IMG/VR virus record: IMGVR_UViG_3300010970_000074
Length of the DNA: 30,543 bases
Source: a virus
Reading direction: 5' to 3' (one strand)
Of this stretch, positions 1 to 30,543 are shown piece after piece (within the stretch, counting starts at the first letter, position 1; each line of letters opens with the position of its first letter). The notes beneath the pieces are model-generated. The model was not told the origin of the DNA, searched no databases, and saw nothing but the letters and a program-made list of their open reading frames with translations. The position numbers and the translations under genes were made by a program.

Positions 1-147
1 GAGTTTATGTCTTACAAATGGAAAAAGGATAAAAACGATAATGTAATTGAAGAACCTGTCAAAGCAAATGATGATGCTTTAGATGCTTCAAGGTATGCAG
101 TATTTACGCATTTAACCAAACCTAAATTTTCAGTATCGGTGTTTTAA
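1..147 (+). CDS. terL: Terminase large subunit, 3' fragment (duplicate of 30335..30481 created by the terminal repeat)
   Basis: Translates EFMSYKWKKDKNDNVIEEPVKANDDALDASRYAVFTHLTKPKFSVSVF*, identical to the C-terminus of ORF 29315..30481. Confidence 0.85.
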   Translation, partial: EFMSYKWKKDKNDNVIEEPVKANDDALDASRYAVFTHLTKPKFSVSVF

Positions 148-209
148 TTGTATATTTGTAGTGGATGTGAGATATCCAATATTTAAACTTATTAGGCTTG
201 ATAATGATG
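1..209. repeat. Direct terminal repeat / assembly overlap, left copy (identical to 30335..30543)
   Basis: Base-by-base reading: gagtttatgtcttacaaatgg...attaggcttgataatgatg is present at both window ends, 209/209 identical. Confidence 0.95.
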
Positions 210-250
210 TATAATCTCACTATACTGATTTTGATAGCCTTTTTTATTTT
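151..250 (+). promoter_or_regulatory. Element E1: TATATTTG promoter box plus ~90-nt structured leader ending in a T-run, paralogous to 25380..25478
   Basis: TATATTTG 151..158. GGATGTGAGATATCC 163..177. Outer pairing AGGCT 194..198 / AGCCT 236..240. Inner hairpin GTATA-ATCTCAC-TATAC 209..225. T-run 240..245, then ATG at 251. Confidence 0.5.
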
Positions 251-721
251 ATGTTACCAATAAAAGGATTTGAAAACTATCTAATTACAAAAGATGGATT
301 TGTAGTTAATAAAAAAACAAATAGGATTTTAAAGATGTCATTGCAAACAACAGGATATAATCAAGTTTGTTTGTCCAAAAAAGGAGTTTCTAAAGCATTT
401 ACAGTACATAGATTAGTAGCTGAAAATCATATTAAAAACCCAAATAATTACCCTTGCGTAAATCACATTAATGGAGTAAAAACTGATAATATGATTGAGA
501 ATCTTGAATGGATAACCTATTCGGATAATCATAAACACGCTTTTAAATTAGGATTAAAAAAGCCACCAATGTACGCTTGTAAAAGGGTGTTGAATACTGA
601 AAATGGTATTATATATAATTCAGCAACCGAAGTCGCAAAATTAATTGGAATGAAAAAGCAAGATTTGTTTAATAGATTAAATGGAGGTGCGTTAAACCAA
701 ACTTGTTATGTTTATCTATAA
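251..721 (+). CDS. HNH homing endonuclease (NUMOD4-like N-terminus, HNH core, C-terminal NUMOD1/IENR1-like DNA-binding module), paralog 1
   Basis: N-terminus GFENYLITKDGFVVN. HNH core HRLVAENH...VNHINGVKTDNMIENLEWITYSDNHKHAF. C-terminus GIIYNSATEVAKLIGMKKQDLFNRL. Confidence 0.85.
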   Translation: MLPIKGFENYLITKDGFVVNKKTNRILKMSLQTTGYNQVCLSKKGVSKAFTVHRLVAENHIKNPNNYPCVNHINGVKTDNMIENLEWITYSDNHKHAFKLGLKKPPMYACKRVLNTENGIIYNSATEVAKLIGMKKQDLFNRLNGGALNQTCYVYL

Positions 722-727
722 AAGTTG

Positions 728-735
728 TATTTTTG
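728..735 (+). promoter_or_regulatory. Candidate Bacteroidota-type -7 promoter box TATTTTTG
   Basis: Matches TAnnTTTG, 16 nt upstream of the portal ATG at 752. Confidence 0.4.
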
Positions 736-751
736 TTTAAATTCTAATAAT

Positions 752-2128
752 ATGGGTTTATTTGACATCTTCACTAAAAAGAAGATTAACACACTATTTC
801 CAACAATTCCTTTGAGTTCGCAAATAGCAATAGAAAAAGGTATTGTAACTTGGCAGGGCGGAGATTCTAAAAGTTTTGTTGATGATGGATATGTAGCAAA
901 TGATATTGTTTATTCAATAGTAAAGTTAATCACTGACAAAGCTAAATTAGCACCATTCAATGTTTATAGGGTTGTAGATGAAAGAGCAGCAAAGAAATAC
1001 AAAGCAATGGCTGCACAAAAAGACATCAACCTAAAAGAACTAGAAACATTACACAAAAAGGCATACGAACTTTATACAGGCGACCAACGATTAAACGAGT
1101 TGCTTAAATATCCAAATGTTGAAGATACTTGGAGTGATTTTGTTGAACAATGGTGTGGATTTAAACTAATTACAGGAAATACTTTTATTTACGCAAAAAT
1201 GATTGAAGCTGGAAACAATCAAGGGAAACCTTATGAATTGTTTGCACTTCCTAGTCAGTATATGGCAATCATAGCTGACATTAACGTATTCCCACCTACA
1301 AGAGTAGGGTATCAACTTTACTATGGTGTAATGTGGGCATTTGATACAAAAGAAATCTTACACGATAAGTATTTCAATCCACAATGGAATGTAACAGGAA
1401 ATCAACTTTATGGGCAAAGTCCATTGATGGCTGCTGCTAAAAACTTAACTCGTTCAAACGAAGCTAAAACTGCTTCCGTTGCATCATTTCAAAATGGTGG
1501 ACCTGCTGGAGTTTTATTTATGAACGATGACCGATTTGACCCTACAAGTGGGCAACAACAAGCACAAGCACTTAAAAAGGCAGTAAGCGAAAAAGGTGGT
1601 AGTTTAAATTACAATTCAATTGCAGTATCAGGTTATAAAGTAGATTGGAAACAAATCGGACTTTCACCTGTGGAACTTAATATCATTGAATCGGAAAAAT
1701 GGGATTTAAAAGCACTTTGTAACATTTACGGAGTACCTAGTCAATTACTTAACGATAGCGATTCAAAGACATATAACAATCAAAAAGAAGGGGAAAAGGC
1801 ATTAACACTTCGTTGTGCCATCCCATTGCTTAACTCTTTGACTGATAATCTTAATAGAAAATTACACACGGATTGGGGTTATAAAGGAACAAATCTTTAT
1901 GTTGATTATGATATTTCAGTATTTGCTGAATTAGAAGCAAGTAAAGTTGAGCAAACCGAATGGCTTGATAAAGCGTGGTGGATTAGTCCTAAACAAAAGT
2001 TGGAAATAATGAATATCAAAGTGCCTGATTATATCCCTACCGAAGAATTAGAGAAACTTTATATCCCAACAGGATTGCAAACTATTGACCAATTTCAACC
2101 TTTGACTATTCCTGACCAAAACCCATAA
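752..2128 (+). CDS. Portal protein (HK97-family-like)
   Basis: ~458 aa, located between the terminase/HNH and the MuF-like head protein. The ORF track start at 725 is TTG; the in-frame ATG at 752 (MGLFDIF) follows a promoter box and is preferred. Confidence 0.8.
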   Translation: MGLFDIFTKKKINTLFPTIPLSSQIAIEKGIVTWQGGDSKSFVDDGYVANDIVYSIVKLITDKAKLAPFNVYRVVDERAAKKYKAMAAQKDINLKELETLHKKAYELYTGDQRLNELLKYPNVEDTWSDFVEQWCGFKLITGNTFIYAKMIEAGNNQGKPYELFALPSQYMAIIADINVFPPTRVGYQLYYGVMWAFDTKEILHDKYFNPQWNVTGNQLYGQSPLMAAAKNLTRSNEAKTASVASFQNGGPAGVLFMNDDRFDPTSGQQQAQALKKAVSEKGGSLNYNSIAVSGYKVDWKQIGLSPVELNIIESEKWDLKALCNIYGVPSQLLNDSDSKTYNNQKEGEKALTLRCAIPLLNSLTDNLNRKLHTDWGYKGTNLYVDYDISVFAELEASKVEQTEWLDKAWWISPKQKLEIMNIKVPDYIPTEELEKLYIPTGLQTIDQFQPLTIPDQNP

Positions 2129-2129
2129 A

Positions 2130-3008
2130 ATGATTTGGCAAGATTATAGAAAATTATATGCCAACGCATTAAAACAATATTCACCGAAGTTCAAAAAAGA
2201 ACTGCAAAATCAAGTGAATACCTATTGCCGTACACTAGACTACAACGCAATTAGCGATAAAGCCATTAAAAAGACCATTCAGAAGCTCCATTTAGCTATG
2301 GGTGTAAAGATGGCTCAAATCAGTAGTAAGGTCGTTAAAAGGTCAGTAAAAGGGCATTACGAGGCATTGGAAGTAAAGTCAGCTGAAACGGATTTGTTTA
2401 GTTATACAATCCTTCAGTATTTGCAAACGCAAGGACTTGACCAATTAGCTGCCGATATTACTCAAACAACCAAAGACCAAATAAGAAGATACTTAATACA
2501 ATCAGCCGAACAAAACCTAACACTACCCGAATCAATTGTTTTATTAAGGGGTGCAGGAATTACGGATTATAGAGCAGAACTTATAGCAAGAACGGAAACA
2601 GGAAGGGCTGCTAATATTGGTTCAATGGTTGGTGCAGTAAGTACAGGATTAGTTACAATGAAAGAATGGATTGCTGCAAAAGACAATAGAACAAGAAGGA
2701 TTCCAAGAGACCAATTTGACCACCTAAATATGGATGGCACTAAAATACCAATGGATGCGACATTTAAACTGCAAAACAAAAAAGGTGGATTTGATTTAAT
2801 GCTACATCCTTGCGATTCAAGTGGAAGTGCTGCCGATGTTTGCAACTGCCGATGTACTTTAGGATATGAGGCACAAAGGGATAAAAATGGCAAACTATTA
2901 AAGCTAGAAAATAACCCACCAAAAGGCAATGTCGGAATGATTTGGGGGATATTAACTAACGCAGTAGGAATGCAAATTGGTAGATTGATTGCAGACTTGT
3001 TTGAATAA
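2130..3008 (+). CDS. Minor head / head morphogenesis protein (SPP1 gp7 / Mu F-like)
   Basis: AELIARTETGRAANIG ... NRTRRIPRDQFDHLNMDG ... CNCRC matches the Phage_Mu_F pattern, and the gene lies directly after the portal. Confidence 0.75.
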   Translation: MIWQDYRKLYANALKQYSPKFKKELQNQVNTYCRTLDYNAISDKAIKKTIQKLHLAMGVKMAQISSKVVKRSVKGHYEALEVKSAETDLFSYTILQYLQTQGLDQLAADITQTTKDQIRRYLIQSAEQNLTLPESIVLLRGAGITDYRAELIARTETGRAANIGSMVGAVSTGLVTMKEWIAAKDNRTRRIPRDQFDHLNMDGTKIPMDATFKLQNKKGGFDLMLHPCDSSGSAADVCNCRCTLGYEAQRDKNGKLLKLENNPPKGNVGMIWGILTNAVGMQIGRLIADLFE

Positions 3009-3020
3009 CAAAAAAAAATA

Positions 3021-3028
3021 TAACTTTG
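3021..3028 (+). promoter_or_regulatory. Candidate -7 promoter box TAACTTTG, only 5 nt before the ATG (possible leaderless transcript)
   Basis: TAnnTTTG match in the 25-nt gap between the MuF-like and protease genes. Confidence 0.35.
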
Positions 3029-3033
3029 TAAAT

Positions 3034-3789
3034 ATGAAAACTTACGCATCTAAAGATTTAATTGTTGAAAAACAAGACATCGGTTATGAGGTAATGGATG
3101 TTGACACCGAACAACGCAGAGTAAAAGCCGTATGGGCAAGAACAGGTAATGTTGATTTGGATAACGATATTATCGTTCCTGAAGCATTTACTAAAACCTT
3201 AAAAGAAAGAGGACCAGCAGGTAAAAACTTAATATGGTCTTTAGTTGACCATTGTGCTGAAATGGAAGCAGTAATCGGAAAGCCTGAACAACTTTATGTT
3301 GAAGGTGATATGCTTATTGCAATCACTCCTATCGTAATGACCGAAACAGGCGAAGATGTTTTAAAAATGTACGATGCAGGTTTAATCAATCAACACTCAA
3401 TCGGATTTACTACAATTAATTCAAGCGTAGCAAAGGATGGAGTAAGAACAATAACTGAACTTAAACTTTATGAAGGTAGTGCGGTATTATGGGCAGCAAA
3501 CCCTGAAACACCAACTATTTCAGTAAAGAGTGAAGTAAAGAAAGAACAATTAGCAACTAGGCTAGAGAAACTTTTGAAAGCGTTTAAAGGCGGTAAATTT
3601 ACCGATGAAACCTTTGCGTTGATGGAGATTGAAATAAAAAGGATTCAAGCGGATTTATTAGAGATTGAAATCGTTAAAGAAATCACTGCGGTCGCAGAAG
3701 CACCCCAGCCGATAATTGAGGAAATCAAAAACAATGATGCAGAAATCTTGAAGGCAATTAAAGAATTTAATAAAATACTAAAAAAGTAA
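3034..3789 (+). CDS. Prohead serine protease (HK97-type) with C-terminal coiled-coil extension
   Basis: LYEGSAVLWAANPETP resembles the conserved E-x-S-x-V-x-x-PAN block, and the gene lies between MuF and the capsid gene. The last ~90 aa are heptad-like and charged (KEQLATRLEKLLKAFKGG...). ATG at 3034 is preferred over the track start at 2989. Confidence 0.7.
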   Translation: MKTYASKDLIVEKQDIGYEVMDVDTEQRRVKAVWARTGNVDLDNDIIVPEAFTKTLKERGPAGKNLIWSLVDHCAEMEAVIGKPEQLYVEGDMLIAITPIVMTETGEDVLKMYDAGLINQHSIGFTTINSSVAKDGVRTITELKLYEGSAVLWAANPETPTISVKSEVKKEQLATRLEKLLKAFKGGKFTDETFALMEIEIKRIQADLLEIEIVKEITAVAEAPQPIIEEIKNNDAEILKAIKEFNKILKK

Positions 3790-3791
3790 AA

Positions 3792-4880
3792 ATGGAAAAC
3801 GTAATTAACGAAATGGCTGATAACCTTAAAGGTTTTCAAGCTAGCATTGAAGCAAAGTTGGAAGCAACAAACGCTGAAATCCGTGTAGTAAAAGATGAAG
3901 CACAAAAACAATTTGATGCTCAAGCTGCTACACAAAAGAAAAACGCATCTAAACAAGTAAAGTTTATGGATGAGGCTATCATTGAGAAATTAGATGGTAG
4001 ATTAGATGAAATGGAAAAATCAATGAAATCAAATGGTAAATTCCGTTTAGATTTAAGCGATGTTAAATCAATGACTTTGTCAGCTTCTTTAACAGGAGAT
4101 GCTCAAGCATCTTATGCTCCTAACGCTGCTGTATTACCAAGTCAAGCAATTAACTTCCGTGATTTAGTTCCAACAGTTCGTAGCGAAAGTGGTTTGTATG
4201 TATTCTACAAAGAAACTTCTACTACTAACAACATTGCTGCTCAAACTGAAGGTTCAAACAAAGGTGAGAATAGCTACGCATTAAGCGAGGTTAAAGTGGT
4301 TAACGATTACATCGCAGGTTTCTCTACATTCTCAAAACAAATGGCTAGAAGTTTGCCTTTTTTAAGCACAACTTTACCAAGAATGTTGACTAGAGATTTC
4401 TTCAAAGCTGAAAACGCTGCTTTCTTTGCAACTGTATCAGGTGCTGCAACAGGTTCTACTACAACTGCTGAAACTGATGATTTGAAGCAATTAGTTGACT
4501 ATATTGGTAACCAAAAAACTGCAAACTTTGTAGCTTCAGTTGCTTTGGTATCTCCTGCTCAATTAGGTCGTTTATTGAAAGAAACAATCACTGCTGGTTA
4601 CTACGCTGGTAATGGTTCAGTTATCGTTTCACCAAATGGTGGCATCACAATATGGGGAGTACCTGTAATTGCTGCATCTTGGGTTACTGATGACAAGGTT
4701 TTAATTATGGATAACAACTATTGTGAGCGTGTTGAAGTTGAAGGATTAGCTATTGAGTTCTCTTATGAGAACGCATCTAACTTCCAACAAAATATGGTTA
4801 CTGCGAGAATTGAGTGTTATGAAGACATCAACTTAATGCAACCAACTTCAGCAATCTATGCTGATTTAGGAAACATCTAG
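3792..4880 (+). CDS. Major capsid protein, HK97 fold, with N-terminal delta-like coiled-coil region
   Basis: 362 aa. The N-terminal ~100 aa are charged and coiled-coil-like. The C-terminal part has IWGVPVIAASWVTDDKVLIMD, typical of HK97-family capsids. A strong terminator follows. Confidence 0.85.
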   Translation: MENVINEMADNLKGFQASIEAKLEATNAEIRVVKDEAQKQFDAQAATQKKNASKQVKFMDEAIIEKLDGRLDEMEKSMKSNGKFRLDLSDVKSMTLSASLTGDAQASYAPNAAVLPSQAINFRDLVPTVRSESGLYVFYKETSTTNNIAAQTEGSNKGENSYALSEVKVVNDYIAGFSTFSKQMARSLPFLSTTLPRMLTRDFFKAENAAFFATVSGAATGSTTTAETDDLKQLVDYIGNQKTANFVASVALVSPAQLGRLLKETITAGYYAGNGSVIVSPNGGITIWGVPVIAASWVTDDKVLIMDNNYCERVEVEGLAIEFSYENASNFQQNMVTARIECYEDINLMQPTSAIYADLGNI

Positions 4881-4897
4881 TTTTAAAGGTTAGATAA

Positions 4898-4929
4898 AAA
4901 AGACCCCATCTTAATCGGTGGGGTTTTTT
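4898..4929 (+). terminator. Rho-independent terminator after the capsid gene
   Basis: ACCCCA 4903..4908 pairs with TGGGGT 4919..4924. The stem can be extended inward (C4910-G4917), an A-run precedes it and a T-run 4924..4929 follows. Confidence 0.8.
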
Positions 4930-4942
4930 ATTATATTTATTG

Positions 4943-4950
4943 TAAATTTG
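4943..4950 (+). promoter_or_regulatory. Candidate -7 promoter box TAAATTTG
   Basis: TAnnTTTG match 12 nt upstream of the ATG at 4963, right after the capsid terminator. Confidence 0.5.
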
Positions 4951-4962
4951 TAAAAAAGAGAT

Positions 4963-5496
4963 ATGGCATATTCTAATTTTATAATAGATTTTACTTTAAC
5001 CGAGACCGCACCTGTAACCGAACCTGTTACATTAGCAGAGGCAAAATTGTATTGCAGGGTTACTACTTCAGTAGATGACAATCAAATTTCCTTGATGATT
5101 AAACAAGCAAGGGAAGCAGTTGAAGTGGGTACAGGATTAAGTCTTATTCCTAAAACTGCCGTTGTATGGTTTACCAATTGGAATAGTCAATTTGAATTAC
5201 CATATGGTCCTGTTAACTCAATAACAAGTTTAATTAACGAGCAAGGTGATACAATAGCCGTTGGAGATTATACTTTAATAGGTGGTAAATTTCCTAAATT
5301 AACAAACCCACCATATCAAAACTTAAAGTTTACTTACACTTGTGGATATACAACCATTCCAAACGATTTAAAGATTGCTATATTAGACCAAGTTAGTTAT
5401 GACTATGAGAATAGAGGATTAGATTCAAATACAGGTATTTGTGAAAAAACTTGGAGAGCGTGTCAGCGTTGGACAAGATTAAGCCCAATATTATGA
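4963..5496 (+). CDS. Head-tail connector protein (gp6-like)
   Basis: LAEAKLYCRVTTSVDDNQISLMIKQAREAVEVGTG is the typical N-terminal signature of gp6-like head-tail connectors, and the gene is first after the capsid. Confidence 0.7.
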   Translation: MAYSNFIIDFTLTETAPVTEPVTLAEAKLYCRVTTSVDDNQISLMIKQAREAVEVGTGLSLIPKTAVVWFTNWNSQFELPYGPVNSITSLINEQGDTIAVGDYTLIGGKFPKLTNPPYQNLKFTYTCGYTTIPNDLKIAILDQVSYDYENRGLDSNTGICEKTWRACQRWTRLSPIL

Positions 5497-5834
5497 GATT
5501 AGGAAGCAAGAAATCAAACTATGTAGATGCGAATACAATGTACTCGGAAATAGGCTTATATGTGCCTACAATCACCGCTGATGGGCAAGGTGGCTACACA
5601 ACTACCTATGCCTTACAAGAGGTTGTATTTGGCGATTTTAGACCACAAGATGAGAATAGAGCATTACTAGAGGCACAATTGAGTTTTACTCGTTCTGCTA
5701 AATTATTTATCAGGTACGATGTAACAATTAACAATATGTACAAAATAGAGGCTGAAGGGGAAATGTACACAATTCATTCAATTAAGGATGTAGAGAATCA
5801 GTTTAGATTTTACGAAATATTAATGTACGCATAA
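5493..5834 (+). CDS. Head closure / head-tail joining protein
   Basis: ~113 aa, with an ATGA overlap onto the upstream stop (ATG 5493, TGA 5494..5496). Size and position fit SPP1 gp16-like proteins. The track start at 5451 lies inside the upstream gene. Confidence 0.55.
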   Translation: MRLGSKKSNYVDANTMYSEIGLYVPTITADGQGGYTTTYALQEVVFGDFRPQDENRALLEAQLSFTRSAKLFIRYDVTINNMYKIEAEGEMYTIHSIKDVENQFRFYEILMYA

Positions 5835-6361
5835 TGGCAGGTTTTGCAGTAAGTTTAGGTGGTATGAAGGAACTTGAAGGCAAGTTAAATAAATTATCTA
5901 CTGCATTAAAAGTAGATGTAAGTGATGAAATAAACGCATCTGCACTAAATATAGAAAATCAAGCTAAAAGATTAGCACCTGTAAACTTTGGTCAATTAAG
6001 GAACTCAATAGCACTTACAAAGGATGGCGAGTTGACATATTCGGTTGCAGCTAACGCTTCGTATTCTGCTTATGTTGAATTTGGCACAGGACCACAAGTA
6101 AATGTACCTGCTGATTTCAAATCTTATGCCCAGCAATTCAAAGGTAAAAGCGGAGGCAAGTTTAAGGATATGGTTGAAGCATTAACTTTGTGGGTAAAGC
6201 GTAAAGGAATTGGTAATGGTAAAAATGATAAAGGTTTGGCTTATGTAATAGCTTTAAGCATATTAAGAAAAGGTATGCGACCACAACCATTTCTAGTTCC
6301 AGCTTACGAAGCAGAAAAACCTAAACTTATACAAAGACTAAATAAATTATTAAATGCTTAA
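5834..6361 (+). CDS. HK97 gp10-family neck / tail-completion protein
   Basis: AKRLAPVNFGQLRNSIAL matches the gp10-family motif (P-x-x-x-G-x-L-r-x-S-i). It has a TAATG overlap with the upstream gene. Confidence 0.65.
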   Translation: MAGFAVSLGGMKELEGKLNKLSTALKVDVSDEINASALNIENQAKRLAPVNFGQLRNSIALTKDGELTYSVAANASYSAYVEFGTGPQVNVPADFKSYAQQFKGKSGGKFKDMVEALTLWVKRKGIGNGKNDKGLAYVIALSILRKGMRPQPFLVPAYEAEKPKLIQRLNKLLNA

Positions 6362-6761
6362 TCCTAATATAGAAATAAAGAAGTGGTTTTATACCAACTT
6401 GACAAGTGCAAGTGGATTGCCTGTTTATGATGGCTTTTCACCTGATAATGGAGTAAATGAATATGTGATTATGACAGGTAGAACTTCTAATCAAGAACAA
6501 GGTAAAATCAGTTACACCAATGCAGTTACCATTGATGTTGACATTGTCATAAAAAATAGTAACTTTGGATATAAAAGAGCCGAAACGATAAGCGATTTAA
6601 TACTAACTGCAATCAATTCCGACACAAATATTACCCTTTCAAATGGGTTTTATGCTTCAAGTTTGGTGGTGGGTGCAATTAGAAATTTAGATGGTTTAAA
6701 CCCTTTGGACAATGTATTTAGAACAATAATAACTTATAATTTAATAATAACTCAAAATTAA
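6354..6761 (+). CDS. Putative tail terminator / tail completion protein
   Basis: 135 aa, located immediately before the major tail protein. The call rests on position only. Confidence 0.45.
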   Translation: MLNPNIEIKKWFYTNLTSASGLPVYDGFSPDNGVNEYVIMTGRTSNQEQGKISYTNAVTIDVDIVIKNSNFGYKRAETISDLILTAINSDTNITLSNGFYASSLVVGAIRNLDGLNPLDNVFRTIITYNLIITQN

Positions 6762-6767
6762 AATAAA

Positions 6768-7220
6768 ATGGCAGAAACTAAAGTATCAGGAAGGGACTAT
6801 CTCCTTTTAGCAGATTTAGCTGGAGGTACAACATTTTTACCTGTGGCTTGTTTAACAACAAACTCATTGACATCAACTAACGACACAATTGATGCAACTT
6901 CAAAATGTGGTAACTCATACACATCAAGTCCTGTATTTACTCAATCTTTTGAGTGTGAAGGATTTGCTATTGATGAAACAGGAACTCCAAGTAAAGATTC
7001 TTACCAACAATTGTATGCTGCTCACGCTGCAAGAACTATTTTTACCATCAAAATGGGTAAAGCTAGTCCAGCTGCGGGTGATGTATATTATGGTGGTCTT
7101 TCAACAAGCACTGTATTTATTAGCGACTTTGGAGTACAAGCAGATGATGCTGATGATGTTAAATTCACTGCAACATTTGTAGTATGTGTTCCACCAATTG
7201 CACAAACTGAAACTGTATAA
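6768..7220 (+). CDS. Major tail (tube) protein
   Basis: 150 aa, directly upstream of the G/T chaperone pair. The pattern LLLADLAGG..LPVACLTTNSLTSTNDTIDATSK resembles TP901-1/phi13-type tube proteins. Confidence 0.65.
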   Translation: MAETKVSGRDYLLLADLAGGTTFLPVACLTTNSLTSTNDTIDATSKCGNSYTSSPVFTQSFECEGFAIDETGTPSKDSYQQLYAAHAARTIFTIKMGKASPAAGDVYYGGLSTSTVFISDFGVQADDADDVKFTATFVVCVPPIAQTETV

Positions 7221-7235
7221 ACCAACAACTAAACT

Positions 7236-7601
7236 ATGTTTGAATTAAGACTGAACAACAACAAAACAATCCCTTTAAAATGGGGTACTTGGGCGATGAA
7301 AAGATTTTGCGAATTAGAGAATAAATCTCTATTGGACTTAATCAATATTTTATCAAGTGGAGCTTTTGAATTAGGAACAATTGTGCATATAATCCAAGCA
7401 TCTGCTGAAAGCGGATGTAAGACACTAAATCAACCAATTGAATTTAACGATGTTATCGTTTGCGATTGGATTGATGAGGTTGGTGGGTTATCTGCAAAAG
7501 ATGGTCAGCTAATAGATTTTATTAAATTTATGCAAACATCAATGGTTCCTGAAACAAAAGAAAATGCCGAAGTAACCAAAGACAAAGGAAAAAAAAAATA
7601 G
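7236..7601 (+). CDS. Tail assembly chaperone (gpG-like)
   Basis: 121 aa, between the tube protein and the tape measure. It ends KDKGKKK* on an A10 slippery run. Confidence 0.8.
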   Translation: MFELRLNNNKTIPLKWGTWAMKRFCELENKSLLDLINILSSGAFELGTIVHIIQASAESGCKTLNQPIEFNDVIVCDWIDEVGGLSAKDGQLIDFIKFMQTSMVPETKENAEVTKDKGKKK

Positions 7602-7906
7602 GAATATATAGCTGGGATTCAATAATTATTCTCGCAATAGAAGTTGGCTTGACAATTAATGAGTTTTGGCAACTTACTTGGCGGGAATTTTTATTATATA
7701 AAAAGGCTTATGAGAATCAGCAGATAAAGGAATGGGAAAGGACAAGAACTTTAGCTTATATGATTTATAGGTCAAATTCAACGGATAAAAACCCGAAAAG
7801 TATAAAGTCCTTTTTCCCTTTGCCTAGTGATGAAGTGGAAGAAGAAAAGCCTAAAATAACGCAAGAACAACTTGCAAGGACATTAAAGTTGTACGGAGTA
7901 AAATAA
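7236..7906 (+). CDS. Tail assembly chaperone G-T fusion produced by a -1 frameshift at 7589..7598
   Basis: ORF 7649..7906 is in the -1 frame relative to 7236..7601, and that frame stays open back through the A-run. The track start of the downstream ORF is only a TTG. Confidence 0.75.
7589..7598 (+). promoter_or_regulatory. Programmed -1 ribosomal frameshift slippery run (A10)
   Basis: The zero frame reads GGA AAA AAA AAA TAG. The -1 frame has no stop from 7562 to 7906 (AAA AAA ATA GGA ATA TAT AGC TGG ...). Confidence 0.8.
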
Positions 7907-7910
7907 TAAA

Positions 7911-9596
7911 ATGGCACAAGAAACATTAAAAATTACGATAACGGCTGACAATAAACAAGCCGTTCAAAATATACAAGAAACTGTTGCTGCCACAACTCAA
8001 TTAGGTACTGCTTTTAAAAAGATGCCAAATGCAAGTGGACAAGCTACAATGGCTTTGTCAAACTTGTCAAGAGTTGCACAGGATGCTCCATATGGATTTA
8101 TGGGTATTGCAAATAACATTAACCCTTTATTAGAATCATTCCAAAGGTTACAAGCATCAAGTGGTAGCACAAGTTCAGCATTGAAAGCAATGGGTTCGGC
8201 TTTAATAGGTCCAGCAGGTATTGGTTTGGCGGTTGGTGTTGTTTCTTCTTTAATAGTTTCTTTTGGTGATGAAATAATAAATTTTGTAAGTCAAACATCT
8301 TCAGCAGATGTTGCATTGTCAAAGTTTAATACAACAATGTCAAAAAGTGTTGGGGAGGCTCAAGCGGAGATTGATAAACTTGTTATTTTAAATGGTATTG
8401 TTGATGATAGTACAAGAAGCACAACTGAAAGAGAAAGGGCATTAGCACAATTAAAAAATACATATAAGGGTAATTTAGAATTACAAGCATTAGACATTCA
8501 AGATGGTGCTAAATTAAAAATAGTTATTGATAGCATTGCTGAAGCATTAAAGCGTAAAGCATTAGCACAAGCATTTGCAACAGTCATTGCAGAAGAAGAA
8601 GCAAAGAAAGTAAGATTGCAGATTCAAAGTTTTGAGGAAATGCGAGGTAGTGTTGGTGGTGTTACAAAAGCATATGAATTTGTAAAAGCAGCCATTATGG
8701 GTGCTGGTTCTGCTATGTCAATTGTTGATTTAAATACTACATTAGCAAATAAAGCATTAAACCAAAATGCTCAATCAATTAAAGATGTAGATGCAAATTT
8801 ACTTCAATTAAATACGCAATATAAAGCGGTAATAAGCGACCAAATTAAATTTAATGACACTACTAATTTATCAACAAGTGCATTAAAGAAACAAACCGAA
8901 GCATTTGGTGCTTTATTAGCTTTAAGAAAATTAACTCCTGAACAAGTTGGAACATATATTGCACAAGAGAAAAAACCATCTCCTGTTGCACCACCAGCAC
9001 CACAAGGACTTTTAGGTAAAGGACCATCACAAGCAATTGTAGAGGCTGCTGCAATATCCGATGCTGCACACGAACAAGCTAAATTTAATTATTTATTAAA
9101 TGAAGCAGCCACAACTGCTCAATTTATTGCAGATGGTGTTGGTAATATATTCCAATCATTAGCAAATGGAGAAAATATTGGTGAATCAGTTTTAAATGTA
9201 TTTAAAGATTTAACACTACAATTAGCACAAATGGTTGTAAAGGCTTTATTATTTAAAGCAATTATGTCAGCATTGGGAATGGGAGGTGCAGCTGGAACTA
9301 CAACTGATTTAACAGGTGGTTTATTAGGTGGATTAGGAAAATTATTAGGATTTACTCCAATGGCTGAAGGTGGTATAGTAAGCAAACCAACATTCGCAAT
9401 GGTAGGTGAAGGTGGAGAAAGCGAAGCGGTTATGCCTTTGTCTAAATTAGATAGCATATTAGGAAACGCATTTACAAGTGGTGCTAATTCAGGCGGTGGA
9501 ATGAATAGCGGTTCATTTGTATTAAGAGGCAATGATTTGGTTTTAGCATTACAAAGGTCTAATTCATCATTAAATTTAAGGAGAGGTGGCATATAA
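7911..9596 (+). CDS. Tape measure protein
   Basis: 561 aa, directly after the G/T pair, with Ala/Gly/Gln-rich helical and hydrophobic segments (GPAGIGLAVGVVSSLIVSFG). By the ~1.5 A per residue rule it predicts a tail of ~80-85 nm. Confidence 0.8.
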   Translation: MAQETLKITITADNKQAVQNIQETVAATTQLGTAFKKMPNASGQATMALSNLSRVAQDAPYGFMGIANNINPLLESFQRLQASSGSTSSALKAMGSALIGPAGIGLAVGVVSSLIVSFGDEIINFVSQTSSADVALSKFNTTMSKSVGEAQAEIDKLVILNGIVDDSTRSTTERERALAQLKNTYKGNLELQALDIQDGAKLKIVIDSIAEALKRKALAQAFATVIAEEEAKKVRLQIQSFEEMRGSVGGVTKAYEFVKAAIMGAGSAMSIVDLNTTLANKALNQNAQSIKDVDANLLQLNTQYKAVISDQIKFNDTTNLSTSALKKQTEAFGALLALRKLTPEQVGTYIAQEKKPSPVAPPAPQGLLGKGPSQAIVEAAAISDAAHEQAKFNYLLNEAATTAQFIADGVGNIFQSLANGENIGESVLNVFKDLTLQLAQMVVKALLFKAIMSALGMGGAAGTTTDLTGGLLGGLGKLLGFTPMAEGGIVSKPTFAMVGEGGESEAVMPLSKLDSILGNAFTSGANSGGGMNSGSFVLRGNDLVLALQRSNSSLNLRRGGI

Positions 9597-11577
9597 TTTA
9601 AAATACCAAATAACTGCTGCAACCAAAAACAATGAAGTTGCGGTTGTTGAAATGTATATTGATGAAGTAGTTGCTGCGGTGGTTGAATATCCTGCAACTG
9701 CAATTCAGTTACAATACATCCCAAGAAGTGATGATATTTATGAACCTATCTATGCAAGTCAGTTAAATGTCAGTATTGATGTAACTGATGATGATGATAA
9801 TATGCCTGACTTTACAACTTTAAACGATAGGAAATATTTAGTTAAGTTATTTATAGATGGAAGTATTTATTGGCAAGGTTGGGTTTTAAGTGATTTGGTT
9901 CAATACTCATTTACCACAGGCAGAAAAGAATTATCTTTTAATGCTATTGATGGACTTGGAATGTTAGATTACATTCCTTTTACATTTACCGAAACTAATG
10001 TAGTTGGTAACACTAAATTAAGTCCGCAATCGGTTCTTTATTTTTTATATTCTTGTTTAGCTAAAATAGGATTCCCAACAGGATTAAATCTTATTACTGC
10101 TTGTTCTTATTACGCAGCAGGAATGTCAAATAGGGGTGATGGTAGCCAATACGAACCATTTAATCAAAGCTATTTAAGACCTGTTTACTTTCAAAATGAT
10201 GATGAAACATATATACCTTGTTTAGAAGTATTATCACAAATATTAAAGTCATTTGGTTGTAAATTGTATCAGTCCAATGGCAAATGGTATATTGTAGCGG
10301 TTAATGAATTTGCTGCTGCTCCATATTTTGCTTACACATATTTTACGGAATATACACCAAATGGAACATTGGTTACATCAGGTACATTCAATACATTAAG
10401 CGAAATTCAACCATACACAGGAAATACAAGCGGTTTATACTTTACTAATAATAGCCAAATGAAGCTATTTAAAAAAGGTTATAACAATTTTAATTATAGA
10501 TACGATATTAGTTACTCACCTAACTATATTTCAAATCCAAACCTAAAGAGTTTAACAAGTGGATTTCCTACATTATGGCAAACATTTAATCAAGGTTCAG
10601 GCGGAAGCGTTACAATAGTTAGCAAACCTTATGAGGCTAGTGATTGGTTTAATATTACATTAGGAACATCAACAGGTGTTACAGGATTAACGGAGGTTCA
10701 CACAAACCCTGTTGGATATGTAACCGAAAATGACACTTTAACATATACTCAAACATTTTTTGAACAAAGTATTGATAAGGTAAGAGGACAAATACAATTA
10801 CAAATAACAGGTATCGGCGGTGGTGCAGCAATTTATTATTTAAATGTTGATAGCGTTTGGCAAGATGCTTCCGTTGCACCTTTTGATAATTATTATGAAG
10901 TACCTTTAGTAGAAGAAGATAAAATAAATAAGGTATCAATAACAACACCACCAATTCCTATAAATGGCACTTTAGCAATAACTTATATGCTAACTCAAGA
11001 TATAGTGAATTGTGCTACTAATGTAAAGATTGGTTCATTTGGATTGACCTTTACTTCTCCTTTATCATTAATTACATCTACATCAATAGTTGATGCTAAT
11101 AATCAATATCAATTAGAAATGGATTTGCCATTGGGTTATCCTATTTATGATGGCGATGGGGTTAATAGAACACAAGCAAATATGGCTTATGGAACTATTC
11201 AACAATTAGTATCAGGTAACTTTGTATCGGCAACAGGATGGTATCGTTACGGACCTTACACAACCCCTACCGATGGTTTAAGCCAAACTATAATGAAAGA
11301 ATACATAAACAATTATAGAAGGAACTTAATAAATGTGGATTGTAACCTATTTGGAATAACAACAACTAATGGTAATTTTGCTGCTAATAAGTTATTGCAG
11401 ATATTAGATACCGACCCAGCACAAATAAACATTGAAGGAAATAGATATATGACAGGGAATATGACTATTGACATAGTAGGGTGTGAAACTCAAGCTACTT
11501 TATTAGACATTTCAAATGAGGAGATAAGTAGCACAATAGAAACAATATTCACAGTAAACGGAGTACCTTTTAATTAA
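9586..11577 (+). CDS. Tail tip / baseplate structural protein (function not recognised)
   Basis: 663 aa. The GTG start overlaps the tape measure stop by 11 nt. Position after the tape measure suggests a distal tail or hub protein. Confidence 0.5.
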   Translation: MAYNLKYQITAATKNNEVAVVEMYIDEVVAAVVEYPATAIQLQYIPRSDDIYEPIYASQLNVSIDVTDDDDNMPDFTTLNDRKYLVKLFIDGSIYWQGWVLSDLVQYSFTTGRKELSFNAIDGLGMLDYIPFTFTETNVVGNTKLSPQSVLYFLYSCLAKIGFPTGLNLITACSYYAAGMSNRGDGSQYEPFNQSYLRPVYFQNDDETYIPCLEVLSQILKSFGCKLYQSNGKWYIVAVNEFAAAPYFAYTYFTEYTPNGTLVTSGTFNTLSEIQPYTGNTSGLYFTNNSQMKLFKKGYNNFNYRYDISYSPNYISNPNLKSLTSGFPTLWQTFNQGSGGSVTIVSKPYEASDWFNITLGTSTGVTGLTEVHTNPVGYVTENDTLTYTQTFFEQSIDKVRGQIQLQITGIGGGAAIYYLNVDSVWQDASVAPFDNYYEVPLVEEDKINKVSITTPPIPINGTLAITYMLTQDIVNCATNVKIGSFGLTFTSPLSLITSTSIVDANNQYQLEMDLPLGYPIYDGDGVNRTQANMAYGTIQQLVSGNFVSATGWYRYGPYTTPTDGLSQTIMKEYINNYRRNLINVDCNLFGITTTNGNFAANKLLQILDTDPAQINIEGNRYMTGNMTIDIVGCETQATLLDISNEEISSTIETIFTVNGVPFN

Positions 11578-11578
11578 T

Positions 11579-11586
11579 TAACTTTG
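11579..11586 (+). promoter_or_regulatory. Candidate -7 promoter box TAACTTTG, 5 nt before the HNH ATG
   Basis: TAnnTTTG match in the 14-nt gap before 11592. Confidence 0.35.
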
Positions 11587-11591
11587 TAGTT

Positions 11592-12095
11592 ATGGCAGAC
11601 AATGTAATTGGTAAAAATATAAATAACTATCCTAATTATTTTATAAATGAATTAGGAGAAGTAACTAATGTAAAAACAGGTAATAAATTAAAAAATTATC
11701 TTGGTAAAACTGGTTATTATGTAGTAAATCTATATAATGATAAAGGTAAAAAATTAACCTATGTACATAGAATTTTAGCTGAAGCATACTTAAATAAGGT
11801 GCTAGATAAAAATCATATTAACCATAAAAACGGTATCAAATCCGATAATAGATTAGAAAATTTAGAATGGGTAAATCATAGTGAAAATATTAAACATTCT
11901 TATAATACAGGTTTATCAAATTCTACTAAAATAGCAAACTCAATTAAACAATCAAAAGTTGTTTTAGATTTGCAAACTGGTATTTTTTACGAAAGTGCAA
12001 AAGAAGCAGCTAAATTATTAGGAATAAATTCTAATACATTAAGATGTTATTTAAATAATTATTACCCTAATAAAACAAATTTAAAATACGTTTAA
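11592..12095 (+). CDS. HNH homing endonuclease, paralog 2 (inside the tail module)
   Basis: NNYPNYFINELGEVTN, then VHRILAEAYL...INHKNGIKSDNRLENLEWVNHSENIKHSY, then GIFYESAKEAAKLLGINSNTLRCYL. The C-terminus NKTNLKYV is close to paralog 3 (NKTTLIYV). Confidence 0.85.
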   Translation: MADNVIGKNINNYPNYFINELGEVTNVKTGNKLKNYLGKTGYYVVNLYNDKGKKLTYVHRILAEAYLNKVLDKNHINHKNGIKSDNRLENLEWVNHSENIKHSYNTGLSNSTKIANSIKQSKVVLDLQTGIFYESAKEAAKLLGINSNTLRCYLNNYYPNKTNLKYV

Positions 12096-12096
12096 G

Positions 12097-12801
12097 ATGC
12101 CTCAAGCAGTCATAGGAAAAAATATTTTACTTTATTATCACGAACCAGCTTCGGAGACTTACCCAAGCGGTAGGGATATTCCGTTTTCGTGTTCTACAAA
12201 TTGCACATTTAGTGTAAGTGTTGACCAAAAAGAGGTAACAAGCCAAACGAGTGCTTGGTATAGAGAATACAAAAACGACATAGCTACTTGGAGTGTAACT
12301 TGCGATGGTCTTATAACTTTGGATGGTTATGGCTATTTATTCTTACTTCAACAACAACAAGATAGAACAACAATTTTAGTAAAGTTTGTTATTGACAATG
12401 GAATTGATGGTTTGGTAGTGATTAGTGGTAATTGTAATTTAACAAGTTTACAAATTAACGCACCTTATAAGGACATAGCGACTTATTCAGTTAGTTTACA
12501 GGGTACAGGAGCATACGGAACAACAGGAACTACAATCAATCCAAGTGGAACAGTTATTGTTGCTGGAGGTGCGGTTTACACAAAGGGAACAGTTGCATCA
12601 GGTGGCGAAACTACTATTACATATACGGATATGATAGGTAAATCTTGTCTTTATGTTTCACGTGGTGGTATTGATGTTCAAGAAATATTATTATCAGGAA
12701 CGGCAGTTGATGAACAAGTGAAGTGGGTAAGTGCGACAGGTATTTTAACATTTGGAAGGGTATTAGAAAGTGGGGAGTTTATTAGGGCATTATTTCAATA
12801 A
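12097..12801 (+). CDS. Tail-tube-like / distal tail (Dit-like) protein with a C-terminal extension
   Basis: The N-terminal ~140 aa show a tube-protein-like pattern (AVIGKNILLYY...FSVSVDQKEVTSQTSAWYREYKNDIATWSVTCDGL...TILVKFV). A Gly/Thr-rich C-terminal domain follows. Confidence 0.45.
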   Translation: MPQAVIGKNILLYYHEPASETYPSGRDIPFSCSTNCTFSVSVDQKEVTSQTSAWYREYKNDIATWSVTCDGLITLDGYGYLFLLQQQQDRTTILVKFVIDNGIDGLVVISGNCNLTSLQINAPYKDIATYSVSLQGTGAYGTTGTTINPSGTVIVAGGAVYTKGTVASGGETTITYTDMIGKSCLYVSRGGIDVQEILLSGTAVDEQVKWVSATGILTFGRVLESGEFIRALFQ

Positions 12802-12823
12802 TTTAGTTATAAATTAATATAAG

Positions 12824-15800
12824 ATGGCAAATCAAATTGTAGTTTCAGCAGGTGCGAAAGTGAGAAATTTAAGTGGGGTTTTAACGGCTACAAGTGGGGT
12901 AGTAAGTTCACTACCTATTGATGGTTCATTGGGTATTCCACAATTAGATGTTAATGGTAAGATTTTAGTTAGTCAATTACCAAACTCCGTAATGGAGTAC
13001 AAAGGAACTTGGAATGTTTCTACAAATACACCGACATTAGTAAATGGAGTAGGAAATCAGGGAGATGTTTATTTAGTTGAAGGTGCAGCAGTAGGGGGAA
13101 CTTCGTTTAACTTTGGGGCAGGTGCGATTTTATTTTTCAACGGAGACCAAGCTATATATTCTGGAAGTATATGGCAAAGGGCATCGGGAGCAACAGGAAC
13201 AGTTACAAGTGTAGCGATTACTGAAAGCGGAGATAGTTTAAACATTACAGGCTCACCCATTACTACAAGCGGAACGATTAACATAGGGTTCAACGGCACG
13301 AATCTTCAGTATGTAAACGGAACAGGAAACTTGACAACCTTCCCTACTTTAATCACTTCCATAGGTTTATCTATGCCGAGTGCTTTTAGTGTCGCAAATA
13401 GCCCCTTAACGGCTAATGGAACGATTGCAGTAACAGGAGCAGGAACAACTGCACAATACATAAGAGGTGATGGCAGTTTAGCGACATTCCCTACGATTGC
13501 TACAGAGGCTCAAAGATTAATTACGGAGGTTTATAACGAAACAGGTGCTACTTTAACAAAGGGAACAGTTGTTTATATCAATGGTGGACACGGAAACCTA
13601 CCAACAATAACAAAGGCTATTGCAACAGGTGATGCTACATCTGCTCAAACTTATGGTATTGTTCAAACGGACATTACTAATAACAATAACGGCTATGTGG
13701 TGGTTATTGGTTCTTTGGGTGATTTAGATACTCAAGCGTATGCTAATGGTACACAATTATATTTAAGTTCTACTACCGCAGGTGCGTGGACTGATGTTAA
13801 ACAATATGCTCCTGCACATTTAGTGTATGTTGGTATTGTGGTAAGGTCGCATCCAACTCAAGGAGTGGTAGAGGTAAGGATTCAGAATGGCTTTGAAATG
13901 GATGAGCTACATAATGTGTCAGCACAAAGTCCATTAAACAATCAAGGTTTATTTTACAATACTTCAACTTCATTATGGGAGAATAAATCAATAGCGACTG
14001 CTTTAGGTTATACACCTGCAAATGCAGCGTTAGTTGTGCCATATACAGGTGCAACAGGTGATGTTAATTTGGGTTTATATTCACTTACATCTAATAGCAT
14101 AAAGGTTATTGGAGATAATTCAACTTATGGCGGAACATTAAGTATTAAGCAATCTAATGTTACAAGTTTAATAGGAGTAGGATATACTGAATTATTTGGT
14201 AAAACAAATAGATTAGGAATTTCTTTTGGTGCAGGTTATATTGCATTATTAAGCAATTCTACACTAACTGCTGAAAGAACATATACGCTTCCCGATGCTT
14301 CAGGTACTTTAGCTTTAACAACTGATTTAAGCGGTTACCTACCATTAACAGGAGGCACTTTAACAGGTTCTTTAACTTTGCCTAGCAATACTGCAAGTGG
14401 TAATCCTGCGTTATATTTTAATTATGGTGCAAATGCTGCTAGTAGAAGTTGGAGACTTTGCAATGATGTTGAAAGTTTTGGTGATTTTAAAATACAACAA
14501 AGTACTACTCAAACAGGAAGTACTTATGCAGATATATTAAAATTTACTCCAACAGGAGCAGCATTATTTTTTTCATCAATTCAAGCAACTTTATTTTCAT
14601 CAATAGGTGCATCTTCAGGTTATCAAATATATAGAAGGGATACAGATGCTTATGCAGGTGTATGGTATTCAGCAGCAGGTAGTGTTACATTAGATTTAGC
14701 TGGTGCAGCTGGAACTGTTTTAAACTTTGCTTCAACGGGTGTTGCTACATTATCAAATTTATCAGGTTCGGGAACTAGAATGGTTGTTGCTGATTCATCG
14801 GGTGTTTTATCAACTCAAGCGATTCCAAGTGCAGGTGTAACAGGAACAGGAACTACCAACTACCTACCTAAATTCACAGGTACAAGTACAATAGGTAATA
14901 GTTCTATTTCGGATAATGGAACAGGTAGAGTTTCTATTGGTACAACAAGTTTTAATGATAGTTTTGTAATTAGTAATTCAGGTACAACAGGGTGGGAATT
15001 TGGTAATAGTGGTTCAGTAATTACTTATAATAGAAGTACTGCTGCTTATATTCCTATGACTTTTGAAGCATCTAATTATATTTTAAATAGAGGCAATTTA
15101 GGTTTAGGTGTTACACCGAGTCAGCAATTAACTGTTGGAGGTAGAACAACAATTCAACTTTCACTTGTAGCTAGTAATAATACAGGGGCATCTGAAATAT
15201 ATTTTGGAGATAGCGATGCAGTATTTAGAGGATATATTGGCTATCAGCACAATGGAGATTATTTTCAATTTTCTACTTCCGCTTCTGAGAAAATGCGTCT
15301 TTTTGATGATGGCAATTTACTTATACAATCAGGAGGCACATTTACCAACGCAGGCTACAAGCTAGATGTAAACGGAACGGGTAGGTTTTATAATACAGGA
15401 GGAAGTAATACTTTAACAATTAGTGGTACAGGAAGTCCTTATAAATCTATTTTAAAATTACAATATGATGCATCTATTTATGGTGCAACATTAACTTATG
15501 ATGCAAGTCCTGAAAATGTAACATTAGAAAATTACGGAGGGAGTGCTTCGGGATTATCAAGAGGAGATATTAGATTTAGAACAAAAGTTAATAATACTAC
15601 TCCTACTGATGTATTGTCTTTAAATGGATATACGGGTAATGCAACTTTTACAGGTTCAGTTACCGCAACATCATTCTTTGAAAGTTCCGATAGTAGATTA
15701 AAAACACTTATCCAAGATAACTACCAAACAAAAGACATTGCATCAATAACCCCTAAACTTTATACTAAAAACGGAAAGGTTGAATTAGGTTATTATGCTC

Positions 15801-15940
15801 AAGATTTTGTGGGGGTGTTAGATAGTGCAGTTTCAAAAGGTAGTGATGATATGTTATCACTATCTTATCGTGAGGTATTAGTTGCAAAAGTGTACGCTTT
15901 AGAACAAGAGATTAAAGAACTAAAAGCTAAAATGAATTAA
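12824..15940 (+). CDS. Tail fibre / receptor-binding protein with C-terminal S74 intramolecular chaperone domain
   Basis: 1038 aa, rich in Gly/Ser/Thr/Asn. It has tandem ~48-aa repeats at 13202..13495 and a C-terminal SDSRLK...GYYAQDF...YREVLVAKVYALEQEIKELK signature. Confidence 0.85.
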   Translation: MANQIVVSAGAKVRNLSGVLTATSGVVSSLPIDGSLGIPQLDVNGKILVSQLPNSVMEYKGTWNVSTNTPTLVNGVGNQGDVYLVEGAAVGGTSFNFGAGAILFFNGDQAIYSGSIWQRASGATGTVTSVAITESGDSLNITGSPITTSGTINIGFNGTNLQYVNGTGNLTTFPTLITSIGLSMPSAFSVANSPLTANGTIAVTGAGTTAQYIRGDGSLATFPTIATEAQRLITEVYNETGATLTKGTVVYINGGHGNLPTITKAIATGDATSAQTYGIVQTDITNNNNGYVVVIGSLGDLDTQAYANGTQLYLSSTTAGAWTDVKQYAPAHLVYVGIVVRSHPTQGVVEVRIQNGFEMDELHNVSAQSPLNNQGLFYNTSTSLWENKSIATALGYTPANAALVVPYTGATGDVNLGLYSLTSNSIKVIGDNSTYGGTLSIKQSNVTSLIGVGYTELFGKTNRLGISFGAGYIALLSNSTLTAERTYTLPDASGTLALTTDLSGYLPLTGGTLTGSLTLPSNTASGNPALYFNYGANAASRSWRLCNDVESFGDFKIQQSTTQTGSTYADILKFTPTGAALFFSSIQATLFSSIGASSGYQIYRRDTDAYAGVWYSAAGSVTLDLAGAAGTVLNFASTGVATLSNLSGSGTRMVVADSSGVLSTQAIPSAGVTGTGTTNYLPKFTGTSTIGNSSISDNGTGRVSIGTTSFNDSFVISNSGTTGWEFGNSGSVITYNRSTAAYIPMTFEASNYILNRGNLGLGVTPSQQLTVGGRTTIQLSLVASNNTGASEIYFGDSDAVFRGYIGYQHNGDYFQFSTSASEKMRLFDDGNLLIQSGGTFTNAGYKLDVNGTGRFYNTGGSNTLTISGTGSPYKSILKLQYDASIYGATLTYDASPENVTLENYGGSASGLSRGDIRFRTKVNNTTPTDVLSLNGYTGNATFTGSVTATSFFESSDSRLKTLIQDNYQTKDIASITPKLYTKNGKVELGYYAQDFVGVLDSAVSKGSDDMLSLSYREVLVAKVYALEQEIKELKAKMN
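15686..15937 (+). other. Intramolecular chaperone auto-cleaving domain (Peptidase S74-like) of the tail fibre
   Basis: The SDSRLK motif starts at Ser955 (tcc at 15686), followed by a terminal coiled coil, as in endosialidase and T5 L-shaped fibre chaperone domains. Confidence 0.75.
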
Positions 15941-15941
15941 T

Positions 15942-16430
15942 ATGGCAGATACTTGGGCAGGTACGGCAAATAATCAATTAATAACTTTTAAGGCATTTTT
16001 AGATGGAATTGCAACAGGTGGGTTTTATGGATTTTATTATCCTACTGCACCGCCTGATACAAGAGAGGTAATGACTGTTAATGACTTAAATACTTATCAA
16101 ATTTATTTTTATTCTTATTATGGAAGTGCATTACTTTACGACACTTTTACAGGAGTATCCAATTTAAAATGCTTAACTAAATTAGACCTTATACTACAAG
16201 TAGGATTTGATACAAGTTCAACTAATGTTTCAAGTTGTATTGCAGGTTCAATAGAAAATCAAGTATTATATTCAACATCATTTGCGGTTGGTGCTCAATT
16301 ATACACTAATAGAGCATTGACAACGACTAAAACATTTAGTACAAGTAGATGGCTATATAACTTTTCTTATGGTGGGGGTTCGTATCAAGTGAACACATCA
16401 GGGGTTATATTAGCTATTGTTTATTGTTAA
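15942..16430 (+). CDS. Hypothetical protein (tail fibre-associated by position)
   Basis: 162-aa ORF starting 1 nt after the fibre stop. No motif recognised. Confidence 0.6.
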   Translation: MADTWAGTANNQLITFKAFLDGIATGGFYGFYYPTAPPDTREVMTVNDLNTYQIYFYSYYGSALLYDTFTGVSNLKCLTKLDLILQVGFDTSSTNVSSCIAGSIENQVLYSTSFAVGAQLYTNRALTTTKTFSTSRWLYNFSYGGGSYQVNTSGVILAIVYC

Positions 16431-16449
16431 TATTAAAAAATAAAATAAA

Positions 16450-16746
16450 ATGAAAAATATCTCCCCTATCCAAAGTTGGATAAACGGAAAATCAGTTCAA
16501 GCAACAATCATAAATGCCTATGCTATTAATGTAGCATTAGGAGTATCAGCTACTTTTTACTATGCTCTTTTAGATGAGAATTTGGGTATGGTTGCACAAG
16601 GTAATTTAACAATGACAGGCGAAGCGTACACTCAATGGACAACGGATAATATTGCGTGGGATTGGATAGCATCCCAACTTAACCTTACAATCATTGGGGA
16701 TTATGTTCCGCCTGTACCTGAAGTAGTTGCTGAAGTAACCGAATAA
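16450..16746 (+). CDS. Hypothetical protein
   Basis: 98-aa ORF, last gene of the tail operon. No motif recognised. Confidence 0.55.
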   Translation: MKNISPIQSWINGKSVQATIINAYAINVALGVSATFYYALLDENLGMVAQGNLTMTGEAYTQWTTDNIAWDWIASQLNLTIIGDYVPPVPEVVAEVTE

Positions 16747-16749
16747 TAC

Positions 16750-16757
16750 TAATTTTG
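16750..16757 (+). promoter_or_regulatory. Candidate -7 promoter box TAATTTTG
   Basis: TAnnTTTG match 3 nt after the stop at 16746. The two 11-mer repeats follow it. Confidence 0.45.
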
Positions 16758-16765
16758 GCAAAACC

Positions 16766-16799
16766 AATATGTAAACTATTTAATACATAATATGTAAAC
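16766..16799 (+). promoter_or_regulatory. Two direct copies of AATATGTAAAC (16766..16776, 16789..16799), candidate operator
   Basis: Exact 11-mers with 23-nt periodicity between a promoter box and the ATG at 16811. An inverted third copy lies at 21285..21295. Confidence 0.45.
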
Positions 16800-16810
16800 C
16801 AAAAAACACT

Positions 16811-16987
16811 ATGAATTATATAATTAAATGGAATGTAAATAATCCAAAAAAAATAAACAACTATTTATGCGATTTAGGTGCGTTAGGAGTTTCTTTGTGT
16901 TGGTGGGATGGAGAAAATTGGATGCAAATGTGGACTTCTAAATTAGTAAAAGTGTATGGTTGGATTGATATACCTATTTACGACTAA
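16811..16987 (+). CDS. Small Trp-rich hypothetical protein (58 aa, absent from the ORF track)
   Basis: Hand translation gives MNYIIKWNVNNPKKINNYLCDLGALGVSLCWWDGENWMQMWTSKLVKVYGWIDIPIYD*. It fills an otherwise empty 285-nt gap. Confidence 0.45.
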   Translation: MNYIIKWNVNNPKKINNYLCDLGALGVSLCWWDGENWMQMWTSKLVKVYGWIDIPIYD

Positions 16988-17008
16988 CCAAACCTATAAC
17001 AATTAACA

Positions 17009-17016
17009 TATATTTG
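17009..17016 (+). promoter_or_regulatory. Candidate -7 promoter box TATATTTG
   Basis: TAnnTTTG match 15 nt upstream of the ATG at 17032. Confidence 0.45.
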
Positions 17017-17031
17017 TAAAAAATCAAAACA

Positions 17032-17418
17032 ATGAAATACAAAAAAATCAACGAAGTAATTAACCAAATTAACAACATCAAAGGTAACCCTGAAGAAAAG
17101 GTTATTAAGAAGTTAGTAAAGTTTATTGAAAAGCTAAAACCTTATCAAGAGGATTATAGCAACAAGGTTCAAGAGTTAAGACTTGACAACGCAGCTACCG
17201 ATAAAGATGGGGTATTAATCCTTACTGAAAAAGGGGATTATAAGTTTAATAAAGAAGGAATTAAGAAGCTAGGAGAACAACTTAAAGAACTAGGGGAAAA
17301 AGAGTTTGAGTTTAAGCCTATTGAGGTCATTAACACAAATGGTTTAGAAAACTTTACTTTCTTAGAAGATTGGACAACAGGTATCACATTTGTTAAAGAA
17401 GAAGAAGAAGAATTGTAA
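17032..17418 (+). CDS. Hypothetical charged protein
   Basis: 128 aa, Lys/Glu-rich with an acidic tail EEEEEL. First gene of the lysis-proximal operon. Confidence 0.6.
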   Translation: MKYKKINEVINQINNIKGNPEEKVIKKLVKFIEKLKPYQEDYSNKVQELRLDNAATDKDGVLILTEKGDYKFNKEGIKKLGEQLKELGEKEFEFKPIEVINTNGLENFTFLEDWTTGITFVKEEEEEL

Positions 17419-17630
17419 TGAACACAACTTTATTTATAATTGGTCAGGCGATAGTTATCGTTATTGGATTAATCGGAATCTATGTTAAGATTTCACTTAA
17501 ACTAAAAGAATTAGAAATTCGTGTTAGTATGGTGGAAAAACAAGATGACAACTTAAGCAAAAAACTAGATAACATTTCTGACCAAATAAATAAGTTAGCA
17601 ATTGCACTACAAAACAAACAAGACCGATGA
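17418..17630 (+). CDS. Small membrane protein (one N-terminal TM plus coiled coil), lysis-cassette member
   Basis: The hydrophobic stretch LFIIGQAIVIVIGLIGIYV is followed by a heptad-like charged tail. TAATG overlap with the upstream gene. Confidence 0.55.
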   Translation: MNTTLFIIGQAIVIVIGLIGIYVKISLKLKELEIRVSMVEKQDDNLSKKLDNISDQINKLAIALQNKQDR

Positions 17631-18166
17631 AGGACATAATAACTGCCATATTAATCATAGCGGTTTTAGTGCTGGTTCTTGAGCCAAAGAAAGAAGTAAA
17701 ACCTGAAATAATAACGAAGCACGACACTATCGTTAAGGTTGAAAAAATAACGAAATATCGTAAAGGGGATAGCATCCCTTTTGTCGTTTTAGACACAATT
17801 GTAAAAATAGATGAGGTTCACGATACTATACGCATAATGTCCGATTATAACCGCATTTATGCGTATTACGATACCTTAAAGCTGGATTCTGCTCAATATG
17901 TTTATGTAAGCGACACTATTAGTCAAAACAAGATATTAGGAAGGGGATATGGAGGTCATTTCGTACAAAAGGAGATAAGAGTAGAAACAACGAAGATAAT
18001 GCCACCTAAATTTGCGGTTTATTGGGGTGTTTTAGGCGATTATAGGGAGTTTGACAAGAAAATAGGGTTCGGGTTCGGATTAGCGTTTAAGATGCCTAAA
18101 AATGGCTTATTTACATTAGGAGCAACTACTAACCAATATTCACTAGGAATTTATAAAAAGTTTTAG
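17627..18166 (+). CDS. Membrane-anchored protein, spanin-like candidate
   Basis: N-terminal TM IITAILIIAVLVLVL. The C-terminal part is beta-rich and ends in an aromatic residue (...YSLGIYKKF). ATGA overlap with the upstream gene. Confidence 0.45.
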   Translation: MKDIITAILIIAVLVLVLEPKKEVKPEIITKHDTIVKVEKITKYRKGDSIPFVVLDTIVKIDEVHDTIRIMSDYNRIYAYYDTLKLDSAQYVYVSDTISQNKILGRGYGGHFVQKEIRVETTKIMPPKFAVYWGVLGDYREFDKKIGFGFGLAFKMPKNGLFTLGATTNQYSLGIYKKF

Positions 18167-18167
18167 T

Positions 18168-18377
18168 ATGTCAATTAAAGATTTTTTTGTCAATATGTTG
18201 GCAGGGGAAAATGGTGCAATCAGTCATAAAAGGGTAATTGCTACTATTGGAGCATTGTGTTTATTTTCTGCTTTTATGTTTAAAGTGAGTATTGATTCAC
18301 ATTTAGCTGACCTAATATTTTGGCTTGTATGCTCTTGTATGGGTTTGGCTAGTTTAGATAAGCAAATTACAAAATGA
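18168..18377 (+). CDS. Putative holin (two TM segments)
   Basis: 69 aa with two hydrophobic stretches (VIATIGALCLFSAFMF and LIFWLVCSCMGLASL), located upstream of the endolysin. Confidence 0.5.
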   Translation: MSIKDFFVNMLAGENGAISHKRVIATIGALCLFSAFMFKVSIDSHLADLIFWLVCSCMGLASLDKQITK

Positions 18378-18460
18378 GAAAGAACGAAATAAAAGTAGGT
18401 ATTTTTCTATTTATTTTATGGGTAACTATACTTGTTTACTTTTTTAATAAAGTGTTATGA
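18374..18460 (+). CDS. 28-aa single-TM micro-ORF, ATGA-coupled on both sides (absent from the ORF track)
   Basis: Hand translation gives MRKNEIKVGIFLFILWVTILVYFFNKVL*. Its ATG overlaps the holin stop (18374..18377 ATGA), and its stop overlaps the endolysin ATG (18457..18460 ATGA). Confidence 0.45.
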   Translation: MRKNEIKVGIFLFILWVTILVYFFNKVL

Positions 18461-19062
18461 TTAGTCGTAAAGCTGCGGAATTAATTATACAATATGAGGT
18501 CGGAGGCAGACAAACCTACGAAAAACGCTACAATAAAGTTTATTGGGCAGGTGGTGAAAGCGGTGCGACTTTGGGAATCGGATACGATTTGGGTTATAAC
18601 ACTGAAAAGCAATTTATGGCAGATTGGTCAGCTAATTTGAATTTAAACTTTGTTAACGCTTTAAGACTATTATGCGGATTAAAAGGTGAAAAGGTTAAAG
18701 GAATGCTTAAAGGCGAAGTTTTAAATGTTAGGATTCCATACAATACGGCATACGAAGTTTTCGTTAAGAGTTCATTACCTAGATACTACGCAATGACAAA
18801 GAAAATATATCCTAATATGGATTTATTAAATGAGGATACTCAAGGTGCATTGGTTTCAATGGTTTACAATAGAGGCAATAAGTTAGAAGGAGATTCAAGA
18901 TTAGAAATGAGGGCAATAGTTGATTTGATTGCTCAACAGGATTATGAAGGTATTGCAGAGCAGATTGAAAAAAGTAAAAGACTTTGGGAAAATCGTGGAA
19001 TGGATGGGCTTGTTATTAGAAGGGAATCTGAAGCAGATTTGGTAAGGGACTCAATGTCATAA
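18457..19062 (+). CDS. Endolysin, lysozyme-like muramidase
   Basis: LIIQYEVGGRQTYEKRY...GGESGATLGIGYDLGY resembles the catalytic Glu plus TxGxGxD block of GH24-like phage lysozymes, and small membrane proteins sit upstream. Confidence 0.6.
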   Translation: MISRKAAELIIQYEVGGRQTYEKRYNKVYWAGGESGATLGIGYDLGYNTEKQFMADWSANLNLNFVNALRLLCGLKGEKVKGMLKGEVLNVRIPYNTAYEVFVKSSLPRYYAMTKKIYPNMDLLNEDTQGALVSMVYNRGNKLEGDSRLEMRAIVDLIAQQDYEGIAEQIEKSKRLWENRGMDGLVIRRESEADLVRDSMS

Positions 19063-19076
19063 ACAAACCGAACAAT

Positions 19077-20087
19077 ATGGCTGGAAGCAAACGAACAATG
19101 AGTGGTCAAATAATTCTTGACTACTTGGCAAAGTATCCTTCTTGGATGCCATCGCATACCCTTGCAAGTTTAATACACAAGGAAAACTCAAATCATTTTG
19201 AAGATAAAGAAGCAGTTAGGGCATTAATAAGATATTACAGGGGTAAGTTAGGAAATACAAAATCGACCAATAAAGACTTTCACGAAGAATATAAAAGAAC
19301 GAGTGTAAACTTTGTTCAACCGCCATCTTGGGTTGAAGAAAAGGTAGTATTTACACTACCAACAGGAATTAAGAAAATGGGATTTATTAGTGATTTGCAA
19401 GTACCATTCCACGACCCAAAAGCAATTGATATTTGTTTTGAATACCTAACAAAAGAAGGGATTGATAGTTTATTTATGAATGGCGACGTGTGTGATTTTT
19501 ATCAATTGAGTGATTTCCAAAAAGACCCAAGAATGAGAAAGTTTGATGAGGAATATGAGTCAATTCTTGAGATGCTGGGTTACATTAGAAAAGTATTTCC
19601 TGACATTACTATTTACTACAACCTTGATGCAAACCACGAAGCAAGATACCAAAGGTATATGAGGACAAAAGCACCTGAATTGTTAGGAATAGATTTATTT
19701 GAGATAGAAGATATTTTTAGATTGAATGCGTTTAATATCAAACCAATTAAAGACATTGACCATATTAAGTTCGGACATTTACCGATAATTCACGGAGATA
19801 CAACATTCAAAAGAGGTTCAGGGGTAAGTCCAGCTAAAACATTATTTGATAGGGTTAAACAATCCGCCATTGCTTCGCATTGCCATCGTACAAGCGAATT
19901 TACGACCAAGAATCAGTTTGATGGGGAAATATTTACAACTTGGACAACAGGTCATTTAATGCACCCTAACGTGGAATATTGTAAGCACGCTGACCAATAC
20001 AATCAAGGATTTGCGATACTAGAAAAAGAAACGAGTGGTGATTATAGAGTTAACAATAAGCGAATTATTAAAAACAAAGTATTCTAA
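19077..20087 (+). CDS. Calcineurin-like metallophosphoesterase with an N-terminal ~90-aa extra domain
   Basis: Ordered motifs: SDLQVPFHD (D-x-H), NGDVCD (GD), LDANHE (GNHE-like), IIHGD, ASHCHR (H-x-H). Confidence 0.7.
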   Translation: MAGSKRTMSGQIILDYLAKYPSWMPSHTLASLIHKENSNHFEDKEAVRALIRYYRGKLGNTKSTNKDFHEEYKRTSVNFVQPPSWVEEKVVFTLPTGIKKMGFISDLQVPFHDPKAIDICFEYLTKEGIDSLFMNGDVCDFYQLSDFQKDPRMRKFDEEYESILEMLGYIRKVFPDITIYYNLDANHEARYQRYMRTKAPELLGIDLFEIEDIFRLNAFNIKPIKDIDHIKFGHLPIIHGDTTFKRGSGVSPAKTLFDRVKQSAIASHCHRTSEFTTKNQFDGEIFTTWTTGHLMHPNVEYCKHADQYNQGFAILEKETSGDYRVNNKRIIKNKVF

Positions 20088-20273
20088 ATGAAAATGCCTA
20101 AAGGATTTAATAAATGGAGTTTATCCGAGCAAGAAAGCTGGTTAGTAAAAAAGTATCAGGATATGATGACCGAAGTAGATTCGTTGACTAAAATGTTAGC
20201 CAAAATACGAGGTGGGCAAAGGATACAAGTAAAAGAGGTTGAAAGACCCGATGAGGCAATACTAAAAGCGTGA
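20088..20273 (+). CDS. Hypothetical protein
   Basis: 61-aa ORF starting immediately after the upstream stop. No motif recognised. Confidence 0.5.
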   Translation: MKMPKGFNKWSLSEQESWLVKKYQDMMTEVDSLTKMLAKIRGGQRIQVKEVERPDEAILKA

Positions 20274-20539
20274 GAATAAAAATCATATACAAGAAACTCG
20301 GAAGGGAACAAGCACACGGCATTGCTGAAAGTGATGGTATTATTTATTTAGACCCACGACTAAAGGGCAAGAAACATCTTGAAATTTGTCTCCATGAATT
20401 ATGTCATCTTATTAATCCAAATGATGATGAAAAAACAATTATTCGTAAAAGTGTAACTTTGACTAAAGTCCTGTGGAAGGAAGGTTATCGTAGAGTTGAT
20501 GATAGTAACGATGAGCCATTACAGGATGGTTCAATTTAG
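20270..20539 (+). CDS. Small HExxH protein (possible minimal zinc metallopeptidase)
   Basis: 89 aa with a GTG start that overlaps the upstream stop (GTGA). It has a single LHELCHL motif preceded by IIYLDPRL. Confidence 0.45.
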   Translation: MRIKIIYKKLGREQAHGIAESDGIIYLDPRLKGKKHLEICLHELCHLINPNDDEKTIIRKSVTLTKVLWKEGYRRVDDSNDEPLQDGSI

Positions 20540-20568
20540 GTTGTTTGGTTTGATTCATAGTTTGGTTT

Positions 20569-20596
20569 AACCCAGTGTAAAAAGCTGGGTTTTTTT
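20569..20596 (+). terminator. Rho-independent terminator 1 at the end of the long + strand operon
   Basis: AACCCAG 20569..20575 pairs with CTGGGTT 20585..20591, with a 9-nt loop and a T-run to 20596. Confidence 0.7.
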
Positions 20597-20632
20597 ATGT
20601 AGTTTTGTGATTCATAGACTATACTAATGGTT

Positions 20633-20666
20633 CCCCCTTTCGTTTCTACGATGAGGGGCTTTTTTT
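20633..20666 (+). terminator. Rho-independent terminator 2 (interrupted hairpin)
   Basis: CCCCTT 20634..20639 pairs with GAGGGG 20553+100 region (20653..20658), with inner CG/CG pairs (20641..20642 / 20649..20650). A T-run 20660..20666 follows. Confidence 0.45.
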
Positions 20667-20708
20667 ATGTCCGAAGTTTCCATCATAAGTGGTCATTAAT
20701 GGAACTAA

Positions 20709-20737
20709 TGAGGCGATTATGCGACATTTACGGCTCA
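20709..20737. repeat. 29-bp GC-rich hairpin element, copy A (TGAGGCG-N15-CGGCTCA)
   Basis: A 7-bp stem with one G-G mismatch and a 15-nt loop, lying 11 nt beyond the stop of the minus-strand gene. It is related to 21378..21406. Confidence 0.55.
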
Positions 20738-20747
20738 TTGAGTAAAG

Positions 20748-21218
20748 TTATTTTGCCCTGTTTTGATATTTATATCCCATAGCTGATAATGCTTTATGAA
20801 TAGCACCAATAGTTATATTCCCTTGAGCATCTCTTTTTTCCATATCCAAAACACCTTGTTTTGTAATGCCCATTGCTTCGCCTAGTTCTTCCATACTCAT
20901 TTTTTTCTCTAATCTGCATTGTTTAATAAGCCCTATTGGAGTAAAAGCATCTTTGCCAAATCCATATTTCCATAATAAATCATCGCTTAAACCTTCAACA
21001 AATATTTGTAATTCGGTATTGTATTCAAACCATTCCCCACTACTACTAGCAGGTTTAAACATTTTATGATAATTTCTTTCATCTTCCCTATTGCCTTCAA
21101 TTAAACCAAGTACTTCTAATTTAACAGGGCAACTTACTTGTAATGTGCTTAATCTTAATTTAATTCTATCGGTATAACCAATTTTAACATAATCGGTATG
21201 CTTTATAAAATATATCAT
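20748..21218 (-). CDS. T5orf172 (GIY-YIG-like) domain fused to an XRE-family HTH; candidate phage repressor/regulator
   Basis: N-terminus MIYFIKHTDYVKIGYTDRIKLRLSTLQ...EDERNYHKMF...GEWFEY. C-terminus LIKQCRLEKKMSMEELGEAMGITKQGVLDMEKR. It is the only minus-strand gene. ATG at 21218 is preferred over the TTG at 21236. Confidence 0.75.
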   Translation of the reverse strand: MIYFIKHTDYVKIGYTDRIKLRLSTLQVSCPVKLEVLGLIEGNREDERNYHKMFKPASSSGEWFEYNTELQIFVEGLSDDLLWKYGFGKDAFTPIGLIKQCRLEKKMSMEELGEAMGITKQGVLDMEKRDAQGNITIGAIHKALSAMGYKYQNRAK

Positions 21219-21219
21219 A

Positions 21220-21257
21220 ACTTTACTTTTTAGCAAATATAAGGAAAAAAGTAAAGT
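21220..21257. promoter_or_regulatory. Perfect 12-bp inverted repeat (ACTTTACTTTTT / AAAAAGTAAAGT) flanking the regulator's -7 box
   Basis: Arms are at 21220..21231 and 21246..21257. On the minus strand the 14-nt spacer contains TATATTTG. Confidence 0.6.
21234..21241 (-). promoter_or_regulatory. Candidate -7 promoter box TATATTTG for the minus-strand regulator
   Basis: The reverse complement of caaatata is TATATTTG, 15 nt upstream of the ATG at 21218. Confidence 0.5.
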
Positions 21258-21284
21258 AATAGCTTTGGGTTTGTAAATAAATGG

Positions 21285-21295
21285 GTTTACATATT
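21285..21295 (-). promoter_or_regulatory. Inverted copy of the 11-mer AATATGTAAAC
   Basis: GTTTACATATT on the + strand is the exact reverse complement of the repeats at 16766 and 16789. Confidence 0.45.
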
Positions 21296-21320
21296 TATAT
21301 AAATCGGTAACAATACTACC

Positions 21321-21345
21321 TAAAGTTCTCTAATAGCAAACTTTA
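21321..21345. promoter_or_regulatory. Operator-like palindrome TAAAGTT-N11-AACTTTA
   Basis: 7-bp perfect arms at 21321..21327 and 21339..21345. Confidence 0.5.
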
Positions 21346-21354
21346 TCAATCACA

Positions 21355-21378
21355 AAAGTTACCCAATAAGGCAACTTT
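21355..21378. promoter_or_regulatory. Operator-like palindrome AAAGTT-N12-AACTTT
   Basis: 6-bp perfect arms at 21355..21360 and 21373..21378, using the same half-site as the neighbouring palindrome. Confidence 0.45.
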
Positions 21379-21406
21379 GAGCCGTATTTGAGCGATAATC
21401 GGCTCA
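21378..21406. repeat. 29-bp GC-rich hairpin element, copy B (TGAGCCG-N15-CGGCTCA)
   Basis: A perfect 7-bp stem with a 15-nt loop. Its reverse complement matches copy A at about 22 of 29 positions. Confidence 0.55.
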
Positions 21407-21463
21407 TTTATGACCTATAAAAAGAAATTTAAATAATTTTTTGGTAGTATTGTAATTGTTTTA

Positions 21464-21471
21464 TATCTTTG
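21464..21471 (+). promoter_or_regulatory. Candidate early promoter: -7 box TATCTTTG with an upstream TTTG (21440..21443)
   Basis: TAnnTTTG match with a TTTG about 21 nt upstream. It overlaps the inverted repeat CTTTGTT-AA-AACAAAG (21467..21482). Confidence 0.5.
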
Positions 21472-21516
21472 TTAAAACAAAGGGAGAGGCACTCCATATA
21501 AACTGCACCATTAGTT

Positions 21517-21825
21517 ATGAAAAATTTTACATTAAAATTCGGCAAGTACAAGGGATTGCAATTTTTAAGCACTCCAGCTTTTTATCAAAATTGGCTTTTA
21601 GCTCAAGATTGGTTTAAAATGCCTGTTGTCTTAACTGAAATGCAACAAGCACAAAAAAAGGTCAGCGAATGTGCAAGTAAGTTAAAAGGATGGAATGGCT
21701 ATTCAAGAGCAGGTGCAGTAGCTTATGATAATATGTTTGAAGCTGAAAAAGCAATGGATGCTGCTTATTATAATAATTCCGACCCATCTTCTCCTAGATG
21801 GAATGGCGAATATAACTTTTTATAA
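21517..21825 (+). CDS. DUF3820-like small protein
   Basis: KFGKYKGLQFLSTPAFYQNWLL resembles the G-K-Y-K-G...Y..W signature of that family. Confidence 0.45.
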   Translation: MKNFTLKFGKYKGLQFLSTPAFYQNWLLAQDWFKMPVVLTEMQQAQKKVSECASKLKGWNGYSRAGAVAYDNMFEAEKAMDAAYYNNSDPSSPRWNGEYNFL

Positions 21826-21885
21826 CCCATCAAAGTCAGGGGTGCGACTGACCAACGCACATATTTTAAACCAAAAAAAAACAAT

Positions 21886-22065
21886 ATGAAACCTGTATTA
21901 ATCTATGACAACAACTTTTACCCTTACAATGGGCAGTTTATTGCAGTCGGTGGAGATAATATCTACCTTGACTATGAGATTGATGGCACACGATTTTTCC
22001 TAGTGAAATTCCGCACCATTGACCTTGCAAACAATCAAATCATTTTATCAATCGTAAAACTTTAA
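21886..22065 (+). CDS. Hypothetical protein, 59 aa (absent from the ORF track)
   Basis: Hand translation gives MKPVLIYDNNFYPYNGQFIAVGGDNIYLDYEIDGTRFFLVKFRTIDLANNQIILSIVKL*. Confidence 0.45.
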   Translation: MKPVLIYDNNFYPYNGQFIAVGGDNIYLDYEIDGTRFFLVKFRTIDLANNQIILSIVKL

Positions 22066-22067
22066 TT

Positions 22068-22154
22068 ATGTCAGAACAACAAAACCGCAAATTTCAAGCA
22101 ATCGTTATTTTAATCTTTGCATTCCTTATGTGTGCTTATTTACAAAACATTTAA
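22068..22154 (+). CDS. 28-aa single-TM micro-ORF (absent from the ORF track)
   Basis: Hand translation gives MSEQQNRKFQAIVILIFAFLMCAYLQNI*. It starts 2 nt after the previous stop. Confidence 0.35.
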   Translation: MSEQQNRKFQAIVILIFAFLMCAYLQNI

Positions 22155-22163
22155 ACCCAAAAT

Positions 22164-22307
22164 ATGAAAGTAGAAAAAAAAGAGGTGGTCTGCATTAGAT
22201 TACCCGAAACCATTAAAAAGAAAGTGGATGCCGAAGCAAAGAAGATGTATTTAGCACCCAGCAAATTAGTATCAATTATTGTTCAAAAATACTACGAAAA
22301 ACCATAA
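22164..22307 (+). CDS. Ribbon-helix-helix (CopG/Arc-like) DNA-binding protein, 47 aa (absent from the ORF track)
   Basis: MKVEKKEVVCIRLPETIKKKVDAEAKKMYLAPSKLVSIIVQKYYEKP* has the beta-strand (VVCIRLP) plus two-helix layout of RHH proteins. Confidence 0.5.
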   Translation: MKVEKKEVVCIRLPETIKKKVDAEAKKMYLAPSKLVSIIVQKYYEKP

Positions 22308-22310
22308 ACT

Positions 22311-22607
22311 ATGAAACTAGACTATCAAGGCAGACAATTAAAACTACACCAAAGAGCAACCTGTTTACTTGAGTTACTAAAGAAGGCACAAAGCGAACAA
22401 TCAAGACAGGAAGGACTTTTAGCCGAATGGAGAGCAGCTGGGAACTATGATAATGTAAGGTTATTTACTCACGAAAACAATTACCTGATAAGGTTAGCCG
22501 AACTAAACGATGTACAAAAAAGAATCCTTAAATCTTATTATTGGTTGGTTGTTGAGTTGTATAATTTAACTGAAGATTTTATTTTACCTGTAAATAGAAT
22601 AGTATGA
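22311..22607 (+). CDS. Hypothetical protein
   Basis: 98-aa ORF with helical, charged sequence. No motif recognised. Confidence 0.55.
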   Translation: MKLDYQGRQLKLHQRATCLLELLKKAQSEQSRQEGLLAEWRAAGNYDNVRLFTHENNYLIRLAELNDVQKRILKSYYWLVVELYNLTEDFILPVNRIV

Positions 22608-22712
22608 GTTACATAGACAATAGTAAGCCAAATATGATGCGAGAAATATACATATTGGAACAGGAGAATGAGATGTTAAGAAACCAAATTAGAAAACTAA
22701 AAATTGAATTAA

Positions 22713-23054
22713 ATGAATTATTGGATAGTACCAAGCGTACTCAAGCAGAAACTGACAAAGAATGAAAGGGAACAATTGGCTAATGATATTGTTGATACAG
22801 TTTCAAACTATTATGGAATATCAATTGCAGATATTAAAGGCAGGTGTAGAAAGCGTAAAATAGTTAAACCAAGACAAGTGATAATGTTCCTTTTAAGGAC
22901 AAAAGCGAGGATGATGTTAAGCGACATTGGTGAGGTTATGAATAGAGACCACACAACTGTTATTCACTCCATTACTTGCATCCAAAACGACATTACCCAT
23001 CCTTACGATGATAGCCTAGAAAAAGACCTTATTAACATAAATATTTTACTTTAA
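22713..23054 (+). CDS. DnaA domain IV-like HTH protein
   Basis: ISIADIKGRCRKRKIVKPRQVIMFLLRT...MLSDIGEVMNRDHTTVIHSITCI matches the DnaA C-terminal DNA-binding domain pattern (R..i...Rq.amyL...sl..IG..f.rdHtTV.h). Confidence 0.65.
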   Translation: MNYWIVPSVLKQKLTKNEREQLANDIVDTVSNYYGISIADIKGRCRKRKIVKPRQVIMFLLRTKARMMLSDIGEVMNRDHTTVIHSITCIQNDITHPYDDSLEKDLININILL

Positions 23055-23105
23055 TTTGGTTTATTAACAAATAAAGTATTAATTTCACATCCTAAACCAT
23101 TAGTT

Positions 23106-23810
23106 ATGAACAACCAAGTAGAAAAACAATCAAACAAAATCCTTTACTCAAGGGAACAAATTGAGTTAATTAGGTCGCAAATTGCACCTGAAGCAACACA
23201 AGAGGAACTTAAATTATTTTTGTATCAATGCCAACGCACAGGACTTGATGCACTTTCAAGGCAGATTTATTGTATTCACCGCTGGAGTAAAGGCGGTAAA
23301 AGAATGACCATTCAAACATCCATTGATGGATTCCGAGTTATTGCGGAGAGGTCAGGTAATTATGGTGGACAATCCGAGCCATTGTTTACTTACGAAAATG
23401 GGAACTTGATTTCCTGTAAGATTTCGGTATTTAGATTCCACAATGACATTCGCTTTGAGGCATCCGTTGGAGTTGCTTATTTAGCAGAGTATTGCCAATT
23501 TGATAAGGATGGCAAACCGATGGGTTTATGGGCAAAGCCACATATAATGTTGGGTAAGGTTGCAGAGGCATTAGCTTTAAGAAAAGCATACCCACAGGAT
23601 TTGTCAGGGATATACACTAGCGAGGAAATGCAACAAGCCGATGAATCAGCCTATTTAAAGGCACATCTTACCGAATTGGATTTAGAGTTAGCCGTTGACC
23701 TTTGCGTATCTAAAACGGAACTTAAAACGCTATATTCATACAATATGAATTTAGTGGATGCAAGTTCTGAATTAAAAGAAATATTTAAAACCAAACAATC
23801 AACTTTATGA
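23106..23810 (+). CDS. Single-strand annealing recombinase (Bet/RecT family)
   Basis: LFLYQCQRTGLDALSRQIYCI...SIDGFRVIAERSGNYGG...GKVAEALALRKAYPQDLSGIYTSEEM is the characteristic Bet/RecT pattern. Confidence 0.8.
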   Translation: MNNQVEKQSNKILYSREQIELIRSQIAPEATQEELKLFLYQCQRTGLDALSRQIYCIHRWSKGGKRMTIQTSIDGFRVIAERSGNYGGQSEPLFTYENGNLISCKISVFRFHNDIRFEASVGVAYLAEYCQFDKDGKPMGLWAKPHIMLGKVAEALALRKAYPQDLSGIYTSEEMQQADESAYLKAHLTELDLELAVDLCVSKTELKTLYSYNMNLVDASSELKEIFKTKQSTL

Positions 23811-24043
23811 TAGATAGTAAACTTGAAAAATTAAGGGATAATGTTTCTTACTATGAGTGGAAATATGAATCTTGCCATAGATTTTGGAAAAATGAGTATT
23901 TAACCGAAATTAAAAAAGCAAGAGCCAAACTTAAAGAATACAAAGCCAAACACTACCCTGAAATGTTAACCCCATTATTAACCCAGCCAAAACCATTTGT
24001 AAGAATGAATGATTGGACTGAACAATACGAAAACTATGAATGA
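23807..24043 (+). CDS. Hypothetical protein
   Basis: 78-aa ORF with an ATGA overlap onto the recombinase gene. Confidence 0.55.
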   Translation: MIDSKLEKLRDNVSYYEWKYESCHRFWKNEYLTEIKKARAKLKEYKAKHYPEMLTPLLTQPKPFVRMNDWTEQYENYE

Positions 24044-24215
24044 ATATCCTAGCATTGACTTGATGATTGGACAATTAAACAAATCAATCACCCAAATAGA
24101 AGCCACAACATTAAGTAAAGATAATTACGTTTTACAAACATTAAGAGTTGCATTAAGACTGGCTTTGGATATTAAACACGAGGAATTAAATTACTTTAAA
24201 ACTAAAAACAATTAA
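24036..24215 (+). CDS. Hypothetical protein
   Basis: 59 aa from the ATG at 24036 (MNEYPSIDL). The track start at 24009 is also possible. Confidence 0.45.
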   Translation: MNEYPSIDLMIGQLNKSITQIEATTLSKDNYVLQTLRVALRLALDIKHEELNYFKTKNN

Positions 24216-24216
24216 T

Positions 24217-24387
24217 ATGGGATTTAGTAATTGCTGCGGAGCAGAAACCGATATGGAAGAAGTAGGCATTTGTCCTGAATGCTTTGAGCATTGCGACTTT
24301 GAAGAAGATGAAGAAGAAGAAATACAAAAGGACATAGAAACCCAAAACCAAATTGAAGAAGAACAAATTAATAAACACTTAAATTAA
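24217..24387 (+). CDS. Small Cys-rich (zinc-ribbon-like) acidic protein, 56 aa (absent from the ORF track)
   Basis: Hand translation gives MGFSNCCGAETDMEEVGICPECFEHCDFEEDEEEEIQKDIETQNQIEEEQINKHLN*. Confidence 0.45.
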   Translation: MGFSNCCGAETDMEEVGICPECFEHCDFEEDEEEEIQKDIETQNQIEEEQINKHLN

Positions 24388-24392
24388 AAACA

Positions 24393-24887
24393 ATGGCAAT
24401 TATTGAAGAATTCCCAAATTATTCTATTGACATAAAAGGCAATGTTTATAATACTAAAAATAATAAATATTGCCACTTTAATAAAGACAATTATGGATAT
24501 ATATTAGTCAATTTGAGAAAAGAAAATATTTGGTATAAAAGAAAAGTTCATAGATTGTTGGCACTTTCATATTTACCAAACCCTGAAAATAAATGTGATG
24601 TAAATCATATAGATGGCAATAAGTCTAATAATGATTTATCAAATTTAGAATGGGCAACTAGAAGCGAAAATATGAAACACGCATATAGAATTGGATTAAG
24701 TTTTATTAGTAATAAAAATATAGAACAATTAAAAAAAAGAAGTAGTAAAAAAGTATTAGATACTAAAACTAAAATAATTTATGAAAGTGCAACATTTGCT
24801 GCAATGAAATTAGGTATTAATAAAAATACTTTAAAAGGTTATTTAGTAGGAAATTATAAAAATAAAACAACATTAATTTACGTTTAA
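24393..24887 (+). CDS. HNH homing endonuclease, paralog 3
   Basis: EEFPNYSIDIKGNVYN, then VHRLLALSYL...VNHIDGNKSNNDLSNLEWATRSENMKHAY, then IIYESATFAAMKLGINKNTLKGYL. Confidence 0.85.
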   Translation: MAIIEEFPNYSIDIKGNVYNTKNNKYCHFNKDNYGYILVNLRKENIWYKRKVHRLLALSYLPNPENKCDVNHIDGNKSNNDLSNLEWATRSENMKHAYRIGLSFISNKNIEQLKKRSSKKVLDTKTKIIYESATFAAMKLGINKNTLKGYLVGNYKNKTTLIYV

Positions 24888-24898
24888 AATAAAAAAAA

Positions 24899-25171
24899 AT
24901 GATAGTATTAAATTTAAAAAAAGAAGACATCAAGTGGACAAAGCATAAAAACGGAAACGAATATGCAACCATAGTAGCTGAAAAAAGAAAAGAAATTGAC
25001 AAATTTGGGAATGACTGGGTTATTTATAATGGTCAAAGTAAAGAACAAAGGGCAGAGAAAGCCAAGAAGGAATATTGCGGAAATGGTAAGGAGTACGTTT
25101 GGGAAGCTAAAAAAGAGTTTGCCCAAAACAAACAAGAATTAGAACCTAACGATGAAAATTTACCATTCTAA
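24899..25171 (+). CDS. Small Lys-rich protein with an SSB-like acidic C-terminal tip (…PNDENLPF)
   Basis: 90 aa. The C-terminus resembles the bacterial SSB tip D-D-D-(I/L)-P-F, and the gene lies in the recombination module. Confidence 0.35.
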   Translation: MIVLNLKKEDIKWTKHKNGNEYATIVAEKRKEIDKFGNDWVIYNGQSKEQRAEKAKKEYCGNGKEYVWEAKKEFAQNKQELEPNDENLPF

Positions 25172-25182
25172 AACCATAAACT

Positions 25183-25377
25183 ATGAGCCAAAACAAACAA
25201 ATTGCAGACTACCTAAATAAGGGTAAAAAGCTAACTCCAATTGATGCCTTAAACAAATTCGGTTGCTTTAGATTAGCAGCACGAATAGCTGATTTAAGGA
25301 ACGAAGGAATGAATATTGTAACTAGAACAATCAAGCTGGAGAATAAGAAGCAGATTGCCCAATATTCGGTTAAATAG
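25183..25377 (+). CDS. Small winged-helix/HTH DNA-binding protein (HTH_39-like)
   Basis: LTPIDALNKFGCFRLAARIADLRNEGMNIVT matches the L-T-P-x-x-A-L...G-x-x-R-L-A-A-R-I-x-x-L-R pattern. Confidence 0.6.
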   Translation: MSQNKQIADYLNKGKKLTPIDALNKFGCFRLAARIADLRNEGMNIVTRTIKLENKKQIAQYSVK

Positions 25378-25379
25378 CT

Positions 25380-25478
25380 TATATTTGCACAGGATGTAGG
25401 ATATCCGTTTATTAACTTATTGGCTCAAAGCTGAAACCCTAATCCTACTAGGGTGGATGCCGAGAGCCTTTTTTTATT
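25380..25478 (+). promoter_or_regulatory. Element E2: TATATTTG promoter box plus ~90-nt structured leader ending in a T-run, paralogous to 151..250
   Basis: TATATTTG 25380..25387. GGATGTAGGATATCC 25392..25406. Outer pairing GGCTC 25422..25426 / GAGCC 25464..25468. Inner hairpin CCCTA-ATCCTAC-TAGGG 25437..25453. T-run 25469..25475, then ATG at 25479. Confidence 0.5.
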
Positions 25479-26168
25479 ATGGCTAAAGACCCAGCAGTGC
25501 TTTTTTACACAAGTGATTTCTTGAGTGGCACATTTACAATGACTAACGAACAGGTTGGTAAATATATTAGATTATTGTGCTTACAACATCAAAAAGGCAA
25601 ATTAACTGAAAAGGATATGTTAAGCATATGCTCTGCATATGATGTTGACATTTGGGATAAATTTAAAATTGAAAATGGTGTATTTATTAACGAAAGGATG
25701 TACAATGAGGCAGTTAGAAGGCAAAAGTTTAGTGAATCAAGGAGAAATAACGCTAAATCACCTAAAAATGATAGCACTAGCAAAGCATATGCAAAGCATA
25801 TGGAAACTGAAACTGAAACTATAAATGAAACTATAACTATAAATAAAACTAAAGCTAAAGTAAAGGTTTTACCCATCCTTTTTAGGGATAGTATTTATAA
25901 TGATATTGAAGTTTTTAGTTCAGCTTTCATTGGAACTCAATATGAATTTGCTAACTTTAATTTTTACTACGAAAAGGTTAAGAATTGGTCGGATTCTAAA
26001 AACAATAAAAAAATAGATTGGATAGCAACTGCTAAAAATTGGATGGCAGATGATATGGCAAATAATAAATTCATAGATATAAACTTTAACCCAAATGCAA
26101 AACGAATTAATCAAGATAGAAAACTCACTTACGCTGAACAACAAGCCGCAATTAGAAATAGCTACTAA
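25479..26168 (+). CDS. DUF1376 (YdaU-like) replication-module protein
   Basis: DPAVLFYTSDFLSGTFTMTNEQVGKYIRLLCLQHQKGKL is the DUF1376 N-terminal signature. Confidence 0.7.
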   Translation: MAKDPAVLFYTSDFLSGTFTMTNEQVGKYIRLLCLQHQKGKLTEKDMLSICSAYDVDIWDKFKIENGVFINERMYNEAVRRQKFSESRRNNAKSPKNDSTSKAYAKHMETETETINETITINKTKAKVKVLPILFRDSIYNDIEVFSSAFIGTQYEFANFNFYYEKVKNWSDSKNNKKIDWIATAKNWMADDMANNKFIDINFNPNAKRINQDRKLTYAEQQAAIRNSY

Positions 26169-26805
26169 ATTAACCGATAAATACGAGGTTAAAATATACG
26201 AGGCAATTAATTCAATGAGTATCAGTAAATGCTCAAAAATAGAAGTAAAAGAAGTACTTAAAACCTGTTTACAATTAAGCGGAACACAATCCCCAGCAAT
26301 GGGTGATTTTGACTTTATTGTAGATTTTGTACTTGATAACTACGGAATATTTAAACTAAAGGAATTAAAAACCGCCTTTGAAATGTTAGCAGCAGATAAA
26401 CTATCAGTTGAAAAACATATCATTTTTAACCCCAAGTTAATCGGTGAGGTAATGTCAGCCTATAAAAAGATAGCAGTACAGGTAAGGCAAAAAACACAAA
26501 TAAACGAAATAAAAGAAACACCAATGCAGATAAATGAAGAACAAGCCATAAAAGATGAAATGGAATGGTGGGATAAATCGGAGCAAAAGAATTGGAAGTT
26601 CTTAAACCATCAAGTATTTGACTATATGTGGAAACGAGGTCAAATTAAAATATCAAAGGAACAAGGCGAAACAATAAAAGCAAAAGTAATGGCGGTATTT
26701 TTAGCTGATTCTAAACGACCACAGGATATGTTAATAGATGAGGACACTATGCGACAACAATGTAAAAAATATTCATTAATGATGCACTTTAATAACCAAT
26801 TATAA
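26095..26805 (+). CDS. Hypothetical replication-module protein (start uncertain)
   Basis: The 236-aa ORF from ATG 26095 overlaps the upstream gene by 74 nt. The in-frame ATG at 26215 is an alternative start. Confidence 0.5.
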   Translation: MQNELIKIENSLTLNNKPQLEIATKLTDKYEVKIYEAINSMSISKCSKIEVKEVLKTCLQLSGTQSPAMGDFDFIVDFVLDNYGIFKLKELKTAFEMLAADKLSVEKHIIFNPKLIGEVMSAYKKIAVQVRQKTQINEIKETPMQINEEQAIKDEMEWWDKSEQKNWKFLNHQVFDYMWKRGQIKISKEQGETIKAKVMAVFLADSKRPQDMLIDEDTMRQQCKKYSLMMHFNNQL

Positions 26806-26817
26806 AACAAATAACCT

Positions 26818-27033
26818 ATGAAAACAGCAATGCAAGAATTAATTGAATGGCATAGAAAATCAATGCGTTCATATTCTGAAACAAATAAAATGATTGAGTC
26901 ATTACTTGAAAAAGAAAAAGAACAGCATAAAGAAACTTGGTTTAGGTCAACTGCTCAATTTGATAATTCAGCAGAAATAACTTATAAAAAGCTATTTGAA
27001 GAACACTACAACGAAACTTACAACCAAAATTAA
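26818..27033 (+). CDS. Hypothetical protein
   Basis: 71-aa ORF preceded by the conserved junction motif AACAAATAACCTATGAAA. Confidence 0.5.
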   Translation: MKTAMQELIEWHRKSMRSYSETNKMIESLLEKEKEQHKETWFRSTAQFDNSAEITYKKLFEEHYNETYNQN

Positions 27034-27039
27034 TAACCT

Positions 27040-27285
27040 ATGAAACTATATACAGAGGAACAAGTAATAACTTTTGCAATTAAAGTATTATCAGATTATG
27101 AAATCAATGGTACTTTTTACAATAGAGAAAAACTTAAAGAAACATTAGATGTAACCCCAATAAAACTACCAAGTGATGAGGAGATGGCTAATGCTTCTAA
27201 TCATTGCAAAGATGGTCAAGTGAAAATAGGATTTTTAAGAGGAGTTTTATGGCTAAAAGAACAAATACTTAAACAAAACAAATAA
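27040..27285 (+). CDS. Hypothetical protein
   Basis: 81-aa ORF. No motif recognised. Confidence 0.5.
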   Translation: MKLYTEEQVITFAIKVLSDYEINGTFYNREKLKETLDVTPIKLPSDEEMANASNHCKDGQVKIGFLRGVLWLKEQILKQNK

Positions 27286-27288
27286 CAT

Positions 27289-27534
27289 ATGAAAACATTA
27301 TTAATTGGACTATTATTATTTTTATTATTATCCTGCGAAACAAAACCCAAAAAATATAAATATCAAATAGGAAGTGTAATTCTATTAAAGCAAGATTCTA
27401 TATTAGCTGTTGTATTAGCACAAGATGCTTATTTAGAGGGATACGATTATCAAGTAAGTTATAGAACAAAAGATGGCAAAATTGAATATATGGGTTTAGA
27501 TGAGCAAGCAATATTAATGTTAAAAAACAAATAA
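27289..27534 (+). CDS. Putative lipoprotein
   Basis: MKTLLIGLLLFLLLSCETKPKK has a signal peptide and a lipobox-like LLSC. Confidence 0.55.
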   Translation: MKTLLIGLLLFLLLSCETKPKKYKYQIGSVILLKQDSILAVVLAQDAYLEGYDYQVSYRTKDGKIEYMGLDEQAILMLKNK

Positions 27535-27536
27535 CT

Positions 27537-27719
27537 ATGAAAGAAATATTTAAACTAACAATTGAGTTTACAAGGATATTTATAGGATTTATCCTAGCTA
27601 TTACCATATTGGTAACATTTGACATTTACTACGAATTAAAACGATTATATGAACGGAGCAGAAAATTCACAACCAGTGAGAATGATATACCTAGACAACA
27701 AACAAGAAACAATATTTAA
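27537..27719 (+). CDS. Small membrane protein
   Basis: 60 aa with the hydrophobic segment IFIGFILAITILVTF. Confidence 0.4.
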   Translation: MKEIFKLTIEFTRIFIGFILAITILVTFDIYYELKRLYERSRKFTTSENDIPRQQTRNNI

Positions 27720-27849
27720 ATCAGTAGCCTACGCCCATAGAGTAACAGGTGTAAATGAATACCAAATCAAACAATCCTTAAACCCTGTAAACAAGAAACG
27801 ATTTACCTACCAAGACCGAATAGTTGTTTTTCGTACTTTAAAACCCTAA
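27649..27849 (+). CDS. Small protein resembling the NUMOD1/IENR1-type DNA-binding module of homing endonucleases (start uncertain)
   Basis: VRMIYLDNKQETIFKSVAYAHRVTGVNEYQIKQSL parallels the C-terminal modules of the three HNH genes (for example VVLDLQTGIFYESAKEAAKLLGINSNTLRCYL). It overlaps 27537..27719. Confidence 0.35.
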   Translation: MNGAENSQPVRMIYLDNKQETIFKSVAYAHRVTGVNEYQIKQSLNPVNKKRFTYQDRIVVFRTLKP

Positions 27850-27854
27850 TTTTG
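27847..27854 (+). promoter_or_regulatory. Candidate -7 promoter box TAATTTTG, 4 nt before the ATG
   Basis: TAnnTTTG match overlapping the upstream stop codon. Confidence 0.35.
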
Positions 27855-27858
27855 CATT

Positions 27859-28230
27859 ATGGCTTTACAATCAATTCCAAGATTAACCGCAAAGGCTCAA
27901 CAAATATTTAACCGATACATTAGGACTAGAGATAGTCAAGATGGGTATTTTACCTGTATTAGTTGCGGTCAAGTAAAGGATTTTGAATATATGGATGCTG
28001 GGCATTATGTTCCTGTCAAGGGAAGTTCTGCATTAAGGTTTGATGAATACAACGTAAACGGAGAATGTAAATCCTGCAATGGCTTTGACCAATTCCACCT
28101 AATAGGTTATCGCAGAAACCTAATTGATAAAATAGGCGAACGAATGGTTTTGCACCTAGAAAGCCAACACAGGCTAATAAAGAAATGGTCAAGGACTGAA
28201 TTAAACGAATTAATTGAAAAATATAAGTAA
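27859..28230 (+). CDS. ninG: NinG/Rap-like recombination endonuclease
   Basis: FNRYIRTRDSQDGYFTCISCGQ...DAGHYVPVKGSSALRFDEYNVNGECKSCN matches the lambda NinG family pattern. Confidence 0.75.
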   Translation: MALQSIPRLTAKAQQIFNRYIRTRDSQDGYFTCISCGQVKDFEYMDAGHYVPVKGSSALRFDEYNVNGECKSCNGFDQFHLIGYRRNLIDKIGERMVLHLESQHRLIKKWSRTELNELIEKYK

Positions 28231-28346
28231 TGGCAAAACTTAACGCAGCTGGTAAGGTAAACTTTGGCACAAGAAAAAAAGGTAAGTACAAAAAAAGTAA
28301 CGGACCGAAAGACAAACCAACAAAACCATACAACCGACAAGGATAA
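28230..28346 (+). CDS. 38-aa highly basic micro-protein (absent from the ORF track)
   Basis: Hand translation gives MAKLNAAGKVNFGTRKKGKYKKSNGPKDKPTKPYNRQG*. It has TAATG overlaps at both ends (28228..28232 and 28344..28348). Confidence 0.4.
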   Translation: MAKLNAAGKVNFGTRKKGKYKKSNGPKDKPTKPYNRQG

Positions 28347-28540
28347 TGAAAGATACATTCTCAAAGAAGGAATACAACTGTAAGTGTGGAACTTTAAATG
28401 AAAGGTACATTTGGCATAGTGAACTTAAAACCTACACTTTTAAATGTAATAAATGCAGTAAAGAATTGGACATAAAAAACTATAAAAGTAAAGAAGTGCC
28501 ACAAACTGCATCCATTAGAACACCAACAAAGAACCGATAA
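28346..28540 (+). CDS. Small zinc-ribbon protein
   Basis: CKCG...(17 aa)...CNKC gives a four-Cys arrangement in 64 aa. Confidence 0.5.
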   Translation: MKDTFSKKEYNCKCGTLNERYIWHSELKTYTFKCNKCSKELDIKNYKSKEVPQTASIRTPTKNR

Positions 28541-28974
28541 TGTTAATCAACGAAATCAAACCAAACCCAAACAATCCTAGAACAATTAATGTAGATGACT
28601 TTGCAAAGTTGGTTAAGTCTATTCAAGATGACCAAAAGCTACTTGAAGCAAAACCATTAATAATAGATGAGAATAATCAAATAATAGGGGGTAATCAAAG
28701 GTATCGTGCTTGTATAGAATTAGGCATTCAAGATATACCTGTTATAAAAATGTCAAACTTAACTGAACGAGAAAAACAAAAATTGCTTATAATTGATAAC
28801 ACACACTATGGAATGTGGGATATGGATATGTTAGCAAACGATGATTGGTCGGTTGCAGATTTAGGCGAATGGGGAGTTAATGTAGATTTTCTAATTCCTA
28901 CTATTGATGAACCAAAAGATATAGACAATGCCATCGGAGGTAAGACTTGTCCTAATTGTGGTGTAACTTTGTAA
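28540..28974 (+). CDS. ParB-like nuclease domain protein with a C-terminal CPNCG zinc knuckle
   Basis: INEIKPNPNNPRTI...IIGGNQRYRACIELGIQDIPV is the ParB N-terminal (ParBc) signature. Confidence 0.75.
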   Translation: MLINEIKPNPNNPRTINVDDFAKLVKSIQDDQKLLEAKPLIIDENNQIIGGNQRYRACIELGIQDIPVIKMSNLTEREKQKLLIIDNTHYGMWDMDMLANDDWSVADLGEWGVNVDFLIPTIDEPKDIDNAIGGKTCPNCGVTL

Positions 28975-28995
28975 TTCAGTGATAATACAACGATA

Positions 28996-29343
28996 ATGCC
29001 GAATCCCGAAAACTTAAAACCATTCCCTAAAGGAGTATCAGGAAACCCAGCAGGGAAACCTAAAGGAGTTGAACATAGCAAAACAAGACTATTGCGATTA
29101 CTTCAATTAGTAACTAAAGTGCGTAACCCTGTTACAGGCGAAGATGAGGAATTTACAATAGCCGAGCAACTAGATATGAAGATAATTGCAAAGGCAATGA
29201 AATCCGATTTAAAGGCTTATCAGGAAATACTTGATAGATTAGAAGGCAGAGCAAAACAAACAACCGACATAAACGCAAACATTCAAGGTAGCGTTCAAAT
29301 AGTAATACAAGAAGATGACCGATGTAAACCAATTGAAGATTAA
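28996..29343 (+). CDS. terS: Putative terminase small subunit
   Basis: 115 aa, directly upstream of and overlapping terL. The N-terminus NLKPFPKGVSGNPAGKPKG is common in small terminase-like (DUF5681-type) proteins. Confidence 0.5.
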   Translation: MPNPENLKPFPKGVSGNPAGKPKGVEHSKTRLLRLLQLVTKVRNPVTGEDEEFTIAEQLDMKIIAKAMKSDLKAYQEILDRLEGRAKQTTDINANIQGSVQIVIQEDDRCKPIED

Positions 29344-30481
29344 TGCCACACCTGTATTCTTTGCCAACAAAAAAGCATACGAAAGCACTTATCCTGTCAT
29401 TTGTAATGAAGGTGGCACAAGAAGTTCAAAGAGTTATTCCATTGTTCAGTTATTAATTGAAATAGCCTACAACAATCCAAAGACAAGGATTTCAATAGTA
29501 TCTCATTCCCTTCCCCATATTAAGCGTGGTGTTTATAGGGATTTTAAAAGCATAATGGAGAATTGGGGTTTATGGTCGGACAATGACTTTAGTTTTTCCG
29601 ATTTTATTTACACTTATCCCAATGGGTCTTACATTGAACTATTTGGATTAGAAGATGAAAGCAAGGCTAGAGGACCAGCAAGGGATATTCTATTCATTAA
29701 CGAAGCCAACTTAATCAAAAGAACTTTATACGACCAATTACTAATGCGAACCACAGGTAAGGTATTTCTAGATTGGAATCCTGCCGACTTTGTTAATTGG
29801 GTTTATGAAATAGCTGATAATCCTGAAAACAAACGCATTCATTCTACCTACCTAAACAATATCCCAAACCTATCGGAATCACAAATAAAAAACATTGAGC
29901 AATATCAAAACCTACCTGATGACTTTATGTGGAAGGTTTACGGATTAGGGCAAAGAGGTGCAGCAAAAGAATTAATCTACACCCAATGGAAACTTTACGA
30001 TACATCACCCGAAGGAGATGTATTCTATGGTCTTGACTTTGGTTATGTGCATCCAGCTGCACTTATAAAGGTTACACATCACGAAGGCGAAAACTACTTT
30101 GAGGAAATCATTTATCAAAGTGGACTTACACTATCCGACCTTACAAGATTAATAAAAGAGAAAGTACCTGAACGAGCAACCATCTACGCAGATGCAGCAG
30201 AACCAAAATCAATAGAAGAACTTTACCGACAAGGATTTAATATTAAACCTGCTCAAAAGGATGTATGGGCAGGAATTGTTAAAATGAAATCTTATCCTAT
30301 AAACATTCACTATCATAGCCAAAACCTACGCAGAGAGTTTATGTCTTACAAATGGAAAAAGGATAAAAACGATAATGTAATTGAAGAACCTGTCAAAGCA
30401 AATGATGATGCTTTAGATGCTTCAAGGTATGCAGTATTTACGCATTTAACCAAACCTAAATTTTCAGTATCGGTGTTTTAA
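29315..30481 (+). CDS. terL: Terminase large subunit (PBSX/Terminase_3-like)
   Basis: Walker A GGTRSSKS. Walker B-like ILFINEAN. Nuclease acidic residues in GLDFGY, ADAAEP and NDDALDASRYA. Confidence 0.9.
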   Translation: MTDVNQLKINATPVFFANKKAYESTYPVICNEGGTRSSKSYSIVQLLIEIAYNNPKTRISIVSHSLPHIKRGVYRDFKSIMENWGLWSDNDFSFSDFIYTYPNGSYIELFGLEDESKARGPARDILFINEANLIKRTLYDQLLMRTTGKVFLDWNPADFVNWVYEIADNPENKRIHSTYLNNIPNLSESQIKNIEQYQNLPDDFMWKVYGLGQRGAAKELIYTQWKLYDTSPEGDVFYGLDFGYVHPAALIKVTHHEGENYFEEIIYQSGLTLSDLTRLIKEKVPERATIYADAAEPKSIEELYRQGFNIKPAQKDVWAGIVKMKSYPINIHYHSQNLRREFMSYKWKKDKNDNVIEEPVKANDDALDASRYAVFTHLTKPKFSVSVF

Positions 30482-30543
30482 TTGTATATTTGTAGTGGAT
30501 GTGAGATATCCAATATTTAAACTTATTAGGCTTGATAATGATG
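30335..30543. repeat. Direct terminal repeat / assembly overlap, right copy (identical to 1..209)
   Basis: Same 209-nt string as 1..209. It covers the terL 3' end, its stop codon and the first 59 nt of element E1. Confidence 0.95.

Follow-up and report, generated by a model that had tools for sequence, protein, structure and literature searches.

Paralogous leader RNAs with mutually complementary hairpin loops in a phage of Bacteroidota

The closest described relatives of the RNA reported here, in terms of design, come from several unrelated systems. The leader-encoded immunity RNAs of the C4 type (Rfam C4, RF01695), namely the P4 CI RNA with its seqA/seqB/seqC segments, c4 of P1/P7 and the CA RNA of N15, are excised by RNase P, and the targets with which they pair are single-stranded. 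In plasmid antisense control, exemplified by ColE1 RNA I/RNA II with Rop, R1 CopA/CopT, attenuation in pT181/pIP501 and the IncI-alpha repZ pseudoknot, kissing complexes arise between 7-nt hairpin loops that are complementary over their whole length, as we propose for the present RNA. The pRNA of phi29, a phage with protein-primed replication, forms a ring on the portal in which loops pair between molecules through 4 loop bases. The hosts of concern here, the Bacteroidota, use unusual promoters and initiate translation on a basis other than Shine-Dalgarno pairing, and to our knowledge gene regulation in their phages is almost unknown. Finally, two studies describe PeSL cassettes of T4-type phages, in which a terminator-type stem-loop is followed by an early promoter and which serve as DNA recombination substrates (PMC2839356, PMC4122927).

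We analyzed a 30,543-nt stretch of viral DNA (IMG/VR record IMGVR_UViG_3300010970_000074), referred to as the window, which corresponds to a circular phage genome of ~30.3 kb. Two elements, E1 (151–250) and E2 (25380–25478), are the sole two copies in this genome of an undescribed structured leader RNA that occurs in many uncultured Bacteroidota phages. Using a covariance model at every window position, we obtained matches at these two sites only, with 102 bits (E = 3e-20) and 74 bits (E = 5e-14), in keeping with the proposal of the initial annotation that they are paralogues; the next match scored 11 bits (E = 1.4), and no third copy was found by this search. For comparison, the 15-nt pattern of the first hairpin is expected 0.35 times by chance. 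Since the window ends overlap (1–209 equals 30335–30543), the partial E1 sequence at the far end is a truncated duplicate and not a third copy (Table 1).

The family collected from IMG/VR phage contigs comprises about 100 elements with 53 distinct sequences. As the initial annotation had supposed, it belongs to no recognised RNA family, Rfam 15 giving no match at the gathering score, and a scan of the two elements alone at E ≤ 10 returned nothing meaningful. Comparison by blastn of both elements with 50,697 cultured or deposited phage genomes gave no match, and a loose-pattern scan of bacterial genomes yielded 120 matches, all by chance and none real. Among cultured phages, tblastn of the replication proteins detected distant relatives only; in the one Bacteroidota example examined, from a Porphyromonas phage, the corresponding gap is a plain one of 61 nt that lacks the leader design. 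The nearest cultured relatives are Cellulophaga and Flavobacterium phages.

The layout of the family is, from 5' to 3', a −7 box (TAnnTTTG), a hairpin P1, a linker of 15–17 nt, a long hairpin P2-P2b-P3, a U-run and a start codon (Table 1). All the landmarks by which the two copies had been aligned at the outset were recovered at the positions given for them: the box is identical in both, the GGATGT-NNN-ATATCC motif coincides with P1, the second shared motif AACTTATT lies at 186–193 and 25414–25421, the outer 5-bp pairing (P2) is directly followed by the T-run, and the ATG lies 92–93 nt past the end of the box. Two details needed correction, in that the inner hairpin with its 7-nt loop has a stem of 5 bp in E1 and of 6 bp in E2, and the box starts 3 nt (E1) and 2 nt (E2) after the upstream stop codon, not 3–4 nt. 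The E2 fold has a free energy of −19.1 kcal/mol (z = −2.6). The E1 long hairpin carries two UGAU/UGAU internal loops (tandem G.A) and has only a weak fold in the nearest-neighbour energy model (−9.1 kcal/mol, z = −1.8), which gives G.A loops no credit.

Table 1. Positions of the leader parts and neighbouring features in the window
Feature	Position	Strand	Basis
E1 −7 box TATATTTG, promoter-like, predicted +1 at 163	151..158	+	Bacteroidota sigma-A consensus TAnnTTTG
E1 hairpin P1: stem 163-166/174-177 (GGAU/AUCC), loop 167-173 (GUGAGAU) pairing with 214-220	163..177	+	fold, covariation
E1 single-stranded linker, 16 nt, invariant AACUUAUU at 186-193	178..193	+	family alignments
E1 long terminator-type hairpin: P2 194-198/236-240, P3 209-213/221-225, apical loop 214-220 (AUCUCAC) pairing with 167-173	194..240	+	fold, compensatory changes
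E1 U-run TTTTTATTTT between P2 and ATG 251, probable terminator U-tract	241..250	+	T-rich pre-ATG region
Free-standing HNH endonuclease gene (HNH_3 + NUMOD4), fed by E1	251..721	+	PHROG and Pfam matches
Portal's own box TATTTTTG (TAnnTTTG, 728-735) and true start ATG 752, outside E1	728..754	+	junctions in HNH-less relatives
HTH_39 winged-helix protein, 64 aa, upstream of E2, stop 2 nt before box	25183..25377	+	Pfam E = 1.8e-14
E2 −7 box TATATTTG, promoter-like, predicted +1 at 25392, TTG 22 nt upstream	25380..25387	+	
E2 hairpin P1: loop 25396-25402 (GUAGGAU) pairing with 25442-25448	25392..25406	+	fold, covariation
E2 linker, 15 nt, AACUUAUU at 25414-25421	25407..25421	+	family alignments
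E2 long terminator-type hairpin: P2 25422-25426/25464-25468, P2b 25430-25431/25459-25460, P3 25436-25441/25449-25454, apical loop 25442-25448 (AUCCUAC)	25422..25468	+	fold, covariation
E2 U-run TTTTTTTATT before ATG 25479	25469..25478	+	sequence, T-rich pre-ATG region
First gene of replication module, weak DUF1376 / primosomal-like match, fed by E2	25479..26168	+	Pfam/PHROG
Truncated E1 duplicate	30485..30543	+	assembly overlap of circular genome

The defining feature of the element, absent from the initial annotation, is the complementarity between its two hairpin loops: in all 53 distinct sequences the 7-nt loops of P1 and P3 are perfectly complementary to each other, and nine different loop pairs occur. 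This kissing helix had been left out of the covariance model; in 44 distinct sequences it is 100% paired, with five of its seven pairs covarying. Over all 24 pairs of the structure in the same 44 sequences, 97.3% of the pair cells hold standard pairs and 18 pairs change on both sides, a level reached in 0 of 500 shuffles, and slid controls were 36–48% paired. Covariation was also observed at three of the four pairs of the P1 stem and in all three helices of the E2 long hairpin (P2, P2b and P3), with compensatory changes such as GGGC/GCCC in P2 (L007/L106) and GCGUA/UAUGC or GCAUA/UAUGC in P3. The element is thus a structured RNA with real loop-loop pairing, and the homologues and covariation for which the initial annotation had proposed to search related phages were both found.

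P3 and P2 contain G-U pairs (in P3, UG in 13 and 14 cells and GU in 2 cells), from which it follows that the folded molecule is the RNA of the + strand. These observations bear on the question of whether the complementarities are instead half-sites or cruciforms of a DNA-level element, i.e., an operator palindrome, a replication origin or a recombination site. P1 is a near-palindrome over the predicted transcription start, E2 adjoins the replication initiator gene and box sequences lie on both flanks of the HNH cassette, all of which would suit such an element. However, the stems change in sequence yet stay paired by means of G-U, which would be A-C mismatches on the other strand, the nine loop pairs are always mutually complementary, and a protein site would be expected to keep its sequence and not its complementarity, making a DNA-level role highly improbable.

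Similar to these leaders, the phi29 pRNA is a phage RNA of ~100 nt with two loops whose complementarity covaries between relatives. In contrast to pRNA, E1 and E2 belong to a phage of the terminase type and serve replication and HNH genes as 5' leaders, a context which argues against an RNA of the pRNA type. Covariation alone gives the same signal for pairing within one molecule or between molecules.

A TAnnTTTG-type box is found 4–6 nt before P1 in nearly all homologues. In Flavobacterium psychrophilum, the corresponding box spans −12 to −5 when numbered from the mapped transcription start (PMC9723704), so that, according to this mapping, transcription is predicted to begin with the first P1 base, 163 in E1 and 25392 in E2. 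The sequence thus points to a putative promoter immediately upstream of the element and to a promoter-proximal position of the structure. A scan with the sigma-70 consensus was uninformative because it models the wrong promoter type for this phage.

At the other end, a U-run directly follows P2 in all copies, and an ATG that opens a real gene lies 8–12 nt past the first base of the U-run in all ~100 cases, the distance from the hairpin to the start codon being 10–13 nt; the earlier description of a promoter-leader with a terminator-like end is upheld. The T content of positions −15 to −1 reaches 10/15 and 9/15 before the two leader-fed genes only; the other 52 tabulated ORF starts are A-rich there, a handful being nearly balanced, and none comes near 9–10 T of 15. 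Canonical terminators with U-runs are present elsewhere in this genome. A simple terminator scan lists neither leader site, because their loops exceed its size limit.

Taken together, the predicted promoter start, the terminator layout and the kissing helix therefore suggest that the element is an attenuator or gate, and the reading towards which we lean is that of an attenuator leader which acts in cis, lies proximal to its promoter and needs the kissing loop for its fold. In this model, a host sigma-A-type promoter (TAnnTTTG) would start the transcript at the first P1 base, and ~80 nt further on the RNA would close the long hairpin P2-P2b-P3, a structure borne out by the alignments, and then run into the U-run, where termination would probably occur. 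The P1 loop and the apical loop of the terminator would form the 7-nt Watson-Crick kissing helix that covariation reveals, and this helix would tether the RNA 5' end to the terminator. Most transcripts would presumably stop as an ~85-nt RNA, and only read-through transcripts would express the downstream gene, the start codon of which stands in an atypical U-rich context. Such a gate may limit or time expression, in the E2 class that of the first replication gene and in the E1 class that of free-standing HNH genes of the homing endonuclease type; E1 travels with its HNH gene as a mobile cassette. The kissing helix involves loop bases only and can coexist with the terminator hairpin, and folding of truncated (nascent) RNAs revealed no conserved antiterminator pairing that competes with P2. 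The RNA class is new, although its general kind, the attenuator leader, is already known; we know of no earlier account of a terminator that is tethered through its loop to a hairpin at the 5' end.

Leaders that are unrelated in sequence but precede homologous replication genes provide a further view of this architecture. They combine a 5' hairpin with a canonical terminator of high stability (−23 to −42 kcal/mol, z = −3 to −6.5) and a U-run (U7–U8 tracts), and their 5' loop is complementary over 7–10 nt to the loop, or to a bulge, of the terminator. The linker sequence AACUUAUU, invariant across the main family, and the internal loops are conserved within that family only, the divergent leaders keeping the architecture alone. 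A riboswitch was considered and rejected, as the conserved unpaired bases are confined to the main family and no unpaired nucleotides of the ligand-pocket type are found across all members.

These divergent leaders weigh on a post-transcriptional reading, according to which the fold is a 5' UTR element that stabilises the mRNA 5' end, controls ribosome access or directs RNase III-type processing, the U-run being no working terminator. The constant distance from P2 to the AUG and the position of P1 at the very start of the predicted RNA would fit this function, and translation initiation in Bacteroidota is known to respond to structure around the start codon (PMC6847099). However, the U-rich context is opposite to the A-rich context of this phage's other genes, and the strong canonical terminators with U7–U8 that divergent relatives carry at this place are hard to explain translationally; we thus regard a purely post-transcriptional role as unlikely.

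In two of the divergent leaders (L343 and L336), the partner of the P1 loop is a bulge in the long hairpin, 3' of the inner hairpin. This arrangement, and more generally the topology of a P1 loop pseudoknot with a conserved linker, is reminiscent of the pistol self-cleaving ribozyme, in which a hairpin loop forms a pseudoknot with a downstream segment and the conserved core holds unpaired bases and a G-U cleavage site. No Rfam ribozyme model, including pistol (RF02679), matches at E ≤ 10, however; the loop partner is found in an apical loop or on the 3' side of the inner hairpin, whereas that of pistol is on its 5' side, the unpaired sequences are not kept across leader groups, and the start of the RNA at P1 is already accounted for by the promoter. 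We therefore hold self-cleavage to be barely conceivable.

The genes behind the leaders are of two kinds. In homologous loci of the E2 type, the leader is followed by a DUF1376-like, Lin1244_N/DUF4373 or other replication-type gene, and in most of them an HTH_39 family gene ends just before it. The claim that the copies mark two operon starts accordingly stands for E2, which heads the replication module, although the recombination gene RecT lies upstream of E2 and not downstream as had been assumed. E1, in contrast, leads a single HNH gene within an optional cassette of ~570 bp (~148–714). This cassette is missing from 78 of 80 loci with a 77–99% identical portal and present in two, and in contig L001, whose terL is 96% identical, it is found upstream of NinG instead; E1 belongs to an optional, mobile cassette of promoter-like box, leader and HNH gene. 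Contrary to the initial proposal, the portal/head operon is not opened by E1, since the portal has its own box and the great majority of its relatives lack the cassette; in relatives without HNH the junction consists of the terL stop, ~15 nt, the box, 16 nt and the ATG. The sequence TTG-TATWTTTG flanks the HNH cassette on both sides. Mobile HNH genes of these phages thus seem to obtain their expression signals either from a leader copy carried along (E1 class) or by landing directly behind a replication-class leader (as in L109).

The E1 cassette resembles the PeSLs in being a short unit of promoter and stem-loop that flanks, or moves with, optional genes between closely related phage genomes (PMC2839356, PMC4122927). 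Kissing loops or covarying tertiary pairing, as observed in E1 and E2, are not known to have been described for PeSLs.

This arrangement is also relevant to a comparison with putL and putR of HK022, which, like E1 and E2, form a pair of paralogues within a single phage genome, each a two-hairpin RNA close to its promoter, and act in cis, as is proposed here. A processive antitermination RNA of this type would bind polymerase and make it resist its own and downstream terminators; strand and position fit, and the expression of genes behind strong terminators would be accounted for. The put RNAs, however, head two early operons, whereas E1 serves one mobile gene and no operon. In addition, one would expect sequence conservation in a surface that binds polymerase, whereas only the architecture is kept across leader groups, and the put RNAs, as far as we know, have neither loop-loop pairing nor a built-in terminator. 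A put-type function is accordingly quite improbable.

PHROG and Pfam annotation of about 40 window proteins revealed no antiterminator, RNA-binding protein or integrase. Similar to E1 and E2, the C4-type RNAs are short products of the first part of a phage transcription unit, and one of their segments is complementary to others in the leader from which they come. The pairing decides whether transcription ends prematurely ahead of the downstream genes, which corresponds to the attenuator role proposed here, and different phages possess different, mutually compensated pairing sequences by which specificity is set. In contrast to the C4 type, two hairpin loops of one unprocessed RNA pair together in E1 and E2, the hosts are Bacteroidota and not enterobacteria, and the Rfam C4 model matches neither element at the gathering score or at E ≤ 10, so that the resemblance is functional only. 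An immunity role is not evident because the PHROG scans of this genome show no integrase.

The ~85-nt terminated transcript could also be the product itself, with each element representing a stand-alone small RNA gene that encodes a trans regulator, a decoy or a protein-binding RNA, and whose proximity to the start codon reflects genome compaction. An own promoter box and a terminator-like end, the typical layout of 5' hairpin, invariant single-stranded AACUUAUU and terminator, and tandem G.A internal loops resembling protein-binding sites are all compatible with such a gene. Nevertheless, the complement of the linker, AATAAGTT, occurs in the phage genome no more often than expected by chance (three + strand sites), further loop-complementary sites are at chance level, and the linker sequence is not kept in divergent leaders with the same architecture. 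Moreover, the element is always found 10–13 nt before the start codon of a specific gene class, including replaced genes and mobile cassettes. Overall, a free-standing small RNA gene seems to us a rather weak candidate compared with the attenuator leader.

Under the attenuator reading, the terminated leader RNA, acting in trans through the same loops, would be a speculative candidate for the read-through signal. More specifically, the ~85-nt terminated leader might be a sense-strand copy-number or incompatibility RNA that kisses nascent leaders in trans, an extension we judge doubtful. If it were true, each genome copy would make leader RNA, trans kissing would compete with cis pairing, and read-through into the replication initiator or HNH nuclease would track the phage genome dosage. 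The orthogonal loop pairs would then constitute specificity classes that prevent cross-regulation between co-infecting phages or between the two leaders of one genome, and plasmid-style kissing-loop replication control would operate from a single sense RNA in a tailed phage. In plasmid antisense control, too, it is a replication initiator gene that is regulated, through premature termination or at the level of translation, and loop changes create orthogonal (incompatibility) classes. The plasmid partner, however, is an antisense transcript of the opposite strand, whereas both loops of E1, and both of E2, are part of one sense RNA, there is no evident antisense promoter and trans action is a proposal only.

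Consistent with separate loop classes, the two leaders carry different loop pairs in all five two-copy contigs, although in so few genomes this orthogonality could reflect ancestry and not selection. Such classes offer natural matched and mismatched variants for experiments and synthetic biology. More generally, the leader represents a widespread RNA module at the entry to replication genes, with unusually clean covariation and perfectly complementary loop-pair variants. As a minor observation, weak matches of snoRNA models were obtained on E1 in the Rfam scan, which we attribute to its UGAUG...CUGA internal loops.

The initial annotation had described E1 (151-250) and E2 (25380-25478) as paralogous leader elements, and the sequence features that it listed were all found where it had placed them. 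A feature it overlooked is that the loop of the 5' hairpin (P1) and the apical loop of the long downstream hairpin (P3) are exact Watson-Crick complements. Seven further loop pairs occur across the family (see the table), and the 7-nt loop-loop match is perfect in all 53 distinct sequences. In a 44-sequence alignment, built with a model that did not include this kissing helix, the whole structure is 97.3% paired with changes on both sides in 18 of 24 pairs, and the kissing helix itself is 100% paired, five of its seven pairs covarying. None of 500 shuffles matched the observed pairing and covariation, and pairing was 36-48% when the 3' partners were slid. As U-G and G-U pairs are frequent, the folded molecule is the + strand RNA, which is structured and contains a covarying kissing helix of 7 bp. 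The loop duplex has an energy of about -9 to -11 kcal/mol. Complementarity ends precisely at the loop edges, which indicates a kissing complex compatible with both hairpins rather than a strand-exchange switch. Elsewhere in the genome, neither the loops nor the invariant linker had complementary sites above chance, and the pairing is therefore self-contained. Where a contig carries two copies, their loop pairs differ (5/5).

The homologues derive from IMG/VR pattern scans (110 loci, about 100 with a true element) and from model searches, which added more divergent copies; covariation among relatives in other phage contigs, on which the initial proposal depended, is present. The initial annotation had not recognised a known RNA family, and the element does lie outside these, Rfam 15 giving no match at the gathering score, nor at E <= 10 with the elements alone as query. 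Neither copy matched any of 50,697 deposited phage genomes. The closest cultured relatives of the portal protein (~30% identity) belong to Cellulophaga phages phi12:1, phi17:1 and phi18:1 and Flavobacterium phage 11b, which points to a member of the Flavobacteriia (Bacteroidota) as the most likely host.

The window represents a circular phage genome of ~30,334 bp. Its perfect 209-bp terminal direct repeat (1-209 = 30335-30543) is either the overlap of a circular assembly or terminal redundancy; taken as an overlap, it accounts for the genome length and makes 30485-30543 a cut copy of E1. Scoring every window position with a family-derived covariance model, we obtained only two sites, at 102 bits (E = 3e-20) and 74 bits (E = 5e-14), so that the layout occurs at just these two places in the genome, as previously claimed; the cut duplicate at the window end scored too, and the next-best match reached 11 bits.

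Coordinates and properties of the leaders, their neighbouring genes and the loop pairs (window numbering, except for the loci L109 and L001)
Feature	Coordinates	Strand	Description
Promoter-like box TATATTTG	151-158 (E1), 25380-25387 (E2)		fits Bacteroidota sigma-A -7 consensus TAnnTTTG
P1	163-177 (E1), 25392-25406 (E2)		4-bp stem, 7-nt loop
Linker			15-17 nt; 3' end is the invariant AACUUAUU
P2			5 bp; outer helix of long hairpin
P2b			2 bp, after P2 in E2
P3			5-6 bp; apical loop 7 nt
U-run			immediately 3' of P2
Start codon			10-13 nt past P2
Large terminase gene	29315-30481		5' neighbour of E1; stop at base 147 of the overlap
HNH gene	251-721		3' neighbour of E1; portal gene next
Portal gene's own box	728-735		conserved TAnnTTTG box in relatives without the HNH gene
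HTH_39 winged-helix gene, 64 aa	25183-25377		5' neighbour of E2
DUF1376-like, primosomal-like gene	25479-26168		3' neighbour of E2
Small HNH gene in L109	10537-10959	-	stop overlaps ATG of replication gene
E1-class leader and HNH gene in L001	5731-6350	-	
Loop pair of E1			P1 GUGAGAU, P3 AUCUCAC
Loop pair of E2			P1 GUAGGAU, P3 AUCCUAC
Family loop pair			P1 GUCGCAU, P3 AUGCGAC
Family loop pair			P1 AUGCGAC, P3 GUCGCAU
Family loop pair			P1 GUCAGAU, P3 AUCUGAC
Family loop pair			P1 GUCGGAU, P3 AUCCGAC
Family loop pair			P1 GUCGUAU, P3 AUACGAC
Family loop pair			P1 GUUGCAG, P3 CUGCAAC
Family loop pair			P1 GUAAGAG, P3 CUCUUAC

The structured RNA stands in a fixed relation to the promoter-like box, the U-run and the start codon. 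Transcription-start mapping in Flavobacterium psychrophilum places a TAnnTTTG-type box at -12 to -5 (PMC9723704), and by this spacing +1 is predicted at 163 and 25392, the first base of P1. The box lies 4-6 nt 5' of P1 in nearly all homologues, despite differing flanking coding sequence. At the 3' end, a T-rich pre-start region (10/15 and 9/15 T) is confined to the two leader-fed genes. An A-rich stretch before the start codon is expected in Bacteroidota, and the 52 other tabulated ORF starts are A-rich just 5' of the start codon, or near-balanced in a handful. Other sites in the genome have canonical terminators with U-runs, such as the strong one at 4898-4929 directly 3' of the major capsid gene (3792-4880), which is followed by a promoter-like box (TAAATTTG, 4943-4950) located 20 nt before the next gene.

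Tandem G.A pairs are abundant in the internal loops of the long hairpin. E1 has two symmetric UGAU/UGAU loops (U.U, G.A, A.G, U.U; 199-208 with 226-235) and E2 a UGAA/GGAU loop (25432-25435 with 25455-25458); these tandem sheared G.A motifs are similar to protein-binding sites of the C/D-box or k-turn type and account for the weak snoRNA-model matches. A start-stop pair inside P1 (AUG-UGA, 165-170 in E1; AUG-UAG, 25394-25399 in E2) is probably incidental, as it is not kept in other loop classes.

The same design recurs in unrelated sequences. Some leaders are followed by a gene for a Lin1244_N/DUF4373 replication protein. Of 67 fetched loci that encode its relatives, 23 carry a model-detectable leader ending 5-7 nt 5' of the ATG, and 34, in eight sequence groups, show the same architecture without a model match; the remaining loci have coding sequence in place of the leader (seven) or are ambiguous (three). 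In each of the 34 divergent leaders, the loop of a 5' hairpin, which usually has a promoter-like box ahead of it, shows 7-10 nt of complementarity to a strong terminator hairpin, either at its apical loop or at a 3' bulge; a U-run and the ATG come next. Six representatives fold accordingly (-23 to -42 kcal/mol, z-scores -3 to -6.5), with the exception that the minimum-energy fold of one, L322, has the 3' partner partly enclosed in a stem. As the design is shared by unrelated sequences, what is conserved is the pairing between upstream loop and terminator loop and not a specific sequence, which argues against a mechanism built around the ligand pocket of a riboswitch or around a protein site defined by sequence. 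Given how strong the terminators of the divergent leaders are, the U-run is hard to read as anything other than a terminator tract.

We infer a model in which transcription starts at P1 and the long hairpin with its U-run terminates most transcripts, so that the element would serve as a cis attenuator or gate for genes whose expression must be low or timed; for a homing nuclease, expression together with the replication genes would be an advantage. Neither a conserved antiterminator structure nor a candidate regulator protein was found. That the terminated leader acts in trans via the same loops seems improbable; such action would provide dosage-dependent, class-specific control with both partners on one sense RNA, in the manner of the P4/P1/N15 leader RNAs or of antisense copy control in plasmids.

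The systems that E1 and E2 most resemble in how they work are leader-encoded immunity RNAs (P4 CI, P1/P7 c4, N15 CA), plasmid kissing-loop replication control (ColE1, R1, pT181, IncI-alpha repZ), put RNAs, with which they share two paralogous promoter-proximal copies, and T4-type PeSL cassettes, the common point here being a mobile regulatory cassette (PMC2839356, PMC4122927). They probably belong to none of these families: Rfam models give no match, a single sense RNA carries both pairing partners, and the pairing joins hairpin loops, one being the terminator's own loop. E1 and E2 represent a new, well-supported class of structured RNA, probably of an already known general type, the cis leader or attenuator; its design principle is unusual and conserved, and the finding is real and goes beyond what was initially described.

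The genes associated with the element are replication initiators and HNH genes, and the ATG behind it opens a real gene in every case. Leaders of every class but that of E1 stand ahead of the replication module's first gene, which encodes a DUF1376-like, a Lin1244_N-type or one of two more unrelated replication-type proteins; at one locus, L024, the leader-fed protein is of unknown family, with no Pfam match. The E1 class (GAG/CUC loops) always lies 5' of an HNH_3/NUMOD4 endonuclease whose N-terminus is much more diverged than the leader. In the locus L109, a small HNH gene sits exactly between a CGC-class, replication-type leader and its replication gene, which in another locus, L015, directly follows the leader.

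The initial annotation had taken E1 as the start of the structural operon, a role that the relatives do not support. Eighty loci encode a portal protein that shares 77-99% identity with that of the window, and E1 is present in only two of them; in the others, the terminase stop is followed by ~15 nt, a TAnnTTTG box, 16 nt and the portal ATG. In the window, the segment from ~148 to 714 (box, leader and HNH) is an insertion that separates the terminase stop from the portal gene's own box, and the true portal start is probably ATG 752, the mechanical ORF start TTG 725 being wrong. In L001, which has a terminase of 96% identity, this leader together with an HNH gene lies upstream of a NinG homologue instead, and the terminase abuts the portal gene; the promoter-like box there is 16 nt before P1 and not 4 nt. 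The E1-HNH cassette is therefore mobile, and E1 is a leader dedicated to one free-standing nuclease gene of the homing type.

A second HNH_3-type paralogue (24393-24887), 38% identical to 251-721, has no leader; it begins 5 nt after the upstream ORF and lies ~500 nt before E2. The genome showed no integrase. On the minus strand, a single gene is of notable size (20748-21236); it encodes a regulator-like protein with a C-terminal HTH and is divergent to the rightward early genes, separated from them by a gap of 447 nt with TAnnTTTG boxes at 21260 and 21464. Together with 21260-21516, it probably forms the early control region. A 23-nt repeat, AAAACAAATAACCTATGAAAACA, at 26804-26826, 27026-27048 and 27275-27297 spans the start region of each of three small ORFs arranged in tandem (26818, 27040, 27289), which are probably tandem paralogues.

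Follow-up and report, generated by a model that had tools for sequence, protein, structure and literature searches.

Genome and location of the element

The window, i.e. the whole stretch of 30,543 nt of viral DNA analysed here, ends with the sequence with which it begins: Bases 1–209 are identical to 30335–30543. This 209-nt terminal repeat shows that the genome is complete and terminally redundant, with a length of 30,334 bp. Almost all genes are located on the + strand. The packaging and structural set comprises TerL (29315–30481), portal, a Mu-F-like protein, protease, an HK97-type capsid protein, tail genes and lysozyme. The early block codes for RecT, a second HNH protein and a winged-helix HTH_39 protein, and the replication block for a DUF1376/primosomal-like protein, NinG, a ParB-like protein and DUF5681. 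Regions upstream of gene starts are A-rich (51% A over 46 starts) and do not contain a Shine-Dalgarno motif, gene blocks are preceded by TAnnTTTG boxes, and the nearest cultured TerL proteins, which are 39% identical, belong to Parabacteroides, Bacteroides and Flavobacterium phages. For these three reasons, the host almost certainly belongs to the Bacteroidota.

For TerL, 6452 homologs were found at E ≤ 1e-20, and the relatives originate overwhelmingly from freshwater metagenomes. Against cultured phages, a 25 kb megablast yielded no match, a sensitive blastn search with E2 only chance hits and tblastn with the protein encoded downstream of E2 one fragment. A covariance-model search for the element in one Parabacteroides phage genome gave no hit.

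Two regions, E1 (151–250) and E2 (25380–25478), are paralogous copies of one RNA module of ~85 nt on the + strand (Table 1). The general layout is a -7 box, a 5' hairpin P1 (4–5 bp, 7-nt loop), a linker of 14–16 nt, a second hairpin P2, a U-tract and AUG. P2 is an irregular hairpin of 47 nt; its two internal loops are symmetric and rich in purines, and its apical loop has 7 nt. From base to tip, the order is outer stem, internal loop (3x3 or 4x4), two middle pairs, second symmetric internal loop, inner stem and apical loop. In E1, both internal loops are UGAU/UGAU, and U.U, G.A and A.G pairs are possible. The upper internal loop of E2, UGAA/GGAU, allows U.U, G.A, A.G and A.G. The 3' end of the linker is the conserved AACUUAUU, and the last eight bases of the linker, AACTTATT, are kept in every kissing type (see below). 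A covariance-model search of the genome found exactly two copies. A candidate third copy at 30493 was rejected, as it is the terminal repeat, and all remaining hits had E > 0.5.

Table 1. Features of E1 and E2 and their neighbourhood (window coordinates)
Feature	Position	Strand	Remarks
E1 -7 box TATATTTG	151–158	+	Bacteroidota sigmaA consensus TAnnTTTG; predicted +1 at 163
E1 P1	163–177	+	arms GGAT (163–166) / ATCC (174–177); 7-nt loop GTGAGAT (167–173)
E1 linker	178–193	+	3' half AACTTATT at 186–193, kept in all kissing types
E1 P2	194–240	+	outer stem AGGCT (194–198) / AGCCT (236–240)
E1 P2 middle pairs	A203-T231, A204-T230	+	
E1 P2 inner stem	209–213 / 221–225	+	GTATA / TATAC; loop ATCTCAC (214–220)
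E1 T-run TTTTTTATTTT	241–250	+	between P2 and ATG at 251; terminator-like U-tract
NUMOD4 + HNH_3 homing-endonuclease gene	251–721	+	travels with E1-type elements
Winged-helix HTH_39 gene	25183–25377	+	ends 2 nt before the E2 -7 box
E2 -7 box TATATTTG	25380–25387	+	predicted +1 at 25392
E2 P1	25392–25406	+	arms GGAT (25392–25395) / ATCC (25403–25406); loop GTAGGAT (25396–25402)
E2 linker	25407–25421	+	AACTTATT at 25414–25421
E2 P2	25422–25468	+	outer stem GGCTC (25422–25426) / GAGCC (25464–25468)
E2 P2 middle pairs	G25430-C25460, C25431-G25459	+	
E2 P2 inner stem	25436–25441 / 25449–25454	+	CCCTA (25437–25441) / TAGGG (25449–25453); loop ATCCTAC (25442–25448)
E2 T-run TTTTTTTATT	25469–25478	+	reaches ATG at 25479
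First replication-module gene	25479–26168	+	weak DUF1376 / primosomal-like N-terminus
Partial E1 repeat	30485–30543	+	5' part of E1 within the terminal repeat; not a third copy

Covariation of the two hairpins

The first-pass annotation had deduced a conserved RNA fold from compensatory base changes between E1 and E2. All inner and outer hairpin sequences and coordinates which it quoted are correct. Three of the five inner-stem pairs differ between the copies, all of them with compensation, and the 7-nt loops differ at two positions. The outer stems are found in the same register, and four of their five pairs are compensated. Both nested hairpins are predicted by RNAfold for E1 as well as for E2. 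The unpaired flanks are symmetric as proposed and comprise 10+10 nt in E1, but also 10+10 nt in E2 instead of the reported 11+11 nt, or 9+9 nt if A25436-T25454 is counted as a pair. Since the folding stability of the + strand is unremarkable (z = -0.43 and -1.59), the case for the fold rests on covariation.

The element is present on >100 viral contigs. An exact-pattern scan of viral contigs yielded 42 loci, and more were obtained by further scans and protein-anchored retrieval. A loose DNA pattern returned mostly unrelated loci that were filtered before use. Scanning a genome collection gave 19 hits, of which one is real: L248, a 4.7-kb contig of a Bacteroidota MAG. The others are chance hits, as predicted from the information content of the pattern. 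In a MAFFT alignment of 22 homologs, 97.7% of the cells are paired, and 12 of 24 pairs are changed on both sides. None of 500 shuffles was as good, and with slid 3' partners, only 37–50% were paired. Another MAFFT alignment was left out because the 3' strand of the E1-type rows was displaced by one column. In an alignment of 47 distinct sequences to the covariance model, 98.6% of the cells are paired, and both sides are changed in 18 of 24 pairs; being fitted to the model, this alignment leans towards structure, and the MAFFT alignment and the raw sequences agree with it. Hence, the conserved RNA fold is borne out by the homologs. In the 47 sequences, P2 includes U.G and G.U pairs, which would be A.C on the other strand. 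This means that it is the + (transcribed) strand that folds.

The 5' block GGATGT..GATATCC had been viewed as a protein-binding palindrome apart from the structured module. It is, however, hairpin P1. In relatives, the P1 stem covaries (AGGT/ACCT, GAGT/ACTC, AGAAT/ATTCT and TGATAT/ATATCA versus GGAT/ATCC), with GC/AU exchanges at three of four positions. The palindrome GGATATCC is present in E2 and missing in E1 and most relatives. It is a by-product of the loop end GGAT adjoining the arm ATCC. From the proposed combination of a sequence-specific site with a structure-specific module, the structured part is supported, and the separate site is not. An extended P1 of 6 bp with a 3-nt loop, as suggested by MFE prediction, was rejected, because the extra pairs are impossible in the GTAAGAG and GTTGCAG types.

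Complementary loops

The loops of P1 and P2 are exact reverse complements of each other, both in E1 (GTGAGAT/ATCTCAC) and in E2 (GTAGGAT/ATCCTAC). Where the 5' block differs between the copies, at two positions, the P2 loop has two compensating differences. Relatives with TerL proteins at least 96% identical contain GTCAGAT/ATCTGAC, GTCGGAT/ATCCGAC, GTCGTAT/ATACGAC, GTAAGAG/CTCTTAC and GTTGCAG/CTGCAAC, and the Bacteroidota MAG contig contributes GTCGCAT/ATGCGAC. The latter pair is found in L262, and with the loops swapped between P1 and P2 (ATGCGAC/GTCGCAT) in L261 and L269. This yields eight distinct loop pairs and one swapped pair, with 7 of 7 nt complementary in all of them. Over 46 distinct sequences, the kissing helix is 100% paired, four of its seven positions are changed on both sides, and at one position all four Watson-Crick pairs occur. 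In E1 and E2, complementarity is confined to the loops. It ends exactly at their borders, and for this reason, an antiterminator or any other helix joining the P1 region to P2 was rejected. As the loops of P1 and P2 are perfectly complementary and covary, these sequence data indicate a 7-bp kissing-loop (pseudoknot) interaction.

This covariation also speaks against the view that the P1 region is a near-palindromic DNA operator bound by a phage protein such as HTH_39, with P2 as the sole RNA module. P1 overlaps the predicted +1, its palindromic arms remain symmetric upon change, and the winged-helix HTH_39 gene is the conserved upstream neighbour of E2-type elements. Yet, in the eight loop types and the swapped pair, every base of loop 1 varies together with its partner in loop 2 over a distance of 40 nt, which is predicted by no operator model. 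Moreover, no winged-helix gene adjoins E1, and the limited occurrence of the palindrome (see above) does not fit either. An operator at this position is extremely unlikely.

The two loops might also pair between molecules, loop 1 of one RNA contacting loop 2 of another one hand in hand, which would lead to dimers or rings like those of phi29 pRNA, or to the binding of terminated RNA to nascent leaders. Both complementary loops are located on one RNA. According to a geometric estimate, coaxial stacking would place the base of P1 ~90 Å from that of P2, a gap that a linker of only 14–16 nt would have to bridge. In addition, the two copies per genome carry non-cross-reacting loops in the window, L029 and L219. 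On the other hand, pairing in cis and in trans cannot be separated by sequence data. Diversifying selection on the loops was not supported: The P2 inner stem is equally diverse, so that there is no sign of selection for specificity. Furthermore, no link to the packaging machinery is seen in E2-type contexts. Taken together, intermolecular pairing is highly improbable. One and the same replication-protein allele is found with up to five loop types; thus, the loops do not co-evolve with this protein.

Promoter and terminator-like end

In both E1 and E2, the -7 box is located 4 nt upstream of P1. In 86 of ~99 distinct members, it lies 4–6 nt before the P1 core and varies mainly at the two n positions. 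As to a -33 element, for which TTTG ~19–21 nt upstream would be expected, many members have TTTG or ATTG 19–23 nt upstream, but within the upstream coding sequence. Judging from the -7 box consensus, a host sigmaA-type promoter is predicted directly upstream of each copy. In Flavobacterium psychrophilum, the -7 box occupies -12 to -5 (PMC9723704), and by this rule the predicted +1 is the first base of P1, at 163 and 25392.

At the 3' end, the outer stem of P2 with 3–5 G-C pairs is followed by TTTTTTATTTT or TTTTTTTATT, as is typical for a terminator consisting of a hairpin and a U-tract. P2 is, however, not a compact uninterrupted stem but long and interspersed with two symmetric internal loops, and a simple consensus terminator scan of the window did not list it. 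P2 alone folds with -8.6 kcal/mol in E1 and -17.9 kcal/mol in E2 (overall range -8.6 to -18.6 kcal/mol). The three canonical terminators of the genome are in a comparable range (-7.4 to -17.2 kcal/mol), and their tails resemble that of P2; the canonical terminator at 4898–4929 carries a tail like the E1 T-run. Among the last 16 nt before the ATG, 11 (E1) and 9 (E2) are T, whereas the genome norm is A-rich. The U-tract always adjoins the ATG without a spacer. Promoter and terminator-like end taken together, each copy would constitute a complete small transcription unit of ~85 nt directly before a gene. A riboswitch expression platform was not detected: Neither strand of the P2 base has an alternative pairing, and MFE and centroid structures agree. 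Invariant unpaired bases are confined to the linker and the G.A loops.

If read-through were normal, the element could be a 5'-UTR stabiliser or translation insulator. The fold would guard the mRNA 5' end and keep the U-rich stretch before the AUG single-stranded for initiation without Shine-Dalgarno pairing. A start at the first P1 base would leave no 5' overhang, and the constant junction of U-tract and AUG would fit, too. Hosts of the Bacteroidota phylum are reported to tune initiation through mRNA structure (PMC6847099). However, all other genes in the window have an A-rich and not a U-rich initiation region, and the U-tract resembles the true terminators of the genome. Moreover, the conserved non-Watson-Crick internal loops and the linker are more elaborate than required for such a role, which is very unlikely.

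Genes behind the element

In 22 of 22 close relatives whose locus extends far enough, an E2-type element separates the HTH_39 gene from the first replication gene. The genes behind these elements are Lin1244_N or DUF1376 alleles. In L234, a methylase is inserted upstream, and the element is still found directly before the replication gene. The early operon enters E2 without a terminator of its own.

By contrast to the E2 type, the genes behind all seven distinct E1-type sequences code for NUMOD4+HNH_3 endonucleases, which are diverse in sequence. The TerL-portal junction of 80 close relatives is empty in 71, whereas two (L200 and L201) contain a different HNH gene directly behind TATATTTG without an RNA leader, and RNA plus HNH is present in two relatives and in the window. 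These three alleles at one site (empty, HNH alone, RNA plus HNH) provide a natural comparison. E1 and the gene behind it are a free-standing, insertion-polymorphic HNH homing-endonuclease cassette. The cassette is self-contained, since portal keeps its own -7 box (728–735) and its ATG at 752, which is the true start. L219 carries a 97%-identical E1-type RNA in front of another HNH gene, with only ~50% identity of the proteins and only in the core; there, the cassette is situated before NinG and not after TerL. To judge from the sequences of L200 and L201, the leader would evidently be dispensable for HNH expression at the TerL-portal site.

The location of the element allows for a further reading, i.e. 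a cis-acting RNA of the HK022 put or Tn916 canT kind: A folded complex of P1 and P2 would bind the polymerase from which it emerged and render it resistant to terminators, and the built-in terminator P2 would halt unmodified polymerases arriving from upstream. The two copies per genome lie directly behind predicted promoters and head gene blocks, the tertiary fold is elaborate with no identified protein partner, and the open entry of the early operon into E2 would suit such a gate. Cis-acting antiterminator RNAs that guard replication genes occur in mobile elements (PMC11658703) and provide a precedent. Nevertheless, processive read-through is not obviously needed, since downstream blocks have their own -7 boxes (portal, see above, and 4943–4950 after the capsid-gene terminator). 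The window scan did not find a strong + strand terminator between E2 and TerL. Furthermore, known members of this class are not terminators themselves, and the element has no Rfam match. Processive antitermination is, therefore, distinctly unlikely.

Other architectures in distant phages

Diverged loci were retrieved with the Lin1244_N protein of a diverged relative, and regions without a model match were inspected. With replication proteins 31–85% identical, the principle is kept and the architectures differ. Promoter, 5' hairpin, terminator-like hairpin, T-run and ATG follow each other, and 7–8 nt of the loop of the first hairpin are complementary to a loop inside the second one. The loop pairs are GTAGTGTG/CACACTAC in L272, CTACGAA/TTCGTAG in L268, GTGGAAC/GTTCCAC in L291, GTGAGACC/GGTTTCAC with one G.U in L297 and GTAAGGAG/CTCCTTAC in L305, of which L307 has a variant with G.U. 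Similar loop-loop matches were found in L317, L324 and L303. A match of at least 7 nt is present in 10 of 28 real regions compared to 1 of 2800 dinucleotide shuffles. This score used only loops of MFE-predicted hairpins and missed the remaining real cases, in which the MFE fold closes the loops. No Rfam match was found in 11 loci with other architectures. The occurrence of the same principle in front of homologous replication genes, in unrelated architectures, points to a general mechanism and not to a quirk of one lineage.

The persistence of this arrangement has to be considered when the element is regarded as a stand-alone trans-acting sRNA, i.e. an abundant, compact RNA of ~85 nt with both ends protected, downstream genes being expressed by leakage only. 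It would act on other molecules via the AACUUAUU linker, which is conserved and single-stranded, or else via the G.A-rich internal loops or the hairpin loops. Consistent with an sRNA are the complete transcription unit with consensus promoter, 5'-terminal hairpin and terminator-like 3' end, the linker kept across kissing types, which looks like a seed or a protein site, and the nearly invariant (~97% identical) E1-type RNA before HNH proteins that share only ~50%. A cis relation is favoured by the ATG that always directly follows the U-tract, and by the position before one gene class across very different architectures. In the phage genome, sequences complementary to the linker are as frequent as expected (22 found versus 22 expected), and a role of the linker as seed for phage targets was therefore rejected. 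A trans-acting sRNA is, all in all, rather unlikely.

A putative leader with a built-in terminator

A start at P1 combined with a terminator formed by P2 and the U-tract leads to the reading which we prefer, if only tentatively and with slightly less than an even chance of being right: The element would be a promoter-proximal leader or attenuator that acts in cis. Transcription would begin at the first base of P1, as suggested by the distance between box and start in another flavobacterium. P2 and the U-tract would serve as intrinsic terminator, most transcripts would end as compact RNAs of ~85 nt, and the gene behind would be expressed only by polymerases that pass P2. Under the control of E2 would be the organiser of the replication module, under that of E1 a potentially toxic HNH homing endonuclease, and for both, such a leader would be appropriate. 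The kissing contact might pre-organise or lock the fold of P2 and, in this way, set the level of read-through or permit its regulation. For the element, neither a mutually exclusive antiterminator fold nor a ligand or protein partner was found; regulation of the attenuator is, for this reason, not supported. The conserved linker and the G.A-rich internal loops suggest a partner that is not part of the leader/attenuator model.

It is also conceivable, albeit very doubtful, that the element serves as a self-titrating timer or gene-dosage sensor based on sense RNA. The terminated RNA of ~85 nt would accumulate with genome copy number, and its free loops would compete in trans for the nascent P1 loop, thereby changing termination at P2. 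Nascent P1 would be made ~45 nt before its partner in cis. If true, this would be the logic of plasmid countertranscript attenuation without an antisense gene, and it would explain the presence of the module at replication genes, the loops that do not cross-pair and the borrowing by homing endonucleases.

Comparison with known systems

In Rfam 15, there is no match at gathering score, and no match with E ≤ 10 overlaps E1 or E2. ARAGORN detects neither tRNA nor tmRNA at the element, and a description of such an element was not found in literature searches. Although these phages are highly abundant in freshwater metagenomes, no account of their gene regulation has been given, and to our knowledge, RNA-based control in phages of Bacteroidota is almost uncharted. 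With its many 7-bp loop pairs, which are orthogonal by nature, the element offers a potential set of parts for synthetic biology in Bacteroidota.

Among known systems, the PR' - 6S RNA - tR' unit of lambdoid phages has a similar layout: a strong constitutive promoter, a short terminated transcript and, behind it, genes to be switched on, with a small regulator gene immediately upstream. In Stx phages, the terminated transcript acts as the sRNA StxS. However, the lambdoid leader does not have a conserved tertiary fold, and control is exerted by the DNA-loaded Q protein, whereas RNA structure is the conserved part here and no Q-like protein was found.

Each HK022 genome has two paralogous put RNAs with compensated differences between them, and the same holds true for E1 and E2. 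We know of no loop-loop pairing in put or canT RNAs. HK022 putL/putR and Tn916 canT are also structured RNAs directly behind promoters, and canT guards the replication genes of a mobile element (PMC11658703). In contrast to the element with its terminator-like P2, they are not terminators themselves. The comparison with put and canT concerns the layout only: The position behind a promoter fits, and the need for read-through does not.

Kissing-loop control RNAs are known from plasmids, among them ColE1 RNA I/RNA II, R1 CopA/CopT and the attenuation systems of pT181 and pIP501. Like the element, they have hairpin loops with full complementarity over 7 nt, situated in the leader of a replication gene, and the pT181 type has, in addition, a terminator within the leader. 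In the plasmids, the partners are a sense and an antisense transcript. Here, both loops are on the same + strand transcript and no antisense promoter is nearby: TAnnTTTG does not occur on the - strand within ~400 nt downstream of E1 or E2.

Like the element, phi29 pRNA is a phage RNA with two mutually complementary loops that covary between relatives. It differs in its 4-nt loop complements, three-way junction, binding to the portal and occurrence in phi29-like podoviruses, whereas the phage analysed here has TerS/TerL and an HK97-type layout, and the conserved place of the element is the replication module. The guanidine-II (mini-ykkC) riboswitch also consists of two linker-joined hairpins with kissing loops directly before a gene. 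Its ACGR loops are invariant and bind the ligand, whereas the loop sequence is free here as long as it is complementary. Neither the lambdoid unit nor putL/putR nor the plasmid systems have a 5' hairpin that kisses the loop of their own terminator, and as far as found, a leader designed in this way has not been described for any regulatory system. Based on these comparisons, the element is classified among the structured leader RNAs of phages.

Genome ends and structural genes

The first 209 nt of the window are repeated exactly at its end (1-209 = 30335-30543) as a terminal direct repeat, and the genome is complete, with 30,334 bp, circularly closed or terminally redundant. E1, the RNA element preceding the NUMOD4/HNH_3 endonuclease gene, straddles the artificial end of the window.

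The longest portal ORF begins with TTG 725. The conserved portal start is ATG 752 (MGLFDIFTKKKINTL), with MAFFDFLTKKKINTL as its counterpart in the related viral contig L232. This ATG is preceded by a -7 box of its own and by a conserved 16-nt leader. The strong canonical terminator and the -7 box found behind the major capsid gene (Table) look like a capsid-dosage terminator with re-initiation.

At three sites, only 3-5 nt separate the -7 box from ATG. In the window, box, spacer and start codon read TAACTTTG-TAGTT-ATG (11579-11594) and TAATTTTG-CATT-ATG (27847-27861), and on the related contig L200 (6666-6700) TATATTTG-TAT-ATG. The mRNAs predicted from such boxes would be leaderless or nearly so.

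Selected features of the window
Feature	Position	Strand	Remark
Portal -7 box TATTTTTG	728-735		upstream of ATG 752
Terminator GACCCCAT...GGTGGGGTTTTTT	within 4898-4950		strong, canonical; directly after major capsid gene
-7 box TAAATTTG	4943-4950		after capsid-gene terminator; next ATG 12 nt downstream
T5orf172/MUG113 domain + HTH_3 gene	20748-21236	-	sole sizeable minus-strand gene
Second HNH_3/NUMOD1 endonuclease gene	24393-24887		in early block

Early block and replication genes

The minus-strand gene faces a 280-nt gap (21240-21516), within which TATCTTTG (21464-21471) is probably the early promoter. The whole genome showed no integrase. The product of the second endonuclease gene is 38% identical to the endonuclease behind E1; the start region of this second gene is A-rich and ordinary and has no RNA element.

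The replication gene following E2-type elements is a domain mosaic. In relatives (e.g. loci L012, L113, L168, L029 and L157), the N-terminal domains of its product are swapped (DUF1376, Lin1244_N or unrecognised), and the proteins share the C-terminal motif ..STPDKxFRKxPxTYLNNKxxNDEI...

In another viral contig (L150), the E2-type element lacks promoter and hairpin P1 and lies ~40 nt upstream of AACTTATT; the coding sequence of the winged-helix gene HTH_39 joins the P1 tail directly (..AGGAATACCTAATTTTAAACTTATT). This loss resembles a deletion at a microhomology, or else an artefact of assembly.

Three successive small ORFs (71, 81 and 81 aa; 26804-27534) each begin inside a AAAACAAATAACCTATGAAAACA-like repeat (family D6) and appear to be small paralogous genes arranged in tandem.
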